From: a bacterium
GTDB taxonomy: Bacteria; Zixibacteria; MSB-5A5; WJJR01
Direction of reading: 5' to 3'
Assembly: GCA_035559435.1 (NCBI GenBank)
Contig: DATMBC010000080.1
Span: 603-64,602 of the forward strand
Length of the DNA: 64,000 nt
Below the pieces are notes generated by a model. The model saw only the letters and a program-made list of their open reading frames with translations. It was not told the DNA's origin and searched no databases. This document shows, piece after piece, positions 1-64,000 of this stretch (the first letter of the stretch is position 1; each line of letters begins with the position of its first letter). A program made the position numbers and the translations under genes.

Positions 1-198
1 TCATTGCGCGAGTTTTCGGCGCATGCGGTGGCGACCACGATCCTGGGCGGAGAGACTCTGGTAGCCACCGTCCTGGCCGCGCTGGTCCTGTCGGAATTTC
101 CAAGCCCGTGGGCGTATCTCGGCGCCATTCCGATCGCGATTGGCGTCGTGTGGACCTTGCGCCTGGAGCGCAATCGCGTGTTGGTGGAAGAGGCGTAG
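1..198 (+). CDS. DMT/EamA-type transporter, C-terminal fragment (5' end outside window)
   Basis: Frame 1 is open from base 1 to the stop at 196-198. The hydrophobic helix pattern (TILGGETLVATVLAALVLSEFP...GAIPIAIGVV) is typical of the last EamA repeat. Confidence 0.45.
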   Translation, partial: SLREFSAHAVATTILGGETLVATVLAALVLSEFPSPWAYLGAIPIAIGVVWTLRLERNRVLVEEA

Positions 199-376
199 CG
201 GGGAATCGGGCCTGAGTGCGCTACCTGGAAACTGGCTGACGCGGAAACCAAGACTTCAACGCCCATTCCTCGTGCGCGACCGGCGGAGATACCACATCGC
301 CCCCGCGGAAGCGGGGGCCCGGACCGCAGGAGCAAGTGTCTGAATTTCCAATGTCGCGGGAAGAAAGGCGTAGCGC

Positions 377-1237
377 CTAATACGATTCGTCCGGACCGGG
401 GAATCTGCGCGCGCGGACATCGTCGCGGTAGCGCGTGAAGGCGTCCTTCATCGCCGTCGACAACTCCGCATACCGCCGCACAAACTTCGGACGAAAATCG
501 GGGAAGAGCCCAAGGAGATCATTGGTGACGAGGATTTGGCCGTCGCATCCGACTCCCGCGCCGATACCGATGGTGGGAATTTCGATGGCCTGGCTGATCT
601 CCGCGGCCAGACCCGCCGGAATACTCTCCAGCACGATGGAAAAGCAGCCGGCCTCGGCCAGCGCCTGCGCCGACTCCATGAGGTACTGACGCCCCTCATC
701 GGATTTCCCCTGAACCGAATAGCCGCCGAACCGGTGCACCGACTGCGGCACCAAGCCGATGTGGCCCATGACCGGGATGCCGGCCTCGATTAGGCGCTTG
801 ACCGTCGGCGCCATGGGCAACCCGCCCTCGAGTTTGACCGCGGCCGCTCCGGCTTCCTTGAGGAAACGCCCGGCATTGCGCAACGCCTCGTCGGCACTCA
901 CCTGGTAGGACATAAAGGGCATGTCGGCGATGACCAGCGCATGCCGGACCGCGCGCGCCACGGCGCGGGTATGGTAGATCATCTGATCGACCGTGATCGA
1001 AAGCGTGGTCTCCTCGCCATAGAAGACCATGTTGGCCGAATCGCCGACGAGGACACCGTCCAGGCCGCATTCATCGAGGAAACGCGCCGTGAAATAATCA
1101 TAGGCGGTCAGCATCGCGATCGGATGCCCGGCTTTCTTCATGCGCACGATATCGGTCACGGTGACCGGCTTGTCGCTCAACATGCCCTTTGCCTTGCCGG
1201 CGGCGATTCCCGCCTGTCGCGGTGATACAGTCGACAT
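377..1237 (-). CDS. panB: 3-methyl-2-oxobutanoate hydroxymethyltransferase (ketopantoate hydroxymethyltransferase)
   Basis: Motifs MLTAYDY, VGDSANMV, ADMPFMSY, VKLEGG and GHIGLVPQS. The start is uncertain: candidates are ATG 1237, ATG 1183 and GTG 1261. Confidence 0.9.
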   Translation of the reverse strand: MSTVSPRQAGIAAGKAKGMLSDKPVTVTDIVRMKKAGHPIAMLTAYDYFTARFLDECGLDGVLVGDSANMVFYGEETTLSITVDQMIYHTRAVARAVRHALVIADMPFMSYQVSADEALRNAGRFLKEAGAAAVKLEGGLPMAPTVKRLIEAGIPVMGHIGLVPQSVHRFGGYSVQGKSDEGRQYLMESAQALAEAGCFSIVLESIPAGLAAEISQAIEIPTIGIGAGVGCDGQILVTNDLLGLFPDFRPKFVRRYAELSTAMKDAFTRYRDDVRARRFPGPDESY

Positions 1238-1301
1238 GATCCGCCTCGCATCCTCCTGCACCCGGAATACGAGGGGAATCTACGATTTGCCGGGGGGTAA
1301 A

Positions 1302-1949
1302 TCAATCGGCGGTGGGTTGGCCGCCGGCCCAGGAGTCGGCCTCGCCCATGAGGTAGGTCTTGGCGCCGCGTGTGCCGAGAATCCGCTCGAAGAGGGCGTT
1401 TTTGGCCTTGTCCGACGCCAGCCAGGACGTCGAGGCGGTGCGCACCACCAGAAGCGGCGCGGTGTCATACGCGAAGAAGTGGTGATTGAAGAAGGCGATC
1501 AGATCGCGCCAACGCGCCGGATCGACATTCTTGTCCAGCGCACGCAGTGTCTCCACCAGGTCTTCTTCCGGTCCCTGCAGGTAGACAACCAGGTCCAGCG
1601 TCACCGGCGGCGGGACAATCACGGCGGCGATCTTCTGGTAGAGCGTCCAATCCTTCTCGGCCAACAGCGCCCGGGCCCAGAGTCGATGGGTCTCGAAGAT
1701 GTAGTCGGTGACAATCTGCTCGCGGAACAGGTCGGTGCCGATCAGGCCATGCGCCCAATCGTAGCGGTCGATCAGAATCTGCAGGAGCGACGAGAGATGC
1801 GACGCGCGTCCGCCGGCCAGCGTCACCGGTTCCTCGGCGCAGGCGGCGTACCAGCCGGGCTGGTCGCCGATCCATTGGGCAAACTCGGTGTGTCCCGAGC
1901 CGGGGAGTCCCTCGATGGCGATGAGGCGGCGGTTGGGAGGCGCGGTCAT
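1302..1949 (-). CDS. Deoxynucleoside-kinase-like protein, divergent (Walker A reads GLPGSGHT)
   Basis: dNK-like layout: IAIEG-P-loop, QILIDRY, TDYIFE and DLVVYLQG. The P-loop Lys is His, and no RGR lid motif is visible. Confidence 0.55.
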   Translation of the reverse strand: MTAPPNRRLIAIEGLPGSGHTEFAQWIGDQPGWYAACAEEPVTLAGGRASHLSSLLQILIDRYDWAHGLIGTDLFREQIVTDYIFETHRLWARALLAEKDWTLYQKIAAVIVPPPVTLDLVVYLQGPEEDLVETLRALDKNVDPARWRDLIAFFNHHFFAYDTAPLLVVRTASTSWLASDKAKNALFERILGTRGAKTYLMGEADSWAGGQPTAD

Positions 1950-1958
1950 CGGGAATGG

Positions 1959-2531
1959 TCAGGTCCGGGGCGCGTACGTCGTTGGCAAGGCGCCGGCCAC
2001 CACGCCGAGAATCTGGTCAGACGGCGGCAGCGCCGCAAGCAGTTCCCGCATCGACAGCCCCAGCTCCGGATGGGTTTGTTCGGCGTCCAGGTCGCAGAGG
2101 GGGCGCAGAACAAACTCGCGCTGGTGCATGAAGGGATGCGGCACGACCAGCGCATCGTTCTGGAAGACCAGATCATCATACAGCAGGATGTCGAGGTCGA
2201 TGGTGCGCGCACCGATCCGTGCGCCGGCCTTTGCCCCGGCCGGAGCGGGGGAGCGCCCCAGCGCGATCTCGATCTCCTGCAGGACCGCCAGCAATTGCAC
2301 CGGGGAGAGGCAGACCTCCAGAGCGAAGACGGTGTTGAAGAAGTTGTCCGGTCCGGCCGGTCCGACCGGGCGTGTCTCGTAGATCGGGGCACAGCGCAGT
2401 GTGCGGATGCCGGCGGTGTCCTGCAGACGGTGCGCCGCTTCAGCGATGCATCCCATGCGGTCGCCGAGATTGGAGCCGGCGCCGACGAAGACACGGCTGG
2501 GCCGGAAGCAGGGGTGGGCGGGCTCCATCAT
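1959..2531 (-). CDS. folK: 2-amino-4-hydroxy-6-hydroxymethyldihydropteridine pyrophosphokinase (HPPK)
   Basis: VFVGAGSNLGDR, YETRPVG, RTIDLDILLY and VVPHPFMHQREFVLRPL. There is a 4-bp overlap with folB. Confidence 0.9.
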   Translation of the reverse strand: MMEPAHPCFRPSRVFVGAGSNLGDRMGCIAEAAHRLQDTAGIRTLRCAPIYETRPVGPAGPDNFFNTVFALEVCLSPVQLLAVLQEIEIALGRSPAPAGAKAGARIGARTIDLDILLYDDLVFQNDALVVPHPFMHQREFVLRPLCDLDAEQTHPELGLSMRELLAALPPSDQILGVVAGALPTTYAPRT

Positions 2532-2920
2532 GACCCTTTGCGCTGACGGGGCGCGACGGGCTTGTCATGCGCCGAATCGTATTCGACTTCGATGTAATCG
2601 AGGTTGCCGGGAATCGGCGGGATGCGCTTGCGCACCCGCACGACCACCCGCTTCGGCTTGAAATCAGCGAGCAGCTTGGTGGCGATTCGTGTGGCCACGG
2701 TCTCGAGGAGGTTGAAGCGGTTGCGCCCGACAATCTCCTCCACCACCGCGTAGACGCGGGTGTAGTTCTTGGTGTCGGCTAGTTTGTCACTGCGGGCGGC
2801 GCGGGCGATGTCGATGTCCAGCTCGCAATCGACCTCGAAACGGCGCCCGGTTTCGCGTTCGGCCTTCGAGACGCCGTGGTAGCCGTAGAAGGTCATGTTG
2901 TGCAGGCGGATGGTGGCCAC
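2528..2920 (-). CDS. folB: Dihydroneopterin aldolase
   Basis: FYGYHGVSKAERETGRRFEVD, DKLADTKNYTRVY and NLLETVA. It sits upstream of, and overlaps, folK. Confidence 0.9.
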   Translation of the reverse strand: MATIRLHNMTFYGYHGVSKAERETGRRFEVDCELDIDIARAARSDKLADTKNYTRVYAVVEEIVGRNRFNLLETVATRIATKLLADFKPKRVVVRVRKRIPPIPGNLDYIEVEYDSAHDKPVAPRQRKGS

Positions 2921-2928
2921 AGGCGGTC

Positions 2929-4155
2929 CTATTCCTCTTCGGGTTGACGGCGCAGACGCGCGCCGATGTGGCGCGGGCGCGGCAGGCGGCGCTGATAGAT
3001 GCGGACATGGCGGCGCCAGCGGTCGACGACCTTCTGCGCCAGCGCCGTGTCCTCGGGAATGGTGACGCGGATGTACCCTTCGCCGCCTTCGCCGAAATCG
3101 GTGCCCGGCGCAACGAGGACGCCGGTGCGGCGCAAAAGCCGGCGGCAGAAGGCCTCGGCTCCCACCCGGGCGCGCACCCGCACCCAGAGATAGGGGGAGA
3201 TCGTCGCCGCCGATGGCTCCCAGTCCAGTTCGCTCATCATCTCGCGGAGCAGGCGATGCGATGGCGCCAGTCGCTCAAGCCGCGCGCGGATCGGCGCATC
3301 CCCCTGAAGCAGCAACCGACAGGCGGCGCTTACCATTCCCTGCGGCAACGACCAGCGCCCCGCTTCGGTCAGGAAGGCGACCGCCGAGACCGCCTCACGA
3401 TTGCCGGCCAACAACGCCAGCGGCAAGTCAGAACGGCCGAAATTGGTGTCGAGCGCGGCGATTTCGACGCCGACGCCGGTGGCGTACGACGCCGACAGAA
3501 ACGACGGGGGCCGTGTCTGCGCGTCATAGGGGAAGGCAAAGGCGGCATCGGAGACAACCAGAGTCTGGTGCTTGCGCGCGAAGGCCACCGCTTCGGCGAA
3601 CAACGCATCATCGGCCTGGGCGGCGGTGGGGTTGTGCGGATAGGACAGCACAATCAACCGGGTCCGTCCGACCAGCCGTTCGGCCAGCGCGGCGAAACGC
3701 GGGCGGTAGGCGTTGGCGTCGCTCAAATGGTAGGGAACCGCGCCGCCGCCGGCCATCACGATGGCGCCGCGGTAAAACGCCGCGCCCGGATCGGGCAGCA
3801 ACGCCATGTCCCCCGCCTCGACAAACGACAGCGAGAGCAGCGTCATGCCGATGACGGCATTGGGAACGAAGGTGATCTCGGATTCGGGGTCGAGCGTGAC
3901 GCCGAAACGATGCTCGTACCAGTGCGCGGCCGCCTCCCGCAGCGCGGCGAGTTGCTCCGGTGTGGCCGGTTGCCATCCGGCAACATCAATTCCCATCGCG
4001 CTGATTGGATTGCCGACGGCGACACGCGACAGATCGATAATCTCGACGCCACGGCGGCGTAACCGCCCGGCGATGCGTGCCAGGTCCTGCGAGGGGACCG
4101 CCAGTCGCTGCAGACGGTCGGTCCGATCCAGAAAGATGCGTCGTCCAATGCTCAC
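2929..4155 (-). CDS. PLP-dependent aminotransferase, class I/II
   Basis: Fold-type I signature LSYPHNPT followed by VVSDAAFAFPY. 408 aa, same strand as the fol genes. Confidence 0.75.
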   Translation of the reverse strand: MSIGRRIFLDRTDRLQRLAVPSQDLARIAGRLRRRGVEIIDLSRVAVGNPISAMGIDVAGWQPATPEQLAALREAAAHWYEHRFGVTLDPESEITFVPNAVIGMTLLSLSFVEAGDMALLPDPGAAFYRGAIVMAGGGAVPYHLSDANAYRPRFAALAERLVGRTRLIVLSYPHNPTAAQADDALFAEAVAFARKHQTLVVSDAAFAFPYDAQTRPPSFLSASYATGVGVEIAALDTNFGRSDLPLALLAGNREAVSAVAFLTEAGRWSLPQGMVSAACRLLLQGDAPIRARLERLAPSHRLLREMMSELDWEPSAATISPYLWVRVRARVGAEAFCRRLLRRTGVLVAPGTDFGEGGEGYIRVTIPEDTALAQKVVDRWRRHVRIYQRRLPRPRHIGARLRRQPEEE

Positions 4156-4158
4156 AAC

Positions 4159-4902
4159 TCAGCCGCCATATCCCGGCGATTTTCCGTCCGTCCCCGACGT
4201 GGTACCCACTTGGCAGCGTCCGCAGACCGGAGCGGCGGCGCCGGCAAACCGCGAGTGCAGGTTCTGCGACAAGGCCAGGAGTTCATCGACCTGCTTGCAC
4301 GTCAATTCATCCACCGCGCCGAGGCTGCGGGCCAGATGCACGATCATCGCGAAGCGCTCGACGGTCTCCATCTTACGGAATGCCGACTCCAGGTCGGGCC
4401 CCAGTGTTAATACGCCGTGATTCTTCAAAAGAAAGGCATCGAACTTATCGAGATATCCCTCGATCGACGCGCCCACCTGCGGGGTCGACGGCGTGGCATA
4501 CTCGGCCAGCGGCACGGCGCCGAGCGTGGCCACCACTTCGGGAAGGATGCAATCGGCCAACGGGATGCCGGCGACGGCGAAGGCCGTGGCATACGGCGGA
4601 TGGGCATGCACCGCCGCCATGACATCGGGGCGCCTGCGCATCACGGTCAGATGCATGCCGTATTCGGTGCTGGGGCGGTTGCCGCCCTGGGTCTTTTTCC
4701 CTTCGGGCGTGATGACAACCATGTCCTCAGGGTTCATGCGTCCTTTGCAGAATCCCGCCGGCGTGATGAGGATGTTGCCGTCGGGCAGACGGGCGGACAG
4801 GTTCCCCTCCGCGGCGACCACCAGCCCGCGGTCGTAGAGGCGACGGCCGATGTCGACCATCTCGCGGCGCAGGGCAAAAGTCGATCTTGCAACTTGAACC
4901 AT
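4159..4902 (-). CDS. Class II aldolase/adducin-family protein (fuculose-P aldolase / MtnB-like)
   Basis: GNLSAR, ILITPAG, PSTEYGMH and AAVHAHPPYATA (metal-binding His). Carries a roughly 45-aa C-terminal extension. ATG 4902 is preferred over 4938. Confidence 0.8.
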   Translation of the reverse strand: MVQVARSTFALRREMVDIGRRLYDRGLVVAAEGNLSARLPDGNILITPAGFCKGRMNPEDMVVITPEGKKTQGGNRPSTEYGMHLTVMRRRPDVMAAVHAHPPYATAFAVAGIPLADCILPEVVATLGAVPLAEYATPSTPQVGASIEGYLDKFDAFLLKNHGVLTLGPDLESAFRKMETVERFAMIVHLARSLGAVDELTCKQVDELLALSQNLHSRFAGAAAPVCGRCQVGTTSGTDGKSPGYGG

Positions 4903-5004
4903 CGCAACAATTAAGACGGTCGCATCGGGGTGAATCAATCGCTTTGTCAGCGGATTGCCAGATGGCTTGACCCCGGTCGGGCAGATTCGTTAGTCTGTGG
5001 CAGA

Positions 5005-5292
5005 ATGGATACTGGCCGTCCCCATTGCTGGAGTTGCGGTGAACCGTATGAGTTCGACGGCAAGATTGCGCGCGGCCAGGAATGCGAAAAGTGCGCGGCG
5101 TGGCTGCGTTGCTGCCGCAACTGCCAATTCTTCGATGAGTTCGCGCCGAATCAGTGCCGCGAGCCGCAAGCCGATCTGCAGGCGGACAAGGAAGCTGCCA
5201 ACGCCTGCGACTACTTCCGTCCCGCCGGCTTTGGACCGGCCTCGAAGTCAAAGAATTCCAAGAATGACTTCGATAACCTCTTTAAGGATTAG
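5005..5292 (+). CDS. Small Cys-rich (zinc-ribbon-like) hypothetical protein
   Basis: CWSCGE...CEKC...CCRNC...C pattern. The ATG at 5005 starts the conserved-looking part. Confidence 0.45.
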   Translation: MDTGRPHCWSCGEPYEFDGKIARGQECEKCAAWLRCCRNCQFFDEFAPNQCREPQADLQADKEAANACDYFRPAGFGPASKSKNSKNDFDNLFKD

Positions 5293-5413
5293 CCAACAAC
5301 AGCGCGTCGCGTGCGGAACGGCTTCTCGACTTGAGAGATGACGACAAGAGGAAACCCCGACCGACCTCATCCGTAAGAGCATTGGAGTATTGAGGCTGAT
5401 CACAGGAGGACCC

Positions 5414-5854
5414 ATGGGACGCAGAATGAAAATCGCGTTGTGGGGCGGCGTCGGATATCTTGTTGTGCTGTTGATCGTGATCGCGACCGGGCTCATAGTA
5501 TTCCGTGGTCTCGCTGATGCGCCGCGGCCCACGCTTGGCACGACCTTTGCCCCGCAGTACCAGGGATTTCTCGGTCTGATCGGTGGTTTGCTGGCCGTCT
5601 ATCTTGGCGGCTACACCGGTTTCCTTGCAAAGTTTTTCGGGCGTATGTGGATCGGCGCAACCGGCTTCGGGGTCGGCTCACTGGCTACGATTGCGGCGTT
5701 TTCCCTGTTGCCGTGGGTCAGGTTCCCCTTTGACCAGTATGCGGCCGGCGTGGCTTGGGTATTCTCTTCGATGCCGATTGGCGTGTGCGTATGGATTCTG
5801 GTCATTCTGCATAACAGAATTGCCCGCGCCAGTGACCATTCCACCCTGTTCTGA
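5414..5854 (+). CDS. Hypothetical integral membrane protein
   Basis: Four hydrophobic helix-length segments. GGAGGA lies at 5405-5410. The start is ambiguous (5414 or 5426). Confidence 0.45.
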   Translation: MGRRMKIALWGGVGYLVVLLIVIATGLIVFRGLADAPRPTLGTTFAPQYQGFLGLIGGLLAVYLGGYTGFLAKFFGRMWIGATGFGVGSLATIAAFSLLPWVRFPFDQYAAGVAWVFSSMPIGVCVWILVILHNRIARASDHSTLF

Positions 5855-6122
5855 TTTTCGTTTTCCATCGACTATTCTTCAGCAATTGGCCATTGCCTTT
5901 GCGATGCGTGCATCTATATTGCAAGCGAGGCCGACGGAGAGATGCATTTGAAGAACCCTTTACAAGTGTTCCAATGAAGGCTGCCCCAGTCGGGTTGAGT
6001 CGCTTGCCGTGACCTCTGCCAAACAGAGTAGCGAGGACAAAAAACTCGATGCGGCTTTAAACCGCCTTTACCGTATTTGTGTTGTTGGCGTTCTTCAAAT
6101 CGAATCTCTCGACTGGCCACCG

Positions 6123-6154
6123 CCGCCCCGGTGCAAACCGGGGCGGTTTGTTTT
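6123..6154 (+). terminator. Intrinsic terminator-like hairpin
   Basis: CCGCCCCGG tgcaaa CCGGGGCGG followed by TTTGTTTT. It lies 270 nt after the nearest upstream + strand stop codon. Confidence 0.5.
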
Positions 6155-6204
6155 GTAACACCGATGTATCATGGCCTGAAATATGGGACAGACAGCGAGA
6201 GGTC

Positions 6205-6909
6205 ATGGCCATGACAAGTGACAAACGGACCGCCCTCGTCACCGGCGGCAACCGCGGCATCGGACTGGAGGTGTGCGCACAGCTGGCCCGGAAGGGACTG
6301 GATGTCATCCTCGCGGCGCGCAATCCCACCCTCGGCAAGAAGGCGATGGACCAGCTGGAACGACGCGGCTTGCCGGTGGCGTTGATCACCCTCGATGTGA
6401 CCGACCCGCGCAGCATCGACCGTGCGCTGGCCCGGCTGGAGCGTCAGGGGATCGCGATCGATGTGCTGGTCAACAACGCCGGGGTCTATCCGCAGGGCAC
6501 CGCGCTCAGCTCGCCGGAGGCGCATTTCCGCGAGACCCTGGAGACGCACTTCTTCGGGCCGTTGCGCCTGTCGCGCGCCCTCATCCGGGGAATGCAGAGG
6601 CGGAAGTACGGACGGATTGTCAATGTCTCCTCCGGCTCCGGCTCCTTTGGCGAAGGGCTGGAGGGACCGGCGGCGTACTGCATTTCAAAAGCGGCAATGA
6701 ACGCCCTCACGTTCAAACTGGCGGAGGCGGCGGGGCCTCACATCAAGATCAACGCGCTCTGCCCCGGGTGGGTGCGCACGCGCATGGGTGGACCGAGGGC
6801 GACACGGAGTGTGGTCAAGGGCGCCGAAACCATCATCTGGCTGGCCACACTGCCGGAGGATGGGCCGACCGGCAAGTTCTGGCGGGATAAGAAAGAGATT
6901 CCGTGGTGA
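6205..6909 (+). CDS. Short-chain dehydrogenase/reductase (SDR)
   Basis: TGGNRGIG cofactor motif, NNAG, and S...YxxxK (YCISK). Confidence 0.85.
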   Translation: MAMTSDKRTALVTGGNRGIGLEVCAQLARKGLDVILAARNPTLGKKAMDQLERRGLPVALITLDVTDPRSIDRALARLERQGIAIDVLVNNAGVYPQGTALSSPEAHFRETLETHFFGPLRLSRALIRGMQRRKYGRIVNVSSGSGSFGEGLEGPAAYCISKAAMNALTFKLAEAAGPHIKINALCPGWVRTRMGGPRATRSVVKGAETIIWLATLPEDGPTGKFWRDKKEIPW

Positions 6910-7001
6910 CGCCGCCGCGGTCCGCGGATGACCGTAACGGGCGCGTTTCCGCCGGCGATTGATCGCCCGCGACGAGGCATCGTGCTCGAAGGATCTGTGC
7001 C

Positions 7002-7775
7002 CTAACGCGCGGATTGGCCGCGTTCGCGGTGTTCCAGATACATGAAGAAGCCGGCCTGCTCCAACAAGTCGTGGTGTGGGCGCAGGAGGACATAGAATTC
7101 CTCTTCGGCCAGCGGGCGCTGGGTTTCGAGGGTTTCGAGGAACGCGTCGATCATCGCGGCGATGGCCTGCATGGTGGCGGCGTTGCCGGCGAGCGTTTGA
7201 CCCTTGCGCACCTGCAAGCGCCCGGCGGCATCGACCATGATGGCGTCGAGGGCGCCGTTGGTGTTGGCCGCTTCACGGGCCTTGCGCCAGTCGTTGGCCA
7301 GACGGAGCCGTCCGCGCGAATCGGCCAGTTGGTCGGTCAATGCGCCGCAGGCGGTCACCAGGCGCAGAATGGGTTCAGCGCCGTTGGCGGCGGTTCGGGT
7401 GGAGGCGCCGCCGCGCTGGCTGCCGGCCGGTGCGGCCGCGTCGCCCCCCTGCGCCAGCGCGCGGGCGATCGAGCCCAGCTTGGAATTGACCACCTGCTCG
7501 CACTGACGCGTATCGGTGTCGGGCAGAGTGGTAAGGAACAGCAGAAACTCGGGCTGATTGTACAGTTGCACGACCACGCGCTCAAAGCGCAGCGCCAGAC
7601 GGGTGAAGCCGCGCAGGCGCTGGTAGGTGTTCGAAACCAGGTCGCGCAGGTACTGCGTGTGCCGGTCGCTGAAGGCGGCCGGGAACAGGTGCTCGATCTT
7701 CCCGGTGCGTTTGGCGATCACCGCCACGCCGGTCACGCCCGACAGGGCGCGGATGTCAGACAGGATCTGTCGCAT
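7002..7775 (-). CDS. Hypothetical protein with a Roadblock/LC7-like N-terminal region
   Basis: LSDIRALSGVTGVAVIAKRTGKIEH...VVVQLYNQPEFLLFLTT resembles the Roadblock/MglB fold pattern. This is inference; no HMM was run. Confidence 0.45.
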   Translation of the reverse strand: MRQILSDIRALSGVTGVAVIAKRTGKIEHLFPAAFSDRHTQYLRDLVSNTYQRLRGFTRLALRFERVVVQLYNQPEFLLFLTTLPDTDTRQCEQVVNSKLGSIARALAQGGDAAAPAGSQRGGASTRTAANGAEPILRLVTACGALTDQLADSRGRLRLANDWRKAREAANTNGALDAIMVDAAGRLQVRKGQTLAGNAATMQAIAAMIDAFLETLETQRPLAEEEFYVLLRPHHDLLEQAGFFMYLEHRERGQSAR

Positions 7776-8430
7776 GGTAGACGGCCTCGAAGAACTCGGG
7801 GAAATCGCGGCGGAGGTGTTCCACGGTGGCCTCGGGATCGGTCATGATCCCGAAGGCGCGTCCCTTGATCCGCGCGGTGATCAGGTTTTCAGCGCCGAAG
7901 TAGACGATCCCCTGCCGGAACTCGCCGACACGGATCACCGCCGGCATGCCGAAGACAATCTGCGAGAGCGCTTCGAACTCGCGGTCCCACTCGCCGACCA
8001 TGTCGCGGAACTGGGCGCGGTAGACGACCTTGCCTTCGTTATCGAATTCGCAGAAGGCCATGATGTAGGGCACCGTGCGCAGGACTTCCTCGATCGTGTC
8101 GCGGAAGGTTGGGGTCTCGTAGCCGGCCTGCGACGGCACGGTGACCGTGGCTTGTCCGCTGGTGAACTCGGCGGCGCGCTCGGCCACCAGCGTCATGGTC
8201 GCCCTGTGTTGCTCGACGATGGTGGCTTCCAGCCGTTCGCGGTTTTCGGGCACAGCCAGATCGTCGGACCACTCGCGGTCGTTTTTGTGAACGATGCGGC
8301 CGTCGACGACCACCGAGGAGGTGATGCGGGGACGCGGACGGGTGGCGTATTCGGTCTGCACCTGCAGGACCTTGTCCCCGTGTTTGTGATGGCCCAGTTG
8401 TCCGGGCGGGATGTAATCGACCGCTTCCAT
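7756..8430 (-). CDS. Hypothetical protein, Roadblock-like C-terminal region
   Basis: N-terminal LQVQTEY...ITSSVVVDGRIV module, then VPYIMAFCEFDNEGKVVY...GIVYFGAENLITARI. Overlaps the downstream gene by 20 bp. Confidence 0.45.
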   Translation of the reverse strand: MEAVDYIPPGQLGHHKHGDKVLQVQTEYATRPRPRITSSVVVDGRIVHKNDREWSDDLAVPENRERLEATIVEQHRATMTLVAERAAEFTSGQATVTVPSQAGYETPTFRDTIEEVLRTVPYIMAFCEFDNEGKVVYRAQFRDMVGEWDREFEALSQIVFGMPAVIRVGEFRQGIVYFGAENLITARIKGRAFGIMTDPEATVEHLRRDFPEFFEAVYHATDPV

Positions 8431-8549
8431 TGCTCTCCCGGGTGACGGACGCTATCTTGCGACGCCCGATGGACTTCGGGGCGCCCTGCGCCCCCATATC
8501 CAGTTTATCGAACTATTTCAGCCAAGGTTTAGCCGGAGAGAATGCCCCC

Positions 8550-9764
8550 ATGAGCCGATTTTCGACGACCGTCAAAGCCGAAGGCCACCTGGTCGATTCC
8601 GGCACCCTGTCCGAGGCGATGGATCAGATTGTCCGCCGCGGCGGCACCTTCACCGTGCGCGAATTCAAACTGGGGGCGACCAACACCGAGGTCAGCCGCG
8701 TGGCGTTGGAAGTGAGCGCCGACAGCGAGAGAACGCTGCACGCGGTGATCAACAATCTGGTCGATCTCGGTTTTTACACGGACACGGTGGCGCGTCTGGC
8801 GCTCAAGCGGGCGCCCAAGGACGGCGCCGCGCCCGAGGGGTTCTATTCCACAACCAACCATGCGACCGAAATCCATCTGGCCGGCCGCTGGCGACGGGTG
8901 GCGCGTCAGCGGATGGATGCCTGCGTGGTCGTGTCGGCAGACGGGCGGCATGCCGAATGCCGCAAGCTGCGCGATGTGAAAAAGGGGGAGTGGATCGTCT
9001 GCGGGCATGACGGCATTCGCATCATCCCGGAATTCAAGGACCGCGCCCGTTCGGATTTCGGCTTCATGGCCAGCGACGTGTCATCGGAAAAGAAGGTCGA
9101 GTGGGTGGTGAGCCACCTCACCCGCTGGATCCGCGAACGCGAAGGCAAATTGATCGTCGTGGCCGGGCCGGTGGTGATCCACACCGGCGGTGTCGAGCCG
9201 CTGTCGCGCATCATCGCCGGTGGCTGGGTCGACGCCCTCCTGGCCGGCAACGCGCTGGCGGTGCATGATGTCGAGCGCGCTCTCTATGGCACCTCGCTGG
9301 GGATCAACACCGACACCGGCGTGCCGGTTGAGCACGGCCACCAGCATCACATGCGCGCCATCAATGCGATCCGTCTGGCCGGCGACCTGAAACGGGCGGT
9401 GCGCAAGGGGGTGCTGCGCGCGGGCCTCATGCACGCCCTGATTAAACACAAGGTCCCCTATGTGCTGGCCGGGTCGATCCGCGATGATGGCCCGCTGCCC
9501 GATGTCATCACCGACATGAACGCGGCCCAGGAGGCCTACGCGAAGCATCTCGAGGGCGCCGAGATTGTCCTGATGCTCTCTTCAATGCTGCATTCGATCG
9601 GTGTGGGCAACATGCTGCCCTCGTGGGTAAAGACCGTCTGCGTCGACATCAACCCCTCGGTCGTCACTAAACTGGCCGACCGCGGCTCGCACCAGGCGAT
9701 CGGCTGCGTGACCGACGTGGGACTGTTCCTGCACCTGCTGGCGGATCAACTGCGAACGAAATAG
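8550..9764 (+). CDS. LOR/SDH conserved-region protein (TIGR00300-like)
   Basis: N-terminus VKAEGHLVDSGTLSEAMDQIVRRGGTFTV is characteristic of this family. GGAGAG lies 9 nt upstream of ATG 8550. Confidence 0.65.
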   Translation: MSRFSTTVKAEGHLVDSGTLSEAMDQIVRRGGTFTVREFKLGATNTEVSRVALEVSADSERTLHAVINNLVDLGFYTDTVARLALKRAPKDGAAPEGFYSTTNHATEIHLAGRWRRVARQRMDACVVVSADGRHAECRKLRDVKKGEWIVCGHDGIRIIPEFKDRARSDFGFMASDVSSEKKVEWVVSHLTRWIREREGKLIVVAGPVVIHTGGVEPLSRIIAGGWVDALLAGNALAVHDVERALYGTSLGINTDTGVPVEHGHQHHMRAINAIRLAGDLKRAVRKGVLRAGLMHALIKHKVPYVLAGSIRDDGPLPDVITDMNAAQEAYAKHLEGAEIVLMLSSMLHSIGVGNMLPSWVKTVCVDINPSVVTKLADRGSHQAIGCVTDVGLFLHLLADQLRTK

Positions 9765-9875
9765 CGCCGGATCGCCGCACAAAGCACAGCCGGACTCAGC
9801 GCGCTTCGCTCACGGGTTATGGAGGATCGCCAGTTGCAGGAATTCGCGGTCACCGGAGCATTCGATGCTCTGGCT

Positions 9876-9904
9876 TGACGACGGCGGCAACATTGACTAT
9901 ATTT
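9876..9904 (+). promoter_or_regulatory. Sigma70-like promoter
   Basis: TTGACG, 17 nt spacer, TATATT. It lies 54 nt upstream of the metalloprotease ATG. Confidence 0.45.
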
Positions 9905-9957
9905 CTCCTGATTGCGCGGAGTGACTTCCCCTCTCCGACTCTCAAGCGAGGTATTCC

Positions 9958-11304
9958 ATGCCGTATCGTACCCCTGTGTTGGGCGGGTGTCTGTTGTTGG
10001 TGACGGTCTTCTCGCCGATAGGGCCGGCGCGGGCCGCGGTGCCGACGCAGATCAATGTCGAAATCGACTACATGGTCCTGCGCGACAACAACAACAATAT
10101 CCTGCATACGCATCGTCCCAACCAGTCGGAGATCGACGCCGGCGTGCAAATGTTCGCCTGCCGCGGGATCATGCTCAATGTCATCATCGATGATGAGATC
10201 CCGCACGTCAACGTCCTGCCGCAGAATCCGAACAATCCCAAGACGATCTTCGGCTGGGTCGGGACCAACAGCTTTGATTCCTACAAGCAGACATACTTCG
10301 ACAACAGCGGCGGCGGCTGGCACTATTGCATCTTCGGCCACCAGTACCAATTGAACGGCTCGACCACCGGCAGTTCCGGGCTGGCGGAGGGGCTGGCGGA
10401 TGACTTTGTGGTCACGCTCGGCAGTTTCTCCAACCAGGTCGGAACGCCCTGGGACCGCGCCGGGACTTTCGTGCATGAGCTGGGGCACAACCTGGGGCTG
10501 TCGCATTCGGGGTCGATGAACGGCGACTCGGTGGGGCCGGGGCAGTTTGTCCTGCCCAGCGTCATGAGTTACTACTTTCAATTGGAGGGAGTGCGCAACA
10601 ATCTCGAATGCCACGGGCTGACTGTGCCCGGGGTGAACCTCTTCAAGAACCTCGACTACTCCGATGGTCGCATGTGCGCGCTCAATGAGACCGCGCTCAG
10701 CGAGACCGCCGGCAACCGGATGATTCAGATCGACTGGAACTGCGATGGCGCCATTGCCGGTTCGTTTTCACGCGACCTCGACGGCGCCTACAACAATCCC
10801 GGCGGTGGCGGCACCTGGTGCGGCCTGCCCGCCGGCGACGACATAGTCTTCGACTACAACGAGTGGGCCAACATCGAGGATGTCACCGTCACCGCCAACA
10901 AGGCGGCGCTGGAGGATCGTCCCTGCACTCCCTGCATCAGCTATGACGAGGTGATGCGCTACCGCAAGGACATCCAGGATCACTGCCCGCAACCGACACC
11001 GATCAACGAGGCCTGCATCGGCGGCGACATGATCTTTGTCGGGCCGGTCAACATTGTTCCGATCGGCACGTGCTCATTCCCCATTCCCAATGTGACCAGC
11101 GCGGTCGACGCCGCCCCGTCGGGCAGCGTGATCTACCTGCGCGCCGGCACCTACACCGAGGCGGGCAGCGGTTTGGTGTGGGACAAGAAACTGCTGATGA
11201 CCAGTGTCGGCGCGGCGTTTGTCAGTTCGGCGACGCTGAAGGCGGCAGACACCGCGGTGGTGGAGCCGGCGCTCGCCGAACCCGTTCTCTCACCCGACGA
11301 GTAG
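9958..11304 (+). CDS. Secreted metzincin-type zinc metalloprotease
   Basis: Signal peptide, HELGHNLGLSH (HExxHxxGxxH), and a downstream SVMSYY Met-turn. Confidence 0.7.
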   Translation: MPYRTPVLGGCLLLVTVFSPIGPARAAVPTQINVEIDYMVLRDNNNNILHTHRPNQSEIDAGVQMFACRGIMLNVIIDDEIPHVNVLPQNPNNPKTIFGWVGTNSFDSYKQTYFDNSGGGWHYCIFGHQYQLNGSTTGSSGLAEGLADDFVVTLGSFSNQVGTPWDRAGTFVHELGHNLGLSHSGSMNGDSVGPGQFVLPSVMSYYFQLEGVRNNLECHGLTVPGVNLFKNLDYSDGRMCALNETALSETAGNRMIQIDWNCDGAIAGSFSRDLDGAYNNPGGGGTWCGLPAGDDIVFDYNEWANIEDVTVTANKAALEDRPCTPCISYDEVMRYRKDIQDHCPQPTPINEACIGGDMIFVGPVNIVPIGTCSFPIPNVTSAVDAAPSGSVIYLRAGTYTEAGSGLVWDKKLLMTSVGAAFVSSATLKAADTAVVEPALAEPVLSPDE

Positions 11305-11309
11305 AGGTC

Positions 11310-11675
11310 CTACAGCGCCACCGGCACGCGCTTCTGCTTCATGACGTGCAGAAACCGCCGGTGGGAGGCGTAGCGGCACCCCTGTTGGCACTCCGATTGA
11401 TCGTCGAGATTGCGGCAGTGGTTCTCGCAGAGGTCGGTGCCGGCCAGACTCTCTGGGGCCGGCTCTTCCTGCAGGAAGGGAGTAAACAACTCCACGGCGA
11501 CCACGAAGGTCGTGCCGCATTGGGCAACACGATGATTAAAGTAGTAGACGTTGTGTAGAAGTTTCGTGTCGACAAACTGGATGCCGACCGGTTCGACTTC
11601 GGGACTTTCGATCAAATCTTCGACGGTGAAGGCGGCCCCGCATCCGGGGCAGATTTTCGCGGCTGCTTCGCTCAT
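11310..11675 (-). CDS. Cys-rich hypothetical protein
   Basis: N-terminal CPGC, later CENHC and CQQGC. ATG at 11675. Confidence 0.4.
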   Translation of the reverse strand: MSEAAAKICPGCGAAFTVEDLIESPEVEPVGIQFVDTKLLHNVYYFNHRVAQCGTTFVVAVELFTPFLQEEPAPESLAGTDLCENHCRNLDDQSECQQGCRYASHRRFLHVMKQKRVPVAL

Positions 11676-12014
11676 GTTGTCCTTTGACAGGCGCACGGTC
11701 ACCGGATGGGCGATCGCGCCATTGGTAGTTATCGGCAGCGGCCACGGCATCCTCGCCCGCAAAGCACAAATCCCGTTTAAAGTGACAGGTCTGCGGATGG
11801 ATTCGCCCGCCCCTGGCCGACACCGCCTTGTCCGGGAGACTGGATCTCGGCGAATGTGTTGTCCAAATGAGGCCGAATCCCGCCAGACGCAAGGATTCGA
11901 CTAATCAAGACATTGATAGACAATAGCTTACATCAGCGAGTGAGGTGGATTTGGACGAATAACGCCGAGTACGTTACGTGTGTCACAAGATGACGTGGCC
12001 AGCATAACGGCTTG

Positions 12015-12030
12015 GCACAACATATTGTGG
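12015..12030. promoter_or_regulatory. NrdR-box-like palindrome
   Basis: GCACAACATATTGTGG against the published NrdR box consensus acaCwAtATaTwGtgt. It lies 30 nt upstream of a TTGACA. Confidence 0.45.
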
Positions 12031-12060
12031 TTTTTTTGCAATTTGGCGGGTTTTTGTGAT

Positions 12061-12089
12061 TGACACCTACCTTACACCCCGATAATCTG
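12061..12089 (+). promoter_or_regulatory. Sigma70-like promoter (module shared with the nrdJ promoter)
   Basis: tgaTTGACA, then 15-17 nt, then GATAATCT. It has the same flanking words as 13255-13288. Confidence 0.45.
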
Positions 12090-12205
12090 GCCCCACAATA
12101 AGGGACCGCTGGCGGGCGAAGGGCACCCGCCGGAGCACTGAATCTCAGCGAAGACCGTGTCTGAAGGGGGCAAGGGTAGGACTTCCTATCCAGGGAGGAG
12201 TACGC

Positions 12206-12562
12206 ATGTTGCATGTGATCAGCTACAGAGGACCGTACACGCTCACCCTTAAGGCGGTGGAGTGGCTCCGAGATGAGTCTTGGCCGGGTGTGTTCGTGCT
12301 CGGCGAGTCAAGCCGCGAGTCAGGCAGCTTCCATGTGGAATACGTCGGCAGGTCTGACACCAACCTAGCCGATCGTATCAGCGAATGGATCGGGACGCAC
12401 CCGGAATTCATGTTCGCTTTCACCGAGACGCCATGGCAAGCTTTCCTGGAAGAGTGCCACATCTTCCACCACCTGCATCCCTCCGGCAACCAGTCACACC
12501 CGGTGGCATCGCTGTATCGCGGCTGGCAATGTCCTGATTGCAGCGATCGGATCTGGGCGTGA
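12206..12562 (+). CDS. GIY-YIG-like nuclease-family small protein
   Basis: GVFVL...YVGRS...LADRI...LEEC...SGN matches the GIY/YIG/R/E/N order. C-terminal CPDC. GGAGGAG lies before the ATG. AT-richer patch. Confidence 0.5.
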   Translation: MLHVISYRGPYTLTLKAVEWLRDESWPGVFVLGESSRESGSFHVEYVGRSDTNLADRISEWIGTHPEFMFAFTETPWQAFLEECHIFHHLHPSGNQSHPVASLYRGWQCPDCSDRIWA

Positions 12563-12641
12563 ATTGCCATACGCGTCATTGGCACACGAAACCATCAAAG
12601 GTCTGGTGACGGGACGTCCGTCATGGAGGTGAATAAGACAT

Positions 12642-12803
12642 ATGGCTGTAATTCAACCTTGGCATTCGGTAAAGCAACCGGTTCATCATAACAACACGGA
12701 GTGCAACACTGGCAACAACATCGAATCCGAGAACTTTCGGAGGGGGACTGGCGGCAAACCGCTGTGCCAAGAGTGCGCACGTCTGCGTAGGGTAGTCCGT
12801 TAG
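12642..12803 (+). CDS. 53-aa Cys-rich small protein (below the ORF-track cutoff)
   Basis: My own translation: MAVIQPWHSVKQPVHHNNTECNTGNNIESENFRRGTGGKPLCQECARLRRVVR. GGAGG lies at 12625-12629, upstream of the ATG. Confidence 0.5.
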   Translation: MAVIQPWHSVKQPVHHNNTECNTGNNIESENFRRGTGGKPLCQECARLRRVVR

Positions 12804-13212
12804 ACCCGTTGCCCGGCGGGGCCCGCTGGGAATTCAGTTTCTTCCCAACAAGGCCCCGCGGGCGAATTATGACCTTTGGTGCTTCAAGGTAAATGTACTC
12901 ACTATTCGCGAGCGCGCAAGAGGTCACTCCCCGGCCAGGGCTAGCGTACGACCAAAAGTGGAAGGTTGAAGTGGTGCGGTGAACCGCTGGCCGTTTTGTC
13001 CCGAGCTCGGTCGGGGAAACTGAGAATCAAATGTCAAAGCACGCCCTGCGGAGTCGTAAGCACTGCTACCTTGCCGTTAAGACTCTTGAACCACGCTTCG
13101 AAATCCTCTGGCGCAATCCCGGTGAACGACAACACGTTGTGATAGTTCGTAGGCAATGGACACGTCTGCATGTGATAACGGTAACAACTGGATGTGTTTG
13201 GAAACCATTAAA

Positions 13213-13228
13213 CCACAATATATTGTGA
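13213..13228. promoter_or_regulatory. NrdR box
   Basis: CCACAATATATTGTGA matches 14 of 16 positions of ACACAATATATTGTGT, a sequence satisfying the NrdR consensus acaCwAtATaTwGtgt. It lies upstream of the nrdJ promoter. Confidence 0.6.
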
Positions 13229-13257
13229 TTTTTGTGGGCCATGTGAACGAAATCTGA

Positions 13258-13286
13258 TTGACAGATATATCCACCATGGATAATGT
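13258..13286 (+). promoter_or_regulatory. Sigma70-like promoter of nrdJ
   Basis: TTGACA, 17 nt spacer, TAATGT (GATAATGT). It would give a leader of roughly 330 nt. Confidence 0.5.
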
Positions 13287-13624
13287 GGCTACAGAACGTT
13301 GACTCGGAGTTCATGGGAGAGTCCGAGCCGAAGCGAATCAGTAAAGAGCGAGGGTCGGGACCGCATCGCGGTCCCTATCGTGATAATTCGATAATTGGAC
13401 TTACCCCGAGGCGCCGACGGCTAGGGAGAGGGCTTGGCGCGCTCAGGCAGGGTTGATGTGCCTTTCCCTGAGGACTTTCCGGGGTGAATTCAGACCGTTA
13501 AAAGGCGCAAGGGGCTCGTTGGGGTGCGCCTAATTCAACAGAATTAAAACTAGAGTAAGTAAATGTCTCGTCTTTTGGGCGGGACGGGGAGCGTATCTCT
13601 GTTGTAGATACGTCGGAGGGTCAG

Positions 13625-16045
13625 ATGTTCGAGCAAACACCGATGCTGGCCGAAAACGCCGTACGGGTGCTGGAGCGCCGCTATCTCATCAAGGATGGGG
13701 ATGGCCGCATTGTCGAGACGCCGACCGAGCTGTTCTGGCGTGTCGCCAATGCGATTGCCGCTGCCGACGCCAATTACGGCGCCAGTGAGGCGGAAGTGAA
13801 ACGGACCGCCGAGCGATTCTACCGGGCGATGGCCGCCTGCGAGTTCATGCCGAACTCGCCGACGCTGATGAATGCCGGGCGTCCGTTGGGGCAGTTGTCG
13901 GCCTGTTTTGTGTTGCCGGTCGGCGACTCGATGGAAGAAATCTTCGAATCGATCAAGAACGCCGCGCTGATCCACAAGTCCGGCGGCGGGACCGGGTTTG
14001 CCTTCTCGCGGTTGCGTCCGCGCAACTCCGTGGTGGCCTCAACCTCCGGTGTCGCCTCCGGGCCGGTGTCGTTCATGAAGGTGTTCAACGCCGCCACCGA
14101 GGCGGTCAAGCAGGGCGGGACACGCCGCGGCGCCAACATGGGCATTCTGCGTGTCGACCATCCCGACATCGAGGAGTTCATCGCCTGCAAAGACGACCTG
14201 ACGCAAGTGACGAACTTCAACATCTCGGTGGCGGTCACCGACGAGTTCATGGAGGCGGTCGAGCGCGGGGTCCCCTACAACCTCTATGACCCGCGCACCC
14301 GTCGGCCCTACATCAAGGACGGCCAGCCGGTGACGCTCGATGCGCGCAAGGTGTTCAACTCGATTGTCGAGCACGCCTGGCGCACCGGCGAGCCGGGGGT
14401 GGTGTTCATCGACCGGATGAACCAGGGCAACCCGACCCATCGCATCGAGGAGATCGAGGCGACCAATCCCTGCGGCGAGCAGCCGTTGCCGCCCTATGAC
14501 TCCTGCAACCTGGCCTCGATCAATCTGGGCAGAGTGGTGAAGGATGAGCTGCCGCACACCTATGACCGGCGCCGTCCGGCCGAAGGCATCGATTGGGACA
14601 AGCTGACCCAATTGGTGCACATGGGCGTGCATTTCCTCGATAACGTGATTGATGCCAACAAGTACCCGATTCCGGAGATTGCCGAGCAGACCCGTCGCAA
14701 CCGCCGCATCGGGCTGGGGGTCATGGGCTGGGCCGATATGCTGGCCCGGCTTGGTGTGCGCTACGACTCCGAAGAAGCCTTCGAGCTGGGCGACAAGGTG
14801 ATGGCGCACGTGCAGTCCGAGGCGCGTCTGCATTCCTCGGATCTGGCGGCCACCCGCGGCAAGTTCCCGAACTGGGAGGGATCGATCTACGCCGACGAGG
14901 GGATTGCGATGCGCAACTGCACCGTGACCACGGTGGCGCCGACGGGGACGATTTCGATCATCGCCGGCTGCTCCTCGGGGATCGAGCCGTTCTATGCGAT
15001 CTCGTTTGTGCGCAACGTGATGGAGGGCACGCGCCTGGTCGATGTCAACCCGCTGTTCGAGCAGGTGGCCAAGGAGCGCGGGTTCTACTCGCAGGAGTTG
15101 ATGGAGCGGATCGCCAATGCCAATTCGATCCGCGACTTCGACGAGATTCCCGAGGATGTGAAGGATGTGTTCGTGACCGCGGCCGACATCGCGCCCGAGT
15201 CGCACATCCGCATGCAGGCGGTCTTCCAGAAGCACTGCGATTCGGCGGTGTCGAAGACGATCAACATGCCGCAGAATGCGACGCGCGACGATGTGCAGAC
15301 GGCGTACTGGCAGGCGTTCCGTTCGCGCTGCAAGGGCGTGACCATCTACCGCGATGGATCCCGTCCGGGGCAGGTGCTGTCCACCGGCGCTACGCCCGAA
15401 AAGGCGCGCACGACCGAGCAGGTGGGGGCATTCACATCGAAAAAGGAGTTGAGCGAGGTGGAGCAGATGAAGGGCCTGCTTGGTCCCGAACCGTGCGATA
15501 TCCAGTCGGTGCCGCCGGCGGTGTCCACCGAAACGGCGAAGCCGGCCGCCGCGCCGCGCGCGACGCAGGGCGCCAGTTACCCCGAGCCCGAAGACCGTCC
15601 CGAAACGCTCACCGGGTTCACCGAGAAGATCAAGACCGGGTACGGGAACCTCTACATTACCGTCAACATGCACAACGGCCGTCCGTTTGAGGTCTTTGCC
15701 TCGATCGGCAAGTCGGGGTATTCGACCATGGCCGACACCGAGGCGATCTGCCGGCTGATTTCCCTGGCGCTGCGGTCGGGGATTCCGCTCCTGCAAATTG
15801 TGCGCCAATTGCAGGGAATTGGCGGCTCGCAGCCGGTTTTTGAGCGCCGCGGACTCGTTTTTTCCATTCCGGATGCCATTGCCAAGGTGTTGTCGGACCA
15901 TTTCGTCCACTCCGGTGGCAAGAAAGGCAACGGCCGCGGCGACACGCGCGACATTTCCAAGGAACATTGTCCGGATTGCGGCGGGATGCTGGAGCACGAA
16001 GAAGGTTGCGTCCTGTGCCGCGGTTGCGGATATTCCCAGTGCTAG
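13625..16045 (+). CDS. nrdJ: Adenosylcobalamin-dependent (class II) ribonucleotide reductase
   Basis: 806 aa with LSACFVL, NPCGEQPL and SKTINMP. C-terminal zinc ribbon CPDCGG...CVLCRGCGYSQC. Confidence 0.95.
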   Translation: MFEQTPMLAENAVRVLERRYLIKDGDGRIVETPTELFWRVANAIAAADANYGASEAEVKRTAERFYRAMAACEFMPNSPTLMNAGRPLGQLSACFVLPVGDSMEEIFESIKNAALIHKSGGGTGFAFSRLRPRNSVVASTSGVASGPVSFMKVFNAATEAVKQGGTRRGANMGILRVDHPDIEEFIACKDDLTQVTNFNISVAVTDEFMEAVERGVPYNLYDPRTRRPYIKDGQPVTLDARKVFNSIVEHAWRTGEPGVVFIDRMNQGNPTHRIEEIEATNPCGEQPLPPYDSCNLASINLGRVVKDELPHTYDRRRPAEGIDWDKLTQLVHMGVHFLDNVIDANKYPIPEIAEQTRRNRRIGLGVMGWADMLARLGVRYDSEEAFELGDKVMAHVQSEARLHSSDLAATRGKFPNWEGSIYADEGIAMRNCTVTTVAPTGTISIIAGCSSGIEPFYAISFVRNVMEGTRLVDVNPLFEQVAKERGFYSQELMERIANANSIRDFDEIPEDVKDVFVTAADIAPESHIRMQAVFQKHCDSAVSKTINMPQNATRDDVQTAYWQAFRSRCKGVTIYRDGSRPGQVLSTGATPEKARTTEQVGAFTSKKELSEVEQMKGLLGPEPCDIQSVPPAVSTETAKPAAAPRATQGASYPEPEDRPETLTGFTEKIKTGYGNLYITVNMHNGRPFEVFASIGKSGYSTMADTEAICRLISLALRSGIPLLQIVRQLQGIGGSQPVFERRGLVFSIPDAIAKVLSDHFVHSGGKKGNGRGDTRDISKEHCPDCGGMLEHEEGCVLCRGCGYSQC

Positions 16046-16095
16046 AACGACTGCGACCACTGGGCCGACCGTCCGTGGACAGTCAATTTCCAAAC

Positions 16096-16128
16096 CCCCC
16101 GCGCTCCCCCCGCGGGGGTTTTGGTTTT
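16096..16128 (+). terminator. Intrinsic terminator of nrdJ
   Basis: CCCCCGCG, 7-nt loop, CGCGGGGG, followed by TTTTGGTTTT. Confidence 0.7.
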
Positions 16129-16171
16129 AGGCACACGCGCCGGACAAAGAGCGTAGAGTCCGAGCATCGTC

Positions 16172-16366
16172 GAAGCGGCCCTTGAGCTGTGTCCTGTCGT
16201 GCGTTCGGGGCAGTGACTGAAGCGTAGTGCTCCTGCGCGAGGAGAGCAGGCCCGGCAGAAGCCTCGCCCTCCCGCTCATTGCGCTGGACATCGCAGCTCA
16301 GGCTGACCGCGCCGCGCGGGAGAAAGCAGATTCCTCTCCGCCTGAGGCGGATCGGAGTGACCATGT
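16172..16366. repeat. Intergenic repeat, copy A (direct with 19410-19568)
   Basis: Shares gaagcggc(c/t)cttgagc, cgccctccc(g/a)ctc(a/g)t(t/c)gcgctgga and accgcgccgcgcgggagaaagcagattcctct...ggatcgga(g/a)tgaccatgt with copy B. Confidence 0.7.
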
Positions 16367-16440
16367 AGTGGCGAGGGTTCAGGTGTCCTGCGAAGGGGAT
16401 GGTCGTGTGCGATGATGCGATTGACCGGCGCCGTCCGAAC

Positions 16441-19326
16441 TCACCGCTTTATTCCGCCCACGACATCGCGGATGTCGATCACACCGTCGCGGTTGATATC
16501 CCAATCCGGGTCGGGCCTGGTTGACGACTTGCCATAGAGCCATTCGATCATGGCGCGATTGGTCGTGGCCGGCGGCGTCCAGTAGTTGGTCGTGTCGATG
16601 CCCAGATCGACGATCGCCTGTGTCAGCGCGCGCCAGGCCTGCTCGCGTTTCATCAGCGAGAGGGGGAAGTTGAACATGACGGTGGCGGTAGAATCGGTGA
16701 TGCGTTCGACGGCGACGGGTTTGCCGTGCAAGTTGGAGGGTTCGTAAGCGGATTCATACGTGTAGAGAACCTGCGTGTGTTCGTCCAATGATCCCAGGGC
16801 GCCGATGTACGGGATGTACCCGGCGGCGAAGATCGTGTCCACTTGATCGGCCAGCTGCCGGAGATACGGCATGTCCCAGCCGGCCGTGCTGTCTGCCTCC
16901 ACCGACTCATAGCGCGCGTCCACGGATTGCGCGCCCAAAAATTCCCCGCGAAGCCATTGCGTACCCCTTACTGACTTCTCGTAGAACACCGCGTCGACAC
17001 CACAGAATTCTCTCACGATGAATGCTGGACTGTAACATCCGCAGTACCAGAAGTAGTTACCGTGATTTCGTGTTGCGAAGACGGCTCGGCCTCCGCTTGC
17101 CAGATACTTCCTGATCCCGTAAAAGGGCATGAACACTGTGCGCAACGGACTCCTTGAACGGGGATCCTCGTCAACCAAGACAATGCACTGGTAACGAGCC
17201 AGGTACTGAATCGACACGAGCGAATCCCATCGCTGCAAATCGTCGTCGACGATGGTGCTGGTATCGAATCCCATTTGCGCGGCCCAGTTGCCGTAGAACT
17301 CGAGCTGACGTTCGGGATTGTACAGGGACGCGGTTTCCTGTTTGTCGAGAAAGATGATCAAGCCGCGGCGGTCCTTTGTCATCGCGGTGACGGAAACGGC
17401 CGGCGATGGCGGTCCTTCAAGGCCGAGACTGTTCTCCACGGACGCGCGGTAGGAATACCTGGTGCCGATTGCGATGTCGCCGTCGATGTAGGCGTTGGGA
17501 AGCAGGGAGAGATGTCCGCGCCGCGGTTGCCCTGCCGCCGTTGCGCCATCGGTCGCACTCAACGCAATGCGTGCCAGGAGGTGAAAGTCATCTTCGTATT
17601 CGGACTTGCGATACAGATTGACGAACCGCAGAGGTGGGAGCGGCGCGGGTGGCGGGGTCACGCTGATTCTGACGGCGACCACGTTACGGACTGACTCGCA
17701 CGTCAGTTCGGGAACGGTCACCGGGCGCCCGACGATGATGGTGTCGGGGTGTGACAATGGCCCCTGGGTCAGATTCCAATCCAGCGAGGCGACGGCAAAC
17801 TCATACGCCCGTCCGACTTGCAGGCCGGACGCGGTGCTCGCGCGGCGATTCTGGTCGGACTCGGCGACACACTGCCACGATGCCTCTCCCAGCGGACGGG
17901 CAAAGAGGCGATAACCACGCACATGATAGAAAGGTGCTGGTGTCCACTCGCAACGAACGGCATCGCCTGCGTCCGGTGCGGTGGAGATGAATGCGGGCGC
18001 CGCGGCATACAGGTCAAACTGGCCGGCCCAGGCGGCGCGCGCCATTTCCACATTGCGGATCAGGTCGGAAAAGTCGAATTGGCTGTTCAGATTCCCCGGA
18101 TGCTGCGGATCGAAGAGCCGGGCGAAGTCCGCGGGGTGGACATGCACGGAGTCACCCGCGGCCACGGCAATCACAATGCGAATCGAGTCGCCGGGTTCCA
18201 TGTCCGGGAAGCCGAACGACAGGAGGATGCGGGTATCAAGTCCGTTGGCGAGATTTTCGGCCGCCGGTCCCAGGCGAGGTTTCCTCCATCCCTCGCCCGA
18301 CATATCGACCGCCGACCAGAGCTGATCGTAGTCCTTTTCATGATTGGCCATCGTCCAGTAAACCTGCCGCGGACCGCCGGGGAAGTACGGCAAGGAACTG
18401 TTGTAGGAGGGATAATCGGGTGAAGGACGCATCGGCGCCCACGTCAACTGACCGAAATCGGTGGCCCACCAATTGAACGATGTGTCGTGCGGGAGCGGGT
18501 CGGCGAAGACCGGGGCAATTCCCATCGCGCCGACGCTCGAGGTGGGCACCCAGACGGTGTCGCCGTGCGGGTCACCATCGTTGTCGAGGGCATAGGCAAT
18601 CGTGTGCGAGGGAATGAACCCGGCAATATCATCCTTGGGGCCATCCTCTCTCAGGTGGCCGGCGCGCGTGTTGGCGATGTCGGCGTCATCGAAGAAACCC
18701 ACATAGGGTCGCCGGATGGTTTGGCCGGACCGGTTGCGGATCAGGTAGTCGATGAGGATGAAGCGGTCATACGGCGGGCTGGCAAAAGCATGAGACGTTT
18801 GTCGGACCTCGATGCCCGGCGCGCGATCCCATGCTCCGAGGCGATACGATGCAATGGCGGTGTCGTAGTAGACACAGGTAAAGCGCTGGTGACCCCGGAG
18901 GGAGTCGACGTGCCGCTCAATTCGCCGGCGTCCATAGAAGTCGCGCAGGGTGGAGCTGCCCGATGATGCCGCCATGCTGGCCAGCGTGTCGACGCCGCTC
19001 AGGCCCGCAAACCACAGCCCGCCGAGAAAGCTGTACATGCAATCCGATCTGGCCGGGAATTCAAATGACGCATCCCCGCCATCAGTCGTCTGCAGGTCCT
19101 CATCTGGCCCGGGCGCCGAGCCCTCACCCCATCCGCCGAGGGAACCATCATTCCCAACCTTAACGCGGACATTGCCGAAGTCGTGCAGGATTCGCTGACG
19201 GAAGAACTGCGCGGATGAGTTTTCCGCAAGCGCGGACAGCGGACCGGCGGGCGGTGACGCGGCTTGAGCCGGGATCCCGGCAATGAGTACAAAAACGGCA
19301 ACCGTTGTGAGGACGGCCCGTGGCAT
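16441..19326 (-). CDS. Large secreted protein of unknown function with FN3-like repeats and a C-terminal dockerin-like motif
   Basis: Signal peptide MPRAVLTTVAVFVLIAGIPAQA. Two FN3-like stretches. The C-terminus DINRDGVIDIRDVV is dockerin/EF-hand-like. Confidence 0.65.
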   Translation of the reverse strand: MPRAVLTTVAVFVLIAGIPAQAASPPAGPLSALAENSSAQFFRQRILHDFGNVRVKVGNDGSLGGWGEGSAPGPDEDLQTTDGGDASFEFPARSDCMYSFLGGLWFAGLSGVDTLASMAASSGSSTLRDFYGRRRIERHVDSLRGHQRFTCVYYDTAIASYRLGAWDRAPGIEVRQTSHAFASPPYDRFILIDYLIRNRSGQTIRRPYVGFFDDADIANTRAGHLREDGPKDDIAGFIPSHTIAYALDNDGDPHGDTVWVPTSSVGAMGIAPVFADPLPHDTSFNWWATDFGQLTWAPMRPSPDYPSYNSSLPYFPGGPRQVYWTMANHEKDYDQLWSAVDMSGEGWRKPRLGPAAENLANGLDTRILLSFGFPDMEPGDSIRIVIAVAAGDSVHVHPADFARLFDPQHPGNLNSQFDFSDLIRNVEMARAAWAGQFDLYAAAPAFISTAPDAGDAVRCEWTPAPFYHVRGYRLFARPLGEASWQCVAESDQNRRASTASGLQVGRAYEFAVASLDWNLTQGPLSHPDTIIVGRPVTVPELTCESVRNVVAVRISVTPPPAPLPPLRFVNLYRKSEYEDDFHLLARIALSATDGATAAGQPRRGHLSLLPNAYIDGDIAIGTRYSYRASVENSLGLEGPPSPAVSVTAMTKDRRGLIIFLDKQETASLYNPERQLEFYGNWAAQMGFDTSTIVDDDLQRWDSLVSIQYLARYQCIVLVDEDPRSRSPLRTVFMPFYGIRKYLASGGRAVFATRNHGNYFWYCGCYSPAFIVREFCGVDAVFYEKSVRGTQWLRGEFLGAQSVDARYESVEADSTAGWDMPYLRQLADQVDTIFAAGYIPYIGALGSLDEHTQVLYTYESAYEPSNLHGKPVAVERITDSTATVMFNFPLSLMKREQAWRALTQAIVDLGIDTTNYWTPPATTNRAMIEWLYGKSSTRPDPDWDINRDGVIDIRDVVGGIKR

Positions 19327-19409
19327 GGTCCTGGTTCTCAGTGCAATTACCCGCCAGCCCACCCCGTATTCCAGCCAAAATCAAGTGCGCCACCCCATCC
19401 TCCGCCGTG

Positions 19410-19568
19410 GAAGCGGCTCTTGAGCCGCGTCCGCACATCAGGAGCAGGCGCTCCGCCGCAGCGGACCGCCCTCCCACTCGTCGCGCTGGATATCGACGGC
19501 CCGGCCACCGCGCCGCGCGGGAGAAAAGCAGATTCCTCTTTGCCGGCGACGGATCGGAATGACCATGT
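19410..19568. repeat. Intergenic repeat, copy B
   Basis: Same conserved blocks as 16172-16366 in the same orientation, with a shorter central part. Confidence 0.7.
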
Positions 19569-19627
19569 GCGCATGGATCGCCTTGTCCTGCCGGCGTCGG
19601 GCGGGCTTTGCCCGCCGGTTCTGTGAG

Positions 19628-19678
19628 GAATAGAAATCCCAATGACCCACTCGCTTCTGGCGAATGGGTCATTGGGAT
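19628..19678 (-). terminator. Hairpin downstream of hppA
   Basis: 19-bp inverted repeat atcccaatgacccactcgc / gcgaatgggtcattgggat with one mismatch. The trailer on the minus strand is T-rich (ttctatt). Confidence 0.5.
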
Positions 19679-19692
19679 GACGATGAACAGGA

Positions 19693-21876
19693 TTAGATAA
19701 ACAGCGGGGCGAGCACGAGCGTGATCGTGGAGAGCAACTTGATCAGCACGTGGATCGAGGGGCCGGCGGTGTCCTTGAAAGGATCGCCGACGGTGTCGCC
19801 GACCACGCCGGCCTTGTGGGCGTCAGAGCCCTTGCCGCCGTACATGCCGGTCTCGATGAACTTCTTGGCGTTGTCCCAGGCGCCGCCGCCGTTGTTGAGC
19901 ATCGTGGCCATCAAGATGCCGCCGATCGTGCCGACCATCAGCAGGGCCGCCACCGCCTCAGCCGCGATCAGTCGATCTTCCGGAGTAATGAACATGCGGA
20001 AAATAAGGCCCACGGCGATCGGCATGCCGACCGCGAGAATGCCCGGCAGTACCATTTGCTTGAGCGCGCCGCGGGTGACGATGTCCACGCAACGGCCATA
20101 ATCCGGTTTCTCTGTGCCCTTCAGAATGCCCGGCTTCTCCTTGAACTGCTGACGGACATCGTTGATGACGTAGTAGGCCGCCTTGCCCACGGCGCGGATC
20201 GCCAGTGCCGAGAAGAGGAAGACCAGCATCGCGCCCAACAGCGCGCCGACAAAGACCGCGGGCTTGGCGATGTCGATGGCTTTAAACAATTCGTGGTCGC
20301 CGATGTAGTTGCGGATTTCATCCATGTAGGCGGTGAACAGCAGGAAGGCCGCCAGCGCCGCCGAGCCGATGGCATACCCCTTGGTCAAGGCCTTGGTGGT
20401 GTTGCCGACGGCGTCGAGACGGTCGGTCTTGCGGCGGATTTCCTCCGGCTGGTGGCTCATCTCAATGATGCCGCCGGCGTTGTCGGTGATCGGGCCGAAG
20501 GTGTCCATCGCCAGGATGTAGGCAGCGGTGGCCAGCATGCCCATGGTCGCCACCGCGGTGCCGAAGAAGCCGCCGCCGGGCAGCGCCGCCTCGCCGAGGA
20601 AGTAGGAGGCCAGAATCGCGATCGAAATCGTGAGCACCGGCAGCGCGGTGCATTCCAGCGCCACCGCCATGCCGGTGATGATGTTGGTCGCCGGGCCGGT
20701 CTGGCAGGCCTCGGCGATCTCCTTCACCGGACGGTACTTGTATTCGGTGTAGTATTGCGTGATCCAGACAAACGCCACCGAGGTGAGCACGCCGATCAAC
20801 CCGGAGGCGAAGAAGAACATCCAGGCGTTCGGCGCCGCGTCGATGTGCAACAGCCAGCGGGTCGAAATGCCAAAGCCGATCATGGCCAGCACCACCGCGA
20901 TCATGTAGCCGCGGTTGAGCGCCTTCATCGGGTCTTCCTGCTCGTTGGTCTTGACCATCATGATGCCGATGATCGAGGCGATAATACCGAAGGCGCGGGC
21001 GATCAGGGGAAAGAGCATGACACCGATCGACCCGGCGGCGAAGGCGAGCCCCTGCTTTTCGGCGGCCATCGCGATCCCAGCGCCGAGGATCATCGCGCCG
21101 ATGTTTTCGGCGGCGGTGGATTCGAAGAGGTCGGCGCCACGCCCGGCGCAGTCGCCGACGTTGTCGCCGACCAGATCGGCGACCACCGCGGGATTGCGCG
21201 GGTCATCTTCGGGAATGCCGGCTTCGACTTTACCCACCAGATCGGCGCCGACGTCGGCGGCCTTGGTGTAGATACCGCCGCCCAACTGGGCAAAGAGCGC
21301 GACGAACGAGGCGCCGAAGCCATAGCCGACGATCAGAAGCGGGATGCTGGTCAGCTTGACGTCGGTGGTGGCGGCCACCAGCCAGTAGAGACCGCCGACA
21401 CCCAGAAGACTCATCGCCACCACCAGCAGCCCGGAGACCGCGCCGCCGCGCAGGGCGATACGGAGCGCATCATTGAGCGAACGGGTGGAGGCGGAGGCGG
21501 TGCGGATGTTGGAGCGGATGGAAATCCACATGCCGATGAAACCGGCGATGCCGGAGCAGAGAGCGCCGAGCACAAAGGAGAGCGTGATCCACCAGGCCAT
21601 GGCCAATCGTGAACCGACCGGATCGAAGTCATGATGGCCACGCACAAACCCGTAGAGCACAAAAATGACCGCGGCCAGCACAATGGAGAGTTTCGCGATG
21701 GTCCCATACTGGCGGCGCATGAACGCCTCGGCGCCCTCCCTGATGGCGTCCGAGATTGCGCGCATCGCCGGCGTCCCGGTGTCGAAACTCAGCACATGCT
21801 TCGCCAGCCAGATGACGAAGAGCAGACTCGCCACGCTGATGCCGACGATGATGGCCATGTAGCCGTTAATGTCCAT
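19693..21876 (-). CDS. hppA: Membrane-bound H+-translocating pyrophosphatase, K+-independent type
   Basis: 727 aa, polytopic. The GNTTKA motif (Lys variant) is the published K+-independence signature. DVGADLVGK and DNVGDxxG are also present. Confidence 0.95.
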   Translation of the reverse strand: MDINGYMAIIVGISVASLLFVIWLAKHVLSFDTGTPAMRAISDAIREGAEAFMRRQYGTIAKLSIVLAAVIFVLYGFVRGHHDFDPVGSRLAMAWWITLSFVLGALCSGIAGFIGMWISIRSNIRTASASTRSLNDALRIALRGGAVSGLLVVAMSLLGVGGLYWLVAATTDVKLTSIPLLIVGYGFGASFVALFAQLGGGIYTKAADVGADLVGKVEAGIPEDDPRNPAVVADLVGDNVGDCAGRGADLFESTAAENIGAMILGAGIAMAAEKQGLAFAAGSIGVMLFPLIARAFGIIASIIGIMMVKTNEQEDPMKALNRGYMIAVVLAMIGFGISTRWLLHIDAAPNAWMFFFASGLIGVLTSVAFVWITQYYTEYKYRPVKEIAEACQTGPATNIITGMAVALECTALPVLTISIAILASYFLGEAALPGGGFFGTAVATMGMLATAAYILAMDTFGPITDNAGGIIEMSHQPEEIRRKTDRLDAVGNTTKALTKGYAIGSAALAAFLLFTAYMDEIRNYIGDHELFKAIDIAKPAVFVGALLGAMLVFLFSALAIRAVGKAAYYVINDVRQQFKEKPGILKGTEKPDYGRCVDIVTRGALKQMVLPGILAVGMPIAVGLIFRMFITPEDRLIAAEAVAALLMVGTIGGILMATMLNNGGGAWDNAKKFIETGMYGGKGSDAHKAGVVGDTVGDPFKDTAGPSIHVLIKLLSTITLVLAPLFI

Positions 21877-22051
21877 GCTGACATCCCCTTATGCGGTTTG
21901 AGGTTAACCGTTGACCCTGACTGAAAACCCGCCGGACGTTTCAGGTGCGCAAACTTGGCGCGCTTGTGATCCAACCGTCAGGCGGGGCGGCGAAGATACA
22001 TCTGCGCTATGCCCATGTCAAATCCGGATTTGCGGGCCCGAATCGGGCCAG

Positions 22052-22084
22052 AAAAAACCCCCGCCGGCGATCGGCGGGGGTTTT
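22052..22084 (-). terminator. Bidirectional intrinsic terminator after yceI
   Basis: AAAAAA CCCCCGCCG gcgat CGGCGGGGG TTTT. Confidence 0.7.
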
Positions 22085-22107
22085 CGGAGCACGGAATGTC
22101 CTATGGA

Positions 22108-22704
22108 TTACTGCTTTTCCTTGGGGACCACCGCTTCGACCTCGAGGACCAGATCGACCTCGTTGCTGACCACCAGTCCTCCGGCATCGAGGGTCTTGTT
22201 CCAGGCGACGCCGAAGTCCTGACGGTTGATCCTGCCTGAGGCGGTGAAGCCAAGGCGTTTGCCCATCATCGGGTCTTCCATCGCGCCGACCAACTCGACA
22301 TTGAGCGTGACCGGCTTGGTCACACCGCGCATGGTCAGATCGCCGGTGACCTCAAACGATTTCTCGTTCTTGGGAGTGATCGATGTGGACTTAAACGTCA
22401 GGGTCGGAAACGAATCGACCGCGAAGAAATCGGGGCTTTTGAGGTGCTTGTCGCGGCTCTCGGCCTTGGTGTCGATGCTGGCGGCCTGAACGGTAACCTC
22501 GACCATCGATTTGGCGGGATTGGCCGGGTCGTAATTGATGGTGCCGTTGAAGTCGGAAAAATTGCCCTTCACCCGGCTGAGGCCGAAGTGTGTCACGGCA
22601 AAGCCGATGTACGAGTGCGCGCGGTCAAAGACATAGTTCTCGGCCTGGACGGAGACCGCCATGCCCGTGACCATCACAGCGATCAGAGCCAAACGTTTCA
22701 GCAT
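22108..22704 (-). CDS. yceI: YceI-family periplasmic (polyisoprenoid-binding) protein
   Basis: Signal peptide, HSYIGFAVTHFGLSRVKG, SIDTKAESRDKHLKSPDFF and GDLTMRGVTKPV. Confidence 0.9.
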   Translation of the reverse strand: MLKRLALIAVMVTGMAVSVQAENYVFDRAHSYIGFAVTHFGLSRVKGNFSDFNGTINYDPANPAKSMVEVTVQAASIDTKAESRDKHLKSPDFFAVDSFPTLTFKSTSITPKNEKSFEVTGDLTMRGVTKPVTLNVELVGAMEDPMMGKRLGFTASGRINRQDFGVAWNKTLDAGGLVVSNEVDLVLEVEAVVPKEKQ

Positions 22705-22779
22705 CGATCCTCCTGCGATGCCGCGTGGTTTTTCTCGGAGGCGCGCGCGGCTCGCGCCCCGGTTGTTGGTACCGTGATG

Positions 22780-23067
22780 TCAGTCAGATGGATTCAACCG
22801 ATTGTTCCGGCTTGTCTCGAATTCCTCGCGCGAAAAGACCGGCAGCGGGGCCATCTCCTCACCGAAGGTGATCTTACGCGCCACCTGCGCCAGGTGCGCG
22901 GCGGTCATCAGATAGGCCCAGGTCGGGACCAGGAGGTTGCCGCAGCCGCGCACATGCACGGTCTTATCGCGGTACTGCTCCCAGTCATGCCGCGCGAAGG
23001 CCGCGCGCACGCTCTGCTCGCGCAGGATGCCGCCCTCGGCGAATGATTCGAGATCAAAGTGTGGCAT
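22780..23067 (-). CDS. Small DUF2480-like protein linked to the Fe-S assembly genes
   Basis: ILREQSVRAAFARHDWEQYRDKTVHV...LVPTWAYLM resembles DUF2480. The assignment is from memory of the family and was not searched. Confidence 0.4.
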   Translation of the reverse strand: MPHFDLESFAEGGILREQSVRAAFARHDWEQYRDKTVHVRGCGNLLVPTWAYLMTAAHLAQVARKITFGEEMAPLPVFSREEFETSRNNRLNPSD

Positions 23068-23076
23068 TGCGCTCCA

Positions 23077-23460
23077 TCAGGCAGAGAAGGACGTGCCGCA
23101 ACCGCAGGATTTCGCGGCGTTGGGGTTGCTGAACTTGAAGCCGCCCCCCACCAATGCGGTCACATAGTCGATCGTGGTGCCACGCAGATACAGCGCGCTT
23201 TTCAGATCCACGACCACCGGCACACCCTTCACATCAATGACCTTGTCGAATTTCCCCAGCTGATCGTCGAAGGCCAGCTGGTACATCAACCCCGAACAAC
23301 CGCCCCCCTGCACACCGACCCGCAGGTAATGTCCCTGCATCCCCGCCTCCTGCAGACGGCGCTTCACCTCCGTCACGGCGGTTTCGGTCAGATCGATAAT
23401 TGGCAGATCCTGGCTGGCAATCGGCAATTCGTGGGCAGCGCTCTGTGGTGTTTCGCTCAT
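23077..23460 (-). CDS. iscA: IscA/HesB-family Fe-S cluster insertion protein
   Basis: GGCSG and a C-terminal SCGCGTSF cysteine triad. Confidence 0.9.
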   Translation of the reverse strand: MSETPQSAAHELPIASQDLPIIDLTETAVTEVKRRLQEAGMQGHYLRVGVQGGGCSGLMYQLAFDDQLGKFDKVIDVKGVPVVVDLKSALYLRGTTIDYVTALVGGGFKFSNPNAAKSCGCGTSFSA

Positions 23461-23541
23461 AACATTGTCCCCAGCTTGGAGTTAGTGCGTCCAGTTCCGG
23501 GTGGCGAATATAACCAAAAATCAACTCGATTGTTCCAGCAA

Positions 23542-24735
23542 TCAATGGAGCGGGGCCGGTGCCGGGGGACGCTTTGGGGACAAAGCCCTAAGGCGTTCAA
23601 CGACTTCGACGATGCGGTCGATCACGTACTCGACCTCCTCAGCCGTGGTGGAACGTCCCAATCCAAAACGGATCGAGCCCTGCGCCAATTCATCGGGCAG
23701 ACCAATCGCCTTGAGCACATGCGAGGGTTCCACCTCGGCCGAACTGCAGGCCGAGCCGGATGAGAGCGCCACATCCTTGATCGCGGTCAGCACCGCCTCG
23801 GCATCGACGCGCTCGAAGGCGAGATTGAGATTGTTGGGCAAACGCGACTCCAGCGATCCATTGACGCGCACACCGTCGAGCCGCTCCAGCAGCGCGCGCA
23901 TCAGCCGGTCGCGCAGTCCGGCCTGACGCGCCATCTCGCTGTCACGTTCGGCCGTGACCAATTCGATCGCGCGCGCAAAACCGACAATCAGCGGCACCGG
24001 CAGTGTCCCGGAGCGCAGCCCCTGCTCGTGGCCGCCGCCGTCAAGCAACGGCGCCAGTTTAACCCGCGGCTTATATCGGCGGACATAGAGCGCGCCGATG
24101 CCCTTGGGACCATAAATCTTGTGCGCCGACAACGAGAGCAGGTCGACGGCGTCCTCCTGCACATCGAGCGGGATTTTTCCGCAGGCCTGCGACGCATCGG
24201 TATGAAAGTAGACACCGCGTTCGCGGCAGATATGGCCGATTTCCCGGATCGGCTGGATCGTGCCGACTTCGTTGTTGGCGGCCATCACCGAGACCAGCAA
24301 CGTCCGATCAGTGATGGCATCGCGGATGCTCTGCGGATCGACCATCCCCGCGGCATCGACCGGAATCACCGTGAGTCGAATGCCCTGCTGTTCGAGACGT
24401 CGTGCCGTGTCGAGGACGGCGTTGTGCTCGATGGCCGAGACAATCAAATGATCGCGATTGCCGGTCTGGGCGGCGAAGGCGCCCTTGAGGGCCAAGTTGT
24501 CCGATTCGGTGGCGCCGGAGGTAAAGATGATCTCTTTGGGCTCGGCGCCGAGGGCGGCGGCGATGGTCGCGCGCGCCTTCTCGACCGCCTCCTGCGCTTC
24601 CCAGCCAAAGGCGTGCGTGACTGAGGCGGCGTTGCCGAAACGCTCGGAGAAATACGGGAGCATCGCCTCCAGCACCCGCGGATCGACCGGGGTGGTGGCA
24701 TGGTGATCCATGTAGATGGGCAGAGTCACGCTCAT
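23542..24735 (-). CDS. iscS: Cysteine desulfurase (NifS/IscS class I)
   Basis: [32 protein letters not shown] (PLP Lys) and SSGSACSS (active Cys). Confidence 0.9.
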
Positions 24736-24902
24736 GGGCCGCTTACCAAGTTAACCACACAAAAGAAGTTACGTTAGTGATCTTCGTCAGTTTGCCGCCG
24801 GGACGCCAAACGGGCTTGATCGGCGGGAAATCGCAGGTTAACCTATGCTCAAGAGCTCCCCGGCCCGTCCGTCCGGTGTACGACACAAGAAGGAGAACGG
24901 CC

Positions 24903-25346
24903 ATGACCGCTGTCGGTTCGATCATTGCACAGGGCATTCCACTGAAGTGGATTCCGGTGAGCGCAAGCGTGTTGGATGCGGTCAAGATCATGGTTGGGCA
25001 CGATGTCGGCGCGCTGCCGGTCCTCGATGAGGACCGTCTGGTCGGCGTCTTCTCCGAGCGCGATCTGATGAAACGCGTCATCGTCAAGGGGCTGGACCCC
25101 TCGCGCACCCGCGTCGCCGATGTAATGAGCCGCGACATCTACGCGACCGATGTCACCGATGATCATTCCGTGGCGATGCGGATCATGTCGGAGCAGCGGG
25201 TACGGCATCTGCCGGTCCTGGACCGGGGACGTCTGGCGGGGTTCCTGTCGATGCGCGATCTGATGCGGGCCGAGCTGGAAGGCAAGGAGTTCGAGATCAA
25301 GTCGCTGACCGACTACATCTACTACGTTCCGCCCACGCCGGAGTAA
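24903..25346 (+). CDS. CBS-domain pair protein
   Basis: Two CBS repeats (GALPVLDEDRLVGVFSERDL and RHLPVLDRGRLAGFLSMRDL). GGAG lies before ATG 24903. Confidence 0.8.
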   Translation: MTAVGSIIAQGIPLKWIPVSASVLDAVKIMVGHDVGALPVLDEDRLVGVFSERDLMKRVIVKGLDPSRTRVADVMSRDIYATDVTDDHSVAMRIMSEQRVRHLPVLDRGRLAGFLSMRDLMRAELEGKEFEIKSLTDYIYYVPPTPE

Positions 25347-25404
25347 TCGTCCGCTCCCTGCCAGGTTGCTGAGGAAGTCAGCTCCGACGCGAGAATCGGT
25401 CAAT

Positions 25405-25484
25405 GTCATGCTGAGCGAGGCGAAGCATAGGCTGTTTTCACCTCTGTGCCAGAAAAGCAGACCCTTCGCTCCGCTCAGGGTGAC
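25405..25484. repeat. Imperfect 21-bp inverted repeat (REP/MITE-like)
   Basis: gtcatgctgagcgaggcgaag ... cttcgctccgctcagggtgac. The arms are near-complementary with a 38-nt spacer. Confidence 0.5.
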
Positions 25485-25577
25485 AATGCGAGATTCCGGG
25501 TCTTTCAGCAACCTGCTGGTCTACTAACCGAAGCGAAGGGGCGCGGTTGGCCGCGCTCCTTGATGTTTTCGCCTTGC

Positions 25578-26492
25578 CTATCCCGCCGCGGGTGGCGCGG
25601 CCGCGGCACCCTTGTCGCCGCCTCCGCCGCTGCGACGGCGTCGGAAGAATCGTCGGCGATTGCGGCGGCGCTGTTGTTGCTGCTCCCTGGCGGCGTCATC
25701 GGCGACGGGTTTCGCCTCGCCGGCTTGCGCCGCGGGCTGCGGCTGCTTCGACGGCTTGGGTTGCTGGGCTTGCTGCTGCGGTTGCGCTTGTCCCGAACGG
25801 CCGCCGCGTCCGCGTCGCCGCCGGCGATCGCCGCGTCCGGCGCCCTCCTGGGGCGTGGCCTGTTGCTGCGGCTGCTGTTGCGGCTGCCGCGGCTGCTGCC
25901 CCTGACGGCGCTCGCCGCCGCGGCTTTCGGGTTGCGCAGATGGGCGTTGCTGTCCCGAACGTCCCGCCGGCTGTTTTTCCGCCTGCGGAACTTTCTCGCC
26001 GGCGTCCTTCAGGTAGGCGGTGAGAAACTCGGAAGAGAGGCCGGGGAGGCGGAGCTTCATGTCTTCCAGGAGCGCCTCGAAGCCGTCAGGTTCAAACGAG
26101 CGGATGTACTGCCGCACCGAGCCGTAAATCTGCCGCACCCGCCACAGCGATTCGGCCCAGGCGATGATCGACTCGGCCTTGTCGGCCATGCGGGCGTTGA
26201 AGTCGCCGCCCACCGCGGCGATGGCGTCGCGCACATCCGCGGGGTTGTAGGTGGACAGACGCAGCAGATTCATGCCGGCCAGCGCCTGCACCGCGCGCGG
26301 CCAGACCTCATCGAATTCGGGGATGTCGCCGCCGGTGCGCAGGACTTTCAGGAGCAGCAGCTCGAAGTACGCCTGATCGGCCCGCGGCTTTTCGCCGGGG
26401 ACATAGTGCCGGAACGGCGACTCTTCCGGCTCGGCCACCGCAACATCGCCGGTCTTGGCGGTCTTCTGACCCTGTTGTTGGACCTTTGCCAT
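25578..26492 (-). CDS. Tag-like (HhH) domain protein with a long Arg/Gln-rich disordered C-terminal tail
   Basis: The first ~170 aa (DQAYFELLLLKVLRTGGDI..., SFEPDGFEALLEDM..) resemble 3-methyladenine glycosylase I. The last ~130 aa are low complexity (QQPRQPQQQPQQQ, RRRRRGRGGR). Confidence 0.4.
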   Translation of the reverse strand: MAKVQQQGQKTAKTGDVAVAEPEESPFRHYVPGEKPRADQAYFELLLLKVLRTGGDIPEFDEVWPRAVQALAGMNLLRLSTYNPADVRDAIAAVGGDFNARMADKAESIIAWAESLWRVRQIYGSVRQYIRSFEPDGFEALLEDMKLRLPGLSSEFLTAYLKDAGEKVPQAEKQPAGRSGQQRPSAQPESRGGERRQGQQPRQPQQQPQQQATPQEGAGRGDRRRRRGRGGRSGQAQPQQQAQQPKPSKQPQPAAQAGEAKPVADDAAREQQQQRRRNRRRFFRRRRSGGGGDKGAAAAPPAAG

Positions 26493-26640
26493 GGGGACCA
26501 ATATCGCCCGTTTTGGACCGACAATCAACAGAGGAGAGGGGGGCGGGGAATGTGATGATAGATCAACCAAAGATCGGTAGCCAAGAAGAGAGCTTGCACC
26601 GCTATTGATCTAATCGATGTGTACAGGTAGATTGCTTGAC

Positions 26641-27531
26641 ATGGCAAAAGAGAATCTTTCCCGGTCCCAGGAACTGGCCGCCAAAGTTGCCCATGCGGCT
26701 CTTCGGATCCTGAAGGAAAAGGGTGGTCAAGCATCAGCACGAGATGTCATTGCGGAGATCGAACGAACCATGGACTTCGACCCATGGGCCAAAGAAGTTT
26801 ACGAGAAATCTGGAAATGTGCGCTGGAAGTCCGTACTGCGGTTCTTCAGTATTCCCTGCATCAAGGCGGGATTCCTGATTAAGAAGAAAGGGGTGTGGTA
26901 CATAACACCCGAAGGCGAAAAGGCCTTGGATTTGGGCCCCGCTGGATTGCTCGAAGCCGCCCGAAAGGCATATCGGAACTGGCGACAGGAGAATCAGCCG
27001 CTCGACGAAGACGAATCCACGGCGGGTGGCGATGTCGAGCAGGAAGCCACAATACATGAGATCGAGCAATTGGCCATCGAGGGACTGAAGAAGCAGATCT
27101 CTCTGAAGAATCCCTATGAATTCCAGGAATTGGTGGCAGGGCTTTTGCGTGGGATGGGGTACTACACTCCATTTGTCGCACCGCAGGGCAAAGATGGCGG
27201 TATCGATGTAATCGCCTATCGCGATCCCTTGGGATCCGCATCTCCGCGAATCAAGGTTCAAATCAAGCATCGCGAATCACCGGCATCTGTTCAGGAAGTG
27301 CGGCAATTGATGGGCCTCCTTCAGAAAGACGGAGACGTTGGGATGTTTGTATCATCGGGAGGATTCACTCCCGATGCCAAGTTTACAGCACGCGGGGCCC
27401 TCGTCCATGTCGAGTTGATTGACCTTGACCGCTTCATTGCGCTATGGCAGGAGTTTTATCCCAAAATGACAGACGAAGACAGATCGCTCTTGCCGCTCGT
27501 CCCAATCTACTTCTACGCGCCACCGGTTTGA
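26641..27531 (+). CDS. mrr: Mrr-family type IV (modification-dependent) restriction endonuclease
   Basis: N-terminal winged-helix region, then catalytic core GKDGGIDVIAY...KVQIKH...GMFVSSGGFT. AT-richer than its flanks. Confidence 0.8.
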   Translation: MAKENLSRSQELAAKVAHAALRILKEKGGQASARDVIAEIERTMDFDPWAKEVYEKSGNVRWKSVLRFFSIPCIKAGFLIKKKGVWYITPEGEKALDLGPAGLLEAARKAYRNWRQENQPLDEDESTAGGDVEQEATIHEIEQLAIEGLKKQISLKNPYEFQELVAGLLRGMGYYTPFVAPQGKDGGIDVIAYRDPLGSASPRIKVQIKHRESPASVQEVRQLMGLLQKDGDVGMFVSSGGFTPDAKFTARGALVHVELIDLDRFIALWQEFYPKMTDEDRSLLPLVPIYFYAPPV

Positions 27532-27584
27532 GTGCGCAAGTCAATTCATTGTGTGCTTCAGCGCCGTCGCGTTGTGGATCTTTG

Positions 27585-27800
27585 CTACAATATGTCCGTC
27601 CACACCGGCGGAGCGACCCTCGGCCGTTCGGAAGTGCAGCCGGTGGAGATGCTGTCCGCTTCGCCAATATCGCCGGTGATGAGCACCCTGTCGAAGCGAC
27701 GGGCGGCGACACTCTCCAGGAAGGCGCGGACATCGGGTCCCTGCAGGAAACTCAGGTGAATGTCGGTCAGCCAGCCGATGCGGGGGGATGATGTGTCCAC
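27585..27800 (-). pseudogene. Metallophosphoesterase, N-terminal remnant
   Basis: IGWLTDIHLSF...DRVLITGDIGE are the first two calcineurin-like motifs. The GNHD/GH motifs are absent, and the ORF ends beside the mrr 3' end. Confidence 0.4.
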
Positions 27801-27822
27801 ATGCGGCTCGGGCGGCGGGCCG

Positions 27823-28584
27823 TTATGATTTCAGCCGCGCGACAAAGAACACGTAGGGGTAGTAGTCGGCGTATCTGCGGTGCATGTCCGCCTCGGCGGC
27901 GAGGTTGTCCAGCGCGCGCTGCGCCTCGCTGTCGCCGGCGTAGCGGCGGCGGCGTTCGGCGATCAATGCTTCCATCGGGGTGTAGAAATCGTCCCACCAG
28001 GCGCTGGCCGGCAGAGTGAAGCGCCCCCGCAGTTCGAACCCGGCGTCGGCGATGACCGGCAGCAACTGGTCCACCGTGCGCATGGTGTCGTATTCGGCGA
28101 AGGCCGCGCGCACCTCCTCCGGCGGATTCTCCCGGCCCCAGACCGCATCGGAGAAGGCGATGTGCCCGCGCGGACGCAGCAGTTCGCGGCCGATCCGCAG
28201 CGCGCTTTCGATCCCGATGTTGAAGAAAGCGCCTTCGGACCAGACCAGATCGAAGCTGTGCGGCGGCACATCGAGTTGAAGCATGTCGCCGACCCGCGCA
28301 TCAATGCGATCGCTCAGGCCGCGATCGGCCACTGTCTGCCGCAGCCGCTCGACAAAGGGGACATGCTTGTCGATCGCGAGGATTGTGCCCTGTGTCAATT
28401 CGGCCAGGTCCAGGGTCTGCCCGCCGACACCGCAACCCAGATCGACGATGCGCGGGCGGGGCGGCAGATCGGCGCAGAGCGCCAACGCGCGGGCCGTGCA
28501 GGCGCGGCTGCCCACACCCTGACGAGGCAGCGATTCGAAAATCTCGAAGAAGATGTCCCAGAAGCGCGGTGTCTGTTCATGCAT
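27823..28584 (-). CDS. Class I SAM-dependent methyltransferase
   Basis: Motif I is IVDLGCGVGGQT. Confidence 0.8.
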   Translation of the reverse strand: MHEQTPRFWDIFFEIFESLPRQGVGSRACTARALALCADLPPRPRIVDLGCGVGGQTLDLAELTQGTILAIDKHVPFVERLRQTVADRGLSDRIDARVGDMLQLDVPPHSFDLVWSEGAFFNIGIESALRIGRELLRPRGHIAFSDAVWGRENPPEEVRAAFAEYDTMRTVDQLLPVIADAGFELRGRFTLPASAWWDDFYTPMEALIAERRRRYAGDSEAQRALDNLAAEADMHRRYADYYPYVFFVARLKS

Positions 28585-28639
28585 GGCGGCTCTCCCGCAG
28601 CTGTGGCGCTGCGTTCATTGCGTGTGCGACGTGCGTGAA

Positions 28640-28658
28640 GGGCGTATGCAATACGCCC
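28640..28658. repeat. Short perfect hairpin (REP-like)
   Basis: GGGCGTAT gca ATACGCCC. Confidence 0.4.
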
Positions 28659-28779
28659 CTACGTACGACTCACAGGAAGGAGGTATCCATCGCTGCTCCC
28701 GGATTGCGGCGATTGATTGTCATCGAGACGATCAGTCCATCCGCGCATCCCGCTTTGGGACCTCCGGCACATTGCGTGG

Positions 28780-29724
28780 TCATGCCGGCGATTTTCTGCC
28801 GTGCACATCGGTGCTCAGATACTTCAGACCGGAATCGCACATCAACGTGACGATGGTCGCAGTTGGTCCGAGACGTTCGGCCAGACCGATGGCGGCGGCC
28901 ACATTGGCGCCGGAGGATGTCCCGGCGAAGAGGCCCTCCTCGCGCGCCAGACGTCGCGCCATCGCCTTGGCATCCTCGGTGCGCACCGCGATCACTTCGT
29001 CGACCAATTGCGGATCCCATAGCGGCGGGATGTAGCCGATGCCGACACCCTCGATTTTGTGCGGACCCGGTTGCCCGCCGGAAAGCACCGGCGATTCGGC
29101 CGGTTCGACCGCGATGATCCGCACCTGGGGATTGTGCCGCTTGAGCGCGGCGCCGACACCGCGCAGCGAGGCGGCGGTGCCGACACTCTGGATGAAGGCG
29201 TCGACTTTCCCTCCGGTCTGCTCCCAGATCTCCTCGCCAAGCGCGTGGTAGCCGCCGATGCTGTCGGCGTTGCTGAGTTGATTGGTCCAGAAGGTGTTGG
29301 GCGCTCGGCTCAACTCCCGCGCGGTCTCGATCATCTCAAGGATCAGCTTCTTGGTGGTCAGGCCGCCTTCGCTGGGGACCATGACCAGTTCGGCGCCGAG
29401 GGCCTCCATGTGAAGCAGCTTGTCGCGGCTGAAGGCATCGGACGTGACGATCCGAATGCGGTACCCTTTGGCCAGGGCGATCAACGAAAGCGAGATGCCG
29501 GTGCTGCCGCCGGTGTACTCGATGATGGTGTCCCCCGGCTTGAGGCGTCCGTCGGCCTCGGCGCGGGCGATCATCGCCCGGGCGGCCCGGTCCTTCATGC
29601 AGCCAGTCGGGTTTTCCCATTCGAGTTTGACACAGATGCCGGCGCCGTCTTTGGGCGCCAGCTGACCCAGCCGCACCATGCTGGTCCGGCCGATGGCGGC
29701 GAGGATGTTGGCGCCGATGGACAT
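28780..29724 (-). CDS. PLP-dependent cysteine synthase family protein (CysK/CysM/CBS-like)
   Basis: ENPTGCMKDRAA (PLP Lys) and GGSTGISL, 314 aa. The 336 aa upstream in the 650-aa track ORF is antisense to the next gene and was rejected. Confidence 0.85.
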   Translation of the reverse strand: MSIGANILAAIGRTSMVRLGQLAPKDGAGICVKLEWENPTGCMKDRAARAMIARAEADGRLKPGDTIIEYTGGSTGISLSLIALAKGYRIRIVTSDAFSRDKLLHMEALGAELVMVPSEGGLTTKKLILEMIETARELSRAPNTFWTNQLSNADSIGGYHALGEEIWEQTGGKVDAFIQSVGTAASLRGVGAALKRHNPQVRIIAVEPAESPVLSGGQPGPHKIEGVGIGYIPPLWDPQLVDEVIAVRTEDAKAMARRLAREEGLFAGTSSGANVAAAIGLAERLGPTATIVTLMCDSGLKYLSTDVHGRKSPA

Positions 29725-29874
29725 GGCGGAAATCTCCCGGTGGACACTGCCCTGCGCGAATAAAGAACATCCCCGGTCCGAAGTCACCCGATTCCGGTTT
29801 TTTCGCCCGTCGGAAAAAAACCGCGCAACGCGCGCGCGCCCGACGCATATTAGAAGCAAAAGAGGAGGAAAATT

Positions 29875-30723
29875 ATGCCAATTGCCGAAGACGCCACCGC
29901 GATCAAGGAACGCGAGCACAAGTCGTGGACGTTTGTCGCGCCGGGATGGCGCAAGCATGATGCCCGACTGGTGGAAATCACGACGCCGGTCACCGAGCGG
30001 ATGCTCGAACTGGCCCGGATCAAAGGCGGGCAGCACATTCTCGATCTGGCCTGCGGCACTGGCGAGCCGGCGCTGGCGGCGGCCGGCCGGATCGACGGCG
30101 GACGCGTCGTGGCGCTCGACTTTGTTGAGGAGATGCTCGATTTCGCGCGCGAGAAGGCGGCGGCGCGCAGGTTGACCAACATCGAGTTCCAGCGCACCGA
30201 CGCCGAGGCGTTGCGTTTTGCCAATGACAGTTTCGATGCGGTCACCATGCGGTTCGGCCTGATGTTTCTGCCCGATCCACTCGCGTGCGCGCAGAAGGCG
30301 TACCGAGTGCTGAAGCCGGGTGGGCGCTTTGTCGCCGCCTGCTGGGCCGACCCAAAGGACAACCGCTGGGCGAGCATGCCGATGCGGATCATCCGTCGCG
30401 AACTGAATCTCGAAACCCCGCCGCCGGGCAGCCCGGGGCTGTTTGCCTTTGCCGACAGGTCGCGTTTCGAGTCGGTCCTGCATGAGGCCGGGTTCCACCA
30501 TGTCAGCGTCGAACCGATCACATTGCGCATGGCCGACTTCGACACGCCCGCCGAGTATTTCACCTTCACCCGCGAGCTGGCCGGGCCGATCGCGATCCTC
30601 TTTTCGCAGTTGCCGCCGGACCGTCAGGCGGCGGTGCGCGACGAAATTGAGCGCGAGGCCGCCGGCCCCGATGGCCGGGTGCGCATCGACGGCATCACCT
30701 GGGTGGCGCACGGGGAGAAGTAG
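29875..30723 (+). CDS. Class I SAM-dependent methyltransferase
   Basis: ILDLACGTGEP. AAGAGGAGGA lies before the ATG. Confidence 0.8.
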   Translation: MPIAEDATAIKEREHKSWTFVAPGWRKHDARLVEITTPVTERMLELARIKGGQHILDLACGTGEPALAAAGRIDGGRVVALDFVEEMLDFAREKAAARRLTNIEFQRTDAEALRFANDSFDAVTMRFGLMFLPDPLACAQKAYRVLKPGGRFVAACWADPKDNRWASMPMRIIRRELNLETPPPGSPGLFAFADRSRFESVLHEAGFHHVSVEPITLRMADFDTPAEYFTFTRELAGPIAILFSQLPPDRQAAVRDEIEREAAGPDGRVRIDGITWVAHGEK

Positions 30724-30785
30724 GACGGACAATCAGACCTTGGCACGACCGCCCCGATTCGTTCCACGGATCGGGGCGGTCTGCT

Positions 30786-31466
30786 TCAGCGGCGTCCGCC
30801 GAGGGCCGCGCGCGCGGCGCGGAACACGGCATCGAGCATCGCCGCGGTGAGCAGGCCGGTCGAGGTGTTGCGCTGGCTGGGGTGGTATGAGCCGATCAGG
30901 GTGTAGGGCCCGACGGTTGCACGGGCCGCATGCCCGAACTTCGGCAGGGGTTCATCGGCGATGCCGAGGGCGCGCAGGGCGCGGCCGACCCCATCCCAGG
31001 CGAAGGCGCCGAGGGACACAATGACCCGCAGGCGCGCGAGCAGTTGGATTTCCTCGATCAGGTAGGGCAGGCAGTTGTCGCGCTCCTCCGGTGTCGGCTT
31101 GTTGGCGGGGGGCGCGCAACGCACCACCGCGGCGATGTAGGCGTCGGTCAGACGGAGGCCATCGTCGCGATGGGTGGAGGTGGGCTGGTTGGCGAATCCG
31201 GCGCGGTGCAGCGCGCGGTAGAGCCAGTCGCCGGAGCGGTCGCCGGTAAAAATGCGACCGGTGCGGTTGCCGCCGTGGGCGGCCGGCGCCAGCCCGACAA
31301 TCAGAAGCCGCGCCCGCGGATCGCCCCACCCGGGCAGGGGACGTCCCCAGTACTCCTCCCCCGCAAACGCCGCCCGTTTGGTCCGCGCGACCTCCTCCCG
31401 CCAAGCCACCAGCCGCGCACACTTGCGGCAGTCCACAACCCGCTGTTGACAATCCGCCAGGGTCAT
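30786..31466 (-). CDS. Uracil-DNA glycosylase, family 5 (UdgB-type)
   Basis: GLAPAAHGGNRTGR is the family-5 variant of motif A. SYHPSQRN is motif B. N-terminal CxxC is present. Confidence 0.8.
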   Translation of the reverse strand: MTLADCQQRVVDCRKCARLVAWREEVARTKRAAFAGEEYWGRPLPGWGDPRARLLIVGLAPAAHGGNRTGRIFTGDRSGDWLYRALHRAGFANQPTSTHRDDGLRLTDAYIAAVVRCAPPANKPTPEERDNCLPYLIEEIQLLARLRVIVSLGAFAWDGVGRALRALGIADEPLPKFGHAARATVGPYTLIGSYHPSQRNTSTGLLTAAMLDAVFRAARAALGGRR

Positions 31467-31983
31467 GGTGCTATTCTAATGGAACGGGAGGGTCAAATCG
31501 CAGTCGAATTGCGCGGGGGACTGTAGCACCAAGCAATGTGATACGGCTGATTGTGAAACGATTCCCCCCCACTCAATCGGCCTTCGGCCGACAGCGGTCA
31601 GAGACCGCTGCCACGCCGGCCCGTTTGGCAGGAAGAAGGCCGCCATCGGTTCACTGATGGCAAACGAGTGACATTTCAACTCGTCTTGCGGCTCCGAAGA
31701 GCCCATACCAACGGTCCTGTGACAGCAACGATCACAAGTGTCACAACCGAAATGCCGGGCCCCGGTCTACAGATCATTTCACCATCGGGAAGGAAGTAGA
31801 CTATGTGCAGTGATCTTCCCAGTAGGTAGGCACCGACAACCAACAAGGCCCCGCAAGAGAGAGTCAGTGATTGTTTCCAGTTCAAGTAAATCCCTTTCCC
31901 AGATGAATGGCTTATACTGCTCCCCATTTAACCTGACCGCGGTCTAAGAGAGTAAATTGGGGCTGGCCGGAAGGAGGTCAGCC

Positions 31984-32262
31984 ATGAAAAGGCGGCAGTG
32001 GACATCGGCGCAGAAGGCCCGGATCGTGCTGGAGGGACTGAAAGGGCGTCCGGTGTCGGAGCTGTGCACCGAACATCAGATCAGCCAAGCGCAGTACTAT
32101 CAGTGGCGGGACGCGTTCCTGGCGAATGCGGCCAAGGCATTCGAGGTGAACAAGCAGACGGCGCGCGAGGAGCGATTGTCCAGGGAGAATGCGCGTCTGA
32201 AGCGTCTGGTGGCCGATCAGGCATTGGAGTTAAAAAAACTCGAGGAAGAGGAGTTCGCATGA
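31984..32262 (+). CDS. IS3-family transposase OrfA (HTH)
   Basis: WTSAQKARIVLEGLKGRPVSELC...YYQWRD plus a leucine zipper. The A7 slippery run at 32232-32238 is in the X XXY YYZ register. Confidence 0.85.
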   Translation: MKRRQWTSAQKARIVLEGLKGRPVSELCTEHQISQAQYYQWRDAFLANAAKAFEVNKQTAREERLSRENARLKRLVADQALELKKLEEEEFA

Positions 32263-33020
32263 GGCGGGCCTCATCCTCGGTGGTCATCCGCAATGAGGCC
32301 ATTGTCAGCCGGATCCGGGAGTTGAAGGCGGATCATCCGTTCTGGGGATATCGGCGGGTGTGGGCGACATTGCGATTCACCGACAAGATCATGATCACGC
32401 CGAAGCGCGTGTTGCGGCTGATGGGATTGCATCAGTTGCTGGTGACAGCGGAGACGGCGCACAAGGCCACCCGCACCACGCGTCCTAAACCGCGGGCGAC
32501 GGCGCCGCTGCAGTGGTGGGGCATCGACATGACCAAGGTGATGACTCAAGCAGGATGGGCGTATGTGGTCATCGTTCTGGACTGGTTTGACAAGCGGATC
32601 GTCGGGCACTATGTCGGGGATCAAGCCAAGACTGAACACTGGCTGTCCGCCTTGGACTTGGCCGTCAACCGGGAGTTCCCGGCAGGGATCGAAGGGCATT
32701 GCCTGCATCTCATGTCCGACAACGGATCGCAGCCGACCTCGGTGCGGTTCATGCAGGCCTGCGGTCAGCTCGGTATTCAGCAGGCCTTCACCAGCTACAA
32801 CAACCCGAAGGGGAACGCCGACACCGAGCGGATGATGCGCACGCTGAAGGAAGAGTTATTCTGGCTGCGGGAATGGGCGAGTCCGGCCGAGGTCGCCAAG
32901 GCGCTGGATGCGTGGATTCCCGGCTACCACGAAACGTATCGGCACTCGACTTTGGGATACAAAACACCGAACGAATTCAAACGGGAGCACAGCCCCAAGA
33001 CTCAGTTGCAGGCCGCTTGA
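32259..33020 (+). CDS. IS3-family transposase OrfB (DDE/rve)
   Basis: WGIDMT...SDNGSQ...NADTER gives a D, D, E triad spacing. It is in the -1 frame relative to orfA, with an ATGA overlap. Confidence 0.85.
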   Translation: MRRASSSVVIRNEAIVSRIRELKADHPFWGYRRVWATLRFTDKIMITPKRVLRLMGLHQLLVTAETAHKATRTTRPKPRATAPLQWWGIDMTKVMTQAGWAYVVIVLDWFDKRIVGHYVGDQAKTEHWLSALDLAVNREFPAGIEGHCLHLMSDNGSQPTSVRFMQACGQLGIQQAFTSYNNPKGNADTERMMRTLKEELFWLREWASPAEVAKALDAWIPGYHETYRHSTLGYKTPNEFKREHSPKTQLQAA

Positions 33021-33226
33021 TTAAAGGGGAGCAGTACAGGCTGGCCCAAAGGCGGTTTCGCGAAGCGAAATATCCGCACCAACATCTCATACGTCTGATT
33101 GTGAAATGCGCTCGGTGCTGTTGACCGCTTTTCGACCAACAGCGCTCGGAGACTTCTGCTGCGCCTGGCACGGTCGAGGGTGTCTTTTCAAGCGGAGATG
33201 AATGGCACACACGGACTGCGCGATGA

Positions 33227-33276
33227 AAGTACGCCCAGGAGGATTTGAACCCCCAACCTTCTGATCCGTAGTCAGA
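33227..33276 (-). repeat. Partial tRNA-Arg copy (distal att-like repeat)
   Basis: 50 nt identical to 38480-38529, which is the 3' 47 nt of the tRNA plus 3 nt. Confidence 0.85.
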
Positions 33277-33611
33277 AGGTTGAGTTTTCAATATGGCCGT
33301 TGTGACACAACGAGTTACAGCGACAGATCCCGATTAAATTGTTCAAGTCAGAAGGTCTTCCATGACGACCCTCGCTGAGTGACCCTCCTCCTTACGGGCC
33401 GTGTGATATGGCCCAAGTACATTCAATTGGCTAGCACGAGGACGGTCAATCGAAAAACCTCAGTTGTATCTGAGGTCGGGTTTTTGTCACAACCTCGTCC
33501 GGCTGAGGATTCAGGCGCCCTTTAGAGTTGAATTCGCCACAGAGAAGCACTTTTGTAACTATGAATACCTTGTCCCTGCGGCTGTCCAACCTCTTCGAGG
33601 AGTCAATTGCC

Positions 33612-36479
33612 ATGGGCTTCAACCAGAGACCTCGTGTATTCGCCGGGTCGTTAATCCTCGCGTTGTCGATTCTGTCAGCATCGCCTTTAAGCAGCAAAGC
33701 CGACGAGCTAGAAAGAACGGCGAGCAGAGGTTGTTTCGTTGAATCTTCCACACCCTCCTCTTGTTATTGTGTGGAAAACCAATTTGCCGTTGGAACGTAT
33801 GACGCAGCGATCGGATATCTGCTCTTCCCAATATCCTCATTGATCCCTCAAGGATCGACAATCAACAGCGCGACACTCTCGCTTTGGTGTACCATCGATC
33901 AGAATGCTGGTACCCTAATGGTTGGAAGATGTGAAAATGACCCGTGGGACGAGGGCACTTCTTGCCCTACTTGGAATGATCGTCCCGGTTTCGAGCTTCC
34001 ACCTCAACCGTCGACGGTCGAGATCAACGGAAACAACAAGTGGTACTACATCGACGTTACCGCCATTGCCGAGCAGTGGTTTACGTACGGGGTGTCTCAC
34101 AGAGGCTTCTACCTGGAAATGAGTTCCGGTCATGCCTTGTTCGCTTCTGATGATTACACCGTCGATCCGGCAAAGTACCCCAAAATAACAATCAACTACA
34201 CCTTGGGCCCCTGCCCCGCTGGAGGGAGAGTAACCGACGCGTTGGGCAATGGCGTCCACAATGTCAACATGCATTTCACGCGCATAAGTGGTTCTGGAAC
34301 GACTCCGACAGACGTTTCATCAGACGTTCAAGGTTATTGGTCGCAAAGCGATTTCAAAAGTACCGCCACCTACCGTGTAACCCCAAGTAAATCAGAGTGC
34401 GGGGCTTGGACATTCAGTCCAACAAGTAGGGATTTTGATTGCGAAAGTGGCGATAGGATGAGTCTGGATTTCGTGGCGACGCCGCCAACAGTCGGCATTC
34501 CGACTGGTGTCACTGCCATTCCGGGGCCGGAGATGGGAGAAATCACTCTAAGCTGGAATCATGTCTGCGGAGCCCTGACATACGTCATCAGGTATGACGA
34601 TGATCTGATTGACCCATGGGATCCGTTGCCGGACGGCAATCCCGGCTCGGGAGAAGACATAGGTTACGTTAACTCAGTCATAATATCTGGGCTTGGTCAA
34701 GGAAAGCAGTACCGGCTCGTCGTTGCAGCGGCCAACACTCAGGGCTTGGGTGCGTATTCACCCCAAGTAATTCAGAACCCTCGTGCACCAGTCATCGTCG
34801 GCCTTCATCCGCCATTTGCCGGAGCAACTTATTCAAACGACGTTACTGAATTCGAGCACATCGGAGATGCGTCCGTAGGAGCTGTTCCGTCCGACCTTGA
34901 TCCAACTTCAGGTGGGATACATCAACGCAGTGGCATCGTCCTGATGGGAGTGGCTGGTACGGTCTTCCAATCGAAAGATGCCGTTTCATTCGATATCGTC
35001 GTGCCCAATTCAGGCGAGTACAAAATCACAATACGTGGGCATGTTTCGGGAGGCATTCTTGCAGCAGGACACGAGATGGTCTACTTGCCCCTTATTGGGC
35101 TTGTGGGTATCTACGACATAAAGCATGCGGTGTGGATTATCGGCACGGTTGAGAATGGAGGAACAGACGTCTTCGAAGTTTGGAATACTCTTCCCGAGGG
35201 ACTAACGAGCGGAATTCGCGAACTCAGTGCTGCAGGTGCAGAGGCATTGTTTAATGTCTACTGCACGGGCGTAACCGGCGGTGTTTGCGGGGTCGCAGAT
35301 TTGGTGCTTACAGTGAACGAAATATACGATGTTTGGCAGACTGTCACCGACTTTGCTACCGCACTTGCTGGTTTCGACGAGGACGTGACACTTGAAGTTG
35401 TCGCAGACTTGGAAGGAGGGGTTCCAAGTAGCCTTGAACTTTACTCGCTCTGCGTCGCGGCCGGTGGTGTCAGCGGTGCGTATGCTGCTAGCTTCACTGA
35501 CGTGACTTTCATTGCCGATAGCGTTATTGTCGAGCAACAAACTGGGAGCATCGGGCCAGTAATGTCTGTATCTCCTTCCGGCCAAGCGTTGCTCCCGGCT
35601 ACAACGGTCGGGACAGTTACTGACTACCCCAGCGTGTTCACGATATCTAACTTAGGTGATCAAGCCCTGATCGGGCAAGTCTCAATCAGTACTGGGCCCT
35701 TTGCCTTGACATCACCTTTGAATTACAACATCCCTCCCGGCGGTTCTGCCGTCGTTGACGTCAAATTTTCGCCTGGCAAGGACACTACTTACACCGCCAC
35801 GGTTCAATTCAGCGGGGGACAAGGGGCGAATCGCACACTTCGCTGCACGGCGATTGACCCGGCGCCCTCGATCGCCATCTATCCTGACTCGGCGCGTTTT
35901 GACTCTGTCGATGTCGGACAGCAGATCACGTTTTCCGCGTTTTCAGTTACCAACACCGGGGGGGGAACTCTCGTTGGAACGGTTTCTGTCGCTCCGCCGT
36001 TTAGCGTTTCAGGAGACGGTTCTTATTCACTCACCCACGGTCAAACGAAGGTTATTGACCTGACTTTCTCTCCTTCTATGGAAGGTATGTTTGTCTCGAC
36101 CGTGAGTTTTACCGGCGCCGACGGAGCATCGCGTGTTGCCCAAGGTTATGCCGAGGACAACACTTCAGATGTTCGTGAGGTTGGTGCTGGGCAGGTCCCA
36201 AGGGAGTATTCACTTTCGCAGAATTACCCAAATCCATTCAACGCCGGAACTCAGATTCAATTCTCTCACCCAGCCGATGAGCATGTTACCCTTATGATCT
36301 ACGACGTCCTCGGACGAGAAGTCGCCAGATTGGCTGATCTGCACTTAAGTGCCGGCGTGTGGAGCGTGAACTGGGATGGCACTGACGCCAACGATCAGAT
36401 TTTGGGCTCAGGAGTTTACTTTTATCGGATCATCGCCGGTCGTTATGAGCAAACCAGAAAGATGGTCATTCTGAAGTGA
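33612..36479 (+). CDS. Secreted multidomain surface protein with a T9SS-type C-terminal sorting domain
   Basis: Signal peptide, a DNRLRE-like module (CENDPWDEGTSCPTWNDRP), FN3, two Ig-like repeats, and a C-terminal NYPNPFNAGTQIQF...GVYFYRI sorting domain. Lower GC than the backbone. Confidence 0.8.
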   Translation: MGFNQRPRVFAGSLILALSILSASPLSSKADELERTASRGCFVESSTPSSCYCVENQFAVGTYDAAIGYLLFPISSLIPQGSTINSATLSLWCTIDQNAGTLMVGRCENDPWDEGTSCPTWNDRPGFELPPQPSTVEINGNNKWYYIDVTAIAEQWFTYGVSHRGFYLEMSSGHALFASDDYTVDPAKYPKITINYTLGPCPAGGRVTDALGNGVHNVNMHFTRISGSGTTPTDVSSDVQGYWSQSDFKSTATYRVTPSKSECGAWTFSPTSRDFDCESGDRMSLDFVATPPTVGIPTGVTAIPGPEMGEITLSWNHVCGALTYVIRYDDDLIDPWDPLPDGNPGSGEDIGYVNSVIISGLGQGKQYRLVVAAANTQGLGAYSPQVIQNPRAPVIVGLHPPFAGATYSNDVTEFEHIGDASVGAVPSDLDPTSGGIHQRSGIVLMGVAGTVFQSKDAVSFDIVVPNSGEYKITIRGHVSGGILAAGHEMVYLPLIGLVGIYDIKHAVWIIGTVENGGTDVFEVWNTLPEGLTSGIRELSAAGAEALFNVYCTGVTGGVCGVADLVLTVNEIYDVWQTVTDFATALAGFDEDVTLEVVADLEGGVPSSLELYSLCVAAGGVSGAYAASFTDVTFIADSVIVEQQTGSIGPVMSVSPSGQALLPATTVGTVTDYPSVFTISNLGDQALIGQVSISTGPFALTSPLNYNIPPGGSAVVDVKFSPGKDTTYTATVQFSGGQGANRTLRCTAIDPAPSIAIYPDSARFDSVDVGQQITFSAFSVTNTGGGTLVGTVSVAPPFSVSGDGSYSLTHGQTKVIDLTFSPSMEGMFVSTVSFTGADGASRVAQGYAEDNTSDVREVGAGQVPREYSLSQNYPNPFNAGTQIQFSHPADEHVTLMIYDVLGREVARLADLHLSAGVWSVNWDGTDANDQILGSGVYFYRIIAGRYEQTRKMVILK

Positions 36480-36526
36480 CTCTCCCAATAGTTGAGCAAG
36501 TCAATAAACTGCAGTCCACAAGAACC

Positions 36527-36554
36527 AAGCGGCAGGCGAGGATCCGCCTGCCGC
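36527..36554. terminator. Convergent-gene hairpin
   Basis: AGCGGCAGGCG aggatc CGCCTGCCGCT, with no clear T-run. Confidence 0.35.
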
Positions 36555-36573
36555 TACTCGTAGTCCAATGAAC

Positions 36574-36715
36574 TTACCAGATCTCCAAGAATCCCTTGCT
36601 CCCTCGGTTGAGCTGCGACTTGTCTTGACCGAGTTTGTCCATCAACTTCTCGACACTTCCCAGGACGGCATGGTGGACGACGGTCGTCCATGCGCGCAGG
36701 TCCTGATGATGTATC
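36574..36715 (-). pseudogene. Tyrosine recombinase, C-terminal remnant
   Basis: My own translation: PIHHQDLRAWTTVVHHAVLGSVEKLMDKLGQDKSQ...IW*. This is an HxLR...LG pattern. The upstream boundary is approximate. Confidence 0.35.
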
Positions 36716-36719
36716 GGTT

Positions 36720-36990
36720 CAGCCAAAGTCGGACACGTAGAGGCCCTTTTCTAAGAGACGGTTTTGGTATCTTACTCTTAGCGAAAGGAGCCTGGCATGA
36801 GTGCCAAGCAGAGTCCCGGCCCGGAGGCCGTGGTCAAGGAGATCCGTCGTCAGACGCGTCGGAAGTTCACGGCGGAGGAGAAGATTCGGATCGTGCTGGA
36901 GGGTTTGAAGGGGGAGGCGAGCATTGCGGAGCTGTGCCGGCGGGAGGGGATCGTGGCGAATCTGTACTACCGGTGGAGCAAGGACTTCCT
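36720..36990 (+). mobile_element. IS3-family element, 5' fragment (orfA truncated after WSKDFL)
   Basis: OrfA-like KFTAEEKIRIVLEGLKGEASIAELCRREGIVANLYYRWSKDFL stops being homologous where the next IS begins. The left boundary is approximate. Confidence 0.55.
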
Positions 36991-37093
36991 GGGGACGTTC
37001 CCCCCAAAAACTGGACCACTTTGAGCTGGAGTAATTAGCTTCGTCGCGGTCCCTCCGGCTCCGCTTTGGGTGGACCGGGAAGGAGGAACAGCG

Positions 37094-37362
37094 ATGAGGA
37101 AGCGGTACTCGGAGAAGCAGATCGCCCAAGCCCTGCGGCTGTCGGAGCAGGGTGTGGCGACCGGGCAGATCTGCCGTCAGTTGGGCATTTCGGATGCGAC
37201 GTTCTACGCTTGGAACCTGACGGGAAGTATGCCGGGATGGGTGTGTCGGAACTGCGCCGGGTGAAACAGCTCGAGGACGAGAATCGGCGCTTAAAGCAGG
37301 TGGTGGCCGATCTGACCCTTGACAAGCAGATGCTTTCGGACGTGCTATCAAAAAAGGTCTGA
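37094..37362 (+). pseudogene. IS407-like OrfA, frame-disrupted
   Basis: MRKRYSEKQIAQAL...ATFYAW in one frame and KYAGMGVSELRRVKQLEDENRRLK in another. The 11 nt between (37214-37224) are not a multiple of 3. Confidence 0.6.
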
Positions 37363-37382
37363 AGCCTGCACGGCGGCGGGAA

Positions 37383-38234
37383 TTGGCTGTGTATCTGACC
37401 GAGGCGTATCGGGTGAGTCGGCGCCGGGCGTGCGGGCTTCTGGGGTTGTTGCGATCGACGTTCTACTATGTCAGCCATGCGCCGGATCTGAGCGCCTTGC
37501 GCCGGCGTCTCCGTGAGTTGGCGGCCAAGCGCCCGCGCTTCGGCAGTCCGCAGCTGCATCGCATCCTGCAGCGGGAAGGGAAGGTCCAAAACCACAAGCG
37601 CACCGAGCGGCTGTATCGAGAGGAAGGATTGTCGCTGCGACGGAACAAGCGCCGCAAGCGCAAAGCCCAAATCCGTGTGCTACCGCCACGGCCGGAGGCC
37701 CCGAACGAACGATGGGGTATGGACTTTGTCGCCGATCGCTTGATGGATGGCCGACGCTTCCGCATCTTGACCGTCGTCGACGTGTTCAGCCGCGAGTGCC
37801 TGGCCTTGGAGGCCGACTGCTCGCTCACCGGTCGGCGCGTGGTGGAGGCCCTGACGCTTCTGGCGTTGACCCGGGGCGTCCCGCCGACCATCACCTGCGA
37901 CAACGGCACGGAGTTCACCTCCCAGGCCGTGGACCTGTGGGCGGATGAGAACGGGGTACGGTTGGATTTCATTCGACCGGGCAAGCCCGTGGACAATGCC
38001 TTTATCGAGAGCTTCAATGGACGGCTCCGCGATGAATGCCTTAACAGCGAGATCTTCTTGAATCTGGAGGACGCAAAACGGAAGTTGCAGGCATGGAAAG
38101 ACGATTACAATCACACGCGGCCGCACGGCTCCCTGGGCGGACAAACCCCCTCGGAATTCGCGGCTGCATGGCGGTCAAACCAACCGCGCGAAGCCAAATG
38201 TCCTAACTTGGAAGTGGTCCAGTCGATGGGGTAA
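37383..38234 (+). CDS. IS407-like transposase OrfB (DDE/rve), normally made as OrfAB by -1 frameshift
   Basis: WGMDFV...CDNGTEFTS...NAFIESFNGRLRDECL. Confidence 0.8.
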   Translation: MAVYLTEAYRVSRRRACGLLGLLRSTFYYVSHAPDLSALRRRLRELAAKRPRFGSPQLHRILQREGKVQNHKRTERLYREEGLSLRRNKRRKRKAQIRVLPPRPEAPNERWGMDFVADRLMDGRRFRILTVVDVFSRECLALEADCSLTGRRVVEALTLLALTRGVPPTITCDNGTEFTSQAVDLWADENGVRLDFIRPGKPVDNAFIESFNGRLRDECLNSEIFLNLEDAKRKLQAWKDDYNHTRPHGSLGGQTPSEFAAAWRSNQPREAKCPNLEVVQSMG

Positions 38235-38237
38235 GGT

Positions 38238-38387
38238 CACTGGAAATAGCCCAGCCGCTCGCCGTAGACCGAGATCGTCTTCGGCGTAAGGTTCTTGGTG
38301 CGGACGTGGTACTCGAACTGCTTCAGTGCAGTCTGCATACGTCTATCATCGACTGCACCGATCAGTGCCTTGAAGTGACAATCCATG
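38238..38387 (-). pseudogene. Tyrosine recombinase, N-terminal remnant (49 codons)
   Basis: My own translation: MDCHFKALIGAVDDRRMQTALKQFEYHVRTKNLTPKTISVYGERLGYFQ*. This is the SAM-like N-domain pattern. The stop is supplied by the IS end. Confidence 0.45.
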
Positions 38388-38482
38388 AGTCAGACGCTCT
38401 TTTCTGGCATCTGACGCCGAAATCCTGCACCACTTCGGGCGGCGTAACTGATTGTAGGGGATAATGTTACCTACGGTTCAAG

Positions 38483-38556
<74 letters not shown>

Positions 38557-38661
38557 ATGCGCTGGCCGGGGCGGTGGGGCCGCTCCGGTTGTCGGCTGCC
38601 CTTGATACGATTTTGGGGGGCCAAAGTCAAGCCGATCGGCCCGGATTGGGGGTGCGCGGGC

Positions 38662-39288
38662 TCAGGGCGCCGGGCGGGGCAGGAAGTCGTCGCGGGCCGG
38701 GTCATAGGATGCCAGCGCGCCTTCATCCAGATCGAAATACCAGCCATGCAGAAAGAGTTCCCGGGCGCGGACCGGCGCGGCAATCCAGGGGAAAGTCAGC
38801 AGGTTGTCGAGCGAGACTTTGATCGCCTCTGTCTCGCAGACACGGGCGAGGTGGTCGGCGTCGGTTGCGCCGCCTGCGGCCAGCAGCCGTCGACGGGCCG
38901 GTTCGGCGATCTTCATCCACTGCGGGATGAACTCGCCGGTGGCATCGGTGACCAGCGCGCGGATGCCGGCGCAGTGGGCATGGCCGAGCACGATGATGTG
39001 ACGGACCTTCAGGACCCGCACGCCGAACTCCAGCGCCGAACTGACCCCATGCAGACCGCCATCGGGGGCATAGGGCGGCACGAGGTTGGCGACATTGCGC
39101 ACCACAAACAGATCGCCGGGGGCGGCATCAAACAGGATCGCCGGATCGGTGCGCGAGTCGCTGCAGGCGATCACGAGGAAACGCGGATCCTGCCCGCGTT
39201 TGAGGCCCTCAAACAGGGACGGGTTCTTCTCAAAGTAGTTGGCGCGGAAGCGCGCAAAGCCGGCCAGGAGATCGTCGATCTGCTTCAC
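38662..39288 (-). CDS. Beta-class carbonic anhydrase
   Basis: IACSDSR and GHAHCAG zinc ligands, plus VVRNVANLV. Confidence 0.9.
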   Translation of the reverse strand: MKQIDDLLAGFARFRANYFEKNPSLFEGLKRGQDPRFLVIACSDSRTDPAILFDAAPGDLFVVRNVANLVPPYAPDGGLHGVSSALEFGVRVLKVRHIIVLGHAHCAGIRALVTDATGEFIPQWMKIAEPARRRLLAAGGATDADHLARVCETEAIKVSLDNLLTFPWIAAPVRARELFLHGWYFDLDEGALASYDPARDDFLPRPAP

Positions 39289-39683
39289 GGGGTCGTCGGC
39301 GTTTCGGTTGCGTCCGATGGCTCATCCATCGAGACGCACTTAAAGAACGCGACATGGGTGCTGTCATCAAGAGCAACCGGCGCGTCAATTTTGGCGCGGA
39401 TCTGCTCCGGGGTGATGACATCGGGGTCATAACTCAGGACCGCCCGATGGTCGGAGGCGAAGGTTTCGATGGCGTGGATGCCGGGTGTGGTCAGCATGTG
39501 GGTGGTAAACAGCGAGGCGGTCCCCTTGCATTTGACGCCGTCGACGATGCACTCGACCCGGGCGCGGCCGCCCTCGCCGAGCACCACCGCGGTCGAGGGC
39601 TGGGTGAAGGCATAACGCAGGAAATAGCCGCCGACCAAGGCAGCGATCACGAGGATGGGCAGGGTCAGTTTCGGGATACGCAT
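39285..39683 (-). CDS. Membrane-anchored HMA-like domain protein (no CxxC)
   Basis: N-terminal TM helix, then a ferredoxin-like VECIVDGVKCKGTA...AVLSYDPDVITPEQI. 4-bp overlap with the CA gene. Confidence 0.45.
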   Translation of the reverse strand: MRIPKLTLPILVIAALVGGYFLRYAFTQPSTAVVLGEGGRARVECIVDGVKCKGTASLFTTHMLTTPGIHAIETFASDHRAVLSYDPDVITPEQIRAKIDAPVALDDSTHVAFFKCVSMDEPSDATETPTTP

Positions 39684-39691
39684 ATCGTCTC

Positions 39692-40456
39692 CTAAACGCC
39701 GGCGCGCAGGGTCAGGACATCCTTCTCCGGGCAGACCTCAACACATTCGAGGCAATTGGTGCAATCGCGGTTGCGGATCTGCGCGAGGGCATGGACCGGG
39801 ATGTTGTGCGGGCAGGCCAGTTGGCAGTGGCCGCAGGCGGTGCAGGTCTCGGTGTTGCGTTGCAGTTTGATCAGCCCCAGGCGGCTGAACGGATCGAAAA
39901 CCGCGCCCAGCGGGCAGAGATAGCGGCAAAAGAACATCGGGATGGCCAGGCCGCCCAGGATGAGGATCACCAGCACGGTGTAGGAGATCCAACCCACGGT
40001 GCCATGGCCGAAGCCGGAGAAGATGAGGTAGAAGGGGTCGTAGCCGCGCAGGACCAGTTCGCCGAGTTTGTAGGTGTAGTACAGCGAGACCACCAGCACG
40101 ACATAGCGCAAAAGCCGCAGCGTCCGATCGAGACGCTCGCCGGGAACCAACTTCCCCTTGGTCAGCTTCGCGCCGAGTTTGCCCAGCAATTCGCCGAAGA
40201 ACCCGATCGGACAGGCCCAACTGCAGAAGACCTTCTTGGCGATCAGCGCCAGTACGATCACGCCGATGAACAGCGAGAGATTCAGCGGCCCGAGCGCGCA
40301 ACTGAATTGCCCGGCGGTGAGAAGCCCCCAGAGACTTTCGGCGCCGCCGAAGGGGCAGAAGGCCTCGAACGAACGCGCGCCATATCCCAGCGCCAGCCAG
40401 ACCACCAGTCCCACGACGATTGTGAGCAGGGTATAACGGACATAACGGATCGGCAT
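39692..40456 (-). CDS. NapH/MauN-like polytopic 4Fe-4S binding protein
   Basis: CPFGG, CSWACPIG and FFCRYLCPLG, plus two ferredoxin CxxCxxCxxxCP motifs at the C-terminus. Confidence 0.75.
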   Translation of the reverse strand: MPIRYVRYTLLTIVVGLVVWLALGYGARSFEAFCPFGGAESLWGLLTAGQFSCALGPLNLSLFIGVIVLALIAKKVFCSWACPIGFFGELLGKLGAKLTKGKLVPGERLDRTLRLLRYVVLVVSLYYTYKLGELVLRGYDPFYLIFSGFGHGTVGWISYTVLVILILGGLAIPMFFCRYLCPLGAVFDPFSRLGLIKLQRNTETCTACGHCQLACPHNIPVHALAQIRNRDCTNCLECVEVCPEKDVLTLRAGV

Positions 40457-40830
40457 GCCTGGCTCCTCCGGCGCAGAAACCGCGCTCTGGGGAATATGTC
40501 GCCATGCGGCCGGGCCGTCTGTCAAAACGATCTGCCGGGAACCAGGATCGCCCGGCGCTGGCATCGACCTCGTGCAAATGAGCACAAGACACAAGCGATC
40601 TTAATGCGACCGACTCTATCCAGGTTTTGCCGGGCCGATTCGATGACGTGTCCGCGGTGTGCGCTTAGTGACTGCCGAGCGCCGGCGAAGATTGTCCGGA
40701 ATCTGATTCAGACACTGACAAAGTTTCGCGGGTGTCGGCTCTGCCGGTCAGATACGCGTTGACCATGGACGGCGCCGTGGTGCATTCATTCACGCAGTGA
40801 AATTCGTCACAAGTATGGGAGGATAATGCC

Positions 40831-42891
40831 ATGAGAGGGGTGTTCTTCGCCTTAGCGCTCGGCGCGGTCCTGTTCCTGGGTTTCGCGGAGGCATCGGCCG
40901 CGCCTCACGCGTTTTCGGTCATGGACATGATGGCCATGAAACGGATCTCGGATCCCAATGTCTCGCCGGATGGACGGCGGATAGTCTTCGTTCAGAGCGA
41001 AGTGGATCTGGATGCCAACAAGTCGCGCACCGATCTCTGGCTGGTGGATGTTGATGGCCAGAACCTGCGGCGTCTGACCACCAACATTGCCGGCGATTTC
41101 AATCCGCGCTGGTCGCCCGATGGCCAGCACATCTGGTTTCTGTCGACCCGCTCCGGTTCCTCGCAGGTGTGGCGTCTGGCGCTGGCCGGGGGCGAGCCGC
41201 AGCAGATGACCGATCTGCCGCTGGATCTCTCCGGCCTGTCCATCTCGCCCGATGGCCGCTATCTGGCTTTCACCGCCGAAGTCTTTCCCGATTCCTCCAT
41301 GGCGGCCACCAAGCGGATGCTCGATGCCGAAGAGGCGCGCAAGTCGTCCGGCCGTGTCTACGACCGGCTCTTCATCCGCCATTGGGATACCTGGGAGGAT
41401 GGACGGCGCGCTCATCTGTTCGTGATGCCGGCAGACGGGGGCGAGGCGAAGGACTTGGTGCCTGGCATGGATGCCGATGCGCCGGCCGGCGGCACCGACG
41501 AGTACACCTTCACGCCCGACAGCCGCGGCGTGGTGATTTCGGCGCGTAATGTCGGACGCGAGGAGGCCTGGTCGACCGACTTTGATCTGTATTATGTCCC
41601 GATCGATGGTTCGGCGCCGCCGCGTGATCTGACCGAAGCCAACGAGGCTTGGGACACCAATCCGGTCTTTTCACCCGACGGCAAAACACTCGCCTACCTC
41701 GCGATGGCGCGTCCGGGGTATGAAAGCGACCGGTATGTGATCATGCTGCGCGGCTGGCCCAACGGTGAGGCGCGTCCCTTGACCCCCAACTGGGACCGTT
41801 CCCCCGGATCGATCGTCTGGTCGCGCGATGGCCGCACGATCTACACCACCGCCAACAACATCGGCAACACCGCGCTTTTTGCCGTCGACGCCAGGTCGGG
41901 CCAGGCGAAGGTGCTGCAGGGCAAGGGCTCATTTACCTCGCCGTCGCCGGCGGGCAACCGCATTGTCTGCGGCATGAGCAACTTCAAATCGCCGCTGGAG
42001 CTGTACTCCCTTCGTCCGGACGGCGGCGACCTGCGTCCGATCACCCGCGTCAATGCCGAGACAGTCGCCAACATCCGCATGGGCGATTACGAGCAATTCA
42101 GTTTCAAGGGCTGGAACGATGAAACGGTCTACGGCTACATCGTCAAGCCGGTCGACTTCGATTCGCTGCGCACCTACCCGGTGGCGTTGCTCATCCATGG
42201 CGGGCCGCAGGGCAGCTGGGACAACAGCTTCCACTACCGTTGGAACGCGCAGGCCTACGCCGGCGCCGGCTACGCGGTGGTGACGGTCGACTTTCATGGT
42301 TCCACCGGCTATGGGCAGGCGTTCACCGATGCGATCCGTGGCGACTGGGGCGGCAAGCCGTTTGTCGATGTGCAGAAGGGTCTGGAGGCGGCGCTGGTGC
42401 GCAGCCCATGGATGGATGGGGCGCGTGTCGGGGCGCTGGGCGCATCGTATGGCGCTTACATGATCAATTGGATCGCCGGGAACTGGCCCGACCGCTTCAA
42501 GTGTCTGGTCAGCCACGATGGCAACCTCGATGAGCGGATGGCCTACTATGACACCGATGAGCTCTGGTTCCCCGAATGGGATCACATGGGCAAGCCGTGG
42601 GAGAATCCAAAAGGATACGAAGAGCACAATCCGGTCAACTTCGTGCAGAATTGGAAGACGCCGATGCTGGTGATCCATGGCGCGCTGGACTTCCGCGTCC
42701 CGTACCCGCAGGGGATCGGCACGTTCACCGCGTTGCAGCGGCTGGGAATTGCCAGCAGGTTCCTCTACTTCCCGGATGAGAATCACTGGGTGCTCAAGCC
42801 GCAGAATTCGGTTCTTTGGCACCAGACGGTCATCGGCTGGCTGGACCAGTGGCTGAAGCCGGCGGGAGAGACGGCGGATATCGGCAAGTAG
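40831..42891 (+). CDS. S9-family serine peptidase (acylaminoacyl/prolyl oligopeptidase type)
   Basis: Signal peptide, beta-propeller region, GASYGAYM nucleophile elbow, and a later D and H (ENHW). Confidence 0.85.
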   Translation: MRGVFFALALGAVLFLGFAEASAAPHAFSVMDMMAMKRISDPNVSPDGRRIVFVQSEVDLDANKSRTDLWLVDVDGQNLRRLTTNIAGDFNPRWSPDGQHIWFLSTRSGSSQVWRLALAGGEPQQMTDLPLDLSGLSISPDGRYLAFTAEVFPDSSMAATKRMLDAEEARKSSGRVYDRLFIRHWDTWEDGRRAHLFVMPADGGEAKDLVPGMDADAPAGGTDEYTFTPDSRGVVISARNVGREEAWSTDFDLYYVPIDGSAPPRDLTEANEAWDTNPVFSPDGKTLAYLAMARPGYESDRYVIMLRGWPNGEARPLTPNWDRSPGSIVWSRDGRTIYTTANNIGNTALFAVDARSGQAKVLQGKGSFTSPSPAGNRIVCGMSNFKSPLELYSLRPDGGDLRPITRVNAETVANIRMGDYEQFSFKGWNDETVYGYIVKPVDFDSLRTYPVALLIHGGPQGSWDNSFHYRWNAQAYAGAGYAVVTVDFHGSTGYGQAFTDAIRGDWGGKPFVDVQKGLEAALVRSPWMDGARVGALGASYGAYMINWIAGNWPDRFKCLVSHDGNLDERMAYYDTDELWFPEWDHMGKPWENPKGYEEHNPVNFVQNWKTPMLVIHGALDFRVPYPQGIGTFTALQRLGIASRFLYFPDENHWVLKPQNSVLWHQTVIGWLDQWLKPAGETADIGK

Positions 42892-42989
42892 TCGGGCATT
42901 GACGGTCCTGACGGATACGACAAAGCGGCGGCGCCGGGACTTCGGCGCCGCCGCTGCTGTATTGCAGGTTTTTCCCGTCGCTCGATCCG

Positions 42990-43709
42990 CTACGGACGTC
43001 CGGCCATGACTTCGCCATTGAGCGCCCGCGGGAAGAGCACGTTGTTTTCCTTGTGAATGTGCTGGTGCAAGTCGGCCTCGAACTGTTGCAATCCGTCCAG
43101 CAGCGCGCGGTAGGTGTTGCAGGCCCATGCCGGCGGATTGTATCCGTCTGTGAGGGTGGTCAGCCGCTCGAGGTTGGCGCCGGCGTCATCGTGCTCGGAT
43201 TCCATCTGGCGGATCGGTCCGGCGATCATGATCGCCGAGTCGGCGGCACGCGACGGGCGCTCTTCCATCTGACGGATCATCGGAAAGAGGATGCGTTCCT
43301 CCTTCATCATATGGCTGGACAGTTCGGCGGCCAGCGCGCCGACGGTGTCGCGCACCGCGGCCAGGCGCGGGTCGCGTTCGCCGTGCACCGACGCCACCTT
43401 TTGCGCCATCGCCTGCAGACGCGGCAGTTCGGCGCGCAGGTAGGTGTGGTGGGTCTGCTCGATATGGTCGGCCAGCGCGGTCAGGGACATCGCCGCGGCG
43501 TCAATGGCCGGCGCGCCGGCGCGTCCGCGCTCCGACTCCAGCCGCGCGATCACTTCATCGGTGTCGAGGTTGCGTCGACGGCAGGCCTCCGCCAGCGGCA
43601 CCTTGCCGCCGCAGCAGTAGTCGATGCCGTACTCTTCAAAGACACGCGACAGTTGCGGTTCCGCGGTGACAATGCCGCCGACTGTCGCGTCGGACTGAAT
43701 GGGGTTCAT
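42990..43709 (-). CDS. ric: Iron-sulfur cluster repair di-iron protein (RIC/ScdA/YtfE family)
   Basis: YGIDYCCGG N-domain and hemerythrin-like H...HHTYLRAE...H..KEE.ILFP...HIHKENNVLFP. AAGGAG lies 7 nt before ATG 43709. Confidence 0.85.
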   Translation of the reverse strand: MNPIQSDATVGGIVTAEPQLSRVFEEYGIDYCCGGKVPLAEACRRRNLDTDEVIARLESERGRAGAPAIDAAAMSLTALADHIEQTHHTYLRAELPRLQAMAQKVASVHGERDPRLAAVRDTVGALAAELSSHMMKEERILFPMIRQMEERPSRAADSAIMIAGPIRQMESEHDDAGANLERLTTLTDGYNPPAWACNTYRALLDGLQQFEADLHQHIHKENNVLFPRALNGEVMAGRP

Positions 43710-44366
43710 GGCGTGACTCCTTGTATGGTTGCTGGTGCTGTGACTGTCTTCGGATTCGACGGCGCCGTGCTCGCGGGCATGCCCGGCGGGCGCGTTGAGG
43801 TAGTCGTGCAGTCCCTCGACGAAATGGATGTAGTCAACGTACGCGGCGACGAATTCGCGCCCCTGTGTGACCGATTCGTTCTGGCGCGCGCCGAGCGTGG
43901 CGGCATGATGGAATCGCTCCACGATCGCATCGCGCACCGCTGCGGACATGTGCTCGGCCAACGCGTCGATCTTGCCCTGGGCCAGCGCTTCATCGGCCTC
44001 GGCCAGAATCGGCGCCACCGCGCCGGCGGGCTTGATGCCGGTGAAGGGCGCGCCTTCGGCCGCCCGGTGCACACGGATAAAAGTCTCGATGAAGAGGCGA
44101 TCGGCGATGGCGCGCGCCGACTCCGATTGGGCGCGCACTCGCCGGACGTCGCCGAAGAGCGCGGTAACCTCCGGCACGTCGGCGGGGGCGATCCACTTCA
44201 GCACCGGGGTGAGGTCGCCGTCGCTTAAGGCGGTACGGACCGCCGGAATGATCGGGCCGTCTTCGGAGTCGCAGTGCGCCCGGGCCGGGACGGTCCCAAG
44301 CAACAGGACCAGCCCCATGGCGCCGACAACGAGCAGGCGGCGGAGGTGTGGTGCGTGTGTCGTCAT
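43710..44366 (-). CDS. DUF6448-like secreted protein module; reads through in frame into ric (no stop codon)
   Basis: Signal peptide, then AHCDSEDGPII...LKWI...FIETFIRVHRAAEGAPFTGIKP, and a His-rich end. The next in-frame stop is the ric stop at 42990. Confidence 0.55.
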
Positions 44367-44391
44367 GGCATGATCTCCGCGTGACAGACGT

Positions 44392-45018
44392 TCAGTTTGC
44401 GTCCGTCGGTTTTGTGTGATCCGGCGCCGTGAGCGCCCGTTCGAGAATGCTCCAGACTTTGGCCACCCGTTGGGATTGGTCTTTGCGTTCGCCGGGGCGG
44501 GGACGGCTGTGCGCGATCGCGTGCAGGGCGCCGAGCACCACCAGCGCGCCCTCTTCCGGTCCGACATCGGCGGCCAGGTGCCCCCGAGCGCTCGCGGCGG
44601 AGAGGCAGTCGATCACAAACTGGCGTGAACGGCGCTTCATCTCGCGCAGGCGCTTCTCCCGCGCGCTGGAATGCGCGCCGGGGATCAGGTTTTCGGACAG
44701 CAACAGACGCGAAATCTCGGGGTGCTCACGGATGGCGCGTACCCGGTGTTCGAAGAACTGCCGCAGCGCTGAAAGCGGATCGTCGGCTTGGGGTGGGAAA
44801 CCGGCGAAAATGATCTCCTCGATCCGGTCGACGATGGCATCGAGGATCTCCTCCATCGAATCGAAGTGACGGAAGATGCTGCCGCCGGTGATGCCGACCA
44901 TTGCGCCGAGCCGCTCGGCGGTGAACTGACGCGCCCCTTCGATGGCGAGGATGCGCATGCCGGCGTCGACGATTTCGGTGCGGCGGATGTCGGTAGACTT
45001 GCGGGTCTCCGTTGTCAT
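44392..45018 (-). CDS. TetR/AcrR-family transcriptional regulator
   Basis: HTH region FTAERLGAMVGITGGSIFRHF. Confidence 0.85.
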   Translation of the reverse strand: MTTETRKSTDIRRTEIVDAGMRILAIEGARQFTAERLGAMVGITGGSIFRHFDSMEEILDAIVDRIEEIIFAGFPPQADDPLSALRQFFEHRVRAIREHPEISRLLLSENLIPGAHSSAREKRLREMKRRSRQFVIDCLSAASARGHLAADVGPEEGALVVLGALHAIAHSRPRPGERKDQSQRVAKVWSILERALTAPDHTKPTDAN

Positions 45019-45024
45019 GTAATG

Positions 45025-45053
45025 GTTATACGCAAGCAAGTATTTACTTGCAA
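45025..45053 (-). promoter_or_regulatory. Promoter with embedded 16-bp palindromic operator (45036-45051)
   Basis: Minus strand: TTGCAA, 17 nt spacer, TATAAC. The palindrome GCAAGTA tt TACTTGC overlaps the -35 and spacer. The -10 ends 6 nt before the tetR ATG. Confidence 0.55.
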
Positions 45054-45312
45054 CAACTTTCTGGCGATTTCCGAAGATTTCTGTCTTGGTTACACTGTTC
45101 GGGACACATCGAAATAATTTAGCGCGTTGTGCAACAAGCGGTTATGCTAATAGGGCCCACATGGAATAGCCGATTGGGTTCGCCTCGCCAGATCAGGTCC
45201 GATTTGCTTGGATCGGGTTGATTCACGTCTTATGTTGATCGGGTCGCCGCGGTGCCCTCGTCCCGGCGCCGGACGTAGCAGCCCAAACCGCAACAAACAA
45301 GGAGAGTTCACG

Positions 45313-47790
45313 ATGTGGTCACCCAGATCCGCGCGCCGTCTGGCGATTCCGGCGTTGCTCTGTTTCCTGGTCATCGCGCCGCCGGTCCATAGTCAGCAGG
45401 CGCAGCCGTACATGATGCCCCCGCAGGCGTTGGCGGATCTGGTCGATGCGCCGCCCACACCCACGGTGCAGATCAGCCCGGATCAGCAGTGGATGCTGCT
45501 TTTGCAGCAACCCGGTCTGCCGCCGATTGAAGAAGTGGCGGCGCCGGAACTGCGGTTGGCGGGACTACGGATCAACCCACGGACCTATGGTCCCAGCCGC
45601 GCCGGGTACTCCAATTCGCTCGCCTTCAAGAACATTGCCGATGGCAGCGAACGCCCAGTGACCGGTCTGCCCGCGGGTGCCCGGATCAATTCGGTCACCT
45701 GGTCACCGGACGGCTCGCGCATTGCCTTTGCCGTCACCTTCGAGGACCGGATCGAACTGTGGACCGCGGCGCTGACCGATGCGGCGGCGATGCGAATTAC
45801 GCCGCGTCCGCTTAATGCCACCTATGGCGGGAGCTACAACTGGGTGTCGGACGGACGGGCCTTGATCGCATTGACCGTGCCGACGGACCGTGGGGAGGCG
45901 CCGCCGGAAATGACCATTCCCACCGGGCCGGTCATTCAGGAGAACCTGGGCAAGAGCGCGCCGGCGCGCACCTATCAGGACCTCCTCAAGAATCCCAACG
46001 ACGAGGCGCGTTTTACGCATTACGCGACCTCGCAGATCATCCGGGTGACGCTCGATGGCCAGGTCGTCAACCTCGGCCGGCCGGGAATCATCGCGCAGGC
46101 CAGCCCGTCGCCGGATGGGAAGTACATCCTGGTCGAGACCGTCCACCCGCCCTTCTCCTACACGGTGCCGGTCCAACGCTTCCCGAGCCGGGTCGAAGTC
46201 TGGGACATGAAGGGGAATCTGGTGCGGATGCTCTGCGAGATTCCGCTGGCCGACCAGGTGCCGGTGGCGTTTGCGTCGGTTCGCACCGGTCCGCGCGGGC
46301 ATGAGTGGCGTGCCGATGCTCCGGCCACCCTCTGTTGGGCGGAGGCGCTCGACGGCGGCGATGCCCGTGTCGAGACCGACAAGCGCGACCAAGTCTACCT
46401 GTTGCCCGCGCCGTTCTCGGGCAAGCCGGTGCCCTTGATCACGCTCGGACTGCGCTACGGCGGCATCCAGTGGGGCAACGACAATCTGGCGCTGGTGGAG
46501 GAGTGGTGGTGGAAGACGCGCCGCCAGCATGTCTGGGCGGTCAAGCCCGGGTCGCCGAAGTCGAAACCGCGACTGGTGTTTGATTACTCCTCGGAGGATC
46601 GGTACAACGATCCCGGCACACCGATGATGCGGGTCAATGAGCGGGGCGGCTATGTTCTGCTGACCGGCGACAACGGCAAATCGATCTATCTGTCCGGCGC
46701 CGGCGCCTCCCCCGAAGGGGACCGTCCGTTTGTCGACCGCTTCGATCTGACCACGGCGACCGCGACGCGTCTGTTCCGCTCCGAGGCCCCCTATTATGAG
46801 CGCGCGGTGCGGTTGCTGGACCCGTCGCGCGGGTTGCTCTTGACGTCACGCGAGAGCACCAGCGAACCGCCGAACTACTACATTCGCAATCTGAACGACG
46901 GCGCGCTGCAGCCGGTGACCGCGTTTCCCCATCCGACCCCGCAATTGAAGGATGTGCAGAAGGAGTTGATTCGCTACAAGCGCGATGATGGGGTCGATCT
47001 GACCGCGACTCTCTATCTGCCGGCCGGCTACACCCCCGCGGATGGGCCCTTGCCGATGCTGATGTGGGCCTACCCGCAGGAATTCAAAAGCGCCGACGCC
47101 GCCGGACAGGTGACCGATTCCCCTTACCGCTTTGTCCGTGTCAGTTCCCACTCACCGCTTCTGTGGCTGGCGCATGGGTATGCGGTGCTCGACGATCCGA
47201 CCATGCCGATCGTGGGCGAGGGGGAGGCCGAGCCGAACGACACCTACATCAAACAATTGGTGGCCAGCGCGCAGGCGGCGGTCGACGAGGTGGTGCGTCG
47301 CGGCGTGGCCGACCGCGACCGGATCGCGATCGGCGGGCACTCGTACGGAGCGTTCATGACCGCCAACCTGCTGGCGCATTCAGACCTGTTCCGTCTGGGG
47401 ATTGCCCGCAGCGGCGCCTACAACCGCACCCTGACGCCGTTTGGGTTCCAGTCGGAAGAGCGCACCCTCTGGCAGGCGCGGGAGACTTATGTCGACATGT
47501 CGCCCTTCATGTACGCCGACAAGATTAACGAGCCGATCCTGCTGATTCACGGAGCCGCCGACAACAACTCCGGCACCTTCCCGATGCAGAGCGAGCGGTT
47601 CTACGACGCGCTCAAGGGGCATGGCGCCACGGCGCGGCTGATCCTTCTGCCCGCCGAATCGCACGGCTACCGTGCCCGCGAGTCGGTCATGCACATGATC
47701 TATGAGATGACCGATTGGCTGGACCGCTATGTCAAGAACGCCGGTCCGCGGACCGCGGCCGCAACCATCGAGGAGTCCGAGAGCCGGTAA
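45313..47790 (+). CDS. S9-family serine peptidase with N-terminal beta-propeller
   Basis: Signal peptide, GGHSYGAFM nucleophile, GAADNN and ESHGY. AAGGAGAG lies before ATG 45313. Confidence 0.85.
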   Translation: MWSPRSARRLAIPALLCFLVIAPPVHSQQAQPYMMPPQALADLVDAPPTPTVQISPDQQWMLLLQQPGLPPIEEVAAPELRLAGLRINPRTYGPSRAGYSNSLAFKNIADGSERPVTGLPAGARINSVTWSPDGSRIAFAVTFEDRIELWTAALTDAAAMRITPRPLNATYGGSYNWVSDGRALIALTVPTDRGEAPPEMTIPTGPVIQENLGKSAPARTYQDLLKNPNDEARFTHYATSQIIRVTLDGQVVNLGRPGIIAQASPSPDGKYILVETVHPPFSYTVPVQRFPSRVEVWDMKGNLVRMLCEIPLADQVPVAFASVRTGPRGHEWRADAPATLCWAEALDGGDARVETDKRDQVYLLPAPFSGKPVPLITLGLRYGGIQWGNDNLALVEEWWWKTRRQHVWAVKPGSPKSKPRLVFDYSSEDRYNDPGTPMMRVNERGGYVLLTGDNGKSIYLSGAGASPEGDRPFVDRFDLTTATATRLFRSEAPYYERAVRLLDPSRGLLLTSRESTSEPPNYYIRNLNDGALQPVTAFPHPTPQLKDVQKELIRYKRDDGVDLTATLYLPAGYTPADGPLPMLMWAYPQEFKSADAAGQVTDSPYRFVRVSSHSPLLWLAHGYAVLDDPTMPIVGEGEAEPNDTYIKQLVASAQAAVDEVVRRGVADRDRIAIGGHSYGAFMTANLLAHSDLFRLGIARSGAYNRTLTPFGFQSEERTLWQARETYVDMSPFMYADKINEPILLIHGAADNNSGTFPMQSERFYDALKGHGATARLILLPAESHGYRARESVMHMIYEMTDWLDRYVKNAGPRTAAATIEESESR

Positions 47791-47946
47791 CGCGCGCCAT
47801 CCGATGTCGAGCGTGAATGCTCCCGACAGCGCCTCCACTGCGCTGCGCGGGAGCATTCTCGTTCCATGTCAAAATGCGCGCGACCCCGACGCCGCCCATG
47901 CACTTGAGGCGCGCAATTGATTAGTCTGTGGCCGGGGAGGACGGCG

Positions 47947-48417
47947 ATGGCAACTCGACTGGCCCTGATCGGCCTGGCTGGCGCGCTGGTCCTCGTGCCG
48001 GCGACGGTGACCGCGCCAAGCCGCTGGACCGTCGCTGTGGAGACCGGGGTTGCCACAGGCGGCTGTAAGGATGTGCGGCTGCGGCTGGACGGGGACGGGG
48101 CGGTGCCCCGCACGGCGCGTCTCGCCGATGCGACCTTCGATGCCGGCACCGCGGTCGAGTCCTATTATCGTTTCGATTCGTACCGTCTGACTTACGCCCA
48201 CGACCTCAATTTCCGTCCCGGGTTGCGAGTGGCCGGCGGCGTCACCGCGAAGATCCGTGACGCGACGATCCGTTTGATGGGCGCCACGCAGGATGCGGTC
48301 AGGACCAACGGCGGATTTGTGCCGCGTTTGTATGCTGTCGGGGCGCGGAGCATCTCCTCGCGTCTGCGGCGTCTGCTGGAGGCGGACGCGCCGGCGGGGT
48401 TGCAATGGGACTTGTGA
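47947..48417 (+). CDS. Hypothetical secreted protein
   Basis: Signal-like MATRLALIGLAGALVLVPATV with GGGGAGGA upstream. No recognisable domain. Confidence 0.35.
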   Translation: MATRLALIGLAGALVLVPATVTAPSRWTVAVETGVATGGCKDVRLRLDGDGAVPRTARLADATFDAGTAVESYYRFDSYRLTYAHDLNFRPGLRVAGGVTAKIRDATIRLMGATQDAVRTNGGFVPRLYAVGARSISSRLRRLLEADAPAGLQWDL

Positions 48418-48463
48418 TCGCATAATCTGGGTGTCGTCGAACGCCATGACCCGGAGGGTGGTA

Positions 48464-50770
48464 ATGTCCATCAGATCAAGTGTGACTCTTGGCGCCGTTG
48501 TGTTGCTTTCGATGCTGCCGCCCTCGGTCGGGCGGTGCGCGATGCCGCCGGTCCCGACCGAGGGCGGCGGAGTGCCACCCCAACTGGCCGGGGCCGGGCA
48601 GACCCCATTGACCATTGAACGTATCTATGGTGACACGTCGCTGTCCGGCATTTCGCCGCGCGGGGTGAAGATTTCGCCCGACGGGCGGCGGGTCGGGTTT
48701 CTGCGCGGCCGTTCCGATGATCAATACCAACTCGATCTGTGGGTCTATGACGCCCGCGATCACCGGTCGCGTCGGTTGGTCGACTCGAAATCGCTTCTGC
48801 CGTCCGAGCGGCTCTCCGACATCGAAAAGGCGCGTCGCGAACGCGCCCGCACCGCGTCGTTCCGCGGCATCCTCAGTTACCACTGGTCGCCGGATGGGAA
48901 GCGGCTGTTGTTCCCGCTGGGGGACACCATCTATCTCTATGACATCGGCGCGCGCGCGCCGCTCCGTGCCCTGACCGCCCGCGGCGACATTCTCGATCCG
49001 CAGATTTCGCCGAAGGGGAACTATGCCTCGTTCGTGCGCGAGCAGGACCTCGTTGTCATCGATCTGCAGACCGGCCGCGAGCGTCAATTGACCTTCGATG
49101 GCGACGGCACGGTTCACAACGCCGAGGCCGAGTTCATCGCGCAGGAGGAGATGGGCCAGTCGCACGGCTACTGGTGGTCGCCGGATGACGCGTGGATTGC
49201 CTTCAAGCAATTCGACGAAGCGCCGGTGCCGATCATCCGCCGCTTCGAGGTCTATCCGGAAAGCACGACCGTGGTCGAGCAGCGCTACCCGACGGCGGGG
49301 GAGGCGAATGTCACGGTGCGTCTGGGCCTCGTGCGTCCCACCGGCGGCGATGTCGCCTGGGTCGACCTGGGCCCGGATCCCGACATTTATCTGGCGCGCG
49401 TCGACTGGCTGCCCGACAGCCGCACGGTCAGTTTCCAGCGGCAGAGCCGCGATCAAAAACGGCTCGATCTGGTCTTTGTCGACGCCGCGACGTTGGCGCA
49501 GCGGGTTGTACTCACCGAAACCTCCGAGACCTGGGTCAATCTCAACGATGACCTGCGTTTCCTGAAGCGACGGCCCGCGTTTGTCTGGTCGTCGGAACGC
49601 AGCGGATTCAACCATCTGTACCTCTACAACCTCGACGGCGCCTTGATTCGCCCGTTGACGGAAGGCGACTGGGATGTCGATGGTCTGCTGGCGGTGGATG
49701 AGGAGTCCGGCCTGGTGTACTTTTCTTCCAACCGCGACGCGGTGACCGACAAGCAGATCTACACGGCGCCATACGCCACGGACGAACTGGCCGCGCCGAC
49801 GCGCATCAGCGCGTCCGATGGATGGCATGATGCCTCTTTCGCGCGCGATGCCGACCGTGTCCTGCTATTCGTCGACCGTTTCAATGATCCGGCCACGCCG
49901 CCGCAGACCAGCGTGCGCGGTCCCGACGGCCGTTTTCTGGCATGGATCGAAGAGAATCGTCTGGGGCCGGGCCATCCCTACTGGCCGTACGCCGCAGGGC
50001 ATGTGATCCCCGACTTCGGCACCATCCCCGCCGAGGACGGCCAGCCCCTGGTGTATGGTCTGTGCAAACCGGCCAACTTCGACCCGGCAAAGCGGTACCC
50101 GGTGCATGTTTCGGTCTATGGCGGTCCGGGAAGTCAGGGTGTGACGCGCACCTGGGGCGACCCGTTCACGCAGTACCTGCTGCAGCAGGGCTACATTGTC
50201 TTTGAGTTGGACAATCGCGGCACGGGGCGTCGCGGTCGCCGCTTTGCCGACGCTCTCTATCACCGGCTGGGCGACATTGAAGTGCGCGATCAGGTGGCCG
50301 GCATCCGCTGGCTTAAGGGGCAGCCGTATGTCGATCCGGAGCGCATCGGCGTTTCCGGCTGGAGTTACGGCGGCTACATGGCGGTCATGTTGCTGGCCAA
50401 AGCGAGCGACGAAATCGCGGCGGGGATCGCCGGCGCGCCGGTGACCGACTGGCGCATTTATGACACACATTACACCGAGCATTATCTCGGCCGCCCGCAG
50501 GACAACCCCGACGGATACGATTCGAGCTCCGTCTTCAACGTGCTGGCGGGTCTGCGCTCGCCGCTGCTTTTGATCCACGGCATGGCCGATGACAATGTGT
50601 TGTTTACCAACTCCACACAATTGATGGCCGCCCTGATCTCCCAGGGGCCGCAGTTCCACCTCATGACCTATCCGGGCGGGAAGCATGGGCTGTCGACGCC
50701 GGCCATGCAGCGTCATTCCCACCATCTGATGGTGGACTTTCTCGAGGACGAGATGGTGCGTCGGCGTTAA
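48464..50770 (+). CDS. Dipeptidyl-peptidase IV-type S9 peptidase
   Basis: DPP-IV N-terminal propeller pattern (FIAQEEMGQSHGYWWSPD), GWSYGGYM, GMADDNV and GKHG. Confidence 0.85.
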   Translation: MSIRSSVTLGAVVLLSMLPPSVGRCAMPPVPTEGGGVPPQLAGAGQTPLTIERIYGDTSLSGISPRGVKISPDGRRVGFLRGRSDDQYQLDLWVYDARDHRSRRLVDSKSLLPSERLSDIEKARRERARTASFRGILSYHWSPDGKRLLFPLGDTIYLYDIGARAPLRALTARGDILDPQISPKGNYASFVREQDLVVIDLQTGRERQLTFDGDGTVHNAEAEFIAQEEMGQSHGYWWSPDDAWIAFKQFDEAPVPIIRRFEVYPESTTVVEQRYPTAGEANVTVRLGLVRPTGGDVAWVDLGPDPDIYLARVDWLPDSRTVSFQRQSRDQKRLDLVFVDAATLAQRVVLTETSETWVNLNDDLRFLKRRPAFVWSSERSGFNHLYLYNLDGALIRPLTEGDWDVDGLLAVDEESGLVYFSSNRDAVTDKQIYTAPYATDELAAPTRISASDGWHDASFARDADRVLLFVDRFNDPATPPQTSVRGPDGRFLAWIEENRLGPGHPYWPYAAGHVIPDFGTIPAEDGQPLVYGLCKPANFDPAKRYPVHVSVYGGPGSQGVTRTWGDPFTQYLLQQGYIVFELDNRGTGRRGRRFADALYHRLGDIEVRDQVAGIRWLKGQPYVDPERIGVSGWSYGGYMAVMLLAKASDEIAAGIAGAPVTDWRIYDTHYTEHYLGRPQDNPDGYDSSSVFNVLAGLRSPLLLIHGMADDNVLFTNSTQLMAALISQGPQFHLMTYPGGKHGLSTPAMQRHSHHLMVDFLEDEMVRRR

Positions 50771-50789
50771 CGGCGATGGTTGACGCCGA

Positions 50790-52262
50790 TCACGGCTGTG
50801 CCGTCAGATATACCATCGCACCAATCGCGTCTCGATACACCCTGGCGGAGAACTCCCGCAGCCGCCGCCGCGCGCCTTCCGGGTCGTGCGGCCATTGACG
50901 CAGCGCCTCCTGCACGGCCGTGGCATGTCGAACGCCGGCGTCGGCTTCGATTGCGCCAAACGCGTCACGCACTGATGCTGACACCGCGCCGTAGCGCTGC
51001 GACATGTGGTGCCGCCAGGATGTGAAGGTCCAATATGCGCTGGCGCTGTCTATGCTGAACTTCGAGCCGGTGCGGGCAGTGTATTCTTCGATTGTCGGGG
51101 CCAATCCGGCGTCGGTGTAATGGGCAGGGAATACCTCCGGATCGAAATGGAAGGGGATGTAGCACGACAGGCAGGGCGACGAGAAGCAGGCCCAATAGGT
51201 CAATCCGATTTCCTTCGGCATGTCGCCGCGCAATTCGGCGACGAAGCTGGTCTGGGTGTCATCGCCGCAGATCGGCCCGGTTGGGTTGGAGTGCGGGCAT
51301 CCGGTCAGAGAATCTGCCGCATAGAGCGGTGTGCCCTCAAAATGACTCCGCAGAATCGCCATCAACATCGGCGCATCGACCTTGCGCGCCGGCGTTACAG
51401 CGAAGGGAATCGCATCGCCATAAGCAGGAGGTTGAGCGGCGATGCGGCGGACGCCGTCCCAGCGCCGTCCGATGTTGGACGGGTGGCCGGCCGCCTCCGG
51501 AAGCGCGTACGCACGCGCGAAGTCAAAGGGGCCATCACTCGCCGCGTTGTACCAGCCGCGTTCGGTCGCGTAACTGACAACGTCGGCGGATCCCAGGAAG
51601 TTCAGCGAGTCCGTCAGGTCGATCGTTTGAATGGTGTAGGTGTTGGCGATTAGCGCCACCTGATCGTCAGGGACTCGTTGCGCCACCCAGTGACGGCCTT
51701 GCACCGCTGCCAGAAGCCAGCCCTCCTGCGGGTCGCAGATCACATAGGTCCGTCCCGAACCGGAATAGCCGAATCGCTCAATCAACTGGCCGGCCAGACG
51801 CACCCCTTCGCGCGCACTCCGGGCGCGTTCGGCAACCAGACGGCGCAGCCACCAGTTGATGCCGTCGCCATCCAGGGAGGGCTGATCTTCGCGTGAACGG
51901 CAGGCGTCGGAACAGACGCAGACGCCCCACTCATTTACATAACTGTCGGAGTACAGCAAGCCAGGAATTTCCGACCAGAGATAGGCCCAGGTCTCGGGCA
52001 CCTGTTCGAGGGGCAGGGCGCTGTCGAGTTTCACCATCGCGCCGGGGGGGTGTGTCTGACGGGGCACATAGTGGTGATTGACCACCTGCGGGTTGCCATC
52101 GTCCTCATTGTGAGCCATGGTGACAAAGCCAGTGGTAGAGACATCCTTGCCGACGACGATGGAGAAGCAGCCGCCTTCTGACGGCGGGGCCGACTGGGCG
52201 GATAGGCCGCTCAGGCAGAACGTCGCGAGCAAGACAGACAGACGGAATAGTTGCCGGCGCAT
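50790..52262 (-). CDS. C69-family dipeptidase
   Basis: Signal peptide, then GGCFSIVVGKDVSTTGFVTMAHNEDDG with the N-terminal nucleophile Cys context. Confidence 0.7.
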   Translation of the reverse strand: MRRQLFRLSVLLATFCLSGLSAQSAPPSEGGCFSIVVGKDVSTTGFVTMAHNEDDGNPQVVNHHYVPRQTHPPGAMVKLDSALPLEQVPETWAYLWSEIPGLLYSDSYVNEWGVCVCSDACRSREDQPSLDGDGINWWLRRLVAERARSAREGVRLAGQLIERFGYSGSGRTYVICDPQEGWLLAAVQGRHWVAQRVPDDQVALIANTYTIQTIDLTDSLNFLGSADVVSYATERGWYNAASDGPFDFARAYALPEAAGHPSNIGRRWDGVRRIAAQPPAYGDAIPFAVTPARKVDAPMLMAILRSHFEGTPLYAADSLTGCPHSNPTGPICGDDTQTSFVAELRGDMPKEIGLTYWACFSSPCLSCYIPFHFDPEVFPAHYTDAGLAPTIEEYTARTGSKFSIDSASAYWTFTSWRHHMSQRYGAVSASVRDAFGAIEADAGVRHATAVQEALRQWPHDPEGARRRLREFSARVYRDAIGAMVYLTAQP

Positions 52263-52343
52263 GGAACCCTCGCTTGAGTTAGTTACCTGCCGGATCGCTC
52301 TCCGGCTCCGGGCCAGCCGACCTCTCAGATCGGCAGGTCGCAT

Positions 52344-53150
52344 TTACATGAACCACCGCTTCTGCGCGTGAACGATGTCGCCGAAGCGGCGCATAAACGC
52401 CATCTCATCGTCGGCGAGGGGACCGCCATCCAGCGCGGTGAGGTTCTCCTTCAGCTGAGCCAGATTGCTGGGGGCGGTCAGGACAACATCGACTTGGGGG
52501 CTGCTCAACACAAACCGGTAGCACAAAGGCGCGGTGGGCACCGGCTCGGAGGCCGGGTATCCTTTTGGGCGCCGCAGCAGGTGGCCCCAGCGGGTGGCGG
52601 TGTAGCTGATCACGGTCGGTTTGTGGGCCAGATGCGGGAATATGTCGGATTCCGCGCCCCGGTGGGCGGCGTTATAACGCATCATGAGCGTGTCCATCGC
52701 CCCGGCCGCCATGGTCTTTCCGGCGAATGACCGATCGTGGCATGACATACCGATCCCGCGGACCTTGCCTTCCTCGCGCAGGCGCATCAATTCCTCCTGC
52801 ACCGATTCGGGGAAGTGTTTCGGCTTGGTCACGCCCAGAAGCAGGAAGAAGTCCAGGTAGTCGGCGCCGAGTTGGCGGAGGCGTTTTTCCAGCGTCCTGC
52901 GAATATTCGTATGGGTGATCAGCAGGTTGTAGGCGCCGGTGATTACGATGAAGTGGTCGCGCCCATGGCGGAACAGCTCCCGCAGCGACGTGACCATCTG
53001 TCGGTCGAAGCCGTAGCAGAAAAAGACGGTGACTCCCTGATCGACGGCGTAATGGACCGTCTGCCTGCCCGGCCAATAGCTGGCCGACAGGCCCATCCGG
53101 CGGACGGTCAATCCGGCGCCGCCCAAAACGGCGGTCTGAAAGTCGGACAT
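52344..53150 (-). CDS. Aldo/keto reductase family protein
   Basis: [11 protein letters not shown] and [11 protein letters not shown], with AKR-like length. The start is uncertain (53150 or 53231). Confidence 0.65.
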
Positions 53151-53239
53151 CCTGCGGGAATGAATGGGTCCGGCGGCCATTTCGGCAACCGGCAAGGCGT
53201 CAAAATCCCCTTCCACGGGCCCGGATTTCATCTTGTTCC

Positions 53240-53268
53240 TCGACTTTTGGCGGCGGCCCCCCTATACT
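53240..53268 (+). promoter_or_regulatory. Candidate cspA promoter
   Basis: TCGACT, 17 nt spacer, TATACT. It would give a 5' UTR of about 145 nt, similar in length to the E. coli cspA leader. Confidence 0.35.
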
Positions 53269-53419
53269 GGCGGCGAGAACCGAAACCGCCGACTTTTCTC
53301 GGACTGACCGCACAGGCAAGGACCGACGGCATTCACGGAAGAGCGTAACCGGTTTCGCGGCCGTCGGGGCCAACGGATGGGAGCACCGTGTCGCTCCCAG
53401 CAAGCAAAGGACGTGCAAG

Positions 53420-53623
53420 ATGGCAACAGGCACCGTGAAGTGGTTCAACGACGCCAAGGGCTACGGTTTCATCACGCCTGATGACGGCGGCAAAGATGTG
53501 TTCGTGCATCACCAGGCGATTCAGGCCGAGGGCTTCCGCAGTCTGAAGGAAGGCGACAAGGTGACCTACGAAGTGGTCCAGGGTCCCAAGGGTCCCCAGG
53601 CCGAGAACGTCAAGAAAGCCTGA
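53420..53623 (+). CDS. cspA: Cold-shock protein (CspA family)
   Basis: [15 protein letters not shown] (RNP1) and VFVHH (RNP2), 67 aa. Confidence 0.95.
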
Positions 53624-53642
53624 CCATTGACGCCAGATGCTG

Positions 53643-53678
53643 CCCCGGGCGGAGCGATCCGCCCGGGGTTTCTTTTTT
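53643..53678 (+). terminator. Intrinsic terminator of cspA
   Basis: CCCCGGGCGG agcgat CCGCCCGGGG followed by TTTCTTTTTT. Confidence 0.8.
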
Positions 53679-53746
53679 GGCATGACACCGCGGTCGTCGG
53701 GAATTCATCCGTCGCCGCTGCGCCGCCGACCGGTCTGCCGATCTGC

Positions 53747-55135
53747 TTACTTCCAGTGCGCGGCGATGAACGCGTCGGTATCGGGCAGGCCGCCCTGCAG
53801 GATCAGGTAGCCGTTGTGCGGCTCGCGCTGTGTGATCTCGTGGTTGATGGATGTGCGCATCATCCGCATCACCTCATCGTGATCATCCGTGTGGGCGAGC
53901 ACCCACGAGAGCTTCATGAGCGCCGTTTCGGGCAGCATGTTGTCGAGCGGGACCACGCCGAGGTCCATCAGGTCGCGTCCGGTGTCATAGACATACATTT
54001 GGGCGTAGCCCCAGAGGGTTTGCACGGTCATGACGATGTGCACACCGGCGGCGACGGCGCGTTTGAGCGCCGGGTAGAGCGGCTTGTTGACATGGCCGAG
54101 GCCGGTGCCGGCGATCACTATTCCACGATAACCTTTCTCGACCAGCGCGTCGACGAGGTCGGCGCGCATGCCGGGGTAGTAGTAGAGAATCGTGGCGCGG
54201 TCGTCGTAGACGGCGTCGATGACCACCTTGCGCGATCGGTCGCGGCGACGGAAATCGTCGGTCAGATACGAGAACTCGTCACGGCTGACCGTGGCCAACG
54301 GCGTGTCGCCCACGGTGCGGAAGGTGCTGCGGTAGGAGCTGTGCATCTTGCGGCAGCGGGTGCCGCGGTGCAAGAGGCCGTAGCGGTCGGACGTCGGCCC
54401 GAACATACAGATGACCACCTCGGCAATGTCGCCGTAGGCCGCCGAGCGCACCGAGTGAATCAGATTGAGCGCGGCATCGCTGGAGGGACGGTCGCTGGAG
54501 CGCTGGGAGCCGACCAGCACAATCGGCACCGGCGAATTCTGCACCATGAACGAGAGGATCGCGGCGGTGTGGCCCATGGTGTCGGTGCCATGCCCGATCA
54601 CGATGCCATCGGCGCCTGCCTCGATTTCGGCGCCGATCGCCTGGGCCAGTTCGATGTACTGGTCCTTCGCCATGTTCTCGGAGAAGACGCCGAAGATCTT
54701 TTTGGTCGTCAGGTTGCAGATGTCGGCCAGCTCCGGGACCGCGCCGTAGAGCTCGCCGGGAGTGAAAGCCGGGATGACCGCGCCGGTGCGATAGTCCAGA
54801 CGCGAGGCGATGGTGCCGCCGGTACCCAACAACGTCACCGCGGGCAGATCGGGCCGCCGGGGGAATTCTTTCTCCGGAATCTTGTAGACCGCGACTTTGT
54901 AGCCGACTTCGGTCACCGTGGCAATGCGATCGATGTGCACGCCGACGTTGTAGCCATTCTTCAGCTTGATCACGATGTGCGCGTCATCAAGCGTCTCGCT
55001 GCGCGGCAGGATGACGCCTTCGAAGACGCTGCCGGTGTCGTTGACCAGACGCACATCGCTCCAGACCCGTACGCCGAGTTCGGAGAGCCGGGCGCGCGCG
55101 CGGCCCTTGTATCCTTTCAGATCGTCCTCAGCCAT
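53747..55135 (-). CDS. gatD: Glu-tRNA(Gln) amidotransferase subunit D (archaeal-type, asparaginase-like)
   Basis: N-terminal GatD barrel region, then LGTGGTIAS, HGTDTM and GSQRSSDRPSSDA. Confidence 0.8.
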   Translation of the reverse strand: MAEDDLKGYKGRARARLSELGVRVWSDVRLVNDTGSVFEGVILPRSETLDDAHIVIKLKNGYNVGVHIDRIATVTEVGYKVAVYKIPEKEFPRRPDLPAVTLLGTGGTIASRLDYRTGAVIPAFTPGELYGAVPELADICNLTTKKIFGVFSENMAKDQYIELAQAIGAEIEAGADGIVIGHGTDTMGHTAAILSFMVQNSPVPIVLVGSQRSSDRPSSDAALNLIHSVRSAAYGDIAEVVICMFGPTSDRYGLLHRGTRCRKMHSSYRSTFRTVGDTPLATVSRDEFSYLTDDFRRRDRSRKVVIDAVYDDRATILYYYPGMRADLVDALVEKGYRGIVIAGTGLGHVNKPLYPALKRAVAAGVHIVMTVQTLWGYAQMYVYDTGRDLMDLGVVPLDNMLPETALMKLSWVLAHTDDHDEVMRMMRTSINHEITQREPHNGYLILQGGLPDTDAFIAAHWK

Positions 55136-57101
55136 GACGGCCCTCGGCGGATAAGTTGTGCTCGATTTCAGCGGCGACCGTCTGCGCGGAGACTTTGCCG
55201 CGCAGCGATTCCATGCACCGTCCCATGGCCAGCCGTCGCAACCGTGTCGGATCGCCGCCGGGACGCAGATCGCGGCGCGCGGCCTCGATCTGCAGCCGAA
55301 CGGTCGACGGCCAGTCGACGGGTGCCGTGCCGAGGCCCTCGACTGCGAGCAGTTCCGCGAGGGGTGTCGTTGGGCTAAGCGCCAGCTTGCGCACGATCAA
55401 CTCCCAGGCCTCGCGGAGCGCGGTTTGGTTCTTCATGGCCGCGAACAATTCACACCAGCGGGTTTCGGGGATGGCATCGACAGGAACGCGGGCACGCTGC
55501 AAGCCCTTGAGGCGCTCGCCGAAGAGGAAGCAGGCATCGCGCAGATCGCCGCCGGCCAGCGTGACCAGATCGACCAGATGGGCGCCGTTGCGGCGAATCA
55601 GGTAGTGAATGGTCGGTGTCGGCACGCCGGCGGCGCGGTAGCGCTCCTCGCGATCCCAGGGACGCGGCGCCAATTGACGACGCAATCGTTCGACCCGCTC
55701 GCGTGTGACGGGTGTCGGCGGGCTGTCGGTGTCGGGATACATGCGGTCCGGCCCGGGGAGGATGCGCTCGAAGTCAGTGTGCCCATCGCGGAACGGTTGG
55801 CGCGTCTCATTGGGGACCCCATCGATAGCATCGGCGTAGCGCTTCTGAATTTCCTCCGTGGCCGTCACGGTGTCGGCTTCGGACCCCCAGACGATGACGA
55901 CCGCGTCGCCGGGGTCGCAGTGCAGACGGGCGCGGAGGCGGCGCAGGTCGGCCACCGAGCCTTCATAGTCGGGCCATTTCTCATCATGGAAGAGGATCGG
56001 GATCTGGTCGAGCCCGGCGATGACGCGGATGCGTCCGGCCAGTTCCGAGGCGAAGGTCAAGTCGGGTTGGGTCGGCCAGTTGAGCGTGCCGGTCAGTCCT
56101 TTCAGACGCACCGCGCGCACGCAGAAGGGACCCGCGCCCAGTTCGAATCCGGGGCGCCGTCCGGTGGATGCCACCCACTTCTCCCACGATTCGATGCGAA
56201 ACGGCTTGAACGCGCAAGTGGAAAACAGGTCGGTCACATTGACGCTGTCGATTTTGAGGTCCTCGGGACGGCGGAATCCGCGTCTGTGCAATTCATCGCG
56301 CAGCCGCAGCAGGTTCATCTGCCGAACCGCTTCGCCGTGCACCAGCCGTACTGCCCAGTGCGCCTGCGGCACACCCTTAATCTCGACGCGCCGTCCGCCG
56401 CGCACCGAGACGTTGACATCCTGACGGCTGGCGCCGATGCCCACGCGGACATGGCCAGTGCTGCGGCAGACTCGGCCCACCAGCAGGATGGCCTCGGCCA
56501 CCTCCTCGGGCGTGCGCAGGTCGGGCCCGGTCACCGTCTCGATCAACGGCATTCCCAGGCGGTCGGTGCGCCAGACGATCAGATGGCCGCGGTCGGACAC
56601 CTCGCGGCAGGAATCCTCCTCCACGCTGACCTGCGTGATTGAGATCTCGCGGCCGCGGAAGGGGAGTCGGCCGTTGACGCCGACAATCGCCGTGCGCTGG
56701 AACCCGGTCGGGATCGAGCCGTCCAGGTACTGCTTGCGGGCAATATGCACCTCATCGACGATGTCACAGCCCAGCATCAGGCATTGCTCGATGGCAATGT
56801 CAATCGCCTGCTGGTTGACGAGGAAGGGCGGGGTGTCGTCCATCTCGTAGGTGCAGACATTCTCTTTGTGCAACAGGTAGATGATGTTCTTCTTGGTCCG
56901 GAACTCCATCAACGCGGTGCCGTCGTATTCACCGAGTTCGGAGAGGGTCGGACGCATGTGCCGCAGCACCTCGCCGTCATGGGTCTCGGTGTAGCGACCG
57001 GCGGGGCAGTGGCAAAACATCTTGCTGTCGGTCAGCAGTTGCTGGTGGACTTCCAGTCCGGCGCGGAGGCCGAGTTCCTGGTAGTCGATGATGGAAGGCA
57101 T
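55128..57101 (-). CDS. gatE: Glu-tRNA(Gln) amidotransferase subunit E (archaeal-type)
   Basis: GLEVHQQL...KMFCHCP cradle-domain start, an insertion domain and a C-terminal helical tail. 8-bp overlap with gatD. Confidence 0.8.
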   Translation of the reverse strand: MPSIIDYQELGLRAGLEVHQQLLTDSKMFCHCPAGRYTETHDGEVLRHMRPTLSELGEYDGTALMEFRTKKNIIYLLHKENVCTYEMDDTPPFLVNQQAIDIAIEQCLMLGCDIVDEVHIARKQYLDGSIPTGFQRTAIVGVNGRLPFRGREISITQVSVEEDSCREVSDRGHLIVWRTDRLGMPLIETVTGPDLRTPEEVAEAILLVGRVCRSTGHVRVGIGASRQDVNVSVRGGRRVEIKGVPQAHWAVRLVHGEAVRQMNLLRLRDELHRRGFRRPEDLKIDSVNVTDLFSTCAFKPFRIESWEKWVASTGRRPGFELGAGPFCVRAVRLKGLTGTLNWPTQPDLTFASELAGRIRVIAGLDQIPILFHDEKWPDYEGSVADLRRLRARLHCDPGDAVVIVWGSEADTVTATEEIQKRYADAIDGVPNETRQPFRDGHTDFERILPGPDRMYPDTDSPPTPVTRERVERLRRQLAPRPWDREERYRAAGVPTPTIHYLIRRNGAHLVDLVTLAGGDLRDACFLFGERLKGLQRARVPVDAIPETRWCELFAAMKNQTALREAWELIVRKLALSPTTPLAELLAVEGLGTAPVDWPSTVRLQIEAARRDLRPGGDPTRLRRLAMGRCMESLRGKVSAQTVAAEIEHNLSAEGRHG

Positions 57102-57472
57102 GCCTGACAAGTTGTCCGACCCCTTTCGATACAAAGCCGCGGAGAGAATAAGCCGGATGTGCCGCCGGGGACAGCACGCAATCAACTGCAGCGTCAAAAT
57201 CGCCGGCCAATCCGACGGTGGTATTTGAATCCTTTTTCGGCCCAAGGCAACGAGTTATGTGAACGCCGGCGCGACGATGAACGAGCTCCACCGCGATTCG
57301 GCCTCCGGGAGACCCCATTCGATCTCGCCTTCTTCGCGTCACGGCCATGTTTCTCACCGACGAACACAAAACACGATTTGGGGAATGGCGATTATATTTA
57401 TCCTGTATGCCATCCCGCCGATGGCCAAAGCTGTTCGTACCGCGATGACCAAATAAACAGGAGAGCTTTCCT

Positions 57473-59155
57473 ATGCGCGCACTTACTCTTGTCGTGTGCA
57501 TTGTCTCTGCGTCCGTGAGCGTTGCGGGGGCGGCCGTCCCCGCTCAGATCACCGTCCAGGGGCGGCTGACGGATCCCGCCGGGACCCCTCTGCCTGCCGG
57601 CGCAAAGACATTTGAATTCCGCATCTTTGATGCCGTCACTGCCGGAACTCAAGTCTGGCCGGCGGGCGGTGTCCCTGAGAGCCAGAGCATCACCAGTGCG
57701 ACCGACGGCTTATGGGTCGGGTTGATCGGCGCCGTGACACCGCTGACAGACCCGGTGTTCGCGGATACGTCGCGCTGGCTGGAGATCACGGTCGATGGGA
57801 CGACGCTGCCGCGCGTCCGGTTTGTGACTGGACCCTATGCGCACCGTGTCTCCACGGTCGACGGGGCCTCCGGCGGGACGATCACCAGCAAAGTTTCCAT
57901 CGGCCCCGGGCACATCAACAGCGGCAATCATGGGTTCGTCGCGGGCGCGTTCAATACTGTGAACGCGGAATTCGCCGCAATACCCGGCGGCACCTACAAC
58001 TACGCGACCGGAGTGGGAGCGGTGGTTGGCGGCGGCGTGAACAATCGCGCCCGCGGTTCCTATTCCGTCGTCGGCGGTGGCGGCGCCGATGGCGTCGATT
58101 CCAATGCCGCCAATGGGAATTGGTCGACCGTCTCCGGCGGGTTGCGAAATCAGACGACCGGAATCTATGCGGCCATTAGTGGAGGGCTCGCCAACAAGTC
58201 CGGGAGTCTCGCCGCTTACTCGACAATTGGCGGCGGTGGATTCAACAGCAGTGATGCGGCCTTTGGAACGGTCGGCGGCGGCTGGTTCAACATCGCCAAC
58301 GGTTTCTACTCGACCATCGGCGGCGGATCCGCCAATCGCACGTATGGCTACGGCGCGGTCGTGGCGGGCGGCGGCTCGGGTATCCCGGCCGATTCCAATG
58401 TCGCGCGCGGCAATTACTCGATGGTCCTTGGCGGGACGCGCAACGTCGCCAACGGAAACTGGTCACTGGCCGCCGGTCACCGCGCGCGCTCACTGCACAC
58501 GGCGTCCTTCGTCTGGGCCGACAGCACCAGCGCCGACTTCGCGTCCACCGGTCCAAGTCAGTTCCTCATTCGCGCCCGCGGCGGCGTCGGCATCGGCACC
58601 AATCAGCCGCAGACTGCCACCGGCGGACAGGTTCTGCACATTCTCAATCCTGTCGGCTCCTCCGTGCTTCGTCTCGACGACGGCGAGTTCAACGGAATCC
58701 AGTGGGAGATCCAATCCACCGTCTACGGCGGCATCGGCACGCTCAACCTCAGCAACATCACCGCCTTCACCAACCCATTCCAGTTTTATGGCAGCGGGGA
58801 TTTCCACGCCTCCGGCGTTATCTGCGCCGCCAATCATGCGTGTCCGTCGGACGAGCGGCTTAAGGAGGACATTCATCCCTTGTCCGGCGCGCTCGCTGGA
58901 ATCAGCCAACTGCAGGGCGTGACCTATTGCTGGAACGCGGAAGCCCGCCGAGAACAGTCCCTCCCGGCCGACCGGCAAGTCGGTCTTCTCGCGCAGAATG
59001 TGCAGAAGATCATCCCGCAGGCCGTCAGCGAACAGCCCGACGGCTACCTCGCGGTGGACTACGCCCGACTGGTACCCTTGCTCATCGAAGCAATCAAGGA
59101 ACAGCAGGGCCAAATCGAATCTCTCAAACGTCGTCTGGAACAAATTACTCAGTAG
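57473..59155 (+). CDS. Secreted tail-fibre-domain protein (YadA-head-like repeats plus S74 intramolecular chaperone domain)
   Basis: Signal peptide, conserved ~145-aa N-module, NxAxGxxSxVxGG repeats, and C-terminal S-DERLKEDI...VGLLAQNVQKIIPQAV...VDYARLVPLLIEAIKEQ. Confidence 0.75.
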   Translation: MRALTLVVCIVSASVSVAGAAVPAQITVQGRLTDPAGTPLPAGAKTFEFRIFDAVTAGTQVWPAGGVPESQSITSATDGLWVGLIGAVTPLTDPVFADTSRWLEITVDGTTLPRVRFVTGPYAHRVSTVDGASGGTITSKVSIGPGHINSGNHGFVAGAFNTVNAEFAAIPGGTYNYATGVGAVVGGGVNNRARGSYSVVGGGGADGVDSNAANGNWSTVSGGLRNQTTGIYAAISGGLANKSGSLAAYSTIGGGGFNSSDAAFGTVGGGWFNIANGFYSTIGGGSANRTYGYGAVVAGGGSGIPADSNVARGNYSMVLGGTRNVANGNWSLAAGHRARSLHTASFVWADSTSADFASTGPSQFLIRARGGVGIGTNQPQTATGGQVLHILNPVGSSVLRLDDGEFNGIQWEIQSTVYGGIGTLNLSNITAFTNPFQFYGSGDFHASGVICAANHACPSDERLKEDIHPLSGALAGISQLQGVTYCWNAEARREQSLPADRQVGLLAQNVQKIIPQAVSEQPDGYLAVDYARLVPLLIEAIKEQQGQIESLKRRLEQITQ

Positions 59156-59166
59156 GAGACATAGTC

Positions 59167-61752
59167 ATGCGCCGCGTGACACTGCTTGCCGTGATGATGT
59201 GGCTGCCGCTTGTGGCCGAAGCCGCCGTGCCCGCCTGCATTACCGTGCAGGGCAAACTCACCGACAGTCTGGGCGCGCCGTTGCCGGCGGGTCCGAAGAG
59301 TTTCGTCTTCAAGATTTTCGATGCGCCGACTCTCGGCGCGGAGGTCTGGCCCAACGGTCCCGGAGAGAATCAATCGCTGGTCAGCGACCCGTCGGGACTC
59401 TGGATTGGTCTGGTTGGCGCCGTTGTGCCGCTGACCGATGCGGTTTTCAGCGACACGTCGCGCTGGCTGGAGATCACGGTCGATGGGACGACGTTGCCGC
59501 GTGTCCGGTTAGTGACTGGACCCTATGCGCACCGTGTCGCCACGGTCGACGGGGCCTCCGGCGGGACGATCTCCAGCAAAGTCTCCATCGGCCCCGGGCA
59601 CATCAACTCCGGCGATCACGCCTTTATCGCCGGCATCGCGAACGTTACGACCGGTGACACAACGGTCGTCGCCGGAGGGACGCGCAACACTGCCAGTGGT
59701 CCGGGTGCGTCGATCATAGGAGGCGCCGACAACTCTGTCTCGGGAAGTTTCTCGATCATCGGCGGCGGATTGACCAACAGCGCCGCCGGTGTCGCCAACT
59801 TCATCGGCGGCGGCTCGGGAAACCACACAGAGAACAACAACGCGGTCATCGTCGGGGGACGTGACAATGCCGCCACTGGTTTCGGCGCCACGATCGCGGG
59901 AGGGATCAACGATTCCGCGCTGGCGTCGGCGGCCGTGGTGGGTGGCGGGGCGTTCAACTCCGCCAGGGCAGATTATGCTGCCGTCTCCGGCGGCAGGCAG
60001 AACGCGGCCTCGGGGCAATGGGCATTCGTTGGCGGTGGTTGGAGAGACTCGGCGTTGGCACGCGGTGCAACCGTCTCAGGAGGCGAAACGAATGTCGCCT
60101 CCGGCAATTGGTCCACAATCGGCGGCGGCGCGACCAACGCTGCCCCCGGACAGGGAGCAACGATCGGCGGCGGCGGCGGCAACATCGCCACTGGTCCAAA
60201 CTCCGTGATCGGCGGCGGCGAACTCAATCGCGCGGGAGCGACCGGCTCCACGATTTCAGGCGGGTACGACAGTGACGCGGACAGCGCCTACACCACCATC
60301 GGCGGCGGATACCAGAACCGCGCCCGGGCCGGATACGGCGCCATCCTGGGAGGGCGCGCCAATTTGGTCGATTACAATGGGCTCTTCGGCACGGTGAGCG
60401 GTGGCCTGTCGAATCGTGCTGTTGGGCCCGGTGCGACGGTAGCCGGTGGACGCAACTGCTTCGCCGATTCCAATGGAGCCGTTGGCGGGGGATACGCCGA
60501 CAGCGCCAAGGGGAATGGCTCTTTTGTCGGAGGCGGATTTTACAATACCGCGTCGGCGCTTCAGTCGTCCGTTGTCGGCGGGTTTTTCAATCGGGCGACC
60601 GGCTACAGCTCAACCATTGGTGGTGGAGGGTATAACAGGACTTCGGGTTGGTATTCCGTCGTTGCCGGCGGGGGCGGGTCAGGGCCGGCCGACTCCAATT
60701 CCGCCGTGGGCAACTACGCCGTCATCGGCGGCGGTTCCACCAACACCGCCGCGGGAGACTACAGCGTGGTCACCGGCGGACGGCGCAATCGCGCTGCGGC
60801 CGGCGGAGGCACAATCGCCGGCGGCTACGACAACTACGCGCAGGGAAACTATTCTACTGTCGGTGGCGGACAGGCCGATTCTGCCTTCGGCAACTTTGCC
60901 ACTATTCCCGGCGGCCAATTGAACCGGGCCGCCGGCCACAATTCCTTTGCCGCCGGCTATCTCGCGCGCGCCAATCACGACGGCGCCTTCGTCTGGGCGG
61001 ACGGGATCGGTGCCTCCTTTACTTCGACGGGCGCCAACCAGTTCCTCGTACGCGCCGGCGGCGGTGTCGGTATCAACACGTCACAACCGGAGACTCCGTT
61101 ACATGTGCTGAAGGGATCGACTCCCGTTGCGGGAAGCGCCTGGCCTTACTCCATCGCCAACTTCGAGCACGCCGACAACGGGTACATCTCGATCACGACT
61201 CCGGACATAAATGAACGGGGCATCCTGTTCGCCGATGCTTCCTCCAATGTTGACGGCGCGATTATCTACAACTCGACTATTGCCGGTGTCCCCGACGGGT
61301 TTCAGTTCCGCACCTCGGGAAATCAGGCCCGGGTGAACTTCTACTCCAACGGTGATGTCCTTGCCGTCGGCAGTATCACCGCCTGGGGCAGTGTCTGCGC
61401 CTTCAACGGCGGGGCGTGCGTTTCAGACGGACGTCTGAAGACCGAGGTTGTGCCGCTGACAAACGCGCTGGACGCCGTCGAACGGCTCCGTGGGGTCACT
61501 TACCGATGGAAGCATGATGTCCTGCCCGATCATCCGATGGCCCGGGGCGAGCAGATCGGTCTGATCGCGCAGGAAGTGAAGGAAGTCGTTCCCCAGGCGG
61601 TTACGGAGACACGCGAGGGCTTGCTCGCGATCGACTACGCGCGGTTGGTCCCGTACTTGATCGAAGGCATGAAAGAGCAACAGCGGCAAATCGACGAGCA
61701 ACGCGCGATGATCGATGAACTGCGCGAAAAGCTAAGGCTTTCAGCGCGGTAG
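59167..61752 (+). CDS. Secreted tail-fibre-domain protein, longer paralogue
   Basis: Same architecture. C-terminal S-DGRLKTEV...IGLIAQEVKEVVPQAV...IDYARLVPYLIEGMKEQ. GGAG lies 8 nt before ATG 59167. Confidence 0.75.
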   Translation: MRRVTLLAVMMWLPLVAEAAVPACITVQGKLTDSLGAPLPAGPKSFVFKIFDAPTLGAEVWPNGPGENQSLVSDPSGLWIGLVGAVVPLTDAVFSDTSRWLEITVDGTTLPRVRLVTGPYAHRVATVDGASGGTISSKVSIGPGHINSGDHAFIAGIANVTTGDTTVVAGGTRNTASGPGASIIGGADNSVSGSFSIIGGGLTNSAAGVANFIGGGSGNHTENNNAVIVGGRDNAATGFGATIAGGINDSALASAAVVGGGAFNSARADYAAVSGGRQNAASGQWAFVGGGWRDSALARGATVSGGETNVASGNWSTIGGGATNAAPGQGATIGGGGGNIATGPNSVIGGGELNRAGATGSTISGGYDSDADSAYTTIGGGYQNRARAGYGAILGGRANLVDYNGLFGTVSGGLSNRAVGPGATVAGGRNCFADSNGAVGGGYADSAKGNGSFVGGGFYNTASALQSSVVGGFFNRATGYSSTIGGGGYNRTSGWYSVVAGGGGSGPADSNSAVGNYAVIGGGSTNTAAGDYSVVTGGRRNRAAAGGGTIAGGYDNYAQGNYSTVGGGQADSAFGNFATIPGGQLNRAAGHNSFAAGYLARANHDGAFVWADGIGASFTSTGANQFLVRAGGGVGINTSQPETPLHVLKGSTPVAGSAWPYSIANFEHADNGYISITTPDINERGILFADASSNVDGAIIYNSTIAGVPDGFQFRTSGNQARVNFYSNGDVLAVGSITAWGSVCAFNGGACVSDGRLKTEVVPLTNALDAVERLRGVTYRWKHDVLPDHPMARGEQIGLIAQEVKEVVPQAVTETREGLLAIDYARLVPYLIEGMKEQQRQIDEQRAMIDELREKLRLSAR

Positions 61753-61797
61753 GCGTGGGTTGGGCAGTAGCGAGAACCGAGCGAACGGATCAATGAG

Positions 61798-62155
61798 TGG
61801 AGGCGGGGGGAATCGAACCCCCGTCCGAAAGTGCCGCGTGAAGGCCGTCTACCCGCGTAGTCGGTCGTTTGTATTCGCACCGCCGGCGCCGAGCGACAGG
61901 CTACGGCGGTGCTATCCCGGCTTGAGTTTCGCATCGGACCGGCGGGAGCGATCCGGTGCTATCCCTCATTTTCGGCCAGCGGGCCAGCCGCCGAGGGCGG
62001 GCTTCCGACCCGTGGGGCAGTCTATCCTAAGTTAGGCTGCCAGCGCATACGAGTTATCGTAGGCGTTTGTGTTGTTTCCCAAGGGTTTAGCGAGGACTCG
62101 GGGACCTCGGCGGGCAAACCTTCCTTTGGCGACTCCGTCGAAACCAGTCGCCCCC
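61798..62155 (-). ncRNA. ssrA: tmRNA (SsrA)
   Basis: 5' GGGGGCGACTGGTTTCGACGG and 3' GGACGGGGGTTCGATTCCCCCCGCCTCCA. Acceptor stem with G3-U70. Tag frame 62079-62032 encodes GNNTNAYDNSYALAA and a stop. Confidence 0.9.
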
Positions 62156-62263
62156 GGAATCCACAAACAATACGTGCTTTTTTCATACGCGGTGGGAGTT
62201 AAGATGTTTGTGGCACGTCAGTTGAAGTCGCAGTTTCTGCGCGTGCTTTTGACCGTCAAAAAC

Positions 62264-62291
62264 CAAAATCGGCTTGACAACTGTTGACTTC
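62264..62291 (+). promoter_or_regulatory. Near-consensus sigma70 promoter
   Basis: TTGACA, 16 nt spacer, TATAGT. Divergent from ssrA and 480 nt upstream of the next ATG. Confidence 0.45.
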
Positions 62292-62770
62292 GCTTTATAG
62301 TGTTATCCGGGTTTAGTGGCTCCGTGCGGTTTCGAAAACTAAAGTTGAGTTTGGCAATCCCGCGGTAGCATCAGCCCGAGTTACTTTCATTTACTTGCCC
62401 CTTCAGTCCGGGTCCTCTCCCCGGGCCGCGTGCCGGCTGGCACCACAGACGAATCGGTGGGCTTTCGAAGTCCGCCCCGAAAAGACGTTACACCAGATGA
62501 CATTAACCGGCGACACGGATACGAGTTTGTCTGCGATATCTGCCAAGACGTTAACCAGTTGAATGCAAACAACAGCCGACAAGCCATGAGCTTTGCGGTG
62601 TCGTAGGGAGGTGGTCACCACACACTAGTTTTGGGACGGAAGCGTTAAACGGAGAATCCCGGCCCGGCGTGGTTGCACCCAGCGGCCCATCCGGGGACGG
62701 GGCGAATTAAACGGCGTTCCGCCGTGGCGGAACGGCAACGTTTCAGTCAAGTTTGTTTAAGGAGACACGC

Positions 62771-64000
62771 ATGACGGGGAAGATTGTAAAGCTTGGAGTG
62801 GCCCTGGTGATCGCGGCGGCGGGTTTCAGCGCCGTGGCGGTCCAGGCGGTTGACTCCCCCGAGACTCTCGCCAAGCGGAAATGGCAGCGCGAGGTCAACC
62901 AGCGTCGCAATGTTGAATTGAAGGCCAAGCAAATGGACCTGCGCTGGACCTCGAACCGCTATATCGATGGCCGGAACTCGCTGAATCTCAGTTTTGACAA
63001 CCCGATCATCCAGGAGAGCACGGTTCCGCGCACGTCGCTGAGCTCCGGCTCGTTTGCGCCGCCGGCGCCCTCGCCTGGACTGCCGATCGCCAACACGTCT
63101 TACGACTACCAGCACAACGATTCCCAGGGCTACCAGACCGCCCGCACCTCCGGCGCGGATGTGGTCCACTTCGTCTGGATGGCCTGGAACCGCATTCCGA
63201 ACGACATCGAGCAGTTTGACCGTTTCGTGGCGTACAACTCGTACACGGTCAGCACCGCCACGCTCAACCAGGGCTTCGGCGGCGTGTTCGTCGGCTTGGG
63301 CGAGCTGGCCCGCGCCGGCTATGTCAACATGGATGTTGACGGTCTAAACTACGCGTGCGTTTCGTTGCACCAGACCGAAGATCCGAATCTCCCGTACAAC
63401 CCCTGGCACCAGTACTACGCGTTCGGCGCGGGCAATGCCACGCACCTGGACGACGGTCTGTCTGGTTACACGGCGGGCGGTTGCCCGGAAGTTCTCTGGC
63501 CGCGCAACGCCGCCGGCCGTGACGGCAACGACGCCGGCACCCGGCACCTGATCGCGCATTCGAACACCAACGACTGCCCGATCGACCTGCTGTGGTACCA
63601 TCGTTGGGACGGTTCGGCTTGGACGGGTCCGGTCATTCTCGACTCGACCGGCCAGATTTCCTACGTGATCGCCGACGACCCGAACAGCAACAAGGTCGCC
63701 GTGGGCGTGCACGTGGACAACTACGCCTCGATGAACGGCAACAACAACGTGGCGTACATTCAGTCGACGACCGACGGCGCGGGCTGGATTTCCGGTTCCG
63801 AACCCAAGGTCAAGACCGTCATCACCAACTACAACGATCCGACCGGCCCGCAGGCCTGGTTGCACATCTCGATCACGTACGACAACTCCAGCGCGTTGCA
63901 CGTGACCTGGGACGAGCAGCGGGAAGCCAACGTGAGCTCGGACATCGCGCTGCGCCACTGGAGCACCGCGCGTCCGACGATCCGTCCGATCTATCTCGGC
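62771..64000 (+). CDS. Secreted hypothetical protein, N-terminal 410 codons (runs off the window; absent from the ORF track)
   Basis: My own translation is open from ATG 62771 to base 64000. AAGGAGA lies upstream. Signal peptide MTGKIVKLGVALVIAAAGFSAVAVQA. Codon usage matches the backbone. Confidence 0.6.
   Translation, partial: MTGKIVKLGVALVIAAAGFSAVAVQAVDSPETLAKRKWQREVNQRRNVELKAKQMDLRWTSNRYIDGRNSLNLSFDNPIIQESTVPRTSLSSGSFAPPAPSPGLPIANTSYDYQHNDSQGYQTARTSGADVVHFVWMAWNRIPNDIEQFDRFVAYNSYTVSTATLNQGFGGVFVGLGELARAGYVNMDVDGLNYACVSLHQTEDPNLPYNPWHQYYAFGAGNATHLDDGLSGYTAGGCPEVLWPRNAAGRDGNDAGTRHLIAHSNTNDCPIDLLWYHRWDGSAWTGPVILDSTGQISYVIADDPNSNKVAVGVHVDNYASMNGNNNVAYIQSTTDGAGWISGSEPKVKTVITNYNDPTGPQAWLHISITYDNSSALHVTWDEQREANVSSDIALRHWSTARPTIRPIYLG

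Follow-up and report, generated by a model that had tools for sequence, protein, structure and literature searches.

A GatDE amidotransferase operon beside GatCAB in a bacterial genome, probably gained from an Acidobacteriota-type donor

The amidotransferase GatDE was described in a review as restricted to Archaea, where it recognises the A1-U72 pair of tRNA(Gln), and it has been argued that the co-evolution of GatDE with archaeal tRNA(Gln) kept GlnRS out of the archaea (PMC9499178). GatDE serves as a signature enzyme of archaea and figures in arguments on the evolution of Gln-tRNA formation. No paper on a bacterial GatDE was found in our literature searches. The initial annotation of the DNA analysed here (a stretch of 64,000 nucleotides, the window) had claimed an overlapping gatD/gatE pair on the minus strand. 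Both open reading frames were found exactly where it had put them, with the quoted motifs and with 657 amino acids for GatE:

55128..57101, minus strand: gatE, kinase/transamidase subunit of GatDE, 657 aa from ATG (equivalog HMMs)
53747..55135, minus strand: gatD, asparaginase-type glutaminase subunit of GatDE, 462 aa (equivalog HMMs)
55128..55135, minus strand: 8-nt overlap of the gatE stop and the gatD start, ATGGCTGA (direct sequence reading)

The overlap suggests that the two genes are translationally coupled. An alternative gatE start, a TTG at 57245, lies upstream and would yield a product of 705 aa; the alignments of the relatives' GatE all begin at residue 1-7 of the 657-aa form.

The two proteins were compared with the GatE and GatD families by means of NCBI's equivalog cut-offs. 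GatD contains TGGTIAS, HGTDTM and GSQRSSDRPSSDA and reached 500.8 bits against NF003217 (cut-off 310) and 498.9 bits against TIGR02153; its Pfam domains are GatD_N (54 bits), Asparaginase N and Asparaginase C. Among PDB chains its scores were 400 bits for 1zq1_A and 391 bits for 2d6f_A, and its TGGTIASR, HGTDTM and QRSSDRPSSDA segments align with both. It also passed the type I asparaginase subfamily model TIGR00519 (359 bits, cut-off 260.5), which is to be expected of a member of the GatD family, and the GatD equivalogs scored about 140 bits higher. A free-standing type I L-asparaginase was rejected, since GatD_N is present, gatE overlaps the start of the gene and the GatD equivalogs score higher. 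GatE carries the motif GLEVHQQL..KMFCHCP and reached 467.4 bits against NF003107 (cut-off 456), 406.9 bits against TIGR00134 (cut-off 319.6) and 158.5 bits against the cradle model PF02934; with phmmer it matched P. abyssi GatE (1zq1_C) at 312 bits over residues 5-648 of 657. The GatB models gave at most 125.6 bits, far below their cut-offs (at least 315, and 338 for the best-scoring model), and GatE was not accepted as a GatB subunit of GatCAB, which would be expected to have about 480 aa and no insertion domain. The assignment to GatD and GatE rather than to GatB or asparaginase paralogues was therefore upheld, since both proteins exceed the equivalog cut-offs and score much lower against the GatB and asparaginase models, and it was confirmed that 53747-57101 of this bacterial chromosome holds a genuine GatD/GatE pair.

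The source genome (3.0 Mb, 100% complete, 0.75% estimated contamination) probably belongs to the phylum Eisenbacteria, and its GatD is 94% identical to a GatD that carries the submitter's label 'Candidatus Eisenbacteria'. Within this phylum GatD was above the cut-off in 178 of 285 species genomes and GatE was detected at E<1e-50 in 184 genomes; the two sets of genomes nearly coincide, also where gatD and gatE are unlinked, which indicates co-inheritance. The pair is consequently routine in its lineage, an outcome that the initial annotation had named as removing the novelty, and the GatDE call itself stands. The premise of an archaeal-only route failed: at least 596 species genomes contain relatives of GatE, the best 80 of these relatives are all from bacterial MAGs (Acidobacteriota, Ignavibacteriota, Myxococcota, Planctomycetota and others), and in nearly all of these 80 bacterial loci gatD stands directly downstream of gatE. 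The distribution of GatDE extends beyond Archaea, in a large bacterial branch. Furthermore, GlnRS is also encoded in 167 of the 184 GatE-bearing genomes of the phylum, therefore compensation for a missing GlnRS does not account in general for the retention of GatDE. In several families of the phylum gltX and/or glnS adjoin gatE, and at two loci (L039 and L058) a tRNA-Gln(CUG) with a U1-A72 pair is located immediately upstream of it.

The AF2 model of GatE (pLDDT 92.5, pTM 0.88) predicted the full four-part architecture with high confidence, and its best Foldseek matches were archaeal GatE 1zq1_C (E 1.9e-46) and the tRNA(Gln) complex 2d6f, with TM 0.79-0.82 against archaeal GatE when normalised to the target. 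Residues H19, E161, E162, R181, E188, R226, D228, N230, S232, E240 and K242 and the RMYP-TD block were invariant in 48 bacterial and archaeal GatE sequences. Pfam GAD gave no match in GatE even at E<=10 (P. abyssi GatE: 70.7 bits); the predicted insertion at about residues 284-407 is confidently folded, of the right size and in the right place, and has weak AspRS matches (probability 0.8-0.89). Pfam GatB_Yqey/YqeY, the models for the C-terminal tail with which GatE of this family reads the D-loop of the tRNA, likewise gave no match even at E<=10 (P. abyssi GatE: 108.5 bits), and the tail, residues 467-656, is predicted to be all-helical with pLDDT >90. Since the GAD-like insertion and the YqeY-like tail are diverged, the choice of substrate could differ. 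A repurposed paralogue, which would act on something other than aminoacyl-tRNA or would have a regulatory or quality-control role unrelated to the supply of Gln-tRNA, could account for this divergence and for the fact that most GatDE genomes of the phylum have GlnRS, AsnRS and often AsnB, leaving no charging gap there. We consider such repurposing quite unlikely, since all cradle catalytic residues common to GatB and archaeal GatE are invariant, the confidently predicted model matches best a tRNA-bound GatE structure, both subunits exceed the equivalog cut-offs, and tRNA-Gln, gltX and glnS are found as neighbours.

The initial annotation had proposed a search of the genome for gatC/gatA/gatB, glnS and tRNA-Gln, and this revealed all three gat genes, two tRNA-Gln and no glnS. 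GatCAB is complete (gatA 584 bits, gatC 70.7 bits), with the true gatB copy as follows:

C65:69393-70826: gatB, 548 bits

Of the earlier suggestion that the pair either replaced or supplements GatCAB, only the second part can be retained. In this 100%-complete genome the sole match to GlnRS was GluRS at 52 bits. GluRS itself is of the bacterial type and present in a single copy, therefore it must load glutamate onto both tRNA-Gln (UUG and CUG) as well. Both of them have U1-A72 as first pair, as do those beside gatE in L039 and L058, thus the archaeal first-pair determinant, which forms the archaeal tRNA(Gln) identity set with the D-loop, is not usable; this makes it less likely that the enzyme works exactly like archaeal GatDE and leaves the family membership unaffected. 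A dedicated second GluRS accompanying GatDE was also considered and discarded, since only 2 of 266 genomes deviate from a single GluRS copy, and the residue equivalent to T. thermophilus Arg358 was uninformative as a predictor of discriminating GluRS: it is Arg in 61 of 61 Eisenbacteria GluRS (our own and 60 others), including those of genomes in which the enzyme has to be non-discriminating. Long spurious antisense ORFs were seen in this GC-rich DNA when GluRS was extracted.

Taken with the gene content, it is probable that the genes encode a working heterodimeric GatDE amidotransferase of bacterial type, parallel to GatCAB and gained from an Acidobacteriota-type donor. The single GluRS would charge tRNA-Gln (UUG, CUG) with glutamate; GatD, an asparaginase-fold amidase, would free ammonia from glutamine or asparagine; and GatE, using ATP, would activate the side-chain carboxyl of Glu-tRNA(Gln) and amidate it to Gln-tRNA(Gln), providing a second route parallel to the complete GatCAB. 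The operon probably entered a subclade of the genus as a two-gene unit from the Acidobacteriota-type donor and was then kept by purifying selection. Homology and gene content suggest Glu-tRNA(Gln) as the substrate, a GluRS that is non-discriminating and a tRNA recognition unlike the archaeal reading of A1-U72. The lack of GlnRS, the single GluRS and the neighbouring tRNA-Gln, gltX and glnS would indirectly support the Glu-tRNA(Gln) to Gln-tRNA(Gln) activity. GatDE is not essential in the genus, because GatCAB is complete and at least two sister species, G273 and G274, have neither GatDE nor GlnRS.

GatDE might also act on Asp-tRNA(Asn), alone or besides Glu-tRNA(Gln), and thereby serve tRNA-dependent asparagine synthesis. 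Such a role would suit a genus where all six genomes gave no match to an AsnB-type asparagine synthetase at E<=1e-40, where no long ORF was found to combine an MCG start with the SGGxDS motif, and where tblastn with an approximate E. coli AsnA query returned nothing (best E 0.047); AsnRS is however present (464 bits) and GatCAB is available for the task. Bacterial tRNA-Asn and tRNA-Gln are alike in U1-A72, the genome contains a second tRNA(GUU) with a tRNA-Gln-like body, and the tRNA-reading domains of GatE are diverged, but the genomic linkage is to tRNA-Gln, gltX and glnS and not to aspS or asnS, and the archaeal GatDE enzymes that have been characterised act specifically on Glu-tRNA(Gln) (PMC9499178). 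At the level of the phylum a replacement of asparagine synthetase by GatDE was not supported, since AsnB is more, not less, frequent in genomes with GatDE and GlnRS and no GatB (64 of 88) than in those without any amidotransferase (18 of 35). We regard the action on Asp-tRNA(Asn) as unlikely and favour the Glu-tRNA(Gln) route.

Within the genus dN/dS was 0.060-0.082 for gatE and 0.020-0.032 for gatD, at dS up to about 1.4, and both frames are intact in three species. As judged from these values (0.02-0.08), the comparison shows that gatED has been selectively maintained and is in all likelihood functional. A neutral, decaying passenger pair without current function would fit the redundancy with GatCAB and the lack of GatDE in three of the genus's six species genomes; given the intact frames, the low dN/dS at such dS and the conserved catalytic residues, this explanation is very improbable.

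Two further features border the operon:

57102..57472, minus strand: intergenic region of 371 bp between gatE and a divergently transcribed fibre-like gene (ORF map and sequence)
53642..53669, no strand assigned: GC-rich hairpin between the convergent cspA and gatD, 12-bp stem with 10 G-C pairs, T-tail on the plus strand

The intergenic region presumably holds the gatED promoter; a consensus scan of it detected no sigma-70-like site. The hairpin is the terminator of cspA and may also mark the end of the gatED transcript, and it has no T-tail on the minus strand. The neighbours were confirmed as CspA (CSD, 110 bits), an aldo-keto reductase, C69 and DPP-IV/S9 peptidases and two proteins with an S74 chaperone domain, and tmRNA (ssrA) lies at 61797-62155, so the bacterial surroundings (cspA, ssrA) claimed for the pair are real. 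The backbone-like composition was borne out as well: the operon has a GC content of 0.648 (genome 0.636), which lies at the 71st percentile, and in tetranucleotide distance it ranks at the 48th percentile of random 3.36-kb windows of the genome. As an argument against transfer this composition did not hold. An island bounded at ssrA was considered and rejected, no att sites having been found for gatED; the window contains no further copy of the ssrA 3' end and no direct repeats flanking gatED. Relatives do have repeats of this kind.

Since Acidobacteriota MAGs provide the closest relatives beyond the genus, an assembly or binning artefact had to be weighed, in which a contig or segment of Acidobacteriota was misjoined to this genome. 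The operon is in the middle of a 70-kb contig, and two independent assemblies of the same genus carry it too: G277 is collinear with 51196-57104 of the window over 5.9 kb at 92.7% DNA identity, a block that comprises the C69 peptidase, AKR, cspA, gatD and gatE, and in G276 a contig of 1.76 Mb contains the operon at a distance of about 5 kb from ssrA. At the Acidobacteriota loci there are no counterparts of the flanking genes, the operon has the tetranucleotide composition usual for this genome, and the estimated contamination is low. The pair is therefore not chimeric, and an artefact is extremely improbable.

GatE of the genus shares 65-75% identity with the Acidobacteriota copies versus 42-53% with other Eisenbacteria, the same family included, and the corresponding values for GatD are 78-87% versus 61-68%. 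In the GatE tree the genus is sister to a Vicinamibacterales MAG (SH-aLRT 96) within a clade of 26 rows, 22 of them Acidobacteriota (SH-aLRT 97); in the GatD tree it falls within a clade of 17 rows with 14 Acidobacteriota (SH-aLRT 97), both trees being obtained by quick search with an archaeal sample of Euryarchaeota only. A single clade for the family's GatE was rejected by the AU test (delta lnL 457, p=0.0024), for a group that was chosen after the identity values had been seen. The species of the genus that carry GatDE are all found in a single four-species subclade (97/96) of its GatB tree. Only gatE and gatD are shared with the Acidobacteriota-type loci, thus a co-transfer of flanking genes was rejected, none of the window's neighbours standing beside gatED there, and the phylum's own GatE gave no match above 55% with the named loci. 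On these comparisons the operon of the window is of a type other than that usual in its phylum. Since it is nested in the Acidobacteriota clade in both trees, the proximate event would be a transfer between bacteria, and the data point to an acquisition of the genus's gatED from Acidobacteria-like bacteria. The old inter-domain transfer suggested earlier does not hold as a direct archaeal source for this genus, its copy being nested in the Acidobacteriota clade of the bacterial GatDE branch.

More tentatively, bacterial GatDE could be a long-established lineage that has been exchanged among many phyla and has a non-redundant role, with tRNA modules rebuilt for U1-A72. If so, about two-thirds of Eisenbacteria species would keep GatDE despite mostly having GlnRS, AsnRS and AsnB, and its role might be an obligatory clean-up of Glu-tRNA(Gln) from a GluRS that is still non-discriminating, a route that depends on the amide donor or on stress, or the service of a distinct tRNA. 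It should be emphasized that the broad bacterial branch speaks against the archaea-only premise and likewise against the incompatibility assumed between GatDE and GlnRS: it exists among U1-A72 tRNAs and bacterial GluRS, moves between phyla and stands beside GlnRS in most genomes of this phylum. GatD and GatE in uncultured bacteria should not be scored as archaeal contamination in metabolic reconstructions. The present locus is a clean test case, in that its genome combines two different amidotransferases with a single GluRS and lacks GlnRS.

Compared with archaeal GatDE (M. thermautotrophicus, PDB 2D6F with tRNA(Gln); P. abyssi, PDB 1ZQ1), the pair has the same two subunits, GatD_N with an asparaginase fold, and in GatE the cradle, to which the model adds a predicted AspRS-like insertion fold and a predicted helical part and tail; the GatD motifs align, the cradle residues and the fold agree as described, the equivalog cut-offs passed were built for the archaeal family, and GlnRS is missing from this genome as from the archaeal hosts. 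Unlike those hosts, this one is a bacterium with a bacterial-type GluRS and with U1-A72 instead of A1-U72 in its tRNA-Gln; its GatE is only 31-34% identical to the archaeal proteins, and the GAD and YqeY/GatB tail regions escape Pfam. GatDE stands here beside GatCAB, which in the sister species must itself make Gln-tRNA, and in this phylum it occurs mostly together with GlnRS, an enzyme found in no archaeon (PMC9499178). Bacterial GatCAB (PDB 3IP4, 3KFU, 3AL0) performs the same chemistry in the same genome, GatB has the cradle and, in the predicted fold, the tail in common with GatE (Foldseek E 1e-18 to 1e-26, phmmer 37-82 bits), and both enzymes have to recognise U1-A72 tRNAs in bacteria; however, its glutaminase is the unrelated amidase-type GatA and not the asparaginase-type GatD, GatDE has no GatC, and GatB, far below whose cut-offs the window's GatE remained, is without the AspRS-like insertion predicted for GatE. 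Thermus, Deinococcus and Bdellovibrio also keep an amidotransferase beside GlnRS and AsnRS, as do 167 of the 184 GatE genomes here, but there the enzyme is GatCAB and serves asparagine biosynthesis without AsnA/AsnB (PMC4206432), whereas in the GatDE and GlnRS genomes of this phylum it is GatDE, with AsnB present in most.

The two overlapping minus-strand reading frames in which the initial annotation recognized an archaeal-type amidotransferase pair were recovered at the following coordinates.

55128-57101, minus strand: gatE, 657 amino acids from the ATG
53747-55135, minus strand: gatD, 462 amino acids

The overlap of the two genes, read from the window sequence, is ATGGCTGA. GatD reached 500.8 bits with NF003217 (cut-off 310) and 498.9 bits with TIGR02153, and possesses the GatD_N and both asparaginase domains of Pfam. 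GatE obtained 467.4 bits with NF003107 (cut-off 456) and 406.9 bits with TIGR00134 (cut-off 319.6), and stood far under the cut-offs of the GatB models (top score 125.6 bits, cut-offs of at least 315), thus the assignment of the pair was corroborated. Among the sequences of solved structures, P. abyssi GatE (1zq1_C) matched the window GatE over residues 5-648 with 312 bits, and two archaeal GatD chains matched the window GatD with 400 and 391 bits, the TGGTIASR, HGTDTM and QRSSDRPSSDA motifs being aligned. The dN/dS of gatE was 0.060 relative to G277 and 0.082 relative to G276, two genomes of the same genus, and that of gatD 0.020 and 0.032 respectively, dS against G276 being close to saturation. 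In an alignment of 48 bacterial and archaeal GatE sequences the cradle residues H19, E161, E162, R181, E188, R226, D228, N230, S232, E240 and K242 were invariant, and likewise the GVPxETR and RxxPGxxRMYPxTD blocks.

The genes for Gln-tRNA and Asn-tRNA formation were searched in the whole assembly (3.0 Mb, 106 contigs, rated 100% complete, 0.75% contamination), of which the window occupies C80:603-64602 and where the GatCAB genes and tRNA-Gln were present and glnS was absent. The gatA gene (584 bits) adjoins gatB (548 bits) on contig C65, with glnA (glutamine synthetase, 441 aa) directly upstream of gatA at a distance of 90 bp (C65:66553-70826 for the three genes together), and gatC is located unlinked on contig C54 (TIGR00135, 70.7 bits, cut-off 47.1). 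It was proposed initially that GatDE replaced or supplements GatCAB; since all three GatCAB genes were retained, supplementation stands and replacement does not. No GlnRS was found in this genome, the sole match being the GluRS with 52 bits, therefore the indirect route to Gln-tRNA is obligatory in the organism, and two different amidotransferases are on hand for it. The first pair is the bacterial U1-A72 in both tRNA-Gln species (UUG and CUG). AsnRS (464 bits) and one bacterial-type AspRS are encoded; AsnB-type asparagine synthetase was not detected in the genome, nor was AsnA, the latter sought by tblastn with a query that only approximates the E. coli sequence, which is weak evidence. GluRS is present in one copy.

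L004:697-2244 (locus on contig C89), minus strand: GluRS

The GluRS of the genus shares 74-82% identity with its relatives, among them that of a GlnRS-less genome of the phylum (G065, 75%), and among the hits that come next, at 59-64%, are sequences with a Clostridia label. Furthermore, the motif around the Arg358-equivalent differs from that of the usual GluRS of the phylum. These sequence features suggest that GluRS was also replaced at the time of the GlnRS loss in the genus.

Two peculiarities of the tRNA set should be mentioned. On contig C65, beyond the window, a tRNA-Gln body is combined with the Asn anticodon GUU (C65:3888-3962, minus strand), which makes this the second tRNA(GUU) of the genome: its acceptor stem (UGGGG.../...CCCCA), D-arm and T-arm are nearly identical to those of the tRNA-Gln(UUG) of the same genome, and its CCA is encoded. 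The canonical tRNA-Asn is at C70:67467-67540, and the Gln-like tRNA(GUU) could serve specifically as a substrate of the tRNA-dependent route. Additionally, tRNA-Asp is absent among the 45 tRNAs identified by ARAGORN on all 106 contigs of this assembly rated complete; low-threshold candidates were not credible tRNAs, and an assembly gap is the likely cause.

In order to place the pair in its phylum, 285 species genomes, all of one class and 198 of high quality, were surveyed. The phylum is called Eisenbacteria here on the basis of a submitter label ('Candidatus Eisenbacteria bacterium') attached to a 94%-identical GatD.

Table. Occurrence in the 285 genomes above model cut-off and, where given, in the 198 high-quality genomes at the E-value threshold used; presence and absence in metagenome-assembled genomes (MAGs) are affected by bin incompleteness.
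GatE: 166 of 285; 184 of 285 at E<1e-50
GatD: 178 of 285; 144 of 198 high-quality
GatB: 139 of 285
GlnRS: 222 of 285; 171 of 198 high-quality
AsnRS: 252 of 285; 196 of 198 high-quality
GluRS: 263 of 285, single-copy except in two; 192 of 198 high-quality

Table. Co-occurrence in the same genomes (GatE and GatB at E<1e-50, GlnRS at E<=1e-60).
GatE+ GatB+ GlnRS+: 79
GatE+ GatB+ GlnRS-: 15, including the genome studied here
GatE+ GatB- GlnRS+: 88
GatE+ GatB- GlnRS-: 2
GatE- GatB+ GlnRS+: 25
GatE- GatB+ GlnRS-: 24
GatE- GatB- GlnRS+: 35
GatE- GatB- GlnRS-: 17, mostly incomplete bins

GatDE is routine in this phylum, an outcome for which the initial annotation had allowed, with GatD above cut-off in 178 genomes. 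GlnRS is also encoded in 167 of the 184 GatE-bearing genomes, and AsnB in 64 of the 88 that have GatE and GlnRS without GatB, therefore a missing synthetase or asparagine synthetase does not explain the GatDE of the phylum. The two genes adjoin in some families and are unlinked in others, still they are co-inherited. In several families gltX and/or glnS adjoin gatE: the order is gltX, glnS, gatE, gatD in G278, and in G254, G255, G257 and G249 no more than a few kb separate gltX from gatE. Of 281 genomes of the phylum, 165 carry AsnB; a search of the six genomes of the genus gave no match, and most members of families f1 and f2 likewise gave none, so that it is missing from the genus and most of its family and order (G000, the genome studied here, and G268-G281). 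With numerous secreted peptidases close by, this lineage might depend on asparagine import or on tRNA-dependent formation of asparagine.

Relatives of GatE were sought in one genome per prokaryotic species, which gave at least 596 stretches. The best 80 were all from bacterial MAGs, namely Acidobacteriota (Vicinamibacterales, Thermoanaerobaculia and Holophagales), Myxococcota, Planctomycetota, Ignavibacteriota/Bacteroidota, Aminicenantes, KSB1 and Eisenbacteria, and gatE was followed by gatD in nearly all of them. Immediately upstream of gatE a tRNA-Gln(CUG) with U1-A72 is encoded in two of the retrieved loci (L039 and L058). At the same position a Holophagaceae MAG related to that of L058 has a tRNA with a Gln-like body and the anticodon CUA (L057:4188-4263, PLUC01000041.1); ARAGORN labelled it 'tRNA-Pyl'. 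Position 37 is C, and the molecule resembles a supE-type amber suppressor derived from tRNA-Gln.

The copy of the window is closest to those of G277 (GatE 98%, GatD 99% identity) and G276 (83% and 94%), followed by Acidobacteriota MAGs (65-75% and 78-87%) and then by Eisenbacteria outside the genus, other genera of its own family among them (42-53% and 61-68%). A GatE tree of 126 rows was computed with IQ-TREE (LG+C20, quick search, GatB outgroup); in the large trees SH-aLRT is the branch support and Euryarchaeota provide the archaeal rows. The eight euryarchaeal anchors formed one clade (99), and all 117 bacterial rows stood opposite it (81), with Eisenbacteria scattered over at least five separate places. 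A Vicinamibacterales MAG was the sister of the genus (96), both belonging to a clade of 26 rows, 22 of them Acidobacteriota (97), itself within a 45-row clade (100). A tree grouping the six GatE of the family was rejected by the AU test (delta lnL 456.7, p=0.0024). The GatD tree concurs, the genus being in a clade of 17 rows, 14 of them Acidobacteriota (97); hence both phylogenies put the pair, for which an old inter-domain transfer or a repurposed paralogue had been considered, in Acidobacteriota-rich clades. None of the flanking genes of the window was present in the Acidobacteriota-type loci, which makes the two genes of the operon the unit of transfer. In the GatB tree of the genus the topology is ((G000, G277), (G275, G276)), with support 97/96, and G273 and G274 are outside; GatDE was found in G000, G277 and G276, G275 being only 80% complete, and a single gain in this subclade is the simplest reading. 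The phylogenies are evidence for movement of the gatE-gatD operon between bacterial phyla.

The bacterial context and backbone-like composition of the pair, both noticed initially, were reproduced. The neighbours include CspA, an aldo-keto reductase, C69 and DPP-IV/S9 peptidases and tmRNA, and two further ones carry S74 chaperone domains. With a GC content of 0.648 (genome 0.636) and a tetranucleotide distance at the 48th percentile, the operon is not distinguishable from its genome. The ssrA-proximal neighbourhood differs between species of the genus, and in two sister species the ssrA 3' end recurs in extra copies (25-28 nt, 96-100% identical) at a distance of 1.2-2.6 kb from the tmRNA gene, as is characteristic of small islands that have inserted at ssrA.

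G274:C20:67292-67316: ssrA 3'-end copy
G274:C20:68662-68689: ssrA 3'-end copy
G277:C31:436-462: ssrA 3'-end copy

Such a repeat is absent in the window, though two fibre-like genes sit between gatE and ssrA, and no att-like repeat flanking the operon was found there.

In the proposed mechanism tRNA-Gln would be glutamylated by the single GluRS, ammonia would be supplied by GatD, and Glu-tRNA(Gln) would be phosphorylated and amidated by GatE, with GatCAB presumably acting in parallel. G273 and G274 have neither GatDE nor GlnRS, which shows that GatCAB alone can suffice. Because the genus is without AsnB and apparently without AsnA, the formation of asparagine on tRNA may be a second task for which GatCAB is required.

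The bacterial proteins already have names in public annotation, those of the MAGs being called GatD and GatE by NCBI; a full-text literature search found no paper describing bacterial GatDE. What is new here is the phylum-wide co-occurrence table of amidotransferases and synthetases, the presence of GatDE mostly alongside GlnRS, AsnRS and AsnB, the evidence of operon transfer between bacterial phyla, and a genome with both amidotransferases and without GlnRS.

In an AlphaFold2 model of GatE from the 48-sequence alignment (pLDDT 92.5, pTM 0.88), residues from about 284 to 407 are predicted to form a folded insertion and residues 467-656 a tail made entirely of helices. Foldseek ranked 1zq1_C (E 1.9e-46, TM 0.82 by target) and the tRNA(Gln) complex 2d6f at the top, followed by GatB chains and by weak AspRS matches from the insertion. 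The Pfam GAD and GatB_Yqey/YqeY domains were undetected in the window GatE even at E<=10, whereas P. abyssi GatE gives 70.7 and 108.5 bits with the GAD and tail models; the tRNA-reading modules thus appear to have kept their fold and strongly diverged in sequence. Archaeal GatDE reads the A1-U72 pair (PMC9499178). The divergence of the window GatE would fit a U1-A72 substrate rather than A1-U72. In archaea the labour is divided, GatDE serving Gln and GatCAB serving Asn, and by analogy a similar split is possible in this bacterial genus.
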